64,000 bases of DNA from Deltaproteobacteria bacterium (GTDB taxonomy: Bacteria > Myxococcota_A > Polyangia > HGW-17): NCBI GenBank assembly GCA_016937155.1, contig JAFGWM010000032.1, positions 11,902-75,901 on the forward strand. The letters run 5' to 3'. Position numbers and translations under genes: made by a program. This document shows, in pieces, positions 1 to 64,000 of this stretch (position 1 is the first letter of the stretch; every line of letters starts with the position of its first letter). The notes beneath the pieces were generated by a model. That model did not search any database. It saw nothing but the letters and a program-made list of their open reading frames with translations, and was not told where the DNA came from.

Positions 1-14
1 CAGTTGCTCTTGGT

Positions 15-1145
15 TTGAGACGAACCAACAGGGAAATTGTGAATATGGTATTTTCCTTTATGAAGAAATTTCCGGAAAATTCAATAAAGGCTCTTCAGAA
101 AGCATCATCAAATATTTCTCTGTCAGCACTTATTGATAATTTTGGGTCACTGGATGTTGTGGAGGAATATTTTGATTTTGAAAAATTACCTCCAGTTCTG
201 AAACTTAATTTTCTCAGCAGATTCAGAAAACCCGAATTTTGCGATGAACTTAAAGAATATGCAGACAAAGTAGATGTATTTGATCTTATATACTATTTTC
301 TGCTTGAAGAATCTACTGAAATTCAAAATTTATTGATAGATGAGATAAAAAAGAAGGATGATTCATGTGAAGTTAGAGATGTATTTTTAAACTGGATTGA
401 AAAACCTGATAAGAATAACCCTGTAGTTAAAATAAGATGCCTGAATTGTAACTGTGTGTCAGATGTTGTTATAGAGAAAGCAGCATTTTCCGGTATTGAT
501 AAAAAATCATCTTCAGTTGCTTTCGTAAAATCATTAAATTACTGTCCCCGTTGTGATGAGATACTTTTGGGTATTATGGAAAATATGGAAGTTTTCAACG
601 AATATGAAAATATGGTTTTCAGGGAATCTTTTCTCTCACTGAATCAGAAGAAAATTAAGGATCTTATCAATGAAATCAGGGGAAAGCGATTTCTGAAAAT
701 GAATCCCCACAGACTTCTTGATGCAGTAAATATTCTGGAACAGGCTGAAAATTTTCTTGGAGCATCCTTCCTCCTTGAATTCTGGCAAATGGAAAATAAT
801 GTTTATTATTTTGAGTTTCTGGAGAAAAATCTTACCTATGGAACTGATGGAAATAATATAGTCAACCTGACATGGGATCACTGTATAAACAGCAAATATT
901 TTTTCAGATTTCTTTCAAAACAGAAAAACCATAGAGAGAAAACTCTGGAAAATATTTTTAAAATGCTTTCAGGAAAAAGATTTTCCGAAACTCTGATGAA
1001 TGAGGAATCATTGCCTCTTCCTGAATATGTTTTCAGGGAAATGGGAATAATGGCTGCTCAGCGATCACCAAATGACCTCTGTTTTTGCGGAAGTGGTAAA
1101 AAGTACAAAAAGTGCTGTCAGAGAAAAGGACAGTTCTGTGTATGA
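15..1145 (+). CDS. Hypothetical protein with C-terminal SEC-C zinc-binding motif
   Basis: C-terminal RSPNDLCFCGSGKKYKKCC is a SEC-C motif; internal CLNC...CPRC pair. Start uncertain (TTG 15 or ATG 45; near window edge). Confidence 0.7.
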   Translation: MRRTNREIVNMVFSFMKKFPENSIKALQKASSNISLSALIDNFGSLDVVEEYFDFEKLPPVLKLNFLSRFRKPEFCDELKEYADKVDVFDLIYYFLLEESTEIQNLLIDEIKKKDDSCEVRDVFLNWIEKPDKNNPVVKIRCLNCNCVSDVVIEKAAFSGIDKKSSSVAFVKSLNYCPRCDEILLGIMENMEVFNEYENMVFRESFLSLNQKKIKDLINEIRGKRFLKMNPHRLLDAVNILEQAENFLGASFLLEFWQMENNVYYFEFLEKNLTYGTDGNNIVNLTWDHCINSKYFFRFLSKQKNHREKTLENIFKMLSGKRFSETLMNEESLPLPEYVFREMGIMAAQRSPNDLCFCGSGKKYKKCCQRKGQFCV

Positions 1146-1167
1146 ACAGTATATGAATCTTTGATGT

Positions 1168-1611
1168 CTATTCTTTGTTTTCCGAAATTCTTTCCAAAAA
1201 TCCGTTGATATGTTTTTTTAGTTCCAGTCCAAGAATCTCAAAATATCTGTCCACAAAAAGTTCAGAAATTTTTTCCACGTTGAAATTAATTTCTATGGAC
1301 ATGGAGTCATCCTTCTTCATCATTTCGTCGTTCATCAGCATGAGTTTGATTATCAGACTGCTTATGGAATTTACACTGTCTAGGAAAACCATTGAATAGA
1401 TATCCTCAAACCGGTTTATTCCTTTGTTGTCGCTGATAAGTTCAGGATAGTGGGTGTGAAAAAAACTTAATACAACACTATGGTATTCTTCTCTGAATAG
1501 AAGAATAGTTTTATCGACAATTTTCTGCTGTATCAGTTCATCAAGGTCGCTGAAAAACATTGATGGCAACTTATCAGGTAAGGAAGGATAAGGAAATAAA
1601 AAATTTTCCAT
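1168..1611 (-). CDS. Hypothetical protein
   Basis: ORF 1168-1698 fills the gap between genes; start moved to ATG 1611 to avoid overlap with ftsK. No recognisable motif. Confidence 0.5.
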   Translation of the reverse strand: MENFLFPYPSLPDKLPSMFFSDLDELIQQKIVDKTILLFREEYHSVVLSFFHTHYPELISDNKGINRFEDIYSMVFLDSVNSISSLIIKLMLMNDEMMKKDDSMSIEINFNVEKISELFVDRYFEILGLELKKHINGFLERISENKE

Positions 1612-1690
1612 AAGGATATGGCCGGTTTTTTGCGAAAACCCATTGGGTGGTATATATTTGCGTAGATACGTGTAGGTATGGGTAGGTAAA

Positions 1691-4141
1691 ATGAGCACAG
1701 CAAGTCAGAGAGCAAGAACGCCACAGTCCCGGGAATTGAATATAAAAAGAGAAATGTGGGGGATTGTTTTATTAGGAATATCATTACTGCTTGGGGGGGC
1801 ACTTTTTTCTCTGCAGATGGGTGACGGAAAACTCATGGGGCCTTTTGGACAGCTCATGGCTCTCGGTTTGTATGCAGTTTTTGGTATGGGAAGTTATCTT
1901 GTTATAGGAGCAGTTTTTTCTATCTCATGGGGTATTTTTACCAGGAGATTTAATTTAAGAGATGCAAGATTATGGCTGGGTTATTCAGGTGCAACATTAT
2001 CCGGTACCGTTCTGATGTTTCTGATGTTTCCTTCATATAGACTTCAGGGGTTGTCAAGTGGTGGTAAAACCGGGGAGTATATAGGAACTCTGGGAATAAG
2101 TCTTTTTTCAAAAGTGGGAACTTTTCTGGTCACAGGAATTTTGATGGTTCTTTTTTTGGTTGTTGCAACTCAGACTTCTCCCACTAGAGCTGTGAAATTA
2201 ATATTTAAATGGGTTCTCACAGTTTCCATTTCTGTTGCTGCAGGTCTTGGTGTCTTTTTCAGATGGCTGGGTTCTCTTTTTACATGGGAACCCCTTGATG
2301 AATATGAAGAAACAGATGAAGATGATGAGCGCCTTGTGTCAGATATTGAAGACAAGAAAAAAGAAATTGATATTTCAGTAAAATCTTCTGATGCAGAAAC
2401 TGATATTTTAACTGATGAGAAAGAGTCATCAGAAAGTGTTAAAAAAGTAAAATCAGACGAGAAAAAGCTTCCGAAACCTGCTGTTGATGATTTATGCGAT
2501 GCTGCTGATACCGGAGAAAAAGAATCAGATCAGTATAAAGAAGTTGTAGAGGAAGAAAAAACATTTGAAATTGCAGTCAAGGACGAGGATTCTGATGAGG
2601 TGGAAACAGCCATAGCTGCGAAGGATATACTTACGGGAATTAAAATACACGAAGTAGTTAAAACAGAGGTTAAGAAAATTTCAATTCCGGAAAATGAAAA
2701 TTCAGATGAATTTTCCGGTGAATTTATTCTTCCTGATATTGATATGCTTCATTATGAGGCTCCGGAAAATGAAAATTCTGATCATCAGGCAATGATTGAT
2801 CTTGCCGACAGGCTTGTTACCAGTATGTCTGACTATAAGATTCGTGGAAAGGTGGAAGAAATCCATCCTGGTCCCGTGGTCACAATGTATGAGTTTGTTC
2901 CTGAAGCTGGAATCAGGGTTTCAAAAATAGAGTCTCTTGACAAGGATCTGGCTTTATCACTGGCTGCCACCAGAGTCAGAATAGTTGCTCCCATCCCTGG
3001 AAAAGGAGCTGTTGGAATAGAGGTTCCCAATGATATCAGACAGACAGTATTTCTCAAGGAACTCATAACTGCTGATGTTTTTACAAAATCAAAAAGTAAA
3101 CTGACAATGGTTCTCGGTAAGGATATTAAAGGAAGACCAATTATCTGTGATCTTGCGAAAGCTCCTCATTTGCTTGTGGCCGGTTCAACCGGAAGTGGAA
3201 AAAGTGTGGGGATAAATACCATGATTATGAGCATACTGTTTCGGGCAACACCAGAGGATGTAAAGTTTATTTTTATCGATCCAAAGATGGTTGAATTGAG
3301 TATTTACAATGATATTCCACATCTTCTCCTTCCAGTTGTCACTGATCCAGGTAAGGCTTCTCTTGCTCTTCAGTGGGCAGTTAAAGAAATGGAACGAAGA
3401 TATCAACTTCTGGCTGATCTCCATGTGAGAAATCTGGCGGATTATAACCGGAGAATTGAGAGTATTGCCCAGAGAGGTATTGAAGAAATTCCAGAGCATC
3501 TTCCGGCAATAGTTATTGTTATTGATGAGTTTGCTGATCTCATGATGGTTGCGGCAAAGGAAGTTGAAATTGCAGTGGCAAGAATTGCACAAAAAGCAAG
3601 AGCAGTTGGAATTCATCTCATAGTTGCAACTCAGAGACCTTCAACTGATGTTATCACCGGCCTGATTAAAAGTAATTTTCCCACAAGAATAGCATTTATG
3701 GTTTCTTCCAGAATAGATTCCAAGGTTGTTTTAGATAAGCACGGTGCAGAAACACTTCTTGGAAATGGAGATATGCTCTATGCTGATAGAGGGCTTGCTC
3801 CTGTCAGAGTTCATGGTAGCTTTGTCAGTACTTCTGAAGTTCAAAAAGTTGTTGAGCATCTCAGAACCCAGGGTTTACCTTCCTATGATATGAGTATTGT
3901 GAAAAATCCCGATGAGGAGCTCTTGGACGCAAGTGACGAACCTCTTGACAGTAAATGGGATCTTGCAGTTGATATTGTCAGCCGTGATAGGATAGCCTCA
4001 ATATCATACCTTCAGAGAAAATTAAAAATAGGTTATAACCGTGCCGCGAGAATAGTCGAACGAATGGAAATTGAGGGAGTTGTGTCCAGACCGAATCATC
4101 AGAATCAAAGGGAAGTGCTTATCAGTGCTCCTCCTGATTGA
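1691..4141 (+). CDS. ftsK: DNA translocase FtsK
   Basis: N-terminal 4TM domain, acidic linker, HLLVAGSTGSGKS Walker A, IVIDEFADLM Walker B, C-terminal gamma domain SISYLQRKLKIGYNRAARIVE. Confidence 0.97.
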   Translation: MSTASQRARTPQSRELNIKREMWGIVLLGISLLLGGALFSLQMGDGKLMGPFGQLMALGLYAVFGMGSYLVIGAVFSISWGIFTRRFNLRDARLWLGYSGATLSGTVLMFLMFPSYRLQGLSSGGKTGEYIGTLGISLFSKVGTFLVTGILMVLFLVVATQTSPTRAVKLIFKWVLTVSISVAAGLGVFFRWLGSLFTWEPLDEYEETDEDDERLVSDIEDKKKEIDISVKSSDAETDILTDEKESSESVKKVKSDEKKLPKPAVDDLCDAADTGEKESDQYKEVVEEEKTFEIAVKDEDSDEVETAIAAKDILTGIKIHEVVKTEVKKISIPENENSDEFSGEFILPDIDMLHYEAPENENSDHQAMIDLADRLVTSMSDYKIRGKVEEIHPGPVVTMYEFVPEAGIRVSKIESLDKDLALSLAATRVRIVAPIPGKGAVGIEVPNDIRQTVFLKELITADVFTKSKSKLTMVLGKDIKGRPIICDLAKAPHLLVAGSTGSGKSVGINTMIMSILFRATPEDVKFIFIDPKMVELSIYNDIPHLLLPVVTDPGKASLALQWAVKEMERRYQLLADLHVRNLADYNRRIESIAQRGIEEIPEHLPAIVIVIDEFADLMMVAAKEVEIAVARIAQKARAVGIHLIVATQRPSTDVITGLIKSNFPTRIAFMVSSRIDSKVVLDKHGAETLLGNGDMLYADRGLAPVRVHGSFVSTSEVQKVVEHLRTQGLPSYDMSIVKNPDEELLDASDEPLDSKWDLAVDIVSRDRIASISYLQRKLKIGYNRAARIVERMEIEGVVSRPNHQNQREVLISAPPD

Positions 4142-4314
4142 TTAAAATGCTGCTGCCCAATTACAGATTAAACCCTGTTTAATAAAAAAGTCATTCCTTT
4201 AAAAAAAGTAATAAGTTACATTATAAAAATTAATTAAAATAAAATTGAATTTTTTGAATTTACACCTTGGAAAAGAGTGTTCACTCAATTAATATTGTAC
4301 AGACAGGAGAAATT

Positions 4315-6042
4315 ATGGCTGGACCAAGAATATCTATTGCATGGCGAATTATTATCGGAACACTTTTTTTAATTCTGGTACTTCTGGGCGGGTTTGGTTT
4401 TCTCAGCACCAAACGTCTTGAAAAAGTTTATCTGGAAACTGGTAAGGAACAAAAAGAACAGTATATCAAAAACCTTCGGTTTGCCGGTAAAGCACAGGTT
4501 TTTACATTAGGAAAGCTTTCATCAAAATTTTTAAAATCTTCTGAGTTTAATGAACTGGCAATAAGTGTTCCACCTGTGGGCAGAGAAGATAGTAAAATAG
4601 ATGCGATAAGTGTTTTTGATGAGAGAGGAAATCTTATAGGTTTTTATGATTCCCGGTATCCAGGTGCAGTTGTTAAAAAAGAAGATAAAACATATCTGGT
4701 GGGCGATCGTACCCTTGGTAAAAAAGAAGTTAATTTCAGCGGATTTCCATGGAGTGAATTTCTTGTTAAAAGAGGTGATGCGCTGGCAAAAATGAAAGGT
4801 GCTGTAAAACGTCCTGACCAGATAGGTCTTCCCAAGGACAGGGATGTTCTTAGTTCCGGCCTTGATGGTATTATTAAAAACAGTGCAGAGGATCAGCAGA
4901 TAATGTTGTTTTCTACTCCAATAATTGAGGAAAATCAATATATTGGAACAATTGCCATGATTTATAACCTGAAGTCTCTTCAGGAATATGAAAAAAGATT
5001 AATCAAAGCGTTGAAGAAGGAACAGCAGGATTCACTAAAAAAAATAATTATTTTCGGTGGTATTTTACTCTTATTAGGAGCGATTATTGCAGTTTTTCAG
5101 GGTCTCCGAATAACCCGTCCCATCAAAAGTCTGGTGAGAAGTTTTTCCACATTTGCTCAGGGGGATCTTGGTCATAGAGTTCAGATTAAAACCAATGATG
5201 AAATTCAGATACTTGGTGAAGGTTTTAACTTTATGGCGGATAATCTGGTAATTCTTCTACAGGAAACGGAAAAGAAAGCCGTTATGGCGAAAGAACTTGA
5301 AGTTGCCAGAACAATACAGGAAACACTGGTTCCTGAGGATAAGGTGCATCGTTTTCCATTTATTGATCTTGTTGGCTATTTTCAGCCTGCATCAGAAACT
5401 GGTGGTGACTGGTGGTCTTATTATAAATTGAAAAATGATAGAATTCTTGTGATTATAGGGGATGTAACCGGACATGGAGTTCCCGCGGCAATGATTACTG
5501 CGGCAGCAAATAGTGCATTTGATACTATTTTGGCAATTGAAGAAAAAATACCTGATCTTAATTATGTAATGAGTGTTCTTAATCAGGTTATTGCTGCCAG
5601 TGGAAAAGGGCAGTTTTTTATGACGTGTTTTGCATCAATTATAGATCCCAACAAGAGTAATATAGTTTTTGCAAATGCCGGGCACAATTTTCCTTATATG
5701 TACAGACCGTCCGAGGATAAATTTGTGCAGATGATGGCCAGAGGATCAAGACTTGGTGAAGTTTCTGAATCAGGAGCATATGAAATAAAGGAAATGGAGC
5801 TTCTTCCTGAAGATATAATCGTCTGGTATACAGACGGAATAATTGAAGATGAGAATCCAGAAGGTATGGAGTATGGTGAAAAAAGATTCAGAAGAATCAT
5901 TAAGGCTGAGTATACAAAACCGCTGATACAACTGAGAGATAACGTAGTAAAGGATGCTAATGATTTTTATGATGGAATTCCACATCAGGATGATCATACT
6001 ATGGTGTTTGGTAGGGTAAAATCAAAGAATCAACCCGAATAA
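4315..6042 (+). CDS. Membrane SpoIIE/RsbU-type PP2C phosphatase with periplasmic sensor and HAMP domain
   Basis: Two TM segments, HAMP (ITRPIKSL...DEIQILGEGFNFMA), PP2C motifs GGDWW, IGDVTGHG, NAGH, YTDGI, DDHT; AGGAG RBS before ATG 4315. Confidence 0.9.
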   Translation: MAGPRISIAWRIIIGTLFLILVLLGGFGFLSTKRLEKVYLETGKEQKEQYIKNLRFAGKAQVFTLGKLSSKFLKSSEFNELAISVPPVGREDSKIDAISVFDERGNLIGFYDSRYPGAVVKKEDKTYLVGDRTLGKKEVNFSGFPWSEFLVKRGDALAKMKGAVKRPDQIGLPKDRDVLSSGLDGIIKNSAEDQQIMLFSTPIIEENQYIGTIAMIYNLKSLQEYEKRLIKALKKEQQDSLKKIIIFGGILLLLGAIIAVFQGLRITRPIKSLVRSFSTFAQGDLGHRVQIKTNDEIQILGEGFNFMADNLVILLQETEKKAVMAKELEVARTIQETLVPEDKVHRFPFIDLVGYFQPASETGGDWWSYYKLKNDRILVIIGDVTGHGVPAAMITAAANSAFDTILAIEEKIPDLNYVMSVLNQVIAASGKGQFFMTCFASIIDPNKSNIVFANAGHNFPYMYRPSEDKFVQMMARGSRLGEVSESGAYEIKEMELLPEDIIVWYTDGIIEDENPEGMEYGEKRFRRIIKAEYTKPLIQLRDNVVKDANDFYDGIPHQDDHTMVFGRVKSKNQPE

Positions 6043-6052
6043 GGGCTATATC

Positions 6053-8494
6053 ATGAATAAATTATTAAAGTTTTCAGTCATCATTATTCTCACTACAATT
6101 GCTTCTATTGCAGGTGCTCAGAATACCGGTGGAGCCGCCAGAGATGCCATCAACCAGTTAAAAAAAGGTGAGCGGGCACTTGATGCGGGGAATACCAAAG
6201 AAGCATATGACAGATTTAAAAGAGCCAGTGAAATAGATAAATCATTGATTGCCGCCTGGGAAAAAATGGCTTCTCTCGATTATGCTGAAGGTCGTTTTGA
6301 TAGTGTCATAAGTAATTGCAAAAAGGGTTTGAATTCAAACTCCGGGGATGCAGATCTTATGATGTGGATGGGTCTGGCTCTTCAGTACAAGGGAAATGTA
6401 AAAGAGGGTACTGATTTTCTGAAAAAAGCAGTTAGCAGCAAACCGTCCCTTGCCCTGGCATATTTTGAACCGGCAAGAAGAATTGGGCTTGGAGTGTACT
6501 ATCGTAAAATCAACGACTGGAAAAAAGCTCTTGATGCATACACAAAATTTATAAAATATCGTCCATCTGAAATCAGTAAAGATACCGATTATATGGTTTT
6601 TTTCCGAACAGGGGAAATGTATCTTAAACTTGGTAATTCCGCCAGAGCTCTTGAATTCTGTGATAAATCGCTGAAAAAGAAAAATCGTTATCCAAGTGCA
6701 CAGTGGTGTAAGGCTGAGGCACTTCGGGGTTTAGGACGGTACATTGAATCTCTCCCATATTTTAAAAGAGTTGCATCCTATGGAGGTAAAAATCCGCGTG
6801 TGTTTCTGGGTTTGAGTGTTGCTCTTTTCTACAGTGGAAGTGCCAGTCAGAGTCTTAGTTATGCCAAAAGATATCTGGGTTTCAGACCTCAGGATCATGA
6901 AGGACACATTCTTTTGGGGGATCTTTTTTATGCAATGGGTAAAAAACCTGACAGTATAAGAAGTTATCAGAGAGCAATTAAACTAAATCCGGAAATGAAA
7001 AAGGTGTACATCAAAACCGGGGTTACCTATATTTCCATGAAACAGTATTTCAAAGCAATTGATATTCTTGAGAGAGCTCTTAAAAAGTGGCCTGGTGATG
7101 AAAAAATACTGGTTCCCCTTACACATGCATTTTTACTTGAGAAAAAACCTGAACTTGCATGGAAACTCCTGAGTTCAATGGATATGAATAAGATGGGAGA
7201 GAAACTTCTATCTGTTTATGGTATGACTGCGGTGGAGTTTAATAAAATTGATGAAGGTGTGAAAATTCTGGATATGGCTTTATCCAAAAGACCGGGGCAT
7301 ATTAAAACAAAGGAGTATGCAGTCAGGAATCTTCTCAAAGTGGGATACAGAAATATCAAAGTTCGAAAATTTGATGAAACACTTGGTATTCTTAAAAGAG
7401 CAAGAGAACTTCAGCCTTCCAATGTTGATGTTCTTAGAAATATGGCACTTATTAATATTTTACTTGGAAAATCAGATATAGCTGAAAAAAATATAATTGA
7501 AGGACTGAAATCCATTCCTAATGATTTCAACTTTAACCATCTTCTTGGAAGAATCAGGCTTGATCAGGGAAAATATAAAGAAGCTGTCAAATTACTTGTG
7601 AAAATAAGAGAAAAGGCAAGAGCCAGAACGAGCGGTATTCAGGCAAGAGTGGAGATGGATCTCGGTGTTGCCTATATGTTGGACAACGATCCTGAAAATG
7701 CTGTGGATGTTTTAAAGGAAGCCTACTCAAATTCACTTAATGAACCAAATCTAGCTAAAAAAATTGAAATAAACCTCGTAAGAGCAATACTTGCAAGAGC
7801 TACTCAGCGACTGGGTAACGGAAAAGGACGTGATGCTCTCACCGATCTTGAAAGTCTTGATGAATACAAGGTTAAATTATCCGATACAGAAAACAGACAG
7901 AAGGATTTTCTGATTGCTCTTGCACATGTTGATCTGGGTAATTATAAGGAAAGTTCTAAATATATGAATAGATTGAAGAAAAAAGGAAGTATCAAGGATC
8001 TTTTTAAATCCCCATGGGATAAATTTGGTCAGGATCTTCTCACTGCGTATTTGGCATACAGGCAGGGAAAATATGATGTTGCAAAATTTAATTTTTATAA
8101 AACCTATAAAAATGCACCTGTAAAAATTAAGGTTCAGATAAGTAACTTCATCAGATCCTGTGATGAAATAGCTGGAAGTTCCATGCTTAAGGCAGGGAAA
8201 GCAGCTCTTGCATTGCAGTATTTCAAAAATATACCTGATCAGGGTTTGAGTGTTGCTTCCAGAATGAATAAGGCACTGGCTCTCTATAAAACAGGGCAGC
8301 AACTGGCAGCTATTGGTATGTGGAAAGCCCTGAATACTCCTATGGCTGCATGTAATCTGGGTGCCCATTATCACAACGCAGGGAACAGTGCGGAATCCTT
8401 TAAATATCTTAAGAAATGTTCATCAGCAGGTCTGGGAGGGAAGAAAATTAAATCCCTTATAAAAATTAAAAGTCTCATTTTTGGATACAAATAG
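6053..8494 (+). CDS. Secreted tetratricopeptide-repeat protein
   Basis: Sec signal peptide (…ASIAGA-Q) followed by many TPR-like helical repeats. Confidence 0.85.
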   Translation: MNKLLKFSVIIILTTIASIAGAQNTGGAARDAINQLKKGERALDAGNTKEAYDRFKRASEIDKSLIAAWEKMASLDYAEGRFDSVISNCKKGLNSNSGDADLMMWMGLALQYKGNVKEGTDFLKKAVSSKPSLALAYFEPARRIGLGVYYRKINDWKKALDAYTKFIKYRPSEISKDTDYMVFFRTGEMYLKLGNSARALEFCDKSLKKKNRYPSAQWCKAEALRGLGRYIESLPYFKRVASYGGKNPRVFLGLSVALFYSGSASQSLSYAKRYLGFRPQDHEGHILLGDLFYAMGKKPDSIRSYQRAIKLNPEMKKVYIKTGVTYISMKQYFKAIDILERALKKWPGDEKILVPLTHAFLLEKKPELAWKLLSSMDMNKMGEKLLSVYGMTAVEFNKIDEGVKILDMALSKRPGHIKTKEYAVRNLLKVGYRNIKVRKFDETLGILKRARELQPSNVDVLRNMALINILLGKSDIAEKNIIEGLKSIPNDFNFNHLLGRIRLDQGKYKEAVKLLVKIREKARARTSGIQARVEMDLGVAYMLDNDPENAVDVLKEAYSNSLNEPNLAKKIEINLVRAILARATQRLGNGKGRDALTDLESLDEYKVKLSDTENRQKDFLIALAHVDLGNYKESSKYMNRLKKKGSIKDLFKSPWDKFGQDLLTAYLAYRQGKYDVAKFNFYKTYKNAPVKIKVQISNFIRSCDEIAGSSMLKAGKAALALQYFKNIPDQGLSVASRMNKALALYKTGQQLAAIGMWKALNTPMAACNLGAHYHNAGNSAESFKYLKKCSSAGLGGKKIKSLIKIKSLIFGYK

Positions 8495-8503
8495 GAGCTT
8501 CAT

Positions 8504-9367
8504 ATGAAAGCCATTCTTTTTTCATTAATTTTTATGTTCACTGGAATAAGCGGTGTAAATGCTCAGAGTAAAATTAAAAAGTTGCGTTTTGGAATATATG
8601 CACCCAATACCGCATTCAGTTCGAACTCGGAACGATGGAGTTATATCAAGCGTATAGCCACATATGTGCAGGGTGTAACAAAGATTCCATGCTCAGGTGC
8701 TGCTTATGCTCAGTCTGGTGCTTTTGCTGGAAGTTCGGGAGCACTTGACTTTGCACTTGTTGATGGTGTTTATATGGCTACCAGAGGTGGATATAAAGTT
8801 CTTGCAACATCGGTTTATGGTGGTAGCAGTAGAGCAGCATGGGGTTTATACAGTCGTCTGGGAAACAGTTTTCAGGCTCTTCGTGGGAAAACACTGGTTA
8901 TTTCAAGAGCTGGAGGGAATGAAATTTCTCTTGTTGAAGGTCTTTTATATGGTGAAGTTCAGGTTAAAAAGTACTTTGGAAATGTAAAAATTGTTCCTGA
9001 TCTTGCGAGCGCTATTCAGACTGTCAGAAATGGTGGTGGTGATGCCGTTTTTGCACCTATGAAAATGGCAGGTGGTCTTTCCCTTGTATTTCCGGCTGGA
9101 AGTGTTCCAAATGCATCCTTTGTTCAGATAAACCGGAAAATACCTGCCGATATAGTAGCCAAGGTAAGAAGTGCAGTTTTGTCCATCGGCAGTGGTGGTC
9201 TTGGGGGTATGGGAGGACCGGCCAGAGGCGGTATCATGATGGGGAAACCAAAAGCAGTGTTTATGAGTAGTTTCCCTGGTATACTTGGTTTTCAGTTTAA
9301 AGGATTTTTAAAACCCTTTAAGGGTAATTTTGAAAAAGCACCTCTTTTAAAAACATTTATTCACTAA
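8504..9367 (+). CDS. Periplasmic PhnD/phosphonate-binding-like solute-binding protein
   Basis: Signal peptide; LRFGIYAP start, LDFALVD, LRGKTL, SAIQTVRNGGGDAVFAP, VPNASFV resemble type-2 periplasmic binding proteins. Confidence 0.6.
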   Translation: MKAILFSLIFMFTGISGVNAQSKIKKLRFGIYAPNTAFSSNSERWSYIKRIATYVQGVTKIPCSGAAYAQSGAFAGSSGALDFALVDGVYMATRGGYKVLATSVYGGSSRAAWGLYSRLGNSFQALRGKTLVISRAGGNEISLVEGLLYGEVQVKKYFGNVKIVPDLASAIQTVRNGGGDAVFAPMKMAGGLSLVFPAGSVPNASFVQINRKIPADIVAKVRSAVLSIGSGGLGGMGGPARGGIMMGKPKAVFMSSFPGILGFQFKGFLKPFKGNFEKAPLLKTFIH

Positions 9368-9424
9368 CATTAAAAAACTATTGATTATCATTCCTTCATC
9401 TAGTGATTGAACAGGGTATTTTTA

Positions 9425-9464
9425 TTGACACAAGTGATCAATCATCTAAAGTGGTGCCACTTTA
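9425..9464 (+). promoter_or_regulatory. Sigma70-like thiC promoter overlapped by a palindromic operator
   Basis: TTGACA (9425-9430)-N16-TAAAGT (9447-9452); perfect inverted repeat TAAAGTGG-TG-CCACTTTA (9447-9464) directly before the GGAGG RBS. Confidence 0.55.
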
Positions 9465-9476
9465 TGGAGGTGCCAG

Positions 9477-10760
9477 ATGGCTACACAGTTAAGCGCCGCA
9501 AGAGACGGTATAATTACAGATGAAATGAAGCAGGTAGCTCAGGATGAGGGTTATGCCCCTGAATATATACGAGAAGAAGTTGCCCGTGGAAGAATAGTAA
9601 TACCCAAGAATGTACATAGAAAATTCAGAGCTGTTGGTATTGGAAAAGGACTTAGTACCAAGATAAATGCCAACATTGGTGCCAGCAATCTTAGAAATTT
9701 TGAATCGGAAGAAGTTAAAAAACTTGATACGGCGGTGCTTTATGGAGCTCACGCTGTTATGGATCTCTCCACTGGTGGTGATCTTGATGAAATCAGAACC
9801 ACCATAATAAAACATTCACCGGTTATGATAGGAACTGTCCCCATTTATGAGCTTGCAACCAAATATGAACCCACTGATTTTACAGGGGATGTTCTTTTTG
9901 ATGTGATAGAAAAACAGGCCCGTCAGGGTGTTGATTTTGTAACGGTTCACTGTGGAATAACTAAAAAAACACTTGAAATTATGGATAATAATCCATCCCC
10001 GAGGATTGGTGGTATTGTCAGCAGAGGTGGTTCCCTGCTGGCTGCTTATATAACTAAAACAGGAAATGAAAATCCTCTTTATGAGGAATTTGATCGTTTA
10101 TGTGATATTTGTTTTGAACATGATGTTACTCTCAGCCTTGGCGATGGTTTCAGACCTGGTGCACTGGCCGATGCAAGTGATGCAGGACAGTTATCTGAAC
10201 TTATGGTACTTGGGGAATTGACCATTCGTGCCCGTAATCGGGGAGTTCAGGTGATGATAGAAGGTCCCGGACATGTTCCTCTGGATCAGATAGAAGCTAA
10301 TGTTAAACTGGAAAAAAGACTTTGCGATGAGGCACCATTTTATGTCCTCGGGCCTATAGTTACTGATGTTGCTCCGGGATATGATCATATCACCAGTGCT
10401 ATTGGTGGAGCTATGGCAGCTTCTTTCGGTGTGGATTTTCTGTGTTATGTAACTCCAGCTGAACATCTCAGACTTCCCGATGTTAATGATGTGCGTGATG
10501 GTGTGATTGCCAGCAGAATTGCAGCCCATGCCGGTGATATTGTTAAAAAAGTCCCCGGAGCATTTGAATGGGATAAAGCCATGAGCAGAGCTAGGAAAAA
10601 GCTTGACTGGGATGCCATGTATCAACTGGCAATGGACCCTGTGAAGGCACAGTCCTATAAGATGGGAAGTGAGGCCTCTTCAGAGGATGTATGTACAATG
10701 TGCGGAAAACTTTGTGCAGTAAAGACCGATACTGAAAGAAAGAATAATCCTCTTTTATAA
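9477..10760 (+). CDS. thiC: Phosphomethylpyrimidine synthase ThiC (short form)
   Basis: [58 protein letters not shown] and C-terminal CTMCGKLC Fe-S motif. Confidence 0.93.
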
Positions 10761-10845
10761 ATTCCACTGGAAAATATATTCTGCACCTTAATTTTCATGT
10801 AAAAGATGCTATATTTCACAATTCAGGTGCGTCCGTGTATTTATT

Positions 10846-12624
10846 ATGGAGAAAAAAATGATAAAATCTTTTGATATCTCAAGAAGAACATTTATTGCTT
10901 CAACTTCTGCTGCAATTATAGTGGGTGGATGTGATGATACGACTTCATCAACCAATAATGATGGAGGAATTGACGTTATTGAGGATATTGAAGACTATGT
11001 TGATACTCAACAGGATATTGAAGATATCACTGATATTGAAGATACATCTGATATAGTAGATGATGGTGATGTGGTAGTTATTGATGAACGTCCTCCCACA
11101 ACGGTATCAGAAACTCTGGTTGGTGTTCTTGCGGAAACAGCTCAATTTGAAGATGGTCGTCCACTGTTTGGAAAAACAAAAAAAGGACCTGGCGAAGATT
11201 ATATTTCACGGGATGATCTGGGTGGAGCTTCAGTGTCAAATGGTACAGTTGCAACTGCATCATCACTGGCATATTTTGCCCAACTTACTGATATTCATAT
11301 TGTGGATGAAGAAAGTCCTGCAAGAGCTATTCATTCCCCTTTCAGTGCTGAGAGTGCATGGAGACCTCAGGAATCATACTCTATGCATATGCTGGATAGT
11401 GCATTGAAAACAATAAATAATTTTGCAGACTATAGGAAACATGATTTTGTACTGTTTTCCGGTGACCTGACTGATAATCATCTTAACATTGAGTTGTCTT
11501 CATTTTTAGGTGTAGTAGAAGGATCAACAGTTGACCCCGATACCGGAAATGATGATGACCCTCGCTTACCTGGTTTAAACGATCCTCATGATCCATTTGA
11601 AGCAATAGGGCTCAGGAATGATATTCCATGGTATGCATGTCTTGGAAATCACGATTACTGGGCACTGGGAAGTGTTATGACAAGTCTTATAGCTGATCCC
11701 ACCTCATCTTCAGCTACTCTCTGGCTGTCAGACAGTGTGACTCCTGTGTGCTTTGATGAACCGCCATGTATTGGTGGTTACTGTTACAGTGCGGAACCTG
11801 ATAGATGTCATGTTCCTGTTGATGATGATTATTTTTCTGAATCAAGTCTGGTGAGTGATCCCCAGAGAGCATATCTCGGAATGAATGAATTTATGGCAAA
11901 AATAATTGCCTCTGATATGCATGAACCTCCTGGTCATGGCTTTTCTCAGTCCAATATAGATCAGGGTGTGGGTTATTGGGTTTCAGAAAATGTAGTGGAT
12001 GGCCTCGGTGTTGCAATGGTAGCTCTTGATTCAACCTCGGACTGTTCAAATACAACGGATAAAAGTATTGGTGAGATTTCTCAGGAGCAACTGAACTGGC
12101 TTGATGACAGGCTGACTTTTCTCGAGAGTCAGAATAAAATAATTATCGTTACCAGTCATCATCCGTCAGGAGATATTCCAAATGGTGGAAATGAATTAAA
12201 ATCGATTCTAATGTCTCATCCCAATGTGGTATTGCATGTTGTGGGGCATGGTCATATGAATTCTGTTTATTCTCATCCGGATTCCAATGATGAACCATGG
12301 AATGGATACTGGGAAGTTCAATCACCCTCAACCCTTGACTGGCCTCAGCAGTTGAGATTTTTCGAAATAGTTGATAATGGTGATGCCACAGGTAGTATTT
12401 ATGCCACTGTTGTTGATTTCATGATTGAACCGGGTGATATTTCTGAAGCTGGCAGGTTTTATGCTCTTTTGGATGTCCATGAGGGAAGAAGCGCTGATTT
12501 CAGAAGAGGAAATCCTGAAGATCGTAATGTTATTCTAAAATTTGCATGGCCCCCGGCTCTTCTGGAAACCTTGTCACTGCTCCCAAAAAGACCTGTGGAA
12601 TCGGAAAATTTCAGAAATAAATAA
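10846..12624 (+). CDS. Tat-exported lipoprotein metallophosphoesterase (TIGR03767/TIGR03768-like)
   Basis: SRRTFI twin-arginine motif plus lipobox VGGC; calcineurin-like motifs TDIHIVDEESP, SGDLTDN, GNHD, SHH, GHGH. Confidence 0.8.
   Translation: MEKKMIKSFDISRRTFIASTSAAIIVGGCDDTTSSTNNDGGIDVIEDIEDYVDTQQDIEDITDIEDTSDIVDDGDVVVIDERPPTTVSETLVGVLAETAQFEDGRPLFGKTKKGPGEDYISRDDLGGASVSNGTVATASSLAYFAQLTDIHIVDEESPARAIHSPFSAESAWRPQESYSMHMLDSALKTINNFADYRKHDFVLFSGDLTDNHLNIELSSFLGVVEGSTVDPDTGNDDDPRLPGLNDPHDPFEAIGLRNDIPWYACLGNHDYWALGSVMTSLIADPTSSSATLWLSDSVTPVCFDEPPCIGGYCYSAEPDRCHVPVDDDYFSESSLVSDPQRAYLGMNEFMAKIIASDMHEPPGHGFSQSNIDQGVGYWVSENVVDGLGVAMVALDSTSDCSNTTDKSIGEISQEQLNWLDDRLTFLESQNKIIIVTSHHPSGDIPNGGNELKSILMSHPNVVLHVVGHGHMNSVYSHPDSNDEPWNGYWEVQSPSTLDWPQQLRFFEIVDNGDATGSIYATVVDFMIEPGDISEAGRFYALLDVHEGRSADFRRGNPEDRNVILKFAWPPALLETLSLLPKRPVESENFRNK
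10984..11042 (+). repeat. Three copies of GATATTGAAGA encoding DIED repeats in an acidic linker
   Basis: Copies at 10984, 11014 and 11032. Confidence 0.7.
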
Positions 12625-12639
12625 TTCTTTCAAATGTTT

Positions 12640-14445
12640 TTATTCCAGAAGAGTTGGGGTGGACTTTGATTCAGTATCTCCCGTTCCCAGTTGACCGCTG
12701 TAATTAGAACCCCAGCAGTAGATTTCTCTCTCCTTGTAAATACACCCATGATTTTCTCCACCATCAATAGATGAAGGATTTTGAATCTGATTCTGAGCAA
12801 CCGGTTCCATATGTGAAACATCATCCCCCGTTCCCAGTTGAAAATCATCATTTCTGCCAAAACAGTAAACTGTGGAATTACTTAACGCACATGAAAAATA
12901 TGAACCACAGCCTGTTCGTGTGACATTACTCAGGGAAGAAATGTGATATGGCGTAAAATGTCCTGTGGTATCACCACTTCCAAGTTGGCCCCAGTTATTA
13001 TATCCCCAACAGAAAAGCTCTCCGGATTTAATGGCACAAGTGTGATTCATTCCTGAGCATACGGCTTCCCATGTGGAATCAGTACCGATTTTAACTGGAG
13101 AATATCGTGGATCGGTATCATCCAGTCCAAGTTCTCCGTATTCATTGTATCCCCAACAGTAAATTTCTCCTGAGAGTCTTATTCCGCAGCTGTGTCCAAA
13201 TCCCGTTGTAAGTTCAACCCAGTCTGAAAAAGTACCGATTTTAACCGGATATGTTTTCTGAGCAGTGTCACCAGTTCCCAGTTGTCCAAAAATATTTCCA
13301 CCCCAGCAAAAGAGTTCCCCTGTAGTTTTTATACCGCAAGTATGAGAAATACCTGCTTTAACATAAAACCAGTTGGAATCAGAACCAATTTTAATCGGAA
13401 TATTCTGATCCACAGTATCACCTGCACCCAGCTGCCCGTAATAATTCTTTCCCCAGCAGAAGAGTTCCCCGTCCGAAATGGCACATGTGTGATTTCCTCC
13501 TGCACTTACATTTGTAACATGACTAAAAGAAATAACTTTTTCAGGTATTAACCGATCCTGAAAATCTCCAAGTCCCAGTTGTCCATTAAGATTTTCACCC
13601 CAGCAGAAAAGTTCTCCACTTACTATTGCGCAGGTATGGTGATTTCCTGCACTTACTCCTTCCCACCCTCTGATATCCTGAATATTCACGTCAAAAGAAA
13701 GAGTGTCCTCATCAATGGTATCGCTGCAACTCAAACTTACACGGCAATTCCCAGGGGATCCTGGTTCGAAAGAATATATTGCTGTTCCTGCAATTTGAGA
13801 GTGTATGGTACCATTGCATGTGTCATCTGCCCCCTTGGTGAGTTGAAGGAGATCTCCATCTCCATCCTGACACTGAAACGGAAAATCAAAAACACTGAAG
13901 ACAGTTGCATCAGTTGAGGGGGTTGTTATAAATACAGGAGAATGATTTATGCACTGAATGGTCAGAAATTCTGTTTCATAAATCTCTTCATCATCAGCCA
14001 TTTCAACAGTTACTTCCTGAGAGCATATTTCAGGTTCTCCACATGTCCAGTAAATTGAACCATCAGTGTTCATGCTCACAGGAAATGAGCAGTCAGTTTC
14101 ACCGGTAGTTAAAACAACGTCAGTTCCATCGTCGTTTTCATATTCGGGTATAAATGATCCATCACGTCCCCATGAAATCGATATATTCGCAGGTAAATTA
14201 GTAAAATATAAGGAATCCGATAGACAGATTTCTCCCTGTAAAGAGTATCCATTGTCACATTCGCAGACAGGAGAATTTTCTACTACAATACAGTGAGAGT
14301 GAATGGAACATGTAATACTATCACACAGATCTGTATTGTTTGAAGAGGTGTTGTTAACATTGTTGTTGTTATTTGAACTGGCGGAAGTTGTATCGTCACA
14401 TCCAAAAATGAACACCATTGATATAAGTATTAAAAATTTATACAT
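12640..14445 (-). CDS. Lipoprotein with EGF-like, Ig/cadherin-like and seven RCC1 repeats
   Basis: Lipobox IFGC, Asn-rich linker, EGF-like CDSITCSIHSHC...CECDNGY, then seven HTCAI...GELFCWGxNxxGQLGxGD repeats; GGGAG RBS before ATG 14445. Confidence 0.9.
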   Translation of the reverse strand: MYKFLILISMVFIFGCDDTTSASSNNNNNVNNTSSNNTDLCDSITCSIHSHCIVVENSPVCECDNGYSLQGEICLSDSLYFTNLPANISISWGRDGSFIPEYENDDGTDVVLTTGETDCSFPVSMNTDGSIYWTCGEPEICSQEVTVEMADDEEIYETEFLTIQCINHSPVFITTPSTDATVFSVFDFPFQCQDGDGDLLQLTKGADDTCNGTIHSQIAGTAIYSFEPGSPGNCRVSLSCSDTIDEDTLSFDVNIQDIRGWEGVSAGNHHTCAIVSGELFCWGENLNGQLGLGDFQDRLIPEKVISFSHVTNVSAGGNHTCAISDGELFCWGKNYYGQLGAGDTVDQNIPIKIGSDSNWFYVKAGISHTCGIKTTGELFCWGGNIFGQLGTGDTAQKTYPVKIGTFSDWVELTTGFGHSCGIRLSGEIYCWGYNEYGELGLDDTDPRYSPVKIGTDSTWEAVCSGMNHTCAIKSGELFCWGYNNWGQLGSGDTTGHFTPYHISSLSNVTRTGCGSYFSCALSNSTVYCFGRNDDFQLGTGDDVSHMEPVAQNQIQNPSSIDGGENHGCIYKEREIYCWGSNYSGQLGTGDTESKSTPTLLE

Positions 14446-14612
14446 AATAGAAAACTCCCTCATTAGTTTCTAATCGGTATTTTTTTTTAATTTTTAAATC
14501 TCTTTAAACGAAGTTCTTATCTTTGATAAAAAATCAGATTAGATGATGCATTTTCCGTATAGTCATGAACAGATAAGTAAGATATACAGAGTGAATCAGG
14601 AGAGAGGTATTG

Positions 14613-16085
14613 ATGAAAATTTTAAATTTACTGGTGATGTTTATAGTTCTTTCTTCATGTGGTGGCGAAAAAAAAGAAACGCCTGTAAAAACAGAAAATC
14701 AGCCAAATTCAGTTGATGTTAAAAATACAAAAACAAAAGAAGAGGTTGATTCCAAAAATAATCAACTTCAAATTAAAAAAGATCTTTCAACTCCAAAAAT
14801 TATAAAAAAAATCAAGGTACCTAAGACATATGATGAGAAGTTTGACGATCTTGCAAAAATCATTTCAGGTCTGAGGGTATCTGAAAACAGTCCCTATGCC
14901 GTGGTTATGAAAGAGAAATCATGGAAAGCTTATGAATATCGTATAAATGATCTGTGGAAATCAACTGTAGAGAAAAAAATGGGGATTATGCAAAAATGGT
15001 CTCAGCAGGAACTGTCTGATATTCATAAGGAGTCTGGTGTTCTCTTTTATCCCTTCTCGGGCCCTGACTTTCTTCATGCCCAGATTTTATTTCCATCTGC
15101 TGATGAAACTGTAATGATTGGTCTTGAACCGATTGGCTCAGTTCCGGATATCAATGAAATAAATAAAAACGGTCTGAGATCCTATCTTAAAAAAGTTGAA
15201 GCCACTCTGGAACATATTCTTAAATTATCATTTTTCAGAACAGTTTCCATGAAAGCTCAAATGTTTAATAAGGATTACAAGGAAATAGACGGAACTCTTC
15301 CAACCCTGATGTTTTTTATGGCAAGGATGGGAAATAAAATACTGAATATTGAAAAAGTTGTTATAAATTCAGATGGTAAGTTGGTTGCTGCTGCACAAAT
15401 GAAGTGGGATCGTCATGAAGCACTTGGAGAAAAATCTGATGTTTCAAATAAAAAATCACAAGTTACCGGTGATGACTCTGTTAAAAAATCTGAAAAACTG
15501 AAAGTTAAAAAAAATAAAAAAGCCGGAAAGACTCACAAGAAATATAAAAGAAAGAAAGGAAAATCCAGGAGAAGGAAGAAAAGAAAATCACGTGTAGTTG
15601 TTGCACCTGTATATGGAAACAGAATTACTTTTGAATCACCCGATGGAAAAACAAGAACACTGGTTTATTTCAGTATGAATCTATCAGATGGTGAATTTCA
15701 TAACATCGAGGGTCTTCAGAAACGTAAAGATGTTATGAATTACCTTAATTCCTTAAAAATTATAACCACATATGTAAAATCAGCTTCATATCTCATGTAC
15801 AAAAGTTATTTTGTGGTAATAAGAGATTTTATTCTTTCCAAAACAAAATATTTCCTTCAGGATGATTCTGGAATGCCAATAAAGTATATTTCCGGGGATA
15901 AATTTACATCCACATTTTATGGGACATATTCCAAACCGATAAAATTATTTAAAATGTATACTCAAAAAGACCTCAAGAAAATATACCGGGAAAACAAAAA
16001 TATTAAGCGTCTTCCATTTGGAATTGGATATCATATTGTGAGGGGAAATTCCAATCTTCAGTTGTTTAAGCGAAAAAATAAATAA
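14613..16085 (+). CDS. Hypothetical lipoprotein with a polybasic insertion
   Basis: Lipobox LSSC; conserved-looking blocks LFYPFSGPDF, TYVKSASYLM, LQDDSGMP, LPFGIGY. Confidence 0.75.
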   Translation: MKILNLLVMFIVLSSCGGEKKETPVKTENQPNSVDVKNTKTKEEVDSKNNQLQIKKDLSTPKIIKKIKVPKTYDEKFDDLAKIISGLRVSENSPYAVVMKEKSWKAYEYRINDLWKSTVEKKMGIMQKWSQQELSDIHKESGVLFYPFSGPDFLHAQILFPSADETVMIGLEPIGSVPDINEINKNGLRSYLKKVEATLEHILKLSFFRTVSMKAQMFNKDYKEIDGTLPTLMFFMARMGNKILNIEKVVINSDGKLVAAAQMKWDRHEALGEKSDVSNKKSQVTGDDSVKKSEKLKVKKNKKAGKTHKKYKRKKGKSRRRKKRKSRVVVAPVYGNRITFESPDGKTRTLVYFSMNLSDGEFHNIEGLQKRKDVMNYLNSLKIITTYVKSASYLMYKSYFVVIRDFILSKTKYFLQDDSGMPIKYISGDKFTSTFYGTYSKPIKLFKMYTQKDLKKIYRENKNIKRLPFGIGYHIVRGNSNLQLFKRKNK

Positions 16086-16187
16086 TCTGATTCATCTTTT
16101 GTAATGCAAATTATCAGTGGGTATTGAACAGGATTCATGTGTGATTTTGAAATCTATGGTATGCTTTAGAAATATTGGGAGATTATA

Positions 16188-17498
16188 ATGAAATTATTAT
16201 ATGGAGCATTGGTATTTTTTTTGTTTCCATCTCAGGCCCTTGGTAGAAATTATATAGAGGTAGGAAAGAAAGTAGGTGGAATTAAACGGTTTGACCCTTA
16301 TGCTATTTCTTCAGGAAGATATGTAAGCAGTCAAACCAGTGACGGTTTATATTTACCTGTAATTATTGATCTTAAAACAAACACCAGAACTGTATTGAAA
16401 AAACTTCATGAATATCTGAAAAATTCTAAAGATTCTGGCACTCTTTCTTACGCTGAACAGTTAAAACTGAAACTAGATGGAAAATGGAAAAAATGGTATT
16501 CATCAAAAATTATTTCATTTGATGGTTTGAATATTGTTGGCCTTTTGCATCAGGGTGTTTCTCAGGGATTGAATGGTAATCCCTCATGTAAAAAATGCGG
16601 AGCGACAGCATTGAAGCATAAGAGAACCGGAAAATATTATTGTCCTGTCTGTAACAGATACCTTCTTCCTTCGAGTTATCTTAAAATAGTTGATAATTAC
16701 TATCTGGCCAGAGTAAATCTAAAATCAAAAAAATCAGAAACCATTAAAGTTGAAGGATCATGGCAAACCGGTGCAACTGATTTCAGAAAAAAAATAGTCT
16801 ACATATGGAAAGAAAAAAAAATAAAATCAAAGAGGAAAAGAAAGATAAAAATTCTTCAAATAGATTTTGAAAATATGAAAAAACTTTCTGCAACTGAAAT
16901 TGATATGCCATACAGAGATAAAAATGGACATCTGACGGTGATGCTTTCGCGTACTGGGAAATATCTGGTGTTTTTCGAGTATGATGAATACTCAGATACA
17001 AAAAAGAAAACAGGCTATCTTTCTTCTCCAACAGGACGTGCATTAATAATTAATACCTCTGAAATGAAATCTAGGAAAGTTGAAATACCGGTAACACCTT
17101 ATGGCTTTGATATTGACGAAAGTACTAATCTCCTTGCAGTAGGGAGTAATCAAGCTGGTGAATTATGGATTATTAATCTGATCAAAGGAAAAACCATCAA
17201 AAAAATAAAAATTGCGAGGGGTGTTTTTCACATGGTATTCAGCAGAAATTATAAGTACCTGTATGTCTTCAATAAAAGAACTTTTGATACATACCTCTGG
17301 AAAAACCTGAAAAAAACTAATAGTTTTAAGGTATCCAAATTATGCAACGGTGTTGAAAAATTTCTGGCATCTGAAAAAATGATTTCATTTGGTGATTCAG
17401 GAAAGGCCATAATAGGAGTCATAAAAAAAAGTAAATATGGTCCCTGGGGATCCTCATCTTTTGATGACGGTTTTCAGATTTTGAATTTGAAAGAGTAA
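16188..17498 (+). CDS. Secreted hypothetical protein, probable beta-propeller with a CxxC...CxxC insert
   Basis: Signal peptide, beta-rich YncE-like C-terminal half (PYGFDID, GELWIINL), CKKC...CPVC. Confidence 0.6.
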   Translation: MKLLYGALVFFLFPSQALGRNYIEVGKKVGGIKRFDPYAISSGRYVSSQTSDGLYLPVIIDLKTNTRTVLKKLHEYLKNSKDSGTLSYAEQLKLKLDGKWKKWYSSKIISFDGLNIVGLLHQGVSQGLNGNPSCKKCGATALKHKRTGKYYCPVCNRYLLPSSYLKIVDNYYLARVNLKSKKSETIKVEGSWQTGATDFRKKIVYIWKEKKIKSKRKRKIKILQIDFENMKKLSATEIDMPYRDKNGHLTVMLSRTGKYLVFFEYDEYSDTKKKTGYLSSPTGRALIINTSEMKSRKVEIPVTPYGFDIDESTNLLAVGSNQAGELWIINLIKGKTIKKIKIARGVFHMVFSRNYKYLYVFNKRTFDTYLWKNLKKTNSFKVSKLCNGVEKFLASEKMISFGDSGKAIIGVIKKSKYGPWGSSSFDDGFQILNLKE

Positions 17499-17499
17499 A

Positions 17500-17886
17500 A
17501 TGATAGATGTAGTTGCGGGAATAATTTTCAGAAACAAAAAAATATTTATTTCAAGAAGACCTGAGTCATCTCACATGGGCGGATACTGGGAATTCCCCGG
17601 AGGAAAGATTAATCATCTGGAGACACCGGAAGCCGCTCTGGAAAGAGAATTAGTTGAAGAACTTGGTATTAAAACAAGAATAAAAGATTTTATTCTTGAG
17701 ACCAGATGGAAATACCCGGAAAAGGAAGTGAATCTGATGTTTTTTGAAGTTGAATGGCTTGAGGGTCAGATCATTCTTTCTTTTCATTCAGAATACAAAT
17801 GGGTTTCTCCAGAGGATTTGAATAACTTTGAGTTTCCTCCTCCGGATAGAGAAATCGTTGAATATCTGGAAAAATCCAACTTCTGA
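17500..17886 (+). CDS. mutT: 8-oxo-dGTP diphosphatase (MutT/NudG family)
   Basis: GGYWEFPGGK...ETPEAALERELVEELG Nudix box; FPPPD at the C-terminus. Confidence 0.85.
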   Translation: MIDVVAGIIFRNKKIFISRRPESSHMGGYWEFPGGKINHLETPEAALERELVEELGIKTRIKDFILETRWKYPEKEVNLMFFEVEWLEGQIILSFHSEYKWVSPEDLNNFEFPPPDREIVEYLEKSNF

Positions 17887-17890
17887 GATT

Positions 17891-18988
17891 CTAAGTGGTT
17901 TTGTTTTGTGGGTGGAGTATTTTGTAATGGCACCATACAGGTTCATTTTTTTCAGTGTCCCGTATGTGCAGAGAATTACCCTGACATACAGAAAACTGAT
18001 TACAGTCCTTGCAAATTCCAGTTCTTAGCCACTCCCGGTTTCTGAATATTTCATATCTGTTTTCCCAAACTGTTACAAAAGAATCAGTATTTATATTTCC
18101 CTGTGACATCCATTCAGGAAGGTTTGGACAGGCACTGATGGAACCATCTGCCATAATTCCTGAAATATTTATTCCTGCCCTGCAAAAATATGGTGTATCT
18201 CTCAGTTGTTTCTCATATTCCCATCCTAGCCATCCCTCCTCACTCAGGTTTACTACAACATTTTCCTCTTTACCACGCAACTGGAGTTTTATCATTTTTT
18301 CCACAAGAATTCTAAATTCGTCCTCTGAAAGAAGAACTTCCCTGTTGAGCGCTGCTCTTCCAGATGGAAAGATGTTAAATACTCTCCAGTATTTTGCTCC
18401 GGAATTTTTTACTATTTCATATGTTTCTTCCATATGCTCAAGTGATCTGGGAGTTACACATGTTATTGCTTCCACAACTGGAATTTTTTGTTCAGTTAGA
18501 AATGAAAGTGCGTCAACAGCCCTTTTATAACTTCCTTTTCTATTTCTAAGCCAGTCATGAATTGCTTCTGGCCCATCAAGAGAAACGACAATACTTGATA
18601 TACCGGTTTGTATTATTTTTATGGCAGCTTTTTTGTTCAGGATATAACCATTTGTAACCATACCTGTTCTGTATCCAAGTTGTGATGCATAGCCAAGAAC
18701 TTCAAAAAGGTCTTTTCTGACAAGTGGTTCGCCACCTGTAACCACAAGCATAATTCCTCTGGGATCCCACCTTTGAGCAATTTCATAAAAAACACTTTTA
18801 ATTTTTTCTGTCTCCACTCCTTTTATTTCAGGATCTGCTGAGCAATCACTTCCACAGTGTAGACAGGATAGATTACATTCCCTTGTTGTTTCCCAGAAAA
18901 GATATCTCAATTCATGAAGATCAGTTTCAAATTTAGAATATAATTTCCACTTCATATCTAAAAAAGAATGTACAAGATTTCCAAACAT
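17891..18988 (-). CDS. Radical SAM/SPASM protein, TIGR04133-like (rSAM/lipoprotein system)
   Basis: HELRYLFWETTRECNLSCLHCGSDC (CxxxCxxC), TGGEP, SLDG, SPASM CRAG...GSISACP...CKDCNQFSVCQGNSLH. Confidence 0.85.
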   Translation of the reverse strand: MFGNLVHSFLDMKWKLYSKFETDLHELRYLFWETTRECNLSCLHCGSDCSADPEIKGVETEKIKSVFYEIAQRWDPRGIMLVVTGGEPLVRKDLFEVLGYASQLGYRTGMVTNGYILNKKAAIKIIQTGISSIVVSLDGPEAIHDWLRNRKGSYKRAVDALSFLTEQKIPVVEAITCVTPRSLEHMEETYEIVKNSGAKYWRVFNIFPSGRAALNREVLLSEDEFRILVEKMIKLQLRGKEENVVVNLSEEGWLGWEYEKQLRDTPYFCRAGINISGIMADGSISACPNLPEWMSQGNINTDSFVTVWENRYEIFRNREWLRTGICKDCNQFSVCQGNSLHIRDTEKNEPVWCHYKILHPQNKTT

Positions 18989-18996
18989 TGTTCTTC

Positions 18997-19578
18997 CTAA
19001 CTGTATTTATACTGTAAAATCCAGATGAAAAAAATAGCCACAAGAACCATAAAAAAAATAAAAATCCAATTGGTTCCCTTTTTTTTTGATTTTTCTCCCA
19101 CAGGAACCATGGACATCTGAGATAAAATAGTCAGTTGACGAATTCGTCTGGTGGTGTCGACACCATTTTTAATCTTCAGGTTTCTGTAGGCAATGGCAGC
19201 ATCATTTAATGCTCCTTCGTTGAAGCATTTTTCCAGAAAATTATCATGGGATTCATCTGATACCGGTATGTTTTTTATGAGTTCCCACTCTGTTTTTAAA
19301 TTTGGAAAATTATTAAAAAAATCGGATGGTTCCACCCAGTTATTAAAAATCAGTCCACACTTGGTACATGAATTTTCATTGAGTTTTTTCCACCCGCACC
19401 GTGGACAGATTTCTTCGGATTTTTCCAGAGACTTTACTGTCTGTTTTGAACCTGGATAATTAAACGAAGCGCTACAGTTATTACATATCAGATAGATTTC
19501 ACCATCAATGGAATTAATCTCAGGATTTGTGGATTCAGATGAGCATTCCGGACATTTGAATTTTATTTCCAGATTCAT
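18997..19578 (-). CDS. Double zinc-ribbon protein with C-terminal membrane anchor
   Basis: CPEC/CNNC and CPRC/CTKC pairs; C-terminal TM helix WIFIFFMVLVAIFFIWIL. Confidence 0.7.
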   Translation of the reverse strand: MNLEIKFKCPECSSESTNPEINSIDGEIYLICNNCSASFNYPGSKQTVKSLEKSEEICPRCGWKKLNENSCTKCGLIFNNWVEPSDFFNNFPNLKTEWELIKNIPVSDESHDNFLEKCFNEGALNDAAIAYRNLKIKNGVDTTRRIRQLTILSQMSMVPVGEKSKKKGTNWIFIFFMVLVAIFFIWILQYKYS

Positions 19579-20546
19579 GTCATTCTCATGGGTACAGGCA
19601 TAAAAATTATAATAAAAATAACAAGTATAACTGTAACTGTAACTTTATTTCTGTGTTTCAGTGGTTCGTTATTAACCGGTGGATGGGAAATTCCACCGGA
19701 TAATTTTGATAATATGTATATCACTAACGGCCAGACAAACCATGGTGCGGCAGCATTTAAACCGGAGAAAAAAGCATCAGCAAATGAAATTCCACCGTTT
19801 ATATTTCCAGAAAGAAGAAGTACCCTGAATTTCATTCTTACATAAGTGTCAAAAGCAATAAAACTTGCTATTACAGTACCAAACACAGGAAGAAATTTAT
19901 GAAGTAATGTACTGAATTTATTATATTTATTACCGAACCATCCGTGAGCGATATGTCCACCATCAAGTTGACCAATCGGTATAAGATTTATCATAGTTAT
20001 CAGCAAACCAATCCATCCGGCAAATGCTACTGGATGCATCATAAGGTCCCTGTTTCCTGAAGGCAGGTATTCCCCTTTTATGAAAAATTTCAATGAAATA
20101 TACAATATACTGTTTCCTTCAGTCATCAGTTGATGTTCACGTTCCAAAGGAATGGAGGATACATCAGACATGGAAATTCCAATAATGAGAACTATAACGG
20201 CAACAATAAGTCCGGAAAGAGGTCCTGCAGCACCCACGTCGATCAGTGCTGAAGGTTTTGAAATTGGTTCCCTTATTTTAATTACAGCACCAAGGGTGCC
20301 TAACCCAAAGGGCGGAGGAAGAGGAATGAAGTATGGTGGCGATACATCAATGTTGTGTTTTCTGGCAGCTATGTAATGTCCCATCTCATGTGTGAGAAGT
20401 ATAAGAAGAAGTGGAATAGAGAAAAACAGACCCTGATACCACTGATTAAGATTCACTCCGGCATAATTCATTCCCGTGACAGTTGTAGTCACTAAAGTGA
20501 CAAAAAATAAAATCACAGGGATTCGCCACTGAGAATTCTTAATCAT
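19575..20546 (-). CDS. Site-2 intramembrane metalloprotease (M50)
   Basis: HEMGH, AAGP and [12 protein letters not shown] motifs; multiple TM segments. Confidence 0.92.
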
Positions 20547-22369
20547 TTATCTCCGTCATCGGAAAATTCCCTGTAAATTACTTCACTGAACAGGTGAGCA
20601 CTGGTTTCAAGCCGCATAACAGCATCCTTCAGCGTTTCAATATTCTGGGATTCAATTTTATTCCTGCACCATTCAAGATCATCCTTGATATCCTGAATTT
20701 CCTGAGGGCCGAGAAGATCCATATACTCTTCAAGGGCTTTTTCTGTTGTATATACAAGAGTTTCAGCCTGATTTCTCAGTTCAACAATCTGTTTTTTCTT
20801 TCTGTCATCATCGGCATAAAGTTCAGATTCTGTTTTAATTCTATCTATTTCATCCTGAGTCAAGCCACTGGTTGGAGTAACCTTAATTTTCTGTTCTTTA
20901 CCGGTACCAAGATCCTTGGCAGAAACATTTAAAATCCCATTTGCATCCACTTCAAATGTAACCTGAATTTGTGGAACGCCTCTTGGTGCAGGTGGAATCC
21001 CAAGAAGCTGGAAATGCGCAAGGCTTTTATTGTCTTCAACCATCTCTCTTTCACCCTGCACAACATGAATATTTACGAATGGCTGGTTATCCATAGCTGT
21101 TGTGAATATCATGCTTTTTCGGGTGGGAATGGGAGTGTTTTTAGAAATGACTCTTGTGAAAATACCTCCGGAAGTTTCAACACCTATGGAAAGAGGAACA
21201 ACGTCAAGAAGAAGTATGTCTTCCACCTGTCCTTCAAGAATACCTCCCTGAATACATGCACCAATAGCTACAACTTCATCAGGATTAACACCCTTGAAAA
21301 GTTTTTTACCGAAGAACTGTTCCACCTTTTTCTGAACGAGAGGCATACGTGTCTGACCACCAACAAGGAGAATCTGGCTGATTTCCTTTATTGATACGCC
21401 GGCATCAATTATAGCCTGTTCACAGGGTTCAAGAGTTTTATCCACAAGATCAACGGTAAGTTCTTCAAAATCGGATCTTGTAATAGTTGTGATAAGGTGC
21501 TGAGGTCCTGATTCGTTTACAGTGAGAAATGGCAGATTTATATCAGTCTCATCTGTTGCACTTAATTCCATTTTAGCTTTTTCTGCAGACTCTTTAATCC
21601 GCTGTAAAGCCATATCCTGCCCCGAAAGATCAATACCGGTGTTTTCTTTGAAAATATTCATAAGATATTCCACCAGTCTTTGATCAAAGTCTTCTCCACC
21701 CAGAAATGTGTTTCCATTAGTGGATCTTACCTGAAACATACCCATACTTATTTCCAGAATAGAAATATCGAAAGTACCACCACCAAGATCATATACAGCG
21801 ATAATTTCATTATCCACATCGTTGTGAAGTCCATATGCCAGAGCAGCTGCAGTGGGCTCGTTCACGATACGTTTAACATCCAGACCGGCGATTTTACCTG
21901 CATCTCTTGTTGCCTGTCTTTGCGCATCATTAAAGTAGGCAGGAACAGTAATTACCGCTTCTGTAACCTCTTCTCCAAGATACTCCTCAGCTATTTCCTT
22001 CATTTTCGCCAGAATTATTGAACTTACTTCAATTGCACTGAAACTTTTTCCCCTGATTACAACCTGAGCATCCCCATTGTCCGAAGAAGTAATTCTGAAA
22101 GGAGATGTTTTTGCCATCTTCTGAACTTCAGAATCATCAAATTTTCTACCCATTAGACGCTTGACACTGTATACGGTATGCTCAGCATTGGCAACGTGAG
22201 CTCTTTTGGCCAGCTGTCCAACGAGTCTTTCACCACTCTCATTATAACTCAGCATTGAAGGTGTGGTTCTGGAGCCTTCCTTGTTTGGTATCACCACAGC
22301 TTTATCATGCTGCATCACAGCAACGCAGGAGTTCGTTGTTCCCAGATCTATTCCAATGAGTGTTCCCAT
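20543..22369 (-). CDS. dnaK: Hsp70 chaperone DnaK (short-tailed, SglK-like paralog)
   Basis: [42 protein letters not shown]; 608 aa with no long C-terminal tail. Confidence 0.95.
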
Positions 22370-23104
22370 TTATTCTTCTCCGGGTGTTTCAGATGGTACA
22401 TCGTCAGATTTTTCCTTAGTAACAGCAGGTCCTGGTCCTTTTGAAACCACTACTCTGGCGGGTCTGATTAATCTTTCCCCCAGTATATATCCTTTCTGCC
22501 ACTGACTGATGACAATACCACTTTCGTAAAGATTGCTTTCCTCCTGAGCCATTGCTTCATGTACATTGGGATCAAACCGTTTTCCCAACGCATCCACTGG
22601 TAGAACATTCCATTTTTCAAGTGCTGTTCTGAACTGCTTCATCACCATCTCTATACCATTGAGCAGTGATTCAATATTTGCACTTTTCTGTGCGTGATCC
22701 ATAGCCATTTCAAGATGATCCAAAACAGGTATAAATGAATCAAGAAGATCACTCTGTGCTCTGAAAATTCCTAATTCAGATGTTTTGCCGGATCTTTTTC
22801 TGAAATTTTCAAATTCAGCTGCAATCCTGAGTTTCTGATCTGTTTCAAATGCAAGTTTGGATTCAAGAGATGTTATTTTTTCCTGAAGTTCTTTAATCTC
22901 AGTATTTTCGGGTATATCATCAACCAGCAATTCTGAATCACTTATATCATTTTCATCAAAATTGTCCAGCTCATCAAGAACTTCTTTCTCAATTTTCGCA
23001 GTAAGATTAATATCTTGAGATTTTTCAACTACGCCATCAGTCTCAAAATTCTGCATCTGTGTCATTTCATCAGGAAAATCTTTATCATCAAAATCGGACA
23101 TCAC
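22370..23104 (-). CDS. grpE: Nucleotide exchange factor GrpE
   Basis: RIAAEFENFRKR, FDPNVHEA, QKGYILGERLIRPARVVV; GGAGG RBS. Confidence 0.95.
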   Translation of the reverse strand: MMSDFDDKDFPDEMTQMQNFETDGVVEKSQDINLTAKIEKEVLDELDNFDENDISDSELLVDDIPENTEIKELQEKITSLESKLAFETDQKLRIAAEFENFRKRSGKTSELGIFRAQSDLLDSFIPVLDHLEMAMDHAQKSANIESLLNGIEMVMKQFRTALEKWNVLPVDALGKRFDPNVHEAMAQEESNLYESGIVISQWQKGYILGERLIRPARVVVSKGPGPAVTKEKSDDVPSETPGEE

Positions 23105-23243
23105 TTAGAATCCTCCATAATTAAAAATATTGTATACAAATAACATCGGGTTGATAATGTGGCAACAAAATACAATATTTCATACAGGCGAAATTTAAAA
23201 CACTAAAAAAATTACATAGAAAAATCAACTACTGGAAAGTGTC

Positions 23244-23804
23244 TCAGGGAATATATTTCAGGTGAACATCAATATTATCATCAGTTTGATTTATAACAGA
23301 GAAAACAATAACTCCCGAGGTAATGGCAACCACTCCTGTCCAGAAAATCCAGTTTTTCCACCACGGGGTTTTTTCATATTTATCCTTATTCTCTCTTTTA
23401 ACCGGAGCCTGGTTTTTTTTCAGAAAAATATCGGTGAGGGAGACATTGAGGGCACCTCTTGGAGCCGGTGGCTGGAATGGACCGTGGATTGTTTTTTTAC
23501 CCACCACAAAAATTCCCTTTCCAGTGAGGATCACAAGCCAGTCAAGTCTGCGATTATGGAGTTGTTTTCTGATAAGACTTTCGGCCAATTTTCCAGGAAA
23601 TGAACAACAGCTTTTCAGCGTGGTTTCCAGTGCTTTTTTTTCTTTTTCCGGAAAGACAGCCTCTCCTCCCGTTGTGACTGTCGTAAGAACTCTCAGTCCA
23701 ACAACAGTTCTTTCTGCAGCTCCGGAATCTTTCATATCAATGTTTATTGTTTCAATCACAGGGAGAGTTATAACATTTGTCAGTAAAAGAAATAAATATG
23801 TCAT
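23244..23804 (-). CDS. Hypothetical exported protein with C-terminal PWWKNWIFW hydrophobic segment
   Basis: Translationally coupled to the upstream gene; C-terminal TPWWKNWIFWTGVVAITSGVIVF. Confidence 0.65.
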   Translation of the reverse strand: MTYLFLLLTNVITLPVIETINIDMKDSGAAERTVVGLRVLTTVTTGGEAVFPEKEKKALETTLKSCCSFPGKLAESLIRKQLHNRRLDWLVILTGKGIFVVGKKTIHGPFQPPAPRGALNVSLTDIFLKKNQAPVKRENKDKYEKTPWWKNWIFWTGVVAITSGVIVFSVINQTDDNIDVHLKYIP

Positions 23805-25084
23805 TATTCAATGTTTCTGGGATCGTCATCTGTTGAAGAATCCCCTTCAAAACCTGTAATATAAAAAAGATATAATGTATTGAGTCCACCAACAATGAGT
23901 TCTTCTCGATCAGGCATTTCTGAACTCGGAACGCCAGCAAGACTGGAACCAAAAAGTTTTTCGTTTTCAGGTGTTCCTATTGTTACTGCAGGTGAAATTT
24001 TGGAAATAGTGAAAGGCATCTTGAAAATATAGACTTCACCACTGCTTCCGTTAGTTTCAATTCCAGGATCGGTGGAAATCAGTTCCATAGTTCCATCTCC
24101 ATCCAGGTCAATAATTTCTATGGATTTACCAAGAGATCTGTCTGTGGAATACAATTCAACATCCGGAACACTGCTGTATGAAATAGAGTCGTTTTCAGAC
24201 TGAAAAACAAAAATACTGTCTCCACATCCGGCAATAATATCCGGAATATCATCGTTATTAATATCAAACAGTCTGATTGTGGAAACTTCATCCCCGGGAT
24301 AAGCTTCTGAACCTTTCAGAATAATTCGTTCCTCCGGAACTACTTCAAGCAATGAAGAATACACTGAAAAAATCTGGATTGACCAGAAATTGGTGTCAGT
24401 TTCCGTTCCACCAACTATCAGATGCGGTATATCATCAAATTCAGTTATTTTAATAAAATCACTACTGAATGTGTTATTTTCAGTGGAAGTAAGATTGAAA
24501 TCTCCGAGAGAGACATCAACTCCAGCCGAATCCATTGTTTCAAAATAGTGAATATGATTATCACTTGCTGCAATCACTGAGTAGGTTCTGTTCGAATTCT
24601 GATAGATGTCGAGAGCTCTGCCAAATCCTGAGATATTCTCCATCTCATCAATAGATTTTTCCACAGTTCCAGTATATTCGTTTTCAGCATCAGGATTTTT
24701 ATCGATGGAAACTATATAAATTTTACCAAGACTGGAGAGCCCTAAAAGAAATTCAGAATTATATGGCACTAGAGGAATGATATTACTTACTTCCAGTCCA
24801 TCCACACCAGGAAGTTTTACAGGATGCTTGGAAATTTCACCATTGGAGAAGTTAATGATAAAAAGAGGAATATCGCCACTGCCTCCGATTATCAGAATAT
24901 TCTGATACTTATTTCCGGAAGAGTCCAGTAGATGGGAAGAAATCTGGCCGAAGTTTGCATCACCAAAGTTTTCCGGTGCATTAATCACCTGAACCGTAGC
25001 TTCGCTTTTGAGATCATCAAAAACCCTCCAGTCACAGGAAATAACAGCCAGAGAGGACAGTAGTATAAATAATAAATTTTTCAT
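23804..25084 (-). CDS. Lipoprotein with FG-GAP/integrin-like beta-propeller repeats
   Basis: Lipobox VISC; FGQ/FGR/FGS blade starts; Ca-binding loops DINNDDIPDII and DLDGDGTMEL. Confidence 0.75.
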   Translation of the reverse strand: MKNLLFILLSSLAVISCDWRVFDDLKSEATVQVINAPENFGDANFGQISSHLLDSSGNKYQNILIIGGSGDIPLFIINFSNGEISKHPVKLPGVDGLEVSNIIPLVPYNSEFLLGLSSLGKIYIVSIDKNPDAENEYTGTVEKSIDEMENISGFGRALDIYQNSNRTYSVIAASDNHIHYFETMDSAGVDVSLGDFNLTSTENNTFSSDFIKITEFDDIPHLIVGGTETDTNFWSIQIFSVYSSLLEVVPEERIILKGSEAYPGDEVSTIRLFDINNDDIPDIIAGCGDSIFVFQSENDSISYSSVPDVELYSTDRSLGKSIEIIDLDGDGTMELISTDPGIETNGSSGEVYIFKMPFTISKISPAVTIGTPENEKLFGSSLAGVPSSEMPDREELIVGGLNTLYLFYITGFEGDSSTDDDPRNIE

Positions 25085-25091
25085 GTTATCC

Positions 25092-26627
25092 TCAGAATTT
25101 TACGGTCAACGAAATACCAGTCTGATTTCCGGACAGAACAGGGTCAAGACTGACGCTAGTTGTTCCTATGTTGATGGACTGGTTTATTGTGGAATCCGGT
25201 CCTGAATCTGAAAATGTCCTTATAACAGCAATAACCAGAGATAAAGCACTGAGCCCGTACAAAACATCAGCTGCAATGGAATAAATTTTACCATCCTGCA
25301 GTCTGGGATCATTACTGTATACAGGAACACCGTTTTTTATGTCATTGTTGAAATCGTCCTCTATTTTTTTTGACATTCCCCCAAGCCATATTCCGCCACC
25401 AAGGGATGCCAGACCAATAACATACGCTGTTATGGCTCCAGCTCTGTTTGGTGATTTGTGAAGTGTAACATTAAAATTTTTATGATCACCAGGAGCAAAA
25501 TTAAGTTTTTTCTCAACGCTCTTCATTCCCTTTTTTGAAATCTCAAGTCTGTGTGTTCCACTTTTTATTTTGACTTTAAGGCATGGGGCAACACATACAG
25601 TTCGTCCATCAATTTTAATTTTTGCATTTCTTACATTTTTACCAAACACACTCAGATATGCTATGGGAGTTTTTTTCAGTTTAAAATCAAACTGATTAGT
25701 TTCTCCTGCTTTGGCATTTATGACAGTTTTAATTTCATCAAATCCTTCTTTTGAAATAATCAACTGATGTTTTCCCGGTTTAAGAAAACCGCTCCAGGGT
25801 GTTTTTCCAATAGCTCCAACGGATTTGGATCCTGGATAAATGTATGCATCAGGTGAATCGGTTGTTATTTGAACCCAGGCAAGTTTTGCATCCTTGTTTA
25901 AATTTATGAAAATATCTGTAAACCTGTTTTTTGTAATGGTGATTTCTTTTTTTATAGTTTGAAATCCTTTTTGTTTGATGATTATTACATGTTTCCCATC
26001 AGAGATAACACCTTCCCATGGAGTTTTTCCAAGTTTGTTTTTTTCATCATCAAGAAAAAGTTCACTCCCGGGAGGCTCTGTACTGATTGATGTAACATTC
26101 TTTGTTTCAATAGGTGGAAGAGGTGGTTTCTTTATTATAATGATTTTTGTTTTTTCGGGTATCGGTTTTTTATCAGGATTTTTTTTACCATCAGGATTTT
26201 TTTTGTTGGCATTCTCTAGGTTTTTTTTATTTTCCGCGTCTTTTTTTTCTGCATCAATTCTTCTTTTTTCATTTTCTTTTTGAATGGATATCAATTTATT
26301 CAGTAGACGTATTCTTGCCTGAATAGCTGAAATACCTTTAGCACTTGGAGATTTTGCAACATACTCCACAAAAAACTTTTTCGCCTGGGTGTAATCTTCA
26401 ATTTTTTCAAAACATACAGCGGCATTGTATAAAAAAGCAGCAAGAGGTTTTTGTTTGTATGCTTCCAAAAATTTTTCTGCAGCTTTTTTATATTCTCCTG
26501 CCCCAAAAAGTGCCTGACCCGCATTGAAACTTTCCCTGGCCTTTTTTGTGGATATCCCGTGAGAAACTGAAGGAGAAAAAGTCATTAATAAAAAAATCAG
26601 AGTAAATATTTTAGCCATATTGACCAT
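25092..26627 (-). CDS. TPR and PEGA domain protein
   Basis: Signal peptide, N-terminal TPR (FLYNAAVCFEKI), three PEGA-like repeats (STEPPGSELFLD...GKTP), two C-terminal hydrophobic segments ending LTVKF. Confidence 0.85.
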   Translation of the reverse strand: MVNMAKIFTLIFLLMTFSPSVSHGISTKKARESFNAGQALFGAGEYKKAAEKFLEAYKQKPLAAFLYNAAVCFEKIEDYTQAKKFFVEYVAKSPSAKGISAIQARIRLLNKLISIQKENEKRRIDAEKKDAENKKNLENANKKNPDGKKNPDKKPIPEKTKIIIIKKPPLPPIETKNVTSISTEPPGSELFLDDEKNKLGKTPWEGVISDGKHVIIIKQKGFQTIKKEITITKNRFTDIFINLNKDAKLAWVQITTDSPDAYIYPGSKSVGAIGKTPWSGFLKPGKHQLIISKEGFDEIKTVINAKAGETNQFDFKLKKTPIAYLSVFGKNVRNAKIKIDGRTVCVAPCLKVKIKSGTHRLEISKKGMKSVEKKLNFAPGDHKNFNVTLHKSPNRAGAITAYVIGLASLGGGIWLGGMSKKIEDDFNNDIKNGVPVYSNDPRLQDGKIYSIAADVLYGLSALSLVIAVIRTFSDSGPDSTINQSINIGTTSVSLDPVLSGNQTGISLTVKF

Positions 26628-26741
26628 CCATTGGAGAAAATCGAATCTGTTCCAAGAATATTGATACCATTATACTCTGAAACTGCAATGATTGAATTTC
26701 AGACAATGTGTTTTCATCGTTACTGATAAAGCATTGCAGTG

Positions 26742-26769
26742 TTGACTGACAAAAAAGCTGAAGTAAAAT
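26742..26769 (+). promoter_or_regulatory. Sigma70-like promoter
   Basis: TTGACT-N16-TAAAAT upstream of the LDLa lipoprotein gene. Confidence 0.4.
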
Positions 26770-26793
26770 GTTCATTTGAAAAAGGAGACAGTT

Positions 26794-27225
26794 ATGAAAA
26801 AGTATATTTTAATTTCATTGATAATTTTTGCGGGTTGTGATGATTCCAGTTCAACGATTCCTTCAAATTCAGCTATTGCAGAATCGTTGTGCACCAAACA
26901 GTTGGAATGTGATCCGGAAATGCTCGAAGAGGAATACCCTTCATGCGTTGAAGATATCAAGGAAGTTCTTGATATAAACAGTGATGCATGTTCTGTAGCT
27001 TTCAATGATTTGAAAAACTGTGGGAATTCACATACATGTGAGGAAATAAGCAATGGTGACTGTAATGCTTACTATCCGGAAGTCATGGCGAACTGCACAG
27101 TTGAAGTATGCGGGGACACAGATTTTGAGTGTAATGACGGCAGTTGTATAGATTCTGAGTGGACATGCGATGGTGAATGCGACTGTGGTGAGTGTGAAGA
27201 TGAGGAAATATGTGACGCTGTTTAA
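26794..27225 (+). CDS. Cys-rich lipoprotein with C-terminal LDL-receptor class A domain
   Basis: Lipobox FAGC; CGDTDFECNDGSCIDSEWTCDGECDCGECEDEEIC fits the LDLa pattern; AGGAG RBS before ATG 26794. Confidence 0.8.
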   Translation: MKKYILISLIIFAGCDDSSSTIPSNSAIAESLCTKQLECDPEMLEEEYPSCVEDIKEVLDINSDACSVAFNDLKNCGNSHTCEEISNGDCNAYYPEVMANCTVEVCGDTDFECNDGSCIDSEWTCDGECDCGECEDEEICDAV

Positions 27226-27348
27226 AACATCATAGAATCAGGTGATCTTTTCCCGTTATGAGACTCTGACTGGATCTTATTTTTTCAATAAAAAATAAAA
27301 GTGGCTTCAAAACAGTGTTATTTCAGTGGATTGAAATCTATCCTACAT

Positions 27349-27377
27349 TTGACTTCATTTGCTTACTTGTATATACT
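27349..27377 (+). promoter_or_regulatory. Sigma70-like promoter of the PilZ gene
   Basis: TTGACT-N17-TATACT followed by an AGGAG RBS. Confidence 0.55.
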
Positions 27378-27395
27378 TGTAGTATAGGAGCTGAT

Positions 27396-27728
27396 ATGAA
27401 AAACAGAAGACACTCCAGATTTCAGATAATGGCTACAGTGGTTGTCACAACAGAAGAGTTTGGTACTTTTGATGCGGTGGCTGTAAACATTTCAAGAGGC
27501 GGAATTTTTATCCAGACATTTGATCCCCTCCCCCTAGGAACATCTGTCATTATTGAATTGGGCACTGATACTCCTTTCTATGCTACTGGAGTTGTCAGAA
27601 GCCATTATTACATGACCTACAGAGCCACACCTGAACAGAGTTCCTATACCGGAATGGGGATTGTATTCACGGATTTTCATGATAACGAGGCTACACAGTC
27701 TCTTCTTTCAAGCGTACCTGTAAATTGA
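27396..27728 (+). CDS. Stand-alone PilZ domain protein (c-di-GMP receptor)
   Basis: RRHSR (RxxxR) and NISRGG ((D/N)xSxxG) motifs, GMGIVF; ATG 27396 after AGGAG. Confidence 0.85.
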   Translation: MKNRRHSRFQIMATVVVTTEEFGTFDAVAVNISRGGIFIQTFDPLPLGTSVIIELGTDTPFYATGVVRSHYYMTYRATPEQSSYTGMGIVFTDFHDNEATQSLLSSVPVN

Positions 27729-27871
27729 TATTATTAAATAATCTTTATTTATCTTAATTGTTGACGGTATCTTCCTTTATTTTCCCTTTAATTCATATAT
27801 TATTCAGACGATAGTTTATTTGCATATGTCGGAATTTTTTTTGTGGATACCTGAAAGAGGTTTGTTTTAAG

Positions 27872-29056
27872 ATGTTCTCCAGAATTAACACAGTGGTTAA
27901 TGTTTTTATGCTGATTTTACTTTTTTCATGCAGCGGTGGAGATGCGAAAAATGAGGACCAACCTCAGAAGGAAGCAGTTGTTCCTCCCATAAACACTGAT
28001 GCGGGAAAGGATACTGTATCCAAAGATGCATCTTCAGATAAAACAGATAAAGCAAAAAAGCCTACTGTGGATACTGTTCGTCCCGATAGACTTGTGGATC
28101 AGATCAACAGGCTAAACAAGTGTCTTCAGCGTTCTGTAAAAAGCATAAAAAAAGAAATTGATGCAAATCATGCTGTTATTTCCAGGACATCTACTGCAGA
28201 ACTGAAAAAAATGGGAAAAATATGTGAACGAAATTATTTTGACATAATAAATAACTATAATGATCTGACTTTCTACTATCGTAAATACTTTCTTGCCGCA
28301 GCACATTTTCTGGATAGTTATTTTCTCGGAACTGAAAACTTGTCTCTCCCAATGGATGCTCCGGGAAAGCAGAGTGTACTTGAAGTTGAAAAATCTGTCC
28401 TGAATATTTATAATAAATATGCTTTAAAAAACAACGATCTTGTTGGTGTCAGTATTCTGGAGAAATATCCAAAACAGGAAAAATCAACGGTAGATCTAAG
28501 AACCTATAGTGATGAATCTGCCAGACTTGGAGAATTTATCACTAAAGAAATCAGAAAATGGAACAGAGATCACTCTTTTGATCTGGTACCCGGTGCTGAC
28601 AGACCAAGCTGGATGTTTTCACTTCGCAGAGAATTTACAGCAATTGTTTTTCTTGAAACTCAACTTAAGAAAAAATCGGAGTATTTTAAGACAATTTCTT
28701 GCATCAGAGGATTTGCAAAACTGGAAGAAAAAAAAGAAGTTTCAACTGATATTAAGAGAGTAAATGAAGTGAAAAAGATTCCTGCAAAAGTGGATTCTCC
28801 TGCAAATTTGAATTCTGCAAAAGAAAAACCCGCATCTAAAAAATCTGAAGATCCTGTTCTGACATGTAAAGCAGTGGAAGTGAAGACAGGAATGGTTATA
28901 AAGAATCTGGATAACTGGGTAAAAGAATGGAAAAAGCAACTGAGTAATTCAATCAGAACATGGCCAGTGGTTGATCAGGGGTTCAAAAATAAAACATTTC
29001 TTCAGTATTCAACCCTGAACAGCTCTCTTTCCTCTCTTCCCCCAAAATTAAAATGA
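27872..29056 (+). CDS. Hypothetical lipoprotein
   Basis: Lipobox LFSC, disordered linker, predicted helical body. Confidence 0.7.
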   Translation: MFSRINTVVNVFMLILLFSCSGGDAKNEDQPQKEAVVPPINTDAGKDTVSKDASSDKTDKAKKPTVDTVRPDRLVDQINRLNKCLQRSVKSIKKEIDANHAVISRTSTAELKKMGKICERNYFDIINNYNDLTFYYRKYFLAAAHFLDSYFLGTENLSLPMDAPGKQSVLEVEKSVLNIYNKYALKNNDLVGVSILEKYPKQEKSTVDLRTYSDESARLGEFITKEIRKWNRDHSFDLVPGADRPSWMFSLRREFTAIVFLETQLKKKSEYFKTISCIRGFAKLEEKKEVSTDIKRVNEVKKIPAKVDSPANLNSAKEKPASKKSEDPVLTCKAVEVKTGMVIKNLDNWVKEWKKQLSNSIRTWPVVDQGFKNKTFLQYSTLNSSLSSLPPKLK

Positions 29057-29069
29057 TTCTGTAAATAAT

Positions 29070-29927
29070 TTAAATAATTTTTTTAAATACTGTTTTGTTG
29101 ATTTCCAGAACATCTTCAAGAAGTTTTATACCGGATATATGAGAACCATAATTTTCAATTGAGAGTAAATCTTCTCCAATATTACTTTCCTTACTGGAAA
29201 AGTTTTGAAGTGAAATAAAATTTGAGACAGTTTTTCCAAGATTTTCAGAAAAAAGTTTTTCTTCTGAAATCGAAAGTGGACTGGAATTTCTCACAAAAAT
29301 AAATCTGGCGGTTTTTATGAAGTTATCAACAATCAATGCTCTCTTTAAAGCCTTTTGAGTAATTTTTTTTGTTTCAGTCCCTGATGAAAGTTGATCATGT
29401 GAAATATTCTGAAGGTTTGTCCACATTCTGGACAATTCATTTTGCAGATCTGAAAATTCTTTTGTCCACTTAACAGTGTGGATTGCATTTTTTATCAGTT
29501 TTATCGCCTGTCCAGTGGGTGGAGCATCAATAACGACGCTTCCTGTGTGTTTTTTTATTTCATCTGCAGCAGCTTCCCAGATGGCCTGATCCTCGATTCC
29601 GGGAGAGTTAACCAGTAAATCGATGAATTTTCCCACTGAGAAAGCATCAAGAAAACGATATTTTTTTTTAAGTAATCTTTTTGATTTTTGAGAAGTTTTT
29701 TTAATCCAAAGATCAAAATCAGGTTCAAAAATGCGGATTGATCCACCGGGTTCAACGGATTTTTCGGGGATTTTGTCAGTCTCCCATATGGATGAAAGGG
29801 AATGTGCACTATCCATGCTTATGAGAAGAACGGGATTCTTTTTTGAAAGTTCAAGTGCCAGTAAACTGGAAATAGTACTTTTTCCTGATCCCCCTTTTCC
29901 CGTAATGAAAAAAAAATTGTTTTTCAT
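29070..29927 (-). CDS. ArsA/GET3-family ATPase (single domain)
   Basis: GKGGSGKST deviant Walker A, SMDSAHSL, SPGIED, DAPPTG switch motifs. Confidence 0.8.
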   Translation of the reverse strand: MKNNFFFITGKGGSGKSTISSLLALELSKKNPVLLISMDSAHSLSSIWETDKIPEKSVEPGGSIRIFEPDFDLWIKKTSQKSKRLLKKKYRFLDAFSVGKFIDLLVNSPGIEDQAIWEAAADEIKKHTGSVVIDAPPTGQAIKLIKNAIHTVKWTKEFSDLQNELSRMWTNLQNISHDQLSSGTETKKITQKALKRALIVDNFIKTARFIFVRNSSPLSISEEKLFSENLGKTVSNFISLQNFSSKESNIGEDLLSIENYGSHISGIKLLEDVLEINKTVFKKII

Positions 29928-29932
29928 AATAT

Positions 29933-30823
29933 TCAGGAACTGGTTCGTCTGACAATAAGTTCTGCTAAAAGACCCATTGCAAGAGTCTGAACACTTGTCA
30001 TTATAAGTACAGCAGAAGTTGAATCCATTATTCTCCCCGTGACAAAATAACTGCCAAAAAGTACAATGATTCCGGCAAGAAGAAGAAAAAGTGAGAAGGG
30101 AAAAAATACCCTCAACGGTCTGAAATACATAATTGTCCTGACGATCAGTGACATAAAATTTAAAGTGTCATAAATTGGTCTTATTTTGGATTTGCCCTTC
30201 CTGTGATGATAGTCAATGGGTATATATTTTACTCTGTAGCCATCAACGATCATTGCAATGGATATTGTTGACGTAAAAGAAAATCCATCAGGAAGAAGGC
30301 GTATATACTTAAGAACCACCTCTCTTCTCATTAAACGTAATCCACTGTTCAGATCCGGAATTTTTCTGCCACTGACATATGATGCCAGAGAGGTGATAAA
30401 AGCCTTTGCTGGACGTCTTACAAGGGGAATGTGAACGCTGTTTCCTGTTCTTGAACCAATTATCATATCGGATTCATCCATGTATCTGGATAAATTAAGT
30501 AATTCAGTTTCAGGATAAGTCCCATCGGCATCAATTATTGCAAACCATTTGGTTTTAATGGAATGAACCCCGGTTTTAAGGGCTGCTCCATATCCTCTGT
30601 TTTCAGCATGACTTATAGTTTTTACACCGGATTTTTTTACAATTTCACTGGTTCCATCAGTGGAACCATCATCAACCACTAAAATTTCCCATGGAAAATC
30701 AGCATCTTTCATAGCATCCTGAAGTCTGCTTAATACTTTTTCAATACCTGTTGCTTCATTGTATGCAGGCATTATTATGGTTAAATCGTTTATTTCCTGT
30801 TCAGGTTCTTTAGACAAATTCAT
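29933..30823 (-). CDS. Family 2 glycosyltransferase (DPM1-like) with two C-terminal TM helices
   Basis: IIMPAYNE, VVDDGSTDGT, NRGYGAAL, DADG, DLNSG. Confidence 0.9.
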   Translation of the reverse strand: MNLSKEPEQEINDLTIIMPAYNEATGIEKVLSRLQDAMKDADFPWEILVVDDGSTDGTSEIVKKSGVKTISHAENRGYGAALKTGVHSIKTKWFAIIDADGTYPETELLNLSRYMDESDMIIGSRTGNSVHIPLVRRPAKAFITSLASYVSGRKIPDLNSGLRLMRREVVLKYIRLLPDGFSFTSTISIAMIVDGYRVKYIPIDYHHRKGKSKIRPIYDTLNFMSLIVRTIMYFRPLRVFFPFSLFLLLAGIIVLFGSYFVTGRIMDSTSAVLIMTSVQTLAMGLLAELIVRRTSS

Positions 30824-32097
30824 TTACCCTTCACCAGTAAGAGAATTATAATTATGATTATTATGAAAACAGTGGCTCCGATCATCATATAAATATACTT
30901 CATAAGATCCGCTGTCTTTGGTTCTTCAACAGGGGGCTCCTTAATTTGATTGATGAGATTATCTGTTTTTATGTCAACTTCCTCATCCATGTCAGAATCA
31001 TCAATATCCAGTTCCAGTTCCATAACTTCTTGAAGATTAAAGTCTTTTTTTACAATGGTATCAAAGGATTCGTGTCTTCCGCTATCCTGAGGATTCATAT
31101 TAAAATCAAGTGTTGATGCAACACGGGAAATATCCATTTCCGCCTGAAATTCATCCGGAAAAATTCTTTTCATAAGATCAGATAATTCCTGAGGCTTAAA
31201 TTTATAGGGTTCTAAAAGTCTGTCTATATCTTCCGAAAATTCTCTGGCTGTCTGGTATCTGTCTTCACGTTCTCTGGCAAGAGCTTTCATAACAACAGCA
31301 TCAAGTTCAGGGCTTATTCTTCTGTTGATTGATGATGGAGGATTAATCTCGGATTTCCGAACTTTCTCCATCAGAACAGTTTCACTTTCGCCCTTAAACA
31401 GTCTCTCCATTGTCAGCATTTCGTACAGAATAATACCGAGGCTGAAAATATCAGTTCTTCCATCAAGTGGAAGTCCACGAATCTGCTCCGGTGACATATA
31501 ACTGAATTTTCCCTTTAATGTGCCTATTTCAGAAGTAAAGCGTGCTTTTGTTTTAGCAATTCCAAAGTCAATAAGTTTAACATCTCCGTCATAGGCAACT
31601 CTTATATTTGATGGGCTTACATCACGATTAACTATGTTGAGAAGTTTTCCCTCTTCATCCTTGAGATTGTGGGCATAATCAAGTCCCTTTGCTGCCTCAG
31701 AGGTTATAAAAAGAGTCACTGGAATTGGAATACGCTGACCATTTAGCTGAACTTTCCTGAGAATGTGATTAAGATCTTTTCCACAGATGTAATCCATAGT
31801 GAAATAACAGGTGTTTCTGTACCTTCCACCTTCATATGTTTTGACAATATTGGGATGGTCGAGCATACTTGCCAGTTTCCCCTCAGCCATGAACATATCA
31901 ACATACTTTTGTTCTCTTGCCAGTCTATTGCGCATGCATTTAAGAGCAATCATCTTATCCTCTTTCATACGCTTGGCTCTGTACACTTCAGCCATTCCAC
32001 CTTTGGCTACAAGACCCAGCATCAGATATTTTCCGAACATTGCAGGATTTTCAGGTGATCCAGGATCCAGTGCTAAGGAATCTGCTTTTTTAGTCAT
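30820..32097 (-). CDS. Hanks-type Ser/Thr protein kinase with C-terminal TM anchor
   Basis: KGGMAEVY, ALK, NRDVSPSN, DFG, GKFSYMSPEQ (myxobacterial-type); C-terminal hydrophobic helix. Confidence 0.93.
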   Translation of the reverse strand: MTKKADSLALDPGSPENPAMFGKYLMLGLVAKGGMAEVYRAKRMKEDKMIALKCMRNRLAREQKYVDMFMAEGKLASMLDHPNIVKTYEGGRYRNTCYFTMDYICGKDLNHILRKVQLNGQRIPIPVTLFITSEAAKGLDYAHNLKDEEGKLLNIVNRDVSPSNIRVAYDGDVKLIDFGIAKTKARFTSEIGTLKGKFSYMSPEQIRGLPLDGRTDIFSLGIILYEMLTMERLFKGESETVLMEKVRKSEINPPSSINRRISPELDAVVMKALAREREDRYQTAREFSEDIDRLLEPYKFKPQELSDLMKRIFPDEFQAEMDISRVASTLDFNMNPQDSGRHESFDTIVKKDFNLQEVMELELDIDDSDMDEEVDIKTDNLINQIKEPPVEEPKTADLMKYIYMMIGATVFIIIIIIILLLVKGK

Positions 32098-32195
32098 TTT
32101 GTTAGATAACTCCTGAAGGTGGTGAGAGAATAATTTCGGACACTATAGGACATCGCTTCAATGTGTTCCAGAAAAAATATTTCATAGTTTTAAAT

Positions 32196-34628
32196 TTATC
32201 TGTACCGCTTATGAAACCAGTTCAACCAGTTGAATCTCATTTTTTCAAATGAAAGGGAATCCATTCCTGAAAGATTCAAAGCTTTTTCCATGAATTTTTT
32301 TTCAGAAAGCGGCATCTCGATAGCCCTGACATTACCCGTAGATGAATGAAGTTTTCCTGATTTATTCAGTCTGACTAAAGAGGTGTGGGTATCAATAACT
32401 GCACTTCTCAGGAGGATACTCAGAAGTTTTTTCCTTTTTGTCGCAATGTCCGGTCGAAAATTTATTTTATTTTTAATTTCAAACGGGTTTGTATAAAAGA
32501 CCGCGTTTTTATTTGAATAAAGCTTACTGTTGACAGGTAATCTTGGAATTGATTTCTTTACGGGTCCCTGCTTTGAACCTGGAGGAAGAATAAATATATT
32601 CTGGCCTTCTCCGAGAATGAATTCAACAAACTTTTCTGCCAGCTCTTTTCTTGGTGAAAATCTGAGAACACTAACCGGATCAGGTGTGAAAACAGCTGTT
32701 TCCGGGGGAAGAATAAAAATCATTTTCTGAGTCAGGGAAGCATCAGATTCAGTTTTCCAAAGGAAGTATAGAAAATCAATGAGTATCCCACAGACTGCAT
32801 TTTTATCTTCGACTAAATGATGCATAATTCCACTGGAACTTCTGAGGAAGTGTCCGGAAATATTCGATGAAATTCCTGTTATTACTTCCCATCCCTTTTT
32901 CCATCCTAAAGACTGGAGGATCATTTCATAGATCATTAGAGTGGATGAAGATAGAGTAGGATCAGCACTTACCAGTGAATTAAAAAATGTTCTTTTTGAA
33001 AGATCAGTCCATGATGCCGGAAGTCTGATTTTTTTCGCCGCCAGTTTTTCCTTGTTACAGACAATGCCGAATCCACTTAGTGCAGTGGCAAACCATTTTT
33101 TCTGAGGATCTATCAGATTGATTCCCTGAAGAGTAGATGGAATATTCTCAGTAATTTGAGGGTCCGGATTAATTTTGACTGAACATGATTTTTTTTCTCC
33201 GTTTATGGAAACACAGTTTGAAGATGCAAGTTTGCGATGGAGCTGCTGGCCACCTCCAAGCATTACATCAACCATTTTGTTCGGATTTTTCTTTGTGGAA
33301 GACAACCTCATTCTTAGAAGAAAAAGTTCATCCTTGCTGGTAACCCATTTGATTGAAACATTTCTGCCAAATTTACGGTTCATGTATCTTTTAAAACCCT
33401 CTTCATATTCGGAATTAAGATCTGGCGGGTGGGCACTTAGCACATGAAGTGTTTCAATATTAAGATTTTCAACTTTATCTGTTTCGATCTTTTCAGATTT
33501 TTTTTGATTGGCATAAAAGTATATACCGATTCCAAGTAATGCAGTAATTCCCATAAAGAGAATAGGACCAAACCAGGTTTTGCGGTTTTTTGGTTGAGGC
33601 TCCGAATTAATATCAAATAGAACCTGCCTGATTTCCATATTCAGGGATGAAGCACTTTCAAATCTTTCAAATGGTTCTTTGGAAAGACAACGAAAAATAA
33701 TATCAGCCAGTTTTTTATCAATGCCATGCTCATCAGAAATAGCAGGAGGTGGATCCTTTAAATGACCACTTATAACATCCATTGGAGTGGTGCCTAAAAA
33801 TGGTTCATGACCTTTAAAACATCTGTATAAAATAACACCAAAACTATAAATATCACTGGATGTTGTAATATCCCTTCCTCTGCACTGTTCAGGTGACATA
33901 TATAGCGGTGATCCCTTGATGACTCCCTGAACAGTCTGATTGTTGGTGTATCCCTCTTCCTTGAATTTTGCTATTCCAAAATCAAGTAGTTTTACATGAA
34001 AATCTCCATGGGAATTTCGCCCAAGAAAAATATTTTCAGGTTTAAGATCTCTGTGAATAATATTTTTTTTATGAGCAGCATCCAGTGCAAGTAAAATCTG
34101 AGGAAGAATCTCGTATGCTTCCGTATAACTCAACGTTGAATGTTTTTTGAGAAAATCTCCAAGATTTTCTCCTTCAAGAAGTTCCATTACAAAGAAAAAA
34201 TTGCCTGATGGCAGTTGTCCAAAAGAGAAAATATCAATGATATGTTCAGAGCGGATTTCATTTGCCGCCTTTGCTTCATTTTTAAAAGCCTGTACAATAT
34301 CAGTATCTTTACTGTATTTGGTTTTTAGTACTTTAACAGCAACTTTTTTCCCTATAATGGGATGTTCTCCGCTGTAGACCCAACCCATTCCTCCTTTTCC
34401 AATGATTCCGGTAATAATATACTCTCCTGCCATTTGTCCTATAAGATTTTCAGGGATGTTACTCAGGGAATCAGGTTTGATTATATCTTCCTGATTATCC
34501 GGAGAAATATTTTTACCGGACACCGGCATTTTTAGAGTTGATGAAGTGGCAATATCCTGTCCGCAAAAACCACAGAATTTAGCATTGTTTTCATAGGAAC
34601 GGCCACATTTGAGGCATTTTTTCGTCAT
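32196..34628 (-). CDS. Ser/Thr protein kinase fused to an extracytoplasmic solute-binding domain
   Basis: Zinc ribbon CLKC/CGFC; kinase GKGGMG, HRDLKPEN, DFG, YMSPE; one TM; C-terminal FbpA/AfuA-like SBP (VDVMLGGG, PASWTDL, ADPTLSSS, AEKFVEFIL). Confidence 0.85.
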   Translation of the reverse strand: MTKKCLKCGRSYENNAKFCGFCGQDIATSSTLKMPVSGKNISPDNQEDIIKPDSLSNIPENLIGQMAGEYIITGIIGKGGMGWVYSGEHPIIGKKVAVKVLKTKYSKDTDIVQAFKNEAKAANEIRSEHIIDIFSFGQLPSGNFFFVMELLEGENLGDFLKKHSTLSYTEAYEILPQILLALDAAHKKNIIHRDLKPENIFLGRNSHGDFHVKLLDFGIAKFKEEGYTNNQTVQGVIKGSPLYMSPEQCRGRDITTSSDIYSFGVILYRCFKGHEPFLGTTPMDVISGHLKDPPPAISDEHGIDKKLADIIFRCLSKEPFERFESASSLNMEIRQVLFDINSEPQPKNRKTWFGPILFMGITALLGIGIYFYANQKKSEKIETDKVENLNIETLHVLSAHPPDLNSEYEEGFKRYMNRKFGRNVSIKWVTSKDELFLLRMRLSSTKKNPNKMVDVMLGGGQQLHRKLASSNCVSINGEKKSCSVKINPDPQITENIPSTLQGINLIDPQKKWFATALSGFGIVCNKEKLAAKKIRLPASWTDLSKRTFFNSLVSADPTLSSSTLMIYEMILQSLGWKKGWEVITGISSNISGHFLRSSSGIMHHLVEDKNAVCGILIDFLYFLWKTESDASLTQKMIFILPPETAVFTPDPVSVLRFSPRKELAEKFVEFILGEGQNIFILPPGSKQGPVKKSIPRLPVNSKLYSNKNAVFYTNPFEIKNKINFRPDIATKRKKLLSILLRSAVIDTHTSLVRLNKSGKLHSSTGNVRAIEMPLSEKKFMEKALNLSGMDSLSFEKMRFNWLNWFHKRYR

Positions 34629-34640
34629 TTAAACGCACAA

Positions 34641-36005
34641 TCAGGAAAGTGTTTTTCCTGTGAATAAAATAAAACCAAGAACCAGTGCAATAGCAGCCGG
34701 TGCAGCAAACCATATTAACGGTCTGAGAATATATCTCAAATATTTTAGTTTTTCACTATTTCGAAAAAGTTCCTTCTCAGTATTCTTTATTCCCCATTTA
34801 AATACAACAAAGAGTATCAGCAGCAATCCACCCAGAGCAAGAGATACGTTTCCGAAAAGAAAATCCATTATACCTAAAAAGCCTGTTTTTTGTCCACCAA
34901 TTGAGATCATGGAAGTAAGTGATTTATTTGCTCCAAGACTGAGAGCACTGGGAATACCTACAATAAAGGTAATGAATGTCACTATTGTTGCAGCTTTTTT
35001 TCTGGGAATCTTATGTTCATCCATAAGGTAGGAAGCCGCCACCTCAAGCAGTGAAATTGTTGAGGTTAGAGCAGCTACGGTGAGGAGGAGAAAAAACAAC
35101 GCCGCAAGTATTCTTCCTCCAGGCAGTTTTGTAAAAAGATCAGTTATAACAACAAAAACCAGACCGGCACCACTCTTTTGTGGTGCTCCACCCAGTACTG
35201 GAAATATGATCAGTCCGGACATCAATGCAATTACAGTGTCAAAAATTACAACGAGAAATCCTGCTTTAACCAGATTTTCTTTCTTCTTCAGGTAACTTCC
35301 ATATGTCATCATTGCTCCCATTCCAAGACTCAGGGAGAAAAAAGCCTGTCCGAGAGCAAAAATAAAAGTTGTCTTTGTGAAATCTGATGATTTAGGAACC
35401 AGATAATATTTGAGCCCTGAGGTGGCCCCCTTAAGTGTCATTGAATAAATAATAAGTCCTGTGAGAAGAAGAAGAAGAATCGGCATGAGAATGGAACTTA
35501 CTTTCTCTATTCCACCCTTGATTCCGGAAATTACTATTCCACCTGTAAGAGCCAGAAAAATATACAGCAACGCAATCTGATGAGGGCCTGATGCAACAAA
35601 TTCACCGAAAAGTTCATTGGTTTTTCCTGATGGAAAACCATGAAAGACAGCCTTAAAAAAATACCACACTGTCCATCCGGCTACCACACCATAGAAGGAA
35701 AGAATACCTATGCCGGTGATAACTGCGAGATATCCCATGAATTTCCAGAATGATCCTGGAGCAATACTCTCCACGGCTCCAACCGGACCCCTTTTTGAAA
35801 ATCTCCCCATTGACAGTTCAAGATACATTACCGGTAAACCAATCAGGAGTACAATTGAAACATATAAAAGAACAAAGGTTCCACCTCCATTTTGCCCGGT
35901 AATATATGGAAATCTCCATATATTACCCAGTCCTATAGCACTACCCGCCGCTGCCAGAATAAAACCAAGCGAGGAATTCCACTGTTCTCTTTTAGGTGCG
36001 CTCAT
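34641..36005 (-). CDS. Sodium-dependent transporter (NSS/SNF family)
   Basis: REQWNSSLGFILAAAGSAIGLGNIWRFPY and GQAFFSLSLG signatures. Confidence 0.95.
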   Translation of the reverse strand: MSAPKREQWNSSLGFILAAAGSAIGLGNIWRFPYITGQNGGGTFVLLYVSIVLLIGLPVMYLELSMGRFSKRGPVGAVESIAPGSFWKFMGYLAVITGIGILSFYGVVAGWTVWYFFKAVFHGFPSGKTNELFGEFVASGPHQIALLYIFLALTGGIVISGIKGGIEKVSSILMPILLLLLTGLIIYSMTLKGATSGLKYYLVPKSSDFTKTTFIFALGQAFFSLSLGMGAMMTYGSYLKKKENLVKAGFLVVIFDTVIALMSGLIIFPVLGGAPQKSGAGLVFVVITDLFTKLPGGRILAALFFLLLTVAALTSTISLLEVAASYLMDEHKIPRKKAATIVTFITFIVGIPSALSLGANKSLTSMISIGGQKTGFLGIMDFLFGNVSLALGGLLLILFVVFKWGIKNTEKELFRNSEKLKYLRYILRPLIWFAAPAAIALVLGFILFTGKTLS

Positions 36006-36165
36006 TTTCTCCTCCCGATTTTGAGCATCCTTTTATCACAAATAAAGTTGTATTATCAATTCCCAAAATGAAAAAATCATTTTTTTGCCTTGTATTACAC
36101 TGATTTTAGTATTAAGTCTTCATTGAATAAAATCGGGTACAATGGTGCCCTTATGGGAGTAGAAT

Positions 36166-36405
36166 ATGACCTCAGAAGATTTAAAAGTCAAAGTACAGGC
36201 AGCACTGGAAAAAGTAAGACCATCACTTCAACAGGATGGTGGAGATGTGGAACTTCTTGAAGTTACCGAGGAAGGCGATGCCAAAGTGAGACTTCAGGGA
36301 CATTGTTACGGTTGTCCCTTTTCTACAATGACAGTTAAAAATCTCGTTGAAAGAGTTGTAAGACAGGAAGTTCCTGAAATTCAGAGAGTAATTAATGTAA
36401 GTTAA
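36166..36405 (+). CDS. NifU C-terminal domain (Nfu-type) Fe-S carrier
   Basis: VRPSLQQDGGDVEL...LQGHCYGCP. Confidence 0.9.
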   Translation: MTSEDLKVKVQAALEKVRPSLQQDGGDVELLEVTEEGDAKVRLQGHCYGCPFSTMTVKNLVERVVRQEVPEIQRVINVS

Positions 36406-36508
36406 GCACTGGTTACGGTATTTTAGTCCGTATTTTTATATGAAATACTTTCTTGACCATATCACTTAACTGGATTTATACTTTCACCAAATTATTTCGG
36501 AGGAAGAA

Positions 36509-36892
36509 ATGAACAGACTGTTAGCCATTGTACTAGTTTCTGTAGTTTTTACATGGGGATGTAGTGATCCGTGTGAGAAAGCAGTCAAAAAAGCTCAGAG
36601 TTGTCTGGAAAAAGAAGGTAAAAAAGAAAACAAAGCTGATCCACCGGTTTTTTTGCAGATTTGTAAACAGAACAGAGATAAATTTAAAAAATGTCTTTCT
36701 ATCAATGACTGTGTAAAATACAGGGAGTGTATCAGCAAAGCTGGAACCGATGAGAAAGCTGAAAAGGAATTGAATAAATCTGATTCTTCCGAAAAGGAAG
36801 AAAAAAAGACGGATAAAGTGGAAGCGAAATCTCCTGAAAAATCTGAAAAAAATACCGAATCTGAACCGAAAAAACCACCTGAGAAGAAGTAA
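36509..36892 (+). CDS. Small Cys-rich lipoprotein with charged tail
   Basis: Lipobox TWGC, six further Cys, K/E-rich C-terminus; GGAGG RBS; TTGACC-N18-TATACT upstream. Confidence 0.7.
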   Translation: MNRLLAIVLVSVVFTWGCSDPCEKAVKKAQSCLEKEGKKENKADPPVFLQICKQNRDKFKKCLSINDCVKYRECISKAGTDEKAEKELNKSDSSEKEEKKTDKVEAKSPEKSEKNTESEPKKPPEKK

Positions 36893-36902
36893 CTGTTCTT
36901 TT

Positions 36903-37958
36903 TTATTCCGTTGATGTTCTGATAAACTTCAAAAGATCCGTAAAATTATTCCGGGGGAGAATTTTATTTATCAGATATGTAATTAGTGGCCCTGTGGTTA
37001 TAATCTGATGATATTTTTCAATGGAAATTTGTTCAAGTACGGTGTTAACTGTTTTATGAATAATATTTTCACTAAGACCTGTTATTATACCGGATCCTGA
37101 CAGGCAATGATGTTTTTCATCTGGAAAATCAACTTTTTCAGCAAGATATTCGAGAATTCGTAATGGAGTCTCTTTAAGTCCAAGATGATTTATCATGGAG
37201 CATTCAGGTATATAGTAAACAGATTCGTTTTTACATCTGACATCATTCCATTTCCAGTGATATCTGTAGAAGAACTCCGAATAATGAATCAGTTCCGGCT
37301 GATTACCTGAATTTTGACCATAAATATTTTTAAACATATATAGATCTTTTTCATCAAGAAAAACAATAAGTTTATATTTTTTCATCCATTCTGTATTTTT
37401 CTTTTTAATGGAATTATATAATTCATATCTTCCGTTAATCCAGTTTTCGTATCCTGAAGAAAAAGGAGTGGAATCAACTAAAGAAATCTTTTCAATTTTA
37501 AAAGTTCTGCAAATGTGCATAAAATCCTCAAGGGCCACCGGATTGTAATTGAGAGTCATGCTGCCAGGAAAAATACCTGTGGTTTGGAAGGTTTTTATTC
37601 CCTGGGGAATATCCTGAAGAAAATTTTCAGGAATCATGTTCTTTTCATCGGAAATCATAAAACTATTTTTTTTTGTATTTATAGATTCCCTTAAGGATAT
37701 CATATTTTTTCCTGTTTTAATTGAATAACAGCAAAATTCTGTACAGTTTCCACAGTTTATACAGAAAGAATAGATTTCTTCTGCGGTTTCAGTTGAAAGT
37801 TGTGAATTGCAAAACAGAAATTGAATTTTATTAAGAGAAGATGGAGAGTGAGAGTGCTTTTTTGTGGCATTAAAAACCGGACAGACAAATCTACAAAGTC
37901 CAGGACAGAGTGAACAAAGTTTCATTGAATTTAAATTGTCTTCGTCTATTTTACTCAT
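36903..37958 (-). CDS. (Fe-S)-binding protein, GlcF/GlpC-like with degenerate CCG domains
   Basis: CSLCPGLCRFVCP and CINCGNCTEFC 4Fe-4S motifs; CCG-like segments have lost cysteines. Confidence 0.75.
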   Translation of the reverse strand: MSKIDEDNLNSMKLCSLCPGLCRFVCPVFNATKKHSHSPSSLNKIQFLFCNSQLSTETAEEIYSFCINCGNCTEFCCYSIKTGKNMISLRESINTKKNSFMISDEKNMIPENFLQDIPQGIKTFQTTGIFPGSMTLNYNPVALEDFMHICRTFKIEKISLVDSTPFSSGYENWINGRYELYNSIKKKNTEWMKKYKLIVFLDEKDLYMFKNIYGQNSGNQPELIHYSEFFYRYHWKWNDVRCKNESVYYIPECSMINHLGLKETPLRILEYLAEKVDFPDEKHHCLSGSGIITGLSENIIHKTVNTVLEQISIEKYHQIITTGPLITYLINKILPRNNFTDLLKFIRTSTE

Positions 37959-38931
37959 CTAAAACCTCGATGGATCTCATAATCTGTGTATTATCATGGG
38001 TGTATTCCTTGAATTCAATTGCCTCATGAGTTCCATGCACACAGTAAATACCTGGTTTAACAATATCATCCATTGTTGCTGATGAAGGTATCAGGTTTCT
38101 TCCAGATAGAAAAACATCTCTTGAATTCCATAGATTTTCTTTTGGATTCTCGAATAGGACATTTCTGAATTTCTGCGCATGGTTTAGTTTTGTTCGTGTA
38201 ACTGCAGTGTTTCCTGTAAAAAAACAGTGAATTTCAATATTACCATTATTGTTCATCACAAGACTGGTAAGAGGTTCCATCTCTGTAGTTGACGCTGTGT
38301 GTATGAGAAATTTTTTAACATCATCCTTTTTTTTTGGATGAACAATCAGTGGTTGAACTGGAGTTTCCAGATGATTTACCCTCAGATAAATATCAGTGAT
38401 AATTCCAAACTTTCCTTTTTTACCAAGGAACAGATCAAAAAAATCAATTCCATAATTTCTTTCAGGAACTACCCGAGAAGTAATGACATCGCCTGAAAGC
38501 ATTATTCCGTTAAATCCGGCAATAACTCCTCTTGGTCCGAAAAACTGGAATCCGGGGAGTGAATATCCATTACTGATAACTTCCCATAATGTCATCTCTG
38601 ATATACCAGGAAAAAAACAATTGAGTGTAAGCCCTTCTTTTCTTAATGTATTTTCAAGAGATCCCAGTTTAACTCCTGTTTGAACCTGAATTATAAGACT
38701 TTTTTTGTCTCTATAAAGGATAGAATCAAGTGCAGTAAGATCAATCAGTAGACCTTCTGAATTCAATGGTTTCTTATGTGTTGCGAGTAGGGGAATATTT
38801 CGTCTGCTGCATTCTCTCATCAATCGAGAAAGTTCAATTGTTGAATCAGGTTTTGCAGTAATTGTTTTGTTGTTAGAAAAAATATCGATATTTTGGAATA
38901 GATTTTTAATGATACTATAAGTTAATTCCAT
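37951..38931 (-). CDS. FAD-binding oxidoreductase subunit (FAD_binding_4, divergent)
   Basis: LLIDLTALD, VQTGVKLGSLENTL, GIDFFDLFLGKKGKFGIIT. Confidence 0.7.
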   Translation of the reverse strand: MELTYSIIKNLFQNIDIFSNNKTITAKPDSTIELSRLMRECSRRNIPLLATHKKPLNSEGLLIDLTALDSILYRDKKSLIIQVQTGVKLGSLENTLRKEGLTLNCFFPGISEMTLWEVISNGYSLPGFQFFGPRGVIAGFNGIMLSGDVITSRVVPERNYGIDFFDLFLGKKGKFGIITDIYLRVNHLETPVQPLIVHPKKKDDVKKFLIHTASTTEMEPLTSLVMNNNGNIEIHCFFTGNTAVTRTKLNHAQKFRNVLFENPKENLWNSRDVFLSGRNLIPSSATMDDIVKPGIYCVHGTHEAIEFKEYTHDNTQIMRSIEVLDE

Positions 38932-40496
38932 TAGAAATTATCCTCAATACTTTTAAACAGTTGTGACGTGAATCCCATATTTCCGGGATTCATAATATTT
39001 TCAGGATCAAAAATCCTTTTTACTGAATTTGAAAGCCAGAAACTATCACTGGTGTCTTTTTTGAAAAAATTGCCTTTTACCCGACCTATTCCATGATGAT
39101 GAGTGATTGTTCCCCCAAGCCTGATTATTTCATCGGCAGCTTCTTTCCAGATTTCCCGGAAAAGTCTAATGGTTTGGTCATAGTCTGATATTACCTGTGC
39201 AAAAGTAAAATAAATGCAGCAGCCATCTTTCCACGCATGACTGAAATGTGCAGTTACAAATGCTTTTCTGGATAAAATATTATTTATATTGTTGTAAATC
39301 TTATCTATTTTGGACCATGTTGAATTTATTTCTATTGTGTCAACAAAAATGCCATTTTTAAAAACACTGGCTCTTTTAAAGGAATAGTTGGCATAGGCTT
39401 CAAACCATTTTTTACCCTGAGAATAGCTGCTTTTTTTAAAATTTATATCTTTACCAATGGATTCTACATATGCGTGGGAAATTGCGTTATCCTCATCAGA
39501 ACCTTCAAATCCAGCGAGCAACAGGTAGTTCTGTTTTATAATGTATGGAAATTTTTTATTTATTATTCCGGACATGGAGTTATAAAATTTGAGTAATCCG
39601 GGAAGAGATTTATGACTCAACTGAGAAAGGGGTGTTACTCCCTTGATGGAATGTAAAATCCTTGATAAATAACCATTATCTAAATCACAATTTCCTGAAT
39701 TCATTGCTATAATTGAAGAAATCGGATCATAAAGTCTGAGAATAGAGGGGAACGTGTCAGTCTGCATAATCCTCTTCATCAGTTCGAAACCATCTTCCAG
39801 TGAATTCAGGTAAATTGCTCTGACTGACATGGTACTTTTTAAGGGTATGATTCGGAGTTTTACTGAAGTAATAAAACCCATTGTTCCTTCACTTCCAATA
39901 ATCAGAGACATATAATTTGTTTCTTGGGAATTTTTGCTGAAATGATATTTTTTACCACATCCTCCTATAAAATTCATCTCCAGACACATATCCTGAATTT
40001 TTCCATATCTGCTTGAGTATACTCCTGCACTTCCAGTGGATAACCATCCACCAGGAGTTGAAATGTTGATACTGGAAGGAATATGACCGATGGTGAATCC
40101 ATGTTTTTTTAGATGAGACATCAATTTGTTACCGGAAATTCCTGCTTCACATGTAACAGTCATATTTTCTGAATCAAAATCAATAATTCTGTTCATTGAA
40201 ACCATGCTGACCTGAATAGTTTTCGACGGAGCGGTAGCACTTCCTGTTACACTTGAAAGTCCACCGGAAGGAACAAGACCAATGTGGTATTTGGAAGCCC
40301 AACTGCATAATTTGGATAATTGTTCTTCATTCTCAGGCCATACCACTGCATCAGGTCCGTGAGGAGGTCTTCCAGTAGTAAATTCAATTGAATTCTGTGT
40401 CCATAAATCATGTCCTTCACATATCAGATCTGTAAGAGAGGTTGAAAATGGAATTTCCAGTTTCTGGAGCTGGTCAGATAAATGTTTCTTGTCCAT
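38931..40496 (-). CDS. FAD-linked oxidase, alkyl-dihydroxyacetonephosphate synthase-like
   Basis: PDAVVWP, GGLSSVTG, GHIPSSINISTPGGW, SSRYGKIQD, GSEGTMG, AHFSHAW...CCIYFTF, THHHGIG, DPENIMNPG. Confidence 0.8.
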   Translation of the reverse strand: MDKKHLSDQLQKLEIPFSTSLTDLICEGHDLWTQNSIEFTTGRPPHGPDAVVWPENEEQLSKLCSWASKYHIGLVPSGGLSSVTGSATAPSKTIQVSMVSMNRIIDFDSENMTVTCEAGISGNKLMSHLKKHGFTIGHIPSSINISTPGGWLSTGSAGVYSSRYGKIQDMCLEMNFIGGCGKKYHFSKNSQETNYMSLIIGSEGTMGFITSVKLRIIPLKSTMSVRAIYLNSLEDGFELMKRIMQTDTFPSILRLYDPISSIIAMNSGNCDLDNGYLSRILHSIKGVTPLSQLSHKSLPGLLKFYNSMSGIINKKFPYIIKQNYLLLAGFEGSDEDNAISHAYVESIGKDINFKKSSYSQGKKWFEAYANYSFKRASVFKNGIFVDTIEINSTWSKIDKIYNNINNILSRKAFVTAHFSHAWKDGCCIYFTFAQVISDYDQTIRLFREIWKEAADEIIRLGGTITHHHGIGRVKGNFFKKDTSDSFWLSNSVKRIFDPENIMNPGNMGFTSQLFKSIEDNF

Positions 40497-40607
40497 AAAG
40501 ACTCCGGCATGGCCATGGCTGATTATTGTGCTTCAATAAGTTTCTGGCCAAAAAATCTATGACGGCTATACTCGCGTCACTCCAAGGGGTACCTGTTTGG
40601 TGATAAC

Positions 40608-41522
40608 ATGGAAATAAAAAAAATAGTAAATGAACTTAATATATCCTTTCCTGATATGAAAATTATTGAAGATTTTGATATGTCACAGGTAAGTTCATAT
40701 AAAACAGGGGGGAAATCGGAGGTATCGGTATTTCCCCGTGATTCCGAACAGATTTCACAGATAATCAGATTTTTGAATGATAGAGACGTGAATCCTTTAG
40801 TTTTAGGAGGGTGTACCAATATACTGGTTTCAGACAGAGGGATCAGTGGAGTAACAATTTTTTTATCCGGCCTGAATAATTTTCAGATAAATGAAACAGA
40901 ATTGAAAGTGTCAGCTGGAATATCATCCAGTAAATTGTCAGATATTGCTCTTGAAAATCAATTATCCGGTCTGGAATTTCTTTCAGGTCTTCCAGGGTTT
41001 GTTGGAGGAGCAGCATATATGAATGCAAGGGCATTTGGTTCTGAGATGGGGAATGTTATTTCCACGGCTGTGGTGGTGAATAAAAAAGGGGATATCTTTA
41101 CCAGAAAATGTTTTCCTTCAGAATTCTCTTATAAATCAAGTCCTTTCAGGAAAGAGGAGTTAATTGTTGTTTCTTTGGATTTTAACCTGATCAGGGGTAT
41201 TAAAGAGGATATCCGTGAGAAAATGGAAAATAATCGTAATCACAGGATAAAGAATGGAGAAAACATGTTTCCATCATGTGGTTGCGTTTTTAAAAATTCA
41301 TCAGAATACAGTGCTGGCAGATTGATTGATTCGTGTCAACTTAAGGGCTTTGTTATGGGCAATATAAAAGTCTCTCCTCTTCACGCAAATTTTATTGTTT
41401 ACGAAAAGAACGCCACTTCCTCGGAAATAAGATCTCTTATGAGTTTTGTAAGAAAAAAAGTCCTTGATGATACCGGGTTTCTTATGGATTATGAGGTTGA
41501 ATTTGTGGGGGACTGGGATTGA
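40608..41522 (+). CDS. murB: UDP-N-acetylenolpyruvoylglucosamine reductase
   Basis: YKTGG, LGGCTNILVSD, GLEFLSGLPGFVGGAAYMNARAFG, SCGCVFKN, HANFIV. Confidence 0.93.
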   Translation: MEIKKIVNELNISFPDMKIIEDFDMSQVSSYKTGGKSEVSVFPRDSEQISQIIRFLNDRDVNPLVLGGCTNILVSDRGISGVTIFLSGLNNFQINETELKVSAGISSSKLSDIALENQLSGLEFLSGLPGFVGGAAYMNARAFGSEMGNVISTAVVVNKKGDIFTRKCFPSEFSYKSSPFRKEELIVVSLDFNLIRGIKEDIREKMENNRNHRIKNGENMFPSCGCVFKNSSEYSAGRLIDSCQLKGFVMGNIKVSPLHANFIVYEKNATSSEIRSLMSFVRKKVLDDTGFLMDYEVEFVGDWD

Positions 41523-41584
41523 TGCATAATATATTTGATTTTATGTTTGTTGCTCAGGTGATGAAATCGGAGTATAGAAACTGA

Positions 41585-42175
41585 ATGTTCAGGTATGTTC
41601 TGATTTATTTTATTTTATTTTCAGGTTGTTTCACAACTGTGGCATATTCTCCAAATGCCTCTGCTCAGGGAATTACCAGACGTTTTTCCTTTGGCGCCGG
41701 GACTCAACTTGGGTTTGGAGATCAGGCAGTGGTTGGGATACTGGGCAGTGCAAGGTTTATGGGTGTAGCTGGATTTGATCTTGAGTATGATTTCAATAGA
41801 GTTACTTCAACTCCACCTAGGAATCCCCGGGAAATCAATGCGCTGCATTTTGTTCCTAATCTAAAACTTTCCGGAGCTGTTTATTTCTTTCGAAAAAGAA
41901 GATATGCAACCTATGCACTGGGCGGAATCGGTATTGATATGGGAGCCGATTATAACCGTTCCAATTTATTTACCGGTGCTGCTGTTGAATTTACCTTTCT
42001 GAAAAACACTCTTACGCTGAATGTTGGTCTGAGATTTTATTTTCCACGTCCTGTGGATGTTGAAAAACAAAGAGAGCGTCTGGTTATGGATGGAACTCCG
42101 GTTCTTCCTTCTTATACAGATTATTATAATTTTGATACCTATCAACTGTTTATCTCCTTACGATACTATTATTGA
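41585..42175 (+). CDS. Putative small outer-membrane beta-barrel protein
   Basis: Signal peptide, alternating amphipathic beta-strands, aromatic C-terminus FISLRYYY. Confidence 0.6.
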   Translation: MFRYVLIYFILFSGCFTTVAYSPNASAQGITRRFSFGAGTQLGFGDQAVVGILGSARFMGVAGFDLEYDFNRVTSTPPRNPREINALHFVPNLKLSGAVYFFRKRRYATYALGGIGIDMGADYNRSNLFTGAAVEFTFLKNTLTLNVGLRFYFPRPVDVEKQRERLVMDGTPVLPSYTDYYNFDTYQLFISLRYYY

Positions 42176-42239
42176 AAACGAGATAAAGAATTTCTATTAT
42201 TTCAGAAGGCTTAAGCAGAATGTCTGAAATACATTTAAT

Positions 42240-42267
42240 TTGACACTGAAGCGTATTTGCGTAAAGT
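42240..42267 (+). promoter_or_regulatory. Sigma70-like promoter for the romX-rluD-pgeF operon
   Basis: TTGACA-N16-TAAAGT, the same hexamers and spacing as upstream of thiC. Confidence 0.4.
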
Positions 42268-42317
42268 TGGATTGTTGACTGAATTCAAAGTAACTCTTAC
42301 TTCATGTGTGGTGTAAT

Positions 42318-42584
42318 ATGATTAAAAAATTTGATAATCCCGATCGTGCCCGGAGATATGCGAAAACTGTAGCTTCAGATATAAAGCTCTACAACATGAA
42401 GGTTCTTGAAAAAGCTATTATGGAAGATAATGTTTTTGAAGCTTTAGGTGATCAGATCAATGAGGCAAGGGAAATATTTAAAGGAAAAGTAACTGATGAG
42501 ATTTTTCAGATGAATATTCTGGATCGTGTTCTTGTTGATGTTCTTTTATATGAAATGCGACATGTAAAATCGCCCATATGGTAA
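42318..42584 (+). CDS. romX: RomX-like polarity protein (subunit of the RomR/RomX GEF for MglA)
   Basis: 88 aa; ARRYAKTVASDIKLYN...DNVFE...HVKSPIW resembles Myxococcus RomX as I recall it (ARAIASDISLYN...HVKSKIW); lies upstream of rluD. Confidence 0.75.
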   Translation: MIKKFDNPDRARRYAKTVASDIKLYNMKVLEKAIMEDNVFEALGDQINEAREIFKGKVTDEIFQMNILDRVLVDVLLYEMRHVKSPIW

Positions 42585-43552
42585 TGCCCTCCGAAGAAAA
42601 TTTCAGTTGTTCCGAAACTGAGCCGGTGTTTTTTGATTGCGTTGGGGGTGGAGTAAGACTTGATAGATATCTTGTTGAAAATGTTGATGAAAGCAGGGAA
42701 AAAATCAAGGAAAGTATTGTTGAAGGGTTAACTCTGGTTAATGGTGTAAGAGTAAAACCATCATACAAAATAAAAAAGGGAGATTCTATTTCCTTTATTC
42801 CTGTTCCTCCTCCTCTTACGACTGCAATTCCTGAGAATATTCCGCTTAAAATAGTATACAGTGATGAAAGTCTCGTTGTGGTTGACAAGGAAGCTGGAAT
42901 GGTCGTTCATCCCGCTCCTGGTCATGAAACCGGTACACTTGTAAACGCCCTTCTGGGAATGAAATTTTTTAGAGTAGAAGAAGGAGATCTCAGACCCGGT
43001 ATTGTTCACAGGATTGATATGGATACAAGTGGTTTACTGGTTGTGAGCAGGACGGATACAGCCAGAGACTATTTTGTCAGTCTTTTCAAGGAACACAATA
43101 TAGTCAGGGAGTACACAGCTCTTGTTTTCGGGATAATGGATTCCTTAGAGGGAACATTTTCCTCTCTTCATGGAAGAAATCCCGGAAACAGATTCATGTT
43201 TTCAAGTCTCGTGAAATCTGGAAAAAAAGCTGTTACTCATTACAGGGTTATTGAGACATATGGAGATCAGGCTTCACTTTTAAAGGTGACTCTGGAAACT
43301 GGAAGAACACATCAGATCAGGGTTCATTTTTATGATAACAGCCACCCTTTACTTGGAGATAAACTTTATCGGAGGAATAACAACTTTCTTATTGCAAGAA
43401 GTGCTTCTGAAAGACTTGGGAGACAGGCTTTACATGCATCAAAACTCGGTTTCATCCATCCTGTAACAGGTGAAGAAATTATTTTTGAATCAGATCTCCC
43501 TCAGGATATGGCAGAAACAATTGAATTCTTAAGAAGAGAGATTTACCAGTGA
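42578..43552 (+). CDS. rluD: 23S rRNA pseudouridine synthase RluD
   Basis: S4 domain, KEAGMVVHPAPGH, RPGIVHRIDMDTSG, TGRTHQIRVH, RQALHA; followed by pgeF. Confidence 0.92.
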   Translation: MVMPSEENFSCSETEPVFFDCVGGGVRLDRYLVENVDESREKIKESIVEGLTLVNGVRVKPSYKIKKGDSISFIPVPPPLTTAIPENIPLKIVYSDESLVVVDKEAGMVVHPAPGHETGTLVNALLGMKFFRVEEGDLRPGIVHRIDMDTSGLLVVSRTDTARDYFVSLFKEHNIVREYTALVFGIMDSLEGTFSSLHGRNPGNRFMFSSLVKSGKKAVTHYRVIETYGDQASLLKVTLETGRTHQIRVHFYDNSHPLLGDKLYRRNNNFLIARSASERLGRQALHASKLGFIHPVTGEEIIFESDLPQDMAETIEFLRREIYQ

Positions 43553-44319
43553 AACATTCGGTCATTTTTGAGAGATTTACAGTTTTTCCTGATTTTATCA
43601 ATGCTGTTACAACAACCAGACTTGGTGGAGTCAGCGAAAAACCATGGGATACCGCAAATATGCAGTATAGACATGGTGATACAAAAGAGAATGTGATTGA
43701 AAACAGAAATCGTGTTCTTGATGCAGCAATGTTTAAATCCAATGATATTTTTTTTGTTAATCAAATTCATGGAACAGATATTGTATGTGCTGATCAGAAA
43801 ACCCCTGAGGAAACCTACAATATTGACGCTGATGGTATTTATACCACTGAAGTGAACAAAATATGTGGAGTATATACAGCTGACTGTATTCCTCTGATTT
43901 TATCAACACCATCAATAGTTGGCGCTTTTCATTGTGGTTGGAGATCCATCGCCAAGGGGATTGTAAAAAAAGCTGTGAATATTTATAAAAATAATTATGG
44001 AGTTATATCAGAAGAAATTTTTGCTGCTACAGGTGCAGGAATAAGCCTCTGTTGTTTTGAAACAGGAATGGAGGTTGTAGAAATATTTGAAAAACTTGGT
44101 TACAGCGCATTTGTTCAGGATGTTGGAAAAAAAGAAAAAATGCACATAGATCTTCAGGGAATTATCCAAAATCAACTCGTTGAAGCTGGAGTTGTACCGA
44201 AAAACATCAGTATATCGGATGAATGTACCTATTGTGGTAATAATAAATATTTTTCCTATCGAAGAAATGGTTGGCCTACAGGGCAGATGATGAGTATTAT
44301 AGCTCGTGAAGAAAAGTGA
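43549..44319 (+). CDS. pgeF: Peptidoglycan editing factor PgeF (YfiH)
   Basis: TTRLGGVS, QIHG, ADG, TADCIP, HCGWRS, CT, FSYRR. Confidence 0.92.
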   Translation: MKHSVIFERFTVFPDFINAVTTTRLGGVSEKPWDTANMQYRHGDTKENVIENRNRVLDAAMFKSNDIFFVNQIHGTDIVCADQKTPEETYNIDADGIYTTEVNKICGVYTADCIPLILSTPSIVGAFHCGWRSIAKGIVKKAVNIYKNNYGVISEEIFAATGAGISLCCFETGMEVVEIFEKLGYSAFVQDVGKKEKMHIDLQGIIQNQLVEAGVVPKNISISDECTYCGNNKYFSYRRNGWPTGQMMSIIAREEK

Positions 44320-44327
44320 GACAGGGT

Positions 44328-45023
44328 ATGACAGAGGAAAATAAAAAATCGAAAAATTCAGATGATGTTTCATTGCAGGAAAAGAAGAATAATATTCTGT
44401 GGGATATTATCAAAGCAATAATGAAAAATACGTGGGGAATGAGAATAAGTCTGGGTATGTTAGGTTTTTTACTCTTCATTATTGGATATTTTATGGGCAA
44501 CTGGGGGACGTCCCACCTGGAGTCGGAAATAAAAAACAGAGAATCAGATGTTGTTCAATGCAAGAGGGAAAAAAATCAACTGAAGGATCAGTTGCAAAAA
44601 ACAGAAAATGAGAAAACAAAACTTCATATGAAGCTTTCAGAAAGTAAAGAAAAAATTAATTTTATACAGCAAAGAGAAAAAATTCGCAAACCATTGAGTC
44701 AGGCGTTAATAAGCTGGAAAAATAAAAAATCAAAGGATACTGTGGAAAAAATATATGCTTCATTAATAAATCTAAAACAGGAATCAAAAAATTCCATGGG
44801 GCTATCAAAGTTTTTTTACAAAACCACAATCAGCAGACTTAACAGAGCCATCGTTTTGATAAATAATGGCTGTACTGATACAGAGAAAAAACTCAATTCT
44901 GATGATGAAACTTCTAAAAAAAATGAAAATTCTGAAAATAATCTGAAAGAGGTGGAATGTCACAACAGAATTGCAGAGATTCTATCAAGTGCACTAGATG
45001 TTCTTCCTCCTCCAAAGGATTAA
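44328..45023 (+). CDS. Hypothetical membrane-anchored coiled-coil protein
   Basis: One TM helix then a K/E heptad region; alternative GTG start at 44316. Confidence 0.65.
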   Translation: MTEENKKSKNSDDVSLQEKKNNILWDIIKAIMKNTWGMRISLGMLGFLLFIIGYFMGNWGTSHLESEIKNRESDVVQCKREKNQLKDQLQKTENEKTKLHMKLSESKEKINFIQQREKIRKPLSQALISWKNKKSKDTVEKIYASLINLKQESKNSMGLSKFFYKTTISRLNRAIVLINNGCTDTEKKLNSDDETSKKNENSENNLKEVECHNRIAEILSSALDVLPPPKD

Positions 45024-45024
45024 A

Positions 45025-48000
45025 ATGATGAAGTTTTTTGTTACAATTATTTCTACAGTAATTCTTCTGGGACCTAATTATTCACTGGCCTGGAAGGTTA
45101 AACGAAATCAGTTTAATCCTGCAATGATATCACGATACAAAGGAATGCTTTCCTCTGCACCGGATGATGGCTTTGCTTTTCGTAAACTTGTGGGCCTTTA
45201 TACAACATATTCAAGTATGGATGCACTGATAATAGAGTATCGTCGTGCTTTAAAAAGAGACCCTGAAAATTACAGTCTCAATGTTGTGATTGGGCGTCTT
45301 TATTTGAAAATAGATAGGTTTGATGAAGCTGTTTCCCATCTGGAAAAAGCTCAGAAAAAAGATCCGGCAAGGTTTGAATCTTATAAAAATCTTGGAAATG
45401 TATTTGTCAGAAAAAGAAAGTTTATAAAAGCAAAGGGATATCTCGATAAGGCTCTCTCCCGCGTTAAGGGAAAAGTAATCAGGCAGAGACTTCTGAAGGA
45501 GCTTGTCAGACTTACGGTTATTGGGGGTGATATAAAAAATGGTGTCAGGTATTTTGACATGCTTTTAGCTCTACGCCCCGGGGATTTTCAGACAAGATGG
45601 GATTTCGCCTCACTTCTTGTACAGGGAATGCATTTCGAAAAAGCCATGAAGCAGTATAAAAAGTTGTACACTATGTCTTATGGTGATTCACGGCGAAAAG
45701 TGGAAATTCTTAAAGCGATGGGAGATACATCCGAAAGGATGGGAGAAGATAAAAAAGCTGTAAAAACTTACTGGAAAGCTATGAGTATGACGGCAAGTGG
45801 TCACTGGATACGAAGAGAACTCGTAAATAAACTGGTGAGTATTTCCCGAAGAAGAGACGAGCTTCATCTGCTGATAAATGATTTTAAAAGAAGATGGGGT
45901 AAACCAACAGGTTTTCAGTATTCCATAATGGCCAAAATATACGGCGAAATAGGGCAGTTTGATAAGGCTGCGGAACTATATCGGAGGGCTATCCGAAATG
46001 AACCTTCAAATGTTGATTATCGTTCTGAATTAATTGCTCTCCTTGAAAAAAGCGGGGCATCTCCAGAAGTTATAATCAGAGAACAGAAAGCTCTGGCGGA
46101 TGCTGCTCCCGGACAGATAAAGTTTTCAATAGAACTTGCCAAACGATATGAAAAAGCCGGAAATAAAAATAAAGCCCTTAGTATAACCCGTAATTTACTC
46201 GCTAAAAATCCTTCAGATGCAGGTCTTTATCTTGCTTTAGCTGATCTGTATGCTCAATGGAATAAACCAGATAAAGTAATAAAAATGTATGAAAAACTGG
46301 TTGTGCTTGAACCTTTGGATTATGAACATTACGTCAATCTGGGACAGCAGTACTGGGGAAGAGGTAAAAGAAAAAAAGCGATTTCAACCTGGAAAAAGAT
46401 TCTTAAAAAAGGAATGTTCCCTGTAAAAGAGGATGGATTTTTTATCATTTCGGGTCTTTTTCTAGAGACCCAGCAGTTTAATGAAGCCAAGAACTACGTT
46501 GAAATGGCAATTTCCGGGAATCCCCAAAATACGAAATATCTGTTTTTAAGATCACAGGTTGAAATAAAACTTAGACAACCGGAAAAAGCTCTTCTTACGC
46601 TGGAAAAAGCGTTGAAAATAAGTCTGAAGAGCAATGATGTGGTTACTGTTAAAAAAATCAGGAAAAATCTTCTTAAATTATGGAAAGATATGGGAGTTCT
46701 GGAAAAGAAACTTTCTGAAAGACTTCGAAAATGGAGAACCTCGAACATCTCTCAGGGAATGTTTCTAGCTGAGGGGTTTACAACTGCTGGAAATGTAACT
46801 AGGGCAGAAAAAATTTATTTGAGGATGAGAAAAGCAAATGGAGCAATGAGTGAACCACTATTGGGATTGATTTCACTTTATGAATCAATTGGAAAGTATG
46901 GTGCACTGATAAAACTTCTGGAAGAAGCTGTGAAACTCATACCTCATCGTGCGAGGGATTTTTATGAGCAACTGAGCAATACGTGGGCAATTCTTGGAAA
47001 TGATATTAAAGCCAGACAATATCTTCGTAAAGCTCTTGAAAAAGGTGCTAGGGATTCCAAGTCATGGGCAAAAGCAGGAGATCTTGCAATCAAACTTGAG
47101 GATTACCGAGGTGCAATAAAAGCTTTTCTGGAAGCCATACGTCTTGATCCTTATGAAATGGATTATTATTTTTCGCTGGCCAGTTTATACGTACAGTTAG
47201 CTGAAGTAACCAGTGCATCAAAGGTGTATTACTCAGTCATCAGTAGATCAAGTGAAGATGACCTTGTTGAGAAGGCTGCCAGAGCTGCCTGTGATCTTGA
47301 TGAACTTACAGGAAATCTGGGAAAGCTAGAGAAAGTTCTTCATCCTCTTTCATTTGTTTATGCACACAGAAGTGTTTTCGGGAAAATGCTTCTGGAAGTT
47401 TATAAAAGATATGTTCCCTGGCTTTACAGTCAAATCAGGAATTCAACTTCTATTAAGGAAAAGAAATACTTAACCAGAGAAATTCATAGATTGAGAACCA
47501 GAGCCTTAAAGCCTCTTCTCGAGAGCCTTACCGGAGAGGAATCTCTTGCAGATAAAGAGATTGCAAGATCTCTTCTTGCACAGTTGGGAAATCCAAATAG
47601 TGCAGTGCCTATTATCAGACTGGCAAAAAGAATGTTTGAACAGGGTAATAAGAAAAATATACAGGGTAAACCGACAAAACTGAGTTCAGGTGAAAAGGAT
47701 TTTATTCGCAAGTCTGTTTATATTGCCAGTGAATTTAAAACAAATGAGATTTCCAGAGAACTGAAATTTTTTGCATCTCAGGAAACTGATAAAGTGATAC
47801 AGGTTATTGCTCTCAGAGGATTATCTCTGATAAATACTTCACCCTCCTGGTTTGCAACGTTTCTAAATAAATATCCAAGTGTTTCACATGCGACCGCAGG
47901 ATGTGCTGTTGCCGCAAGAGAAAAACGATATCATAGTAAAATTTATTCAATTATCAGGGATACAAAAATTCCGCCCATGATAAGAATAGGTTGTATGAAG

Positions 48001-49068
48001 GGTATAATTGCCTATGGTGATTCTTCAAAAAACTCTGAGTTGATGAAAATAATTTCAGATACAGATCCTGATTACTACATTCGAAAAAATACTGAGAAAC
48101 TATTGAGTTTTGTTATTGGTAAAAAAGATCTTCCATTTTTAATAAGTCATTATTTGAACGAAAAAAATGAAAGTAAATCACGTTGGCTTAGAGGAATTCT
48201 GGAGACTTCAGGAGTAATAAAATCTGCCCAAAAAAATTTGCAGTTAGGACTTGATTTTAATTCATCATCCCTTGAGTCTGAGGTCTTTAATCTGATTAAA
48301 TCTCAGACGGGCAAAAAACTGATTGAACATGGTAATTTTATTAATATTTCAGGAAAAATTCAATCAGTCAGGCTGATTACGGAAATTGTTGAAAAATCCC
48401 ATCGAAACTGTCCGGATTTGACTGGATATTTAAATCTTATGGAAAAGCAACTGACATCGAAGAATTTAAAAAATTTTATTTCCATTTGGAATGATGATCT
48501 AAGTTTAAGGGGTATGGATCGTATATGCAACAGTGATACAAGAAAGTATGGAATCCAGTTATGGAATAAAATGAGGAAACAAATAATTTCCAGTATTTAT
48601 ATTTCAGAGTGGTCAGTGAAAAGACGACTGTTTTTAAGTGACCTGGTTTCCGGCAATATTACTCTCATGCAGTTTGTAAACTCCAATGAAAGTATTATGT
48701 TTAAAAAAAGTGTACTGACATCATTGGGATATATAAAGTCTGATTATAAAACAGGTGGTTTCTCCGGATTAAAAAATACACCACCTGAATTGAAATTTAT
48801 TGTTTATAAACTTTATCTCGCAAAGAACTTTGACAGAAAAATTGTTGAGCAAATTCTTAAGGGAGAAGATTTCCCACTTTCTATTGCAGTAATGGAAATG
48901 ATTTCAGAAAGGAAAAGAGGTTTTGATCTTCTGCAGGGAGTTTTATCAGGAAATTCTACCACCCTTGCAACCAAAGCTTATGAAATCCTGAAAAAGAACA
49001 ATAAAAAAGAGCTGTTGTTAAAAGTATCACCAAAACAGATATATTTTCTTGAATCATTAAAGAATTAA
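45025..49068 (+). CDS. Large secreted TPR/HEAT-repeat protein
   Basis: Signal peptide from ATG 45025, roughly 800 aa of TPR-like repeats, HEAT-like C-terminal region. Confidence 0.85.
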   Translation: MMKFFVTIISTVILLGPNYSLAWKVKRNQFNPAMISRYKGMLSSAPDDGFAFRKLVGLYTTYSSMDALIIEYRRALKRDPENYSLNVVIGRLYLKIDRFDEAVSHLEKAQKKDPARFESYKNLGNVFVRKRKFIKAKGYLDKALSRVKGKVIRQRLLKELVRLTVIGGDIKNGVRYFDMLLALRPGDFQTRWDFASLLVQGMHFEKAMKQYKKLYTMSYGDSRRKVEILKAMGDTSERMGEDKKAVKTYWKAMSMTASGHWIRRELVNKLVSISRRRDELHLLINDFKRRWGKPTGFQYSIMAKIYGEIGQFDKAAELYRRAIRNEPSNVDYRSELIALLEKSGASPEVIIREQKALADAAPGQIKFSIELAKRYEKAGNKNKALSITRNLLAKNPSDAGLYLALADLYAQWNKPDKVIKMYEKLVVLEPLDYEHYVNLGQQYWGRGKRKKAISTWKKILKKGMFPVKEDGFFIISGLFLETQQFNEAKNYVEMAISGNPQNTKYLFLRSQVEIKLRQPEKALLTLEKALKISLKSNDVVTVKKIRKNLLKLWKDMGVLEKKLSERLRKWRTSNISQGMFLAEGFTTAGNVTRAEKIYLRMRKANGAMSEPLLGLISLYESIGKYGALIKLLEEAVKLIPHRARDFYEQLSNTWAILGNDIKARQYLRKALEKGARDSKSWAKAGDLAIKLEDYRGAIKAFLEAIRLDPYEMDYYFSLASLYVQLAEVTSASKVYYSVISRSSEDDLVEKAARAACDLDELTGNLGKLEKVLHPLSFVYAHRSVFGKMLLEVYKRYVPWLYSQIRNSTSIKEKKYLTREIHRLRTRALKPLLESLTGEESLADKEIARSLLAQLGNPNSAVPIIRLAKRMFEQGNKKNIQGKPTKLSSGEKDFIRKSVYIASEFKTNEISRELKFFASQETDKVIQVIALRGLSLINTSPSWFATFLNKYPSVSHATAGCAVAAREKRYHSKIYSIIRDTKIPPMIRIGCMKGIIAYGDSSKNSELMKIISDTDPDYYIRKNTEKLLSFVIGKKDLPFLISHYLNEKNESKSRWLRGILETSGVIKSAQKNLQLGLDFNSSSLESEVFNLIKSQTGKKLIEHGNFINISGKIQSVRLITEIVEKSHRNCPDLTGYLNLMEKQLTSKNLKNFISIWNDDLSLRGMDRICNSDTRKYGIQLWNKMRKQIISSIYISEWSVKRRLFLSDLVSGNITLMQFVNSNESIMFKKSVLTSLGYIKSDYKTGGFSGLKNTPPELKFIVYKLYLAKNFDRKIVEQILKGEDFPLSIAVMEMISERKRGFDLLQGVLSGNSTTLATKAYEILKKNNKKELLLKVSPKQIYFLESLKN

Positions 49069-50036
49069 AATTCATTTACTTCTGAAAAATGTCTATAAAA
49101 ATTGTAACGTACCAGCAGGTCATGCCAGGATTTTGCAAGTGTACTGGATGAAATTGAAATTTTTCTTCGAGTCTGAGGATGTGACTGAGGATCCGGAATG
49201 ATTATCTGCTGAGCCCACAGGAAGTGGTCAGAAAAACCTTCTGTTTTTTCTCCCCCGTAAATGATATCTCCCACTATAGGTGTTCCAAGATGAGCCAGTT
49301 GAACCCTAATCTGGTGACGCCTTCCAAATTTAGTTACCATTTTTACCAGAGAATGATTTTTAGAGTGATCAATAACTTCCAGATAACTTACACAACGTTT
49401 TCCTTCTGCATCAGAACCCGGATTATATTTCACTCTATCTTTTGAAGACGGATAATTACTTATGGCACCTTCCAGCCAGGTATCTGAACCCGGATGTCCT
49501 GTAACAACGGCATAATATGTTTTTTGTATATGATGATTTGCATAATATTTTCGATAGCGTTCTATTATTTCATGGTTTTTTCCAACTAAAATCAATCCGC
49601 TTGTAAGGTTATCTAGACGATTAATTATTCCTCCTTCTCTAGGGAGTGCAAGTTCTCCAACAAGATCGGGAAGTAATTTTGTTACAGCACCTGCAAGGGA
49701 AGGAAAATCACCTGGATATCTTGGAAGTGTTGGAAGTCCAGGGGGTTTTTCTATAACCATAAAATTAGTTCCATCCATTACAATCTTCAACTCAGGGGCT
49801 TTTTCAACAGATGGGACCCATCCGGAATCATCAGGGGGGATACGGGCAACACAAATAAGAGAATCTTTTTTTATGCGCTGACCTTTCTTAAGACTTTTAC
49901 TGTTCAGAGTGATGTAATTTCTTTCCAGATACAGTTTGATGATCTGGTTTGTAACACCTGGAAAATGTTTTTTTAGAATATCTTCAATACGTTTTCCATG
50001 CTCAGATTCAGATGTAATAAAATTGTTGGATGTCAT
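49065..50036 (-). CDS. RluA-family RNA pseudouridine synthase
   Basis: EKPPGLPT, INRLDNLTSG, KTYYAVV, GRRHQIRVQLAHLGTPIVGD; GGAGGA RBS before ATG 50036. Confidence 0.88.
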   Translation of the reverse strand: MTSNNFITSESEHGKRIEDILKKHFPGVTNQIIKLYLERNYITLNSKSLKKGQRIKKDSLICVARIPPDDSGWVPSVEKAPELKIVMDGTNFMVIEKPPGLPTLPRYPGDFPSLAGAVTKLLPDLVGELALPREGGIINRLDNLTSGLILVGKNHEIIERYRKYYANHHIQKTYYAVVTGHPGSDTWLEGAISNYPSSKDRVKYNPGSDAEGKRCVSYLEVIDHSKNHSLVKMVTKFGRRHQIRVQLAHLGTPIVGDIIYGGEKTEGFSDHFLWAQQIIIPDPQSHPQTRRKISISSSTLAKSWHDLLVRYNFYRHFSEVNEF

Positions 50037-50073
50037 CAAATCCTCCGGATTAAAGGATGATAATAACAAAACT

Positions 50074-50295
50074 AAAAAAAAGAAAGGTAACCCCGGTCCG
50101 GCTCTCGAATAAAATCTACATACTCCGGAGGAGAGGAGAAAAAAGAAGAATCGAGATTGAAGAAGGTAAGAGCCTTCTGGACCGGGGGTAAAGAAGAATT
50201 GAGATTGAGAAGATCAATCGTGCGAAGTTTTTTCTCCTCCGGAGAGAAAATGCAATCGCCAAAGAGTGGATATTTCCACCATCTTCACCCGATAC
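50074..50295 (-). ncRNA. Candidate structured non-coding RNA or cis-regulatory leader of unknown class
   Basis: GC-rich intergenic segment with several stems (CCCCGGUCC/GGACCGGGG; GGGUGAAGA/UCUUUACCC; 12-bp CUCCGGAGGAGA pairing), an upstream promoter and a 3' U8 tract. Confidence 0.55.
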
Positions 50296-50300
50296 TTAAA

Positions 50301-50329
50301 GTTATAGTTATTATTCTACGGTAAGTCAA
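50301..50329 (-). promoter_or_regulatory. Sigma70-like promoter driving the structured RNA
   Basis: Minus strand TTGACT (50329-50324)-N17-TATAAC (50306-50301). Confidence 0.65.
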
Positions 50330-50363
50330 GTATTTTTGGAAAATTATATCCACACTGGATTTT

Positions 50364-51209
50364 TTAATTTTCTTTAATGAATTCTAAGCATTTTTGATAT
50401 ATTTCTCTTTTACTCACATCATAAAAATCCACTAAAAGTGAAGAAATTGTTTTTGGAGAGACTCCTGATTCAAGAAACTTGATTACCTGATTATTTAATG
50501 GTGGCAAGATGTTTTGAGTTTGTTGCTGTTTGTTTTCAATGATTATTACAAACTCGCCCTTTTTTGTAATTCCACTCAGAGTGTAATTTAATTCGGAGCA
50601 TTTACAGTGGATGAATTCTTCATATAACTTTGTGAGTTCTCTTCCAATCGTTATTTTAGTATCAGGGTGGAAAACAGAAACAATATCAGTTACGGTTTTT
50701 TCTATTCTATGGGGTGATTCATAAAGAACAATGGTTTCACCGATGCCTGAAATTTGTTTTAACCGTTTCTGGCGTTCTCCGCTTTTTGGAGGAAGAAAAC
50801 CTTCAAAGTGGAAATGGCTGCTGTCAAGACCACTTCCGCATAAAGCAGCTGTTAGTGCACTTGGACCTGGAATTACTGCATATTTTAAACCTCTGTTTAT
50901 AATTTCTCTGACGATAATGTATCCGGGATCTGATATTGCCGGGGTTCCAGCGTCTGAGATTAAAGCAATCTTCTTTCCGGTTTCAATCAGATCACATATT
51001 TCATGAGATCTTTTGACCTCATTTCCTTCAAAGCATGAAATTATTTCCGGAAACTTAATTTGGAGATGAGATAACAGCATTCTGGCAACTCTGGTATCTT
51101 CAGCTGCAATTAAATCCACTGAGCTAAGAACCTCAACCAGTCTTGAAGAAACATCTGCAATGTTTCCTATTGGTGTGGCGCAGATATAAAGGCATCCTTC
51201 TTCTGACAT
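50364..51209 (-). CDS. rsmI: 16S rRNA (cytidine1402-2'-O)-methyltransferase RsmI
   Basis: LYICATPIGN, AAEDTR, ISDAGTPAISDPG, IPGPSA, YESPHR, RELTKLYEE. Confidence 0.95.
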   Translation of the reverse strand: MSEEGCLYICATPIGNIADVSSRLVEVLSSVDLIAAEDTRVARMLLSHLQIKFPEIISCFEGNEVKRSHEICDLIETGKKIALISDAGTPAISDPGYIIVREIINRGLKYAVIPGPSALTAALCGSGLDSSHFHFEGFLPPKSGERQKRLKQISGIGETIVLYESPHRIEKTVTDIVSVFHPDTKITIGRELTKLYEEFIHCKCSELNYTLSGITKKGEFVIIIENKQQQTQNILPPLNNQVIKFLESGVSPKTISSLLVDFYDVSKREIYQKCLEFIKEN

Positions 51210-51249
51210 TATGTGCTCCATATTTGAAAATTTGAAAATTTAGGCGGTT

Positions 51250-52341
51250 TTATTCGAAGCCCAGAGCTATATTAACATTTTCTCCCAACTGATCTTCAAG
51301 AAACTCCCTGAGTTTGGTAAGAAGGCGTTTTTCCAACTGTCTGGCTCTTTCTCTACTGATACCGTATCTGTCTCCAATCTCCTTCAGTGTGAGAGGTTCA
51401 TCACTGAGAAGCCGTTCTCTCATAATAACAAGATCTCTTCCGCTGAGATCTTTGGCAAACAGTTGAATTTTTTCAGAAACAAGTTTATGAATTTCGTTCG
51501 CTCCGGCAATTTCATCAGGTGTTTCTATGGGGTCTGGCATGACATCCATCATGGATCTGGAATCACCCTCACTGCTATCAAGTGGAGTGGAAAGACTCAG
51601 ATCAGAAGATCCCAGTCTTTTTTGCATTTCCTTAACTTCTCTTTCAGGGACATCCAGAGCCGTTGCAAGTGCCTGAGATGTAGGCACAATGCCCTTTGCT
51701 GTGAGAGCTTCCTGTTGTTTATAAAGGTTGAAAAACAGTTTTCTTTGAGCCTGTGTTGTTCCGATTTTTACAAGACGCCAGTTGTTCAGAAGATATTTGA
51801 GAATATATGCTCTTATCCACCAGCTTGAGTATGTGGAAAGCTTAACACCCCGGTATGGATCATATTTATCAACAGCCTGTATAAGACCTACGTTACCTTC
51901 CTGAATCAGATCTAGAAGATTGTAATGAGCTTTTGCATATTCATGGGCAATTTTCACGACAAGTCGGAGATTTGAGGTAACCAGTTTACTGGCACTGGCA
52001 GGATTCTTATTGTCATAATAATCACTGGCAATTCTAAATTCCTCATCAGGAGTTAAAAGAGGATATCTTCTTACCTGATGTATATATGCTCTAAGAGGAT
52101 CATATCTTACGAGACCGGAACTTTCATCTTCATCTGAATAAGAAGAAGTTTCTCTGTTATCTGTGGATTCATCAGTTGATAGAAATTCTGTTTCTCCTTC
52201 AAGGATTTCTTCATCTTCAGAATCATCCTCAAACTCCACCTCATTATCTGATATTTCAACAATATTATCTACTGATGATTTCAGAACCAAATTGTTGTTT
52301 TTTTCTTTATTTTCCTGGTTTTTCTTCTTCCCACTCGCCAT
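51250..52341 (-). CDS. rpoH: RNA polymerase sigma-32 (RpoH-family) factor
   Basis: SNLRLVVKIA, DLIQEGNVGL, RpoH box TTQAQRKLFFNL, region 4 TLKEIGDRYGISRERARQLE; acidic N-terminal extension. Confidence 0.88.
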   Translation of the reverse strand: MASGKKKNQENKEKNNNLVLKSSVDNIVEISDNEVEFEDDSEDEEILEGETEFLSTDESTDNRETSSYSDEDESSGLVRYDPLRAYIHQVRRYPLLTPDEEFRIASDYYDNKNPASASKLVTSNLRLVVKIAHEYAKAHYNLLDLIQEGNVGLIQAVDKYDPYRGVKLSTYSSWWIRAYILKYLLNNWRLVKIGTTQAQRKLFFNLYKQQEALTAKGIVPTSQALATALDVPEREVKEMQKRLGSSDLSLSTPLDSSEGDSRSMMDVMPDPIETPDEIAGANEIHKLVSEKIQLFAKDLSGRDLVIMRERLLSDEPLTLKEIGDRYGISRERARQLEKRLLTKLREFLEDQLGENVNIALGFE

Positions 52342-52762
52342 CTATAATATCCGTATCCGTTCCCGGAAAACCACCGGGAAACATGCCTTCAGACATAGTA
52401 ACAATTTTAATCCTTGATTTAAAGTGTCTAATCAAGGCATGGGCCACTGCAAACCTCAAAGGAGGAATTAACAGAAGTATTCCCACCGCATCAGTTATTA
52501 CTCCAGGGGTGATAAGTAAAAGCCCTGCGGCAAGCAGCAATAATCCCTGAACCATTTCAATAGTTGGAATATTCCCTGATGAAAACTGATTCTGAATCCT
52601 TGAATATGTCCCTGCAGACTGGGATTTAATGAAATGAATCCCAGTCAAACCAGTCAGTAAAACCAGCAACACAGTGTAAATAAAACTGAATTTAACTGCC
52701 AGATATACCAAAAGAACCAGATCTGTCAGGGGCAGTATTATGAATAAAAATAAAAATATCAA
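52307..52762 (-). CDS. fxsA: FxsA family membrane protein
   Basis: AGLLLITPGVITDAVGILLLIPP motif and C-terminal IIDGEW. Confidence 0.88.
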   Translation of the reverse strand: MIFLFLFIILPLTDLVLLVYLAVKFSFIYTVLLVLLTGLTGIHFIKSQSAGTYSRIQNQFSSGNIPTIEMVQGLLLLAAGLLLITPGVITDAVGILLLIPPLRFAVAHALIRHFKSRIKIVTMSEGMFPGGFPGTDTDIIDGEWEEEKPGK

Positions 52763-54039
52763 TGTTTGAAAACCCTCTGATTGGTAAATACCATGGTAGC
52801 ATCCCGTTCATTACAGGCTATGATGGATTCATAATCTTTTATGCTTCCACCAGGTTGAATAACAGCGGTTATCCCCATATTGAGAGCAGCATCCACACCG
52901 TCTCTGAAAGGGAAAAAACCGTCAGATGCAATTACACTTCCCGAAAGACCACAATTTTCAGATCGTGACTGTTCCATTATTTCAAGAAGGTGAGACTGTG
53001 GTCTTAAATCTTTTTTCACCTCAAGTTCCATCTGAAACAGCGATATACCATATTTTCTGAAACAGATTCCATCAGCATGTTTAGTACATGCTTTCTCAAT
53101 TGCAAGTCTTACTGCTCCAACTCTATCCTGTTCACCTGTGCCTATTGCTACGGTTGTACCGTTTTTCACCATAACAATAGAGTTGGATGTGATACCGCTT
53201 ACAATATGCCATGCTAAAATAAGATCTTTTTTCTCGGATTCAAGGGGATTACGATTAATTCTGAATGTTTCTCCCTTTATTTTCTGTTCGGGGATAATAA
53301 AATCATCTGATGAAGTAATCATTGGAATCTGAGTCTGCTCTACAATGATTCCCCCATCCTCAAGAGTAGTAAATTTTAGCAATGGCTGATGGGAAAGTTC
53401 ACCGATTTCAGCTATTTCTGGAATCCTTATGATTCTTAAATTCTTTCTTTTTTTCAGAAGTTCAATAGTACCATTTTCAAATTCCGGAGCTACTACGACT
53501 TCGCTGTAGGTCTGACTTATGGCTTCAGCTGTGTGAATATCACATGGATGGCTAAGAACAGTACAACCTCCCATAGCGGCAATACGATCAGCATTGTATG
53601 CATTGATATAACTGTCATACAGATTATCAGAAATGCTTACCCCACAGGGGTTGTTGTGTTTAACAATAATAGTTGATTTTACCGGACCAAGCAGTCTCAT
53701 TATCGATAATGCACTTGAAATATCTGTAATATTTGTTTTTCCCGGATGCTTGCCAAATTGAATGAAAGAAGTTTCATCTATACCGGAAATAAATGCTTTT
53801 CCGGGAGTAACAGTTAAATTACCGATTTTTAATTCTCCAGATGTCCATTGGTACATAGCTGCGCTCTGATCAGGGTTGTCTCCGTATCTGAGTCCCTGAG
53901 TCACATTTTTTCCGCTTTCATCAGGAATAGTCCAGGTTCTTTTTGTAAAACCCAGTTTTTGTTCTCCAAATGAAATAGTCATATTTTCAGAAAAAAATTC
54001 CTTGAGAATAGTTTTATATGCTTTACGTATTGTTGACAT
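52759..54039 (-). CDS. purH: AICAR formyltransferase (PurH-type, lacking the N-terminal MGS/IMPCH domain)
   Basis: LRYGDNPDQSAA, VKHNNPCG, EVVVAP, SNSI, GEQDRV, ASDGFFPFRDG, QPGGS...FKH. Confidence 0.8.
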   Translation of the reverse strand: MSTIRKAYKTILKEFFSENMTISFGEQKLGFTKRTWTIPDESGKNVTQGLRYGDNPDQSAAMYQWTSGELKIGNLTVTPGKAFISGIDETSFIQFGKHPGKTNITDISSALSIMRLLGPVKSTIIVKHNNPCGVSISDNLYDSYINAYNADRIAAMGGCTVLSHPCDIHTAEAISQTYSEVVVAPEFENGTIELLKKRKNLRIIRIPEIAEIGELSHQPLLKFTTLEDGGIIVEQTQIPMITSSDDFIIPEQKIKGETFRINRNPLESEKKDLILAWHIVSGITSNSIVMVKNGTTVAIGTGEQDRVGAVRLAIEKACTKHADGICFRKYGISLFQMELEVKKDLRPQSHLLEIMEQSRSENCGLSGSVIASDGFFPFRDGVDAALNMGITAVIQPGGSIKDYESIIACNERDATMVFTNQRVFKH

Positions 54040-55498
54040 GGAAAGAGCCTCTCATTATCTGCCGAAAATATTCATTAGAATCTTCATCGTCAACCTATTT
54101 TTCTGGACATGCGCTGCTGTAGCTTCCCCGGAGAATAATCTCAGGATTCGTCTTAACAGGTTGGTGAAAAGGAGTACAGTTAAATCCAGACATGGAGTTT
54201 ATGCACGCTGGCTTGGCGGTAAGGGGATTTACCGGTGGAGAAGTAAAACTCCGATGCAACCTGCAAGTTGTATTAAAATACTTTCCACAGGAACTGCTTT
54301 GAGAGAAATGGGTAGAAGCTTCAGATTTGAAACCTCATTTTATGGTAAGTACAAGGGTAATATCATGACTACTCCACTTTTCTGGAAAGGGAGTGGAGAT
54401 CCCAGTTTCAGTGTAGATGATCTGCGTTCAGTTGTTTTAAAACTGAAACGGCTTGGGATTCAAAGTATCCCTGGGGGAATCACTATTGATAATTATGCAT
54501 TTTCAAGAAGGAGAACCACAGGTTTTGAATGGAAACACGGGACTGAAGGTTATCTTACGGCACCCAATGCAGTCAGTGTTGAAGGAAACAGTGTAGGAAT
54601 TGATATATTTTTAAAAGATGGAAAACCGACTGTGGAATGTCAGGTTAAATCACCATTCTTAAAATGCATAAATAAACTAAAGACAGGAAAAAAGACAAAA
54701 AAAGTCAGGGCATATTCCAGACTTCAGGATAAATACTTGGAAGTTGTCGTATTAGGAAGAGTTGGAAAAAATCACAAAAAAAAGATTCATGAAAGAGTCA
54801 GAACATTCAAACCTGAAATGTTTACTGCGGGGGTTTTGATTCAGTTATTAAAGGATAACGGTATTAAAGTACCTGATCAGTTCAGAAGGGGAAAAGTACC
54901 AAAGGATACTCCTTTACTTGCGGTTCATAAAAGTAAGCCACTTTTTGAACTTGTTAAAAGTACGAATAAATTCAGTAATAATTTCTGGGCCGAAAATATA
55001 CTTAGAGCACTTGGCAGATATAAATCAGGGAAGGCGGGTTCAACCTGGCTGGGATTGAAAAGAGTCCGCTCCATGATGACAAGAAGTGGTATAAAATCCA
55101 GCAGATATGTAATATCAAACGGGAGTGGTCTGTTTGGGAAATCTTCAATTTCTCCGTATAGTCTTGTATCTGTTCTACAGAGATATTCAACTCTCTCGTG
55201 GCTTCACAGGGATATTGTGGATTCCATGGCTAGACCAGGGAGAGATGGTACACTTCATTCAAGGCTTACCACCAGTTTGACCTGGGATATTCTGTACGCA
55301 AAAACAGGTACATTAAGGACTGCTTCATGTCTAAGTGGTTATCTTATTCACAAGAACCGGACTATTATTTTTTCTGTTATGAATGATAAACTTAAGGATT
55401 CAGCAAGACATGCCAGAAAATTTCAGGATGAGGTTGTCAAAACTCTGGCAAAATTGATAAAAGGTTTGAAAATAAGTACAAAACCCCCTGTTATATGA
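54038..55498 (+). CDS. dacB: D-alanyl-D-alanine carboxypeptidase/endopeptidase PBP4 (S13)
   Basis: PASCIK (SxxK), GSGDP, SNN, GSGL, KTG; start codon uncertain. Confidence 0.9.
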   Translation: MERASHYLPKIFIRIFIVNLFFWTCAAVASPENNLRIRLNRLVKRSTVKSRHGVYARWLGGKGIYRWRSKTPMQPASCIKILSTGTALREMGRSFRFETSFYGKYKGNIMTTPLFWKGSGDPSFSVDDLRSVVLKLKRLGIQSIPGGITIDNYAFSRRRTTGFEWKHGTEGYLTAPNAVSVEGNSVGIDIFLKDGKPTVECQVKSPFLKCINKLKTGKKTKKVRAYSRLQDKYLEVVVLGRVGKNHKKKIHERVRTFKPEMFTAGVLIQLLKDNGIKVPDQFRRGKVPKDTPLLAVHKSKPLFELVKSTNKFSNNFWAENILRALGRYKSGKAGSTWLGLKRVRSMMTRSGIKSSRYVISNGSGLFGKSSISPYSLVSVLQRYSTLSWLHRDIVDSMARPGRDGTLHSRLTTSLTWDILYAKTGTLRTASCLSGYLIHKNRTIIFSVMNDKLKDSARHARKFQDEVVKTLAKLIKGLKISTKPPVI

Positions 55499-55501
55499 TT
55501 A

Positions 55502-56203
55502 TTATTTTTCCGGATAACCTACCGTCTGGGAAAGGATTATATGCTGGTTTTGATTCAGATTGAGTTTTTTATGAAGAGTTTCACGGTCAACCAGGCCTAA
55601 AGCTACAGTAATCAGTCCTTTTGAAGCACAGTAAAGGTATACATTCTGACTGATATATCCAGTATCTGTTGCGCTGTAAAAAGCTTTTTTTGTTTCGTCA
55701 TCACCGTGTCTTCCTGTAATTTTGTCGTAATTGCTCACAAAAACAAGTGTTATGGGGGCTACGGAAGTAAATGCCTGTTTTCCGGCAAATTCTCTGATAT
55801 CGTTTTTTTCAACTCCAACCAGAGAGTGTTTAGAAGCATTATATATGTATACTCCTTCTCTGGTTACTGCATAAATATCAATTTCCTGCCAGTTTACCGC
55901 TGTTGGAGCTGTTCTTCTTCCATCAGGCCTGTTTACACCGGCAGCTGCCCATAGAAGCTCACTTACAGTACTGATTTCCAGAGATTTATCACTGAAATTT
56001 CTTGCACTTGATCTTTTTGACAGCGCTTCCATTAAAGAACTTCCTGACTTTTTATCAACATCGGGAAGTAGTGTTTCCGGAAATTCTAATTTTAATGTCT
56101 TCACTTCCAAATTCCTTTTTTTATTATTCTTATTTTTAACAGATGGTTTACATCCTGATACGCATACAAGAATCATAGATGTCAGAAAAATAAAATTTGT
56201 CAA
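55502..56203 (-). CDS. SagB/nitroreductase-family protein with lipoprotein signal
   Basis: ALSKRSSAR, RTAPTA, DTGYISQNVYL, VGYP; GGAGG plus TTG at 56203 gives a signal ending VSGC. Confidence 0.85.
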   Translation of the reverse strand: MTNFIFLTSMILVCVSGCKPSVKNKNNKKRNLEVKTLKLEFPETLLPDVDKKSGSSLMEALSKRSSARNFSDKSLEISTVSELLWAAAGVNRPDGRRTAPTAVNWQEIDIYAVTREGVYIYNASKHSLVGVEKNDIREFAGKQAFTSVAPITLVFVSNYDKITGRHGDDETKKAFYSATDTGYISQNVYLYCASKGLITVALGLVDRETLHKKLNLNQNQHIILSQTVGYPEK

Positions 56204-56340
56204 ATCAGCCTCCAAATTCAAATGATCTCCAGTTTCAGATCTGGGGACATTTGTATAATTTATCAGGATGTTCAGGTTATTCCTCTTTTTGTACTTTTCA
56301 ATTAAATTTTGTGGTAACTCACTTAAGTAGAGGTGTACCA

Positions 56341-56934
56341 ATGACTGAAAATTTGGATAGTATTTTTTATTACAGCACCATGATGAAATTTCTCCCCAGA
56401 GCCGGATGGCTTATGAAGGGTGTAAAAAATCCGGAATCTCTTGCAGATCATAGCTTTGGTGTTGCTTTTTCCACGATGATGATGGGAAAGGAAATAATTC
56501 AGGATGGCAGATGGGAACTTGATTTGGAAAAAGCGATTCAGATAGCGCTTATCCATGATCTTGCAGAATCTCTAATAACAGATATTCCATCTCCCATGAT
56601 CCGTTTTTTTGGTGAAAAAAATAAATATAATGCTGAAAAAGCAGCACTTTATGAGATATTTTCATCATCCATATGGGCGGATGAAATGGTGTCATTATGG
56701 GAAGAGTTTGAACAAAACTCTACAGCGGAAGGAAGACTGGTCAGAGCAGCAGATAAAATTGATATGGTTCTTCAACTCTGCAGGTATGAGGAAGCAGGAA
56801 ACAGAAGTCTTGATGATTTCTGGTCAGATTCGGAAACAATATTCTCAGGTTTAGGTGGTTCTGAAACAGAAAGAGAATACTACTCCGGTATTTATGAAAA
56901 AATAAAATCACGGCACTTGAGAAAATACATGTGA
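56341..56934 (+). CDS. HD-domain 5'-deoxynucleotidase (HDDC2/YfbR-like)
   Basis: PRAGW, ESLADHS, IHDLAES...DIP, LWEEFE, ADKID; GAGG RBS before ATG 56341. Confidence 0.88.
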   Translation: MTENLDSIFYYSTMMKFLPRAGWLMKGVKNPESLADHSFGVAFSTMMMGKEIIQDGRWELDLEKAIQIALIHDLAESLITDIPSPMIRFFGEKNKYNAEKAALYEIFSSSIWADEMVSLWEEFEQNSTAEGRLVRAADKIDMVLQLCRYEEAGNRSLDDFWSDSETIFSGLGGSETEREYYSGIYEKIKSRHLRKYM

Positions 56935-56941
56935 AAATCAC

Positions 56942-57202
56942 TTACTGATCGGAATCATCAACTTTAGATGAAGCATCAGGATCAATAAACGGTGCAGCAT
57001 AATCACAGTTTGTACATGTTGTGTTATTTGTATTATTTACATTGTTATTATCATCATCATCATCACAACCCACGGCAGAAATACTGATACTGGCACCTAT
57101 AATGGCTGCCATAGCCCAGTTTGGAAGTTTGTGTTTATTTCTTTTTGCCGAGAAATCATCAAGAAAGTTATTGGCTATTTTTTTTCTTTTATCGATTGTC
57201 AT
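56942..57202 (-). CDS. Small lipoprotein-like peptide with D/N-rich linker and CxxCDYAAPF motif
   Basis: AAGGA RBS before ATG 57202; hydrophobic stretch plus lipobox AVGC; DDDDDNNNVNNTNNTTCTNCDYAAPF. Confidence 0.7.
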   Translation of the reverse strand: MTIDKRKKIANNFLDDFSAKRNKHKLPNWAMAAIIGASISISAVGCDDDDDNNNVNNTNNTTCTNCDYAAPFIDPDASSKVDDSDQ

Positions 57203-57318
57203 ATTCCGGTTCCTTATTATTTTGTTCTGAATTAATCCACTTTTCATTTACCCTGTAAAGCAGAGTGAAAATATACAGTTTCTGCTATCGATACTCTGGC
57301 AATTATTCGGTAAAAAGT

Positions 57319-59367
57319 CTAGGAAAGTATTTTCCAGAATTCACTTTCCGCCATTATTTTCACACCGAGTTTTTCTGCTTTTTTTAGTTTTGAACCTGAA
57401 TTTTCTCCACACAAAAGATAATCCAGTTTTGAACTCACATCATTTTTTATGTTTCCACCATTTTTCAGGATAATTTCCTCCAGTTCCCGGCGTGGTTTAC
57501 TAAGAGTTCCTGTTATACAAAAAGAGTATGGAATTTTTCCGGTGGAAGAAGTTAAATCCTGAAAAACAAGAACTTCTGAAAGTTCTTCAAGATGAGATTG
57601 TTCATCATCATTACTGAAAAATGAAATTATTTCGTTTGCCACATTGTCACCGATACCATCAATTTCCAGCAGCTCTTCTCTGAATGAATCAATATTTTTT
57701 GATATTTCAAGTAGATTGTCAATGGTGTGAAATTTTTCAGATAGATTTCTGGAATTAGCTTTTCCTGTTCCAGGAATACCTATGGCGTTTATCACCCGGT
57801 TCAGTTGAGTATGCCGGCTTTTTTCAATTGAAGTTATTATAATATCAGCAGATTTTTCTCCTTTTCGTTCGAGAGAAAGAATCTGCTGTCTGGTCAATTT
57901 GTATATATCAACTCCACGTCTGATAAGTCCTTCAGAAAACATCTGTTCAATGAGTTTTTCTCCGATTGCTTCAATATTCATCATATCTCTACTTACGAAG
58001 TGAATCAGTGAATTTTTAAGTCTGGATGGGCAGCTGTGGTTGATGCATCTGATATTTTTTTCTTCAATGTAGGAGGTTTCAGTTTCTTCAGATGATGATT
58101 TTATTTTTTGTGTGGTATTCTTTCTCTGTAGAGGATTACCACATGCCGGACATAATTCAGGTTCTTTTATTTCAATGCTTTCTGGTGTATGTAAAACGGA
58201 AGATATAACCTGTGGTATGATTTCACCGGCTTTTTTAACTTTGACAATATCATTCAGCATCAGGTTTTTTTCTTTGATGTATTCAAAGTTATGGAGAGAC
58301 GCTCTGGAAACTCTTGTACCATCAAGTAAAACAGGATCCAAAACAGCAACAGGTGTAATACTGCCGGTACGACCCACATTGAGTTCAATATCCAGAAGTT
58401 TTGTTTCCATTTCGTCTGAAGGAAATTTATATGCAAACCCCCATTTGGGATCCTTTATATTGGTTCCCATGGAATCCCTTTGAGAAAAACTGTTCAGTTT
58501 AAAAACCAATCCATCAATAGGAAATTCGAGGTTTTTACGTTTTTTATCCCAGTCATCAATTGTAGTTTTTATGTTTATGATATCTTCAATATCAAAAACA
58601 TCAGATCTACTGTAAACCGGTAGTCCACAATCCATGAAAAAATCTATCATTTTATCATGATATCCAAGATGGTCCGCAGGTGACAAAAGATCATAAACAA
58701 AAATATCCAGAGGTCTTTTTGAAACTTCAGATGTATCCTTAAGGTGGAGAGTTCCTCCGGCTGCATTTCTGGGGTTCATAAAAAGCTTCTCACCTTTGAT
58801 TTGTCTTTCTTCATTCAGTTTTTCAAAAGCAGAAAAATTCATGAATATTTCCCCACGGATACTCAAATTTCCTGAAAATCCCTTTAGATGGTGAGGAATT
58901 GTTTTAATCTGCATGACATTTGCTGTCACGTCATCACCGGTTATCCCGTCGCCTCTGGTAACTGCTCTTTTCAATTTTCCTTTTTCATATACCAGTTCAA
59001 TGCTTATTCCATCAAATTTGGGTTCACAGACCACCTGTAATTTTTCTGTTTCAAGTGCTTTGGTAATCCTGTTAAAAAAGTTTAAGACTTCATTAAAGTT
59101 ATATGTATTTGAAAGACTGAGCATCTTTCGTGTGTGTAGAGTCTTTTTAAAAATATTCTCAGGTTCTGTATTTCCAATTTTTCTGGTGGGACTGTATTCA
59201 GATATCAATTCGGGAAACTGTTCCTCCAGTTCCTTTAATTCACGATATAATCTGTCATATTCCTCATCAGAAATAATCGGAGAGTTATTTGAGTAATACA
59301 GTTGATTGTGATGGTTTATATCAATTACAAGTTGATTGTATCTGGATCTGAAAAGTTCAGGGTTCAT
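57319..59367 (-). CDS. ligA: NAD-dependent DNA ligase
   Basis: EPKFDG (KxDG), TRGDGITG, NPRNAAGG, VGRTG, zinc finger, HhH repeats, BRCT (GSKLKKAEKLGV). Confidence 0.96.
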   Translation of the reverse strand: MNPELFRSRYNQLVIDINHHNQLYYSNNSPIISDEEYDRLYRELKELEEQFPELISEYSPTRKIGNTEPENIFKKTLHTRKMLSLSNTYNFNEVLNFFNRITKALETEKLQVVCEPKFDGISIELVYEKGKLKRAVTRGDGITGDDVTANVMQIKTIPHHLKGFSGNLSIRGEIFMNFSAFEKLNEERQIKGEKLFMNPRNAAGGTLHLKDTSEVSKRPLDIFVYDLLSPADHLGYHDKMIDFFMDCGLPVYSRSDVFDIEDIINIKTTIDDWDKKRKNLEFPIDGLVFKLNSFSQRDSMGTNIKDPKWGFAYKFPSDEMETKLLDIELNVGRTGSITPVAVLDPVLLDGTRVSRASLHNFEYIKEKNLMLNDIVKVKKAGEIIPQVISSVLHTPESIEIKEPELCPACGNPLQRKNTTQKIKSSSEETETSYIEEKNIRCINHSCPSRLKNSLIHFVSRDMMNIEAIGEKLIEQMFSEGLIRRGVDIYKLTRQQILSLERKGEKSADIIITSIEKSRHTQLNRVINAIGIPGTGKANSRNLSEKFHTIDNLLEISKNIDSFREELLEIDGIGDNVANEIISFFSNDDEQSHLEELSEVLVFQDLTSSTGKIPYSFCITGTLSKPRRELEEIILKNGGNIKNDVSSKLDYLLCGENSGSKLKKAEKLGVKIMAESEFWKILS

Positions 59368-59475
59368 GATGTGAAATCTCCCGTTAATACAATATAATAA
59401 TAAAAACTGAAGGACTTATGTTTTCAGTTATCCTTTTAATTCCAAAAAAAAGATAATCTGATAAATTTCCACATT

Positions 59476-60591
59476 ATGGATAAACAGACATTGTTTGCAA
59501 GTGAAACTGCTGCCCTTGGTATGTTGAAAAAGCGTCTTTTCAATTCTCTTTTGGTATTTGTTCTTCTTGTTATCATTGGCAGTACAGGTTTTTACTTAAT
59601 TGGAGAGCTTTATGTTCCACTTGTTATTCCAGATGGAGGAAACTGGTCTCTGGTGGATTGTATCTACATGATGATGATCACTGTAACAACCACCGGGTAT
59701 GGGGAAGTTCTATCAAGTATGAGTCTTCCGGTTGTAAGGATATATACAACGGTTATGCTGGTTCTTGGTTTGGGTGTTTATGTTAACATTGTTTCAAGTA
59801 TGACGACATTTTTTGTGGAGGGAGCCTTCAGTCATATCACACAGAGGCGTAGAATGCAGAAAAAAATAAGTGAATTAAAGGATCATATAATTGTATGCGG
59901 TCTGGGAAATGAAGGTATTCATATTGTCAAGGAGCTTATTACCACAAGGTGGCACTTTGTGGCCATAGATATTGATGAAAAAAACCTGAAGGATCGCGAG
60001 GGTGAGTTCTCAGATACGGGGAGGCTGCTTTATATTTGTGGTGATGCTCTGGATGATAAAGTTCTTGCTTCTGCTGGAATTGAAAGAGCTTATGGGGTGA
60101 TTTGTGCTCTGCCTCAGGACAAAGACAATCTGTTTGTAACTATAACAGCAAGACAGATGAACAGAAATATCAGAATTGTTTCAAAAGCACTTGATTTGAG
60201 AACTTCAGAAAGAATGAAGGTGGCTGGTGCGGACAGTGTTGTTTCAACAAATTTTATTGGTGGCATGAGAATGGTGAGTGAGATGATTCGGCCTCATGTT
60301 GCACAGTTTCTTGATCTTATGCTTAGGGATCGGGAAAAAAATCTGAGGGTGGAACAGCTGGAAATATCCGGAAAATCATCACTGGCTGGTAAAAAAGTAA
60401 AAGATGCAAATATTAACAGGCAGGGTAAACTGCTTATTATTGCAGTAAAAAATCCTGAAACCGGTCAGTATCTTCATGGTCCTGGTGGTGATTTTGTTCT
60501 TGAAGAAGGTATGATTCTGGTGGTAATGGGAGATCCTGTTGTGGTTAGTAACCTACGGAAAGAACTTTCAGGATTGGATGTAAGAGATTAA
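59476..60591 (+). CDS. Potassium channel with RCK (TrkA-N/TrkA-C) domains
   Basis: Pore TVTTTGYGE, Rossmann motif HIIVCGLG, TrkA-C domain at the C-terminus. Confidence 0.9.
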
Positions 60592-60602
60592 GGAGATTTT
60601 TT

Positions 60603-61946
60603 ATGAGGAAACTTTTTGGAACTGATGGAGTCAGGGGTGTTGCCAACCGGCATCCCATGACAACTGATACTGCCTTAAGATTGGGATATGCTGCTGCTCT
60701 GATGTTTAAACCCAAACGAAGAAGAGGTCGGTTTCTAATCGGAAAAGATACCAGACTTTCCTGTTATATGTTTGAAAATGCTATTGCTGCAGGAATTATG
60801 GCGATGGGGGGAGATGTTTTGTTTGTTGGGCCATTACCGACTCCGGCAATTGCTCATCTTACGACTTCAATGAGAGCAGATGCGGGAATAGTAATAAGCG
60901 CCAGTCATAATCCTTATAATCACAATGGTATAAAGTTTTTCTCAGATAAGGGACATAAACTTCCTGATGATATGGAGTTGAAAATTGAGGAGATGATGTA
61001 CAGTGATCAATTGAATTCTCTCATGGCTCAGGGAGAATCTATTGGAAGATCAAAACGAATTGATGATGCCAGTGGGAGATATATCACCTTTTGTAAAAAT
61101 ACTTTCCCTGGAGATCTTACTCTTGATAATGTTCGTATGGTTGTAGACTGTGCTAATGGTGCAGCATACAAAGTTGCCCCCTTGATTTTTCAGGAACTGG
61201 GAGCAGAGGTTTTCAGTACAGGAGTTTCCCCCAACGGTACAAATATAAATTCTCTTGTGGGGGCTCTTTATCCCGAACATACTGCTGAAAGTGTGAAAAA
61301 ATTCAGGGCAGATCTGGGAATAGCACTGGATGGTGACGCTGATAGAGTTATTTTCAGTGATGAAAAGGGTGAGATTGTTGACGGTGATGCAATTCTTGCA
61401 TTGATTGCCACCAGAATGATTAAGGAAGGGACCCTCAGAAAAAAAACACTTGTTTCAACAGTAATGAGTAATCTGGGTCTTGAACATGCATTAAAAAAAG
61501 CTGGTGGAAATCTTGTGAGAACTCAGGTGGGTGATCGATATGTTTTTCAGTCAATGCTTGAGGAGGGATATAATCTCGGTGGTGAGCAGTCCGGGCATAT
61601 TATTCTGAGAGATCATACAACAACTGGAGATGGTATCATTGCAGCTTTACAGGTTCTTTCTATTATGCAAAAGGAAGGTAAACCATTAAGTGAATTGAAA
61701 AAAATTATGACTAAAGTTCCACAGGTTCTTTTGAACATTGATGTACGCGATAAACGTCCTATCGAAGAAATGAAGGAACTCTCAGAATTGATTTCTGAGA
61801 ATGAAAAAATTCTTGGGGATAATGGTCGGATTTATATCAGATACAGCGGTACTGAAATGAAAGTCAGAATTCTGGTGGAAGATACTGATGAAATAAAGGC
61901 AAGGGAAATTGCTGATACATTGGCCGTTGCTTTTCAGAATGGATAG
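60603..61946 (+). CDS. glmM: Phosphoglucosamine mutase
   Basis: [35 protein letters not shown]. Confidence 0.96.
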
Positions 61947-61954
61947 GTGTGTTT

Positions 61955-62689
61955 ATGAATAATATAAGATTGCACGTGAATGTTGATCATATAGCTACTT
62001 TAAGATCCCAGAGGGGTACAAAATATCCTGATCCTGTTGCAGCGGCATCTATCTGTGAACTTTCAGGTGCTGATGGAATAACTGTACATCTTAGAGAAGA
62101 CCGAAGGCATATTATTGATCGGGATGTGGAGATACTTAGAAAGACTATTTCAACAGTAATGAATCTCGAAATGGCAGTGACAGATGAAATGGTGGGGATA
62201 GCATGTTCTCTAGGGCCGGATATTGTTACTTTGGTGCCGGAAAAAAGAGAGGAAAAAACAACCGAGGGTGGTCTTGATTTAAGGGATAGTAAACTGATGG
62301 ATAAAATTTCATCAGCTATAGAAAAAATGAGAAAAAATGGCATAAAAGTCAGTCTGTTTATCGACCCTGACGTTGATATTGTTGAAATTTCACAAAAAAT
62401 TGGTGCTGACATGATTGAACTTCATACAGGAGATTATACTCTATCTGAGAATTCTGATGAAATCAGGAAACAGCTGCTGAGACTTGAAAATTCAGCTTTT
62501 GCAGCTTCTGAGTGTGGGATTGAACTGGCTGCAGGACATGGTCTGGATTATACAAATGTGAAAGGAATTCTGCATCTGCTTAATCTAAAAGAGCTAAATA
62601 TAGGTCACAGTATTATTTCCAGAGCCGCCCTTTCCGGGCTTGAAAAAGCCGTAAGGGATATGATTTTTCAGATTCGTGGAGGAATATAA
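61955..62689 (+). CDS. pdxJ: Pyridoxine 5'-phosphate synthase
   Basis: VNVDHIATLR, HLREDRRHI, TTEGGLD, ELHTG, AGHGL, ELNIGHSII. Confidence 0.96.
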   Translation: MNNIRLHVNVDHIATLRSQRGTKYPDPVAAASICELSGADGITVHLREDRRHIIDRDVEILRKTISTVMNLEMAVTDEMVGIACSLGPDIVTLVPEKREEKTTEGGLDLRDSKLMDKISSAIEKMRKNGIKVSLFIDPDVDIVEISQKIGADMIELHTGDYTLSENSDEIRKQLLRLENSAFAASECGIELAAGHGLDYTNVKGILHLLNLKELNIGHSIISRAALSGLEKAVRDMIFQIRGGI

Positions 62690-64000
62690 TGAGACTTGTC
62701 AATGCCGCTGAAATGAGATCTCTTGATCAGTATGCCATTAATACTCTGGGAATTCCGGGTGTTGTATTGATGGAACTTGCTGGTAGTGCTACAGCCAGAG
62801 CCATTTCCGAAAGATGGGAAGTAAAAGGATCTTCAGTTGTAGTTGTATGCGGCAAGGGGAACAATGGTGGTGACGGATATGTGGTTGCCAGACATCTTCA
62901 TAACTATGGAGCAATAGTAAATATTATTGCTTTGGGAAACGAAAATGATTCCAGGGGTGAGTCAAAAACCAATCTTGATATTGTAAAGGCGATGAATATT
63001 CCCTTCTTGGAACTCAATGGCACATCAGATATCATGTATGTTGAGGAGTTGTTTTCAGATACTGATTTTATTGTGGATGCTATTTTCGGTATAGGTCTGG
63101 ACAGACCAGTGACAGGACTTCCAAGAGAATTGATAAGTATAATGAATTCAGTTTCTGCGGTTAAGATTTCTGTTGATATTCCATCAGGACTGAGTGCAGA
63201 TACAGGTGAGCCACTTGGGGGTGATGCAGTTCAGAGTGATTTGACGGTAACTTTCGGTTATCCCAAAATAGGTCATTATACTTCTCCAGGATTTGAATAT
63301 TGCGGAGAAATAGTTATAGCTGATATTTCCCTGCCAAGAGTGAACCATGGTGATTCAACAGTGTTTCTCCTTTCAGATCAATGGGTGGCGCACCATATTC
63401 CATATAGGAAAAGAAGCGGTCATAAAGGGACTTTCGGTCACAGTGCTGTTATAGGAGGGAGTATAGGCAAAGTTGGTGCAGCTGTTATGGCAGGTGAGAG
63501 TGCTGTAGCTATGGGTTCAGGTCTGGTGACAATAATTGCCAGAGAAAATATTATGTCAGTTCTTATGACCAGACTGACTGAAGAAATGTGCAGAACACTT
63601 GAAACTGATACTGATTCTCCACAGTGGGAAGAACAGATAAACTGGCTTATTGAAAGAAGTGCTTTGGCAATAGGTCCTGGATTGGGAAAAGATGAATCCG
63701 CAAGAAAACTCCTTATATCCATTCTTGAATCATCAGAACATCCTGTAATTATTGATGCAGATGCTCTGTCAATTGTTGCAGATGATCCCGAAATACTACT
63801 GAAGGCAAAATGTGACGTCATCCTTACACCTCATCCAGGAGAAATGGCAGTACTGACAAAACTTTCCGTTAAGGAAATTCAGGCTTCAAGACATATAATA
63901 GCCAGAGATTTCGCAAAAAAATATAATGTTCACGTGATCTTAAAGGGTGCAAGAACAGTGATAGCAAGTCCAAGAGGGAGAATTGCTGTTAATTCTACAG
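62689..64000 (+). CDS. nnr: Bifunctional NAD(P)H-hydrate epimerase/dehydratase (3'-truncated by window edge)
   Basis: Not in the ORF track. ATG 62689 overlaps the pdxJ stop and reads MRLVNAAEMRSLD...LMELAG...GKGNNGGDG...DIPSG...HKGTFG...IGPGLG...DADAL...TPHPGEM. Confidence 0.93.
   Translation, partial: MRLVNAAEMRSLDQYAINTLGIPGVVLMELAGSATARAISERWEVKGSSVVVVCGKGNNGGDGYVVARHLHNYGAIVNIIALGNENDSRGESKTNLDIVKAMNIPFLELNGTSDIMYVEELFSDTDFIVDAIFGIGLDRPVTGLPRELISIMNSVSAVKISVDIPSGLSADTGEPLGGDAVQSDLTVTFGYPKIGHYTSPGFEYCGEIVIADISLPRVNHGDSTVFLLSDQWVAHHIPYRKRSGHKGTFGHSAVIGGSIGKVGAAVMAGESAVAMGSGLVTIIARENIMSVLMTRLTEEMCRTLETDTDSPQWEEQINWLIERSALAIGPGLGKDESARKLLISILESSEHPVIIDADALSIVADDPEILLKAKCDVILTPHPGEMAVLTKLSVKEIQASRHIIARDFAKKYNVHVILKGARTVIASPRGRIAVNST

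Follow-up and report, generated by a model that had tools for sequence, protein, structure and literature searches.

The intergenic region between rsmI and an RluA-family pseudouridine synthase gene in a genome of an uncultured Myxococcota order contains a structured RNA of about 220 nt, non-coding and hitherto undescribed, and the feature is real. The window (i.e. the whole 64,000-nt stretch of DNA that was analysed) carries this element on its minus strand, where the first-pass annotation, made from the letters and their open reading frames, had proposed a novel sRNA or leader RNA; the proposal is supported by the lack of any Rfam match, by conservation of the element together with its promoter, and by covariation in its helices. 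On balance, we regard the element as probably a new, lineage-restricted and independently transcribed structured RNA gene, whose leaky 3′ end makes it also the leader of the RluA-family gene in one bacterial family (f1). We infer transcription, abundance, the ends of the RNA, action in trans and protein binding from the features described below.

The locus and its promoter

The RNA start (±2 nt) was placed from the −10 box and its end from the U tract, giving the following arrangement, in the order of transcription:

50364..51221, minus strand: rsmI, for the 16S rRNA C1402 2′-O-methyltransferase (TIGR00096, 262 bits, above cut-off)
50330..50350, minus strand: A/T-rich tract upstream of the −35 box, UP-element-like (from sequence)
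50301..50329, minus strand: sigma-70-type promoter, TTGACT (50329-50324)-N17-TATAAC (50306-50301) (from sequence)
50074..50295, minus strand: non-coding RNA, about 220 nt
50074..50090, minus strand: pyrimidine tail UUACCUUUCUUUUUUUU, presumed leaky terminator tract, including U8 at 50081-50074 (from sequence)
49065..50036, minus strand: divergent RluA-family pseudouridine synthase gene downstream of the RNA, ATG at 50036-50034 (PF00849, 89 bits)

The family scores bear out the names already given to both flanking genes. An RpoH-like sigma factor gene lies farther upstream, on the rsmI side. Between the rsmI stop codon and the −35 box there are 35 nt, in which a terminator scan listed no terminator. 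Eleven sequences were used to build a covariance model (R1, described below), which matches the window's genome (G000) at G000:C76:61976-62195, equivalent to 50075-50294 of the window, with 139 bits (E 4.9e-30); in relatives the RNA is 170-230 nt long. The region had been called unusually GC-rich, which holds against its flanks (GC 0.43-0.44 versus 0.24-0.33) and fails against nearby coding DNA, which reaches 0.47.

The minus-strand promoter had been correctly recognised at 50329-50301. The 25 nt preceding its −35 box are 76% A+T, and a matching tract, AAAATTTTTCGGAAAAATAC, is retained in the genomes of genus g4, where the loci have 56-68% GC; by comparison with the UP-element consensus we take this tract to be UP-element-like. 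The combination TTGAC(T/G)-N17-TA(T/A)A(A/T)(A/C) with an A/T-rich upstream tract was present at all 11 family loci examined, and boxes and tract persist even though locus GC spans 38-68%; in G014, the one carrier from family f2, the promoter is TTGACA-N17-TAAAAA. Sites of the form TTGAC[ATG]-N17-TATAA[ACT] are scarce, with just five in the 4.1-Mb genome including the RNA promoter, and another of the five drives a tRNA Thr-Tyr-Gly-Thr cluster. The genome's 6S gene has a promoter with a similar −35 context, AAAAATTAC-TTGCAA. The RNA promoter was itself unlisted by a consensus scan because the rule used there requires T at the final −10 position. From the sequence of a near-consensus promoter of the tRNA class we infer strong, stable-RNA-like transcription, so that the RNA would be strongly transcribed and abundant. 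One metatranscriptome from the same study gave no contig over the stretch, a result that is neutral as to transcription.

Conserved helices and a predicted long-range pseudoknot

The two-domain fold suggested by the first reading is reproduced by the minimum-free-energy structure of the RNA strand (−70.1 kcal/mol, z −3.41), which was equalled by none of 200 shuffles. At −73.1 kcal/mol (z −4.72) the opposite strand is no less stable, and folding energy therefore cannot choose the strand. The elements of the structure are as follows, 5′ to 3′ along the RNA:

50266..50279, minus strand: H1, hairpin GUGGA-AAUA-UCCAC in a variable 5′ extension (from the fold)
50233..50244, minus strand: purine block CUCCGGAGGAGA, 5′ strand of the pseudoknot, pairing with 50134-50123 (12 bp in the window)
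50203..50219, minus strand: H3, hairpin GAUUGA-UCUUC-UCAAUC (from the fold and the alignment)
50179..50187, minus strand: 5′ strand of T1, CCCCGGUCC, pairing with GGACCGGGG at 50099-50091 (9 bp)
50169..50174, minus strand: 5′ strand of T2, GGCUCU, pairing with AGAGCC at 50105-50100
50123..50134, minus strand: CU block UCUCCUCCGGAG, 3′ strand of the pseudoknot, inside the T1/T2 loop, pairing with 50244-50233
50091..50105, minus strand: 3′ strand of T2, AGAGCC, followed directly by the 3′ strand of T1, GGACCGGGG (from sequence and alignment)

Covariation was counted on a model alignment of 14 sequences from five lineages, seven of which are close copies from g4. In this alignment 90.1% of 606 cells are paired, and 33 of the 46 pairs are altered on both sides. 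None of 500 column shuffles attained any of the five measures, a comparison to be read with the caveat that related sequences may beat shuffles in the absence of any structure; when partners were instead slid by 1-3 columns, pairing fell to 37-59% and covariation from 0.419 to 0.08-0.19. Conservation is concentrated in the helices and few unpaired columns are invariant. T1 is 100% paired in 14/14 sequences, with five covarying pairs, and again 100% paired in an unfitted MAFFT alignment of 11 sequences. T2 is 87.6% paired in the 14-sequence alignment (three pairs altered on both sides), and H3 is 91% paired, with covariation in all five pairs of its main run. The position of H1 is kept in g1, g2 and g4 (82.7% paired, six covarying pairs, on an alignment fitted to the model), and a 5′ closing helix is likewise 82-83% paired on an alignment fitted to it; the entire 5′ extension, with H1, is absent from g3 and g5.

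These counts divide the fold drawn by the first-pass annotation into two parts. Its motifs GGGUGAAGA/UCUUUACCC (50290-50282 and 50194-50186), GUGGA/UCCAC, GAUUGA/UCAAUC and CCCCGGUCC/GGACCGGGG, and the U8 tract, all lie where it had placed them, and the 13 homologues support the 9-bp T1, the GAUUGA hairpin, the GUGGA position and a 5′ closing helix. Three inner hairpins are specific to the window: UUUUCUC/GAGAAAA, AGAAGG/CCUUCU and UCUCGA/UCGAGA are paired in 55-63% of cells, no better than their slid controls (41-64%), and are not conserved. T2, which takes the place of the AGAAGG/CCUUCU hairpin, and the long-range pseudoknot had both been missed. A comparison among related genomes with a covariation analysis had been suggested as a check; the element, with its promoter, proved to be kept in 14 of the 23 genomes of the order, and its main helices covary well above shuffled and slid controls.

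The pseudoknot helix joins the purine block to the CU block, and neither the covariance model nor the alignment was fitted to it. When the 14 homologues were folded individually, all contained a purine/CU duplex of 12-18 bp at −19 to −26 kcal/mol (z −4.1 to −7.0; none of 300 shuffles as good). The helix is 84-95% paired, with 8/12 pairs altered on both sides, and the block differs between the genera:

g1 (the window): purine block CUCCGGAGGAGA, partner the CU block UCUCCUCCGGAG
g2: purine block CACUCGAAAGGGA, partner a CU-rich block in the T1/T2 loop
g3: purine block UCUGAAGGAG, partner a CU-rich block in the T1/T2 loop
g4: purine block CUUCAGAGGAGA, partner a CU-rich block in the T1/T2 loop
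g5: purine block CCCUCGGAGGG, partner a CU-rich block in the T1/T2 loop

With one strand (3′) within the T1/T2 loop and the other (5′) beyond it, this helix crosses T1/T2, and each of the crossing helices covaries (eight pairs for T1/T2 and eight for the purine/CU helix). From crossing order and covariation we class the arrangement as a predicted H-type long-range pseudoknot. In the fold we propose, the purine block would join, through a helix of 12-14 bp, a CU block lying within the loop of a 16-bp two-part stem (T1 plus T2), with H3 placed between the purine-block strand and that stem. No switch is evident, since the pseudoknot and T1/T2 share no nucleotides. A triple helix of the 3′ tail with the purine-pyrimidine duplex was considered and set aside, as by eye its registers mismatch outside the window.

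The alignment also bears on strand and coding potential. G-U cells outnumber A-C cells by 40 to 14 when the pairs are read as minus-strand RNA, and this excess, with the orientation of promoter and tail, favours the minus strand as the presumptive RNA strand. No conserved open reading frame was found in the RNA, even within g4; indels among homologues are not multiples of three, and inspection of the homologue alignments by eye gave no conserved start codon for a small frame after the purine block. Within g4 the RNA is 80-86% identical, versus 60-67% for flanking coding DNA, as expected under selection on the RNA. It is hardly credible that the locus holds no RNA gene and instead encodes a small protein, acts as an inverted repeat at the DNA level or folds by chance. 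Such a reading could draw on the energy of the opposite strand, on frames of 44-55 codons on both strands of the locus, and on a conserved 21-mer that in unrelated SMC/ABC genes codes for a motif of the LSGGEK type; it is opposed by the missing frame and the G-U excess, by the occurrence of one full-length copy per genome with no mobile-element context, by covariation of a long-range helix that is not nested, and by a promoter and tail that are conserved and oriented.

The two blocks also raise the possibility, which we consider unlikely, of a trans-acting base-pairing regulator whose CU block or 3′ tail pairs with the Shine-Dalgarno regions of targets, the purine block serving as an internal mask. 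The purine block is Shine-Dalgarno-like in five genera (GAGGAG, AAGGAG, AAGGGA, GGAGGG) and its partner CU-rich, the minimum-free-energy fold of the g4 RNA presents CACUCUCCUCU in an 11-nt hairpin loop, the CU-rich single-stranded tail is conserved, and an own promoter, a terminator-like end and an order-level distribution are typical of bacterial sRNAs. Against this, the genera differ in half of the CU block whilst the internal complementarity is kept, which argues for a structural helix and not for a target-constrained seed; short pairings with targets would lose to the intramolecular helix (−19 to −26 kcal/mol); and Hfq was not found in the genome. A search for targets would not discriminate, because any strong ribosome-binding site matches. 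With low certainty, we consider a protein-binding scaffold likelier than a seed-pairing regulator. The genome has one CsrA gene. CsrB/RsmZ-type sponges display many GGA motifs in hairpin loops; a CsrA sponge was rejected for the present RNA, in which (by eye) only the GGA/GGGA of the purine block is conserved, the other GGA motifs being lineage-specific or in stems.

Distribution and comparison with known RNAs

Homologues were sought with the 11-sequence covariance model R1 and with a shorter core model, R2. R1 finds a single full-length copy in 14 of the 23 genomes of the order, i.e. in G000, in 12 of the 13 other genomes of family f1 and in the one f2 genome, with none in the five genomes of f3 or the three of f4; R2 recovers the same 14 at E≤4.6e-15, weak matches above E 0.1 (e.g. 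G020, E 0.55) being left out of the count. The carriers, all of them metagenome-assembled genomes, span two families and five genera, with locus GC of 38-68%. The f1 genome that lacks an R1 match is 88% complete, and rsmI was likewise not found in it. With stricter filters, samples from the class and from the phylum (151 genomes each) gave no further convincing copy; a match in G055 (E 0.024) was rejected because the helices are all missing from it. A second match in G003 is a partial 3′ half beside a full rluA on another contig, and a split or mixed assembly seems to us the explanation, in preference to a paralogue.

Sequence similarity alone reaches less far. BLAST of the RNA in 41 relatives returned G000 and G001 only, the G001 homologue (same genus) having 72% identity, an unchanged block of 30 nt and a promoter like that of the window. 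An exact scan of genome contigs for the conserved 21-mer gave eight loci, one of which, on a G001 contig, is a true homologue, whereas the other seven are either unrelated DNA or genes of the SMC type that code for LSGGEK; of seven loci in metagenome contigs none was true. Gene order is the better guide within f1, where rsmI was found in 13 of 14 genomes, 11 of the 13 loci have an orthologue of the RluA-family gene ~250-440 nt downstream of it, and the rsmI-RluA spacers have the promoter and RNA-like sequence in common.

The candidate corresponds to no Rfam family. Rfam 15 gave no match at gathering score in the entire window; at the locus there were five matches with E 1.6-9.3, all far under their thresholds, and the loci of six relatives gave none at E≤1. 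An Rfam search had been suggested alongside the earlier opinion that the RNA is not RNase P RNA, tmRNA, SRP RNA or 6S RNA, and that opinion holds. tmRNA, RNase P RNA and SRP RNA normally occur as one housekeeping copy per genome, and the genome's own copies all lie elsewhere: 6S RNA at G000:C76:239449-239635 (68.1 bits), RNase P RNA at C76:179726-180075 (304 bits), SRP RNA on contig C82 (56 bits) and tmRNA on C42 (191 bits), all four above cut-off. None of these models matches the candidate, and we reject all four identities. A search of the open full-text literature and of the main texts of motif catalogues found no prior description of the RNA.

Comparison with individual classes separates fold from layout. 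6S RNA folds as a rod, with a closing stem, a large central bubble and a terminal stem; the candidate instead has a two-part stem crossed by a pseudoknot, with a small hairpin, and the 6S model RF00013 gave no match there at gathering score (whole window) nor at E≤10 (locally). The two are alike in a stable-RNA-type promoter, a length of ~200 nt and a protein gene downstream that would be reached by read-through.

Among the orphan large structured ncRNAs of bacteria known from comparative genomics, those of the raiA motif have pseudoknots and are transcribed as units of their own. The candidate differs from them in having no Rfam 15 match, in its phylum, in a range that is much narrower (a single Myxococcota order, with 14 genomes) and in its neighbour gene, which encodes an RluA-family synthase. 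As described in PMC10861870, raiA motif RNA is likewise ~200 nt long and highly structured, was found by covariation, and has a recurrent neighbour and no established function. Pxr of Myxococcus xanthus is likewise a lineage-restricted myxobacterial small RNA, described (PMC5684412, PMC10217877) as three stem-loops, in contrast to the long-range pseudoknot and two-part stem found here.

The 3′ end, the RluA-family gene and possible functions

A tail of the form CC(U/C)U(U/C)C(U/C)UUUU follows T1 in all five genera. T1 closes a domain of ~90 nt, and the U run begins 9 nt past the stem in the window and 6-9 nt past it across loci; because of this spacing, and because the terminator scan does not call the tail, it would be a poor intrinsic terminator. 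In 12 f1 genomes of four genera the next gene downstream of the RNA is the RluA-family orthologue. From the end of T1 to the RluA start codon there are 14-32 nt in 9/11 loci, 52 nt in the window and 125 nt in G001, and in 10 of the 11 measured loci the room before the RluA gene is too small for a second promoter. With T1 ending so near the start codon, the RluA gene would have to be transcribed through the RNA in most genomes.

The f2 genome is arranged differently. In G014 the RNA is flanked by a vWA gene and a convergent one, with no co-directional gene downstream, and the RluA orthologue (42% identity) is on a separate contig, 47 nt behind another ORF, near which no RNA match better than E 1.1 was found. 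The arrangement expected of a leader, always upstream of and co-directional with one gene class, thus holds in the 12 f1 genomes and fails in G014, a free-standing case that is a single metagenome-assembled genome in which mis-assembly or an unseen small gene is possible. Taken together, these contexts suggest that both halves of the initial ‘sRNA or leader’ description hold, the RNA being free-standing in G014 and an unavoidable 5′ leader in most others.

Since the free-standing case is one assembled genome, a serious rival, albeit one we consider rather unlikely, is that the RNA acts purely in cis on the RluA-family gene, as its 5′ leader or attenuator. The E. coli alpha-operon leader is an autoregulatory pseudoknot bound by ribosomal protein S4, and by analogy with this system the S4-like N-terminus of the enzyme might, for example, bind the pseudoknot and thereby control either translation or the level of read-through at T1. 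The candidate resembles that leader as a pseudoknotted RNA directly before a gene whose product has an S4-like RNA-binding N-terminus; it differs in that its conserved fold excludes the start codon and the ribosome-binding site, and in that it also occurs without the gene, in G014. Besides the immediate adjacency in f1 and the short distance from T1 to the start codon, a cis-acting role is favoured by a pseudoknot with a stem-and-U-rich end, the usual layout of leaders, by the ribosome-binding site of the window's RluA gene, UCCGGAGGA (50049-50041), which repeats the purine block and complements 9 nt of the CU block, and by retention of the adjacency although the enzymes beside the RNA share just ~36% identity across four genera. 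It is disfavoured by G014, where the RNA lacks a co-directional downstream gene and the RluA orthologue lacks the leader, by the absence of conserved pairing between the RNA and the RluA translation start region in 11 loci (z −1.55 to +0.99), by a tRNA-class promoter that would be odd for a modification enzyme, and by the small number of invariant unpaired positions, unlike ligand-binding leaders.

The independently transcribed RNA gene that we prefer would work as follows. Transcription would start from the RNA's own near-consensus sigma-70 promoter of the stable-RNA type, and the RNA would most likely act in trans, as an abundant structural RNA. At its 3′ end a weak stem and the pyrimidine tail would let polymerase continue, and, with polymerase reading on, the same transcript in f1 would therefore also be the 5′ leader through which the RluA-family gene is expressed. 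Such a layout would resemble that of 6S RNA and ygfA. In the 6S RNA operon, ssrS and ygfA are co-transcribed.

The neighbouring enzyme has features of its own. Its gene scores 144 bits against TIGR00005, under the cut-off of 192.7, versus 254 bits for the best RluD-like gene of the genome, which lies elsewhere, and it is one of seven PF00849 genes in that genome. The protein keeps the catalytic-type NRLD...TSG motif, and its NCBIfam alignments to RluD begin at residue 19. Orthologues of at least 155 bits are restricted to f1 and f2, the best score otherwise being 128 bits in the 151-genome class sample. On such grounds (the seven PF00849 genes, the RluD-like gene elsewhere, the restriction to f1 and f2, and adjacency across four genera) the RNA might be a dedicated partner of this supernumerary, divergent, S4-domain synthase, as its specific substrate, or as a scaffold or guide-like cofactor that would direct or titrate it, a role we consider improbable. 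Co-occurrence of RNA and enzyme in a single clade counts as just one event in evolution, and the relatedness of the genomes confounds it.

Annotation of the element is advisable, as the 300-nt ‘gap’ would otherwise be taken as empty. Were it merely a lineage-specific sRNA or leader, it would be a routine yet clean addition to the catalogue. As a new family, from an uncultured and poorly studied order of the Myxococcota, it would join the few bacterial RNAs of middle size and intricate fold that have no assigned function, and it is tractable, having a promoter conserved over a 30-point range of GC, a covarying pseudoknot and a fixed place beside a clade-specific synthase. If the RNA were indeed the partner of that synthase, bacteria would have in the two an RNA-protein pair that serves ribosome biogenesis or RNA modification, carried between two rRNA-modification genes.

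Ribosome-binding site and RluA-family genes

The RluA-family gene adjacent to the minus-strand non-coding RNA carries a ribosome-binding site that repeats the RNA's purine block (the 5' strand of its pseudoknot helix); within the CU block (the 3' strand), 9 nt are complementary to this site. Neither the repeat nor the complementarity was found in the 10 other loci compared; both were observed in this genome alone. Seven PF00849 genes (pseudouridine synthase family) are present in the genome, of which the top RluD-like copy is the second RluA-family gene of the window.

Window 50041-50049, minus strand: ribosome-binding site UCCGGAGGA
Window ~42.6-43.6 kb, plus strand: second RluA-family gene (match at contig C76:54773-55231; TIGR00005 254 bits, RluD model 219 bits)

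In G003, another genome with the RNA, one full and one partial copy were located (L044:1501-1705 and L066:1500-1666), a pattern suggesting that the assembly is split or mixes strains.

One G003 contig: full RNA copy, then a truncated rluA start
A different G003 contig: only the 3' half of the RNA, nearly identical in sequence, then a full 340-codon rluA-like ORF

RNase P match, sigma factor gene and promoters

The RNase P model match, antisense within the RluA-family gene, is probably noise; the genuine RNase P RNA of the genome lies at C76:179726-180075. Immediately upstream of rsmI, also on the minus strand, is an RpoH-like sigma-32 gene. The genome contains five near-consensus promoters of the TTGACA-N17-TATAAA type, one of which, with an A/T-rich tract upstream, precedes a tRNA cluster.

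Window 49361-49441, plus strand: weak, sub-threshold RNase P model match (21 bits, E 1.6e-4)
Window 51250-52341, minus strand: RpoH-like sigma-32 gene (NF005143, 268 bits, above cut-off)
C76:196133-196542, outside the window: tRNA Thr-Tyr-Gly-Thr cluster, preceded by TTGACA-N17-TATAAA

Coding look-alikes of the conserved 21-mer

The most conserved 21-mer of the RNA also occurs, letter for letter, in SMC-like genes from Ignavibacteriaceae and Clostridia (extracted loci L003, L004, L006-L008, L010, L011, L013, L015 and L016), where it encodes an LSGGEK-type signature motif. This identity is a coincidence, and a caution for word-based searches.
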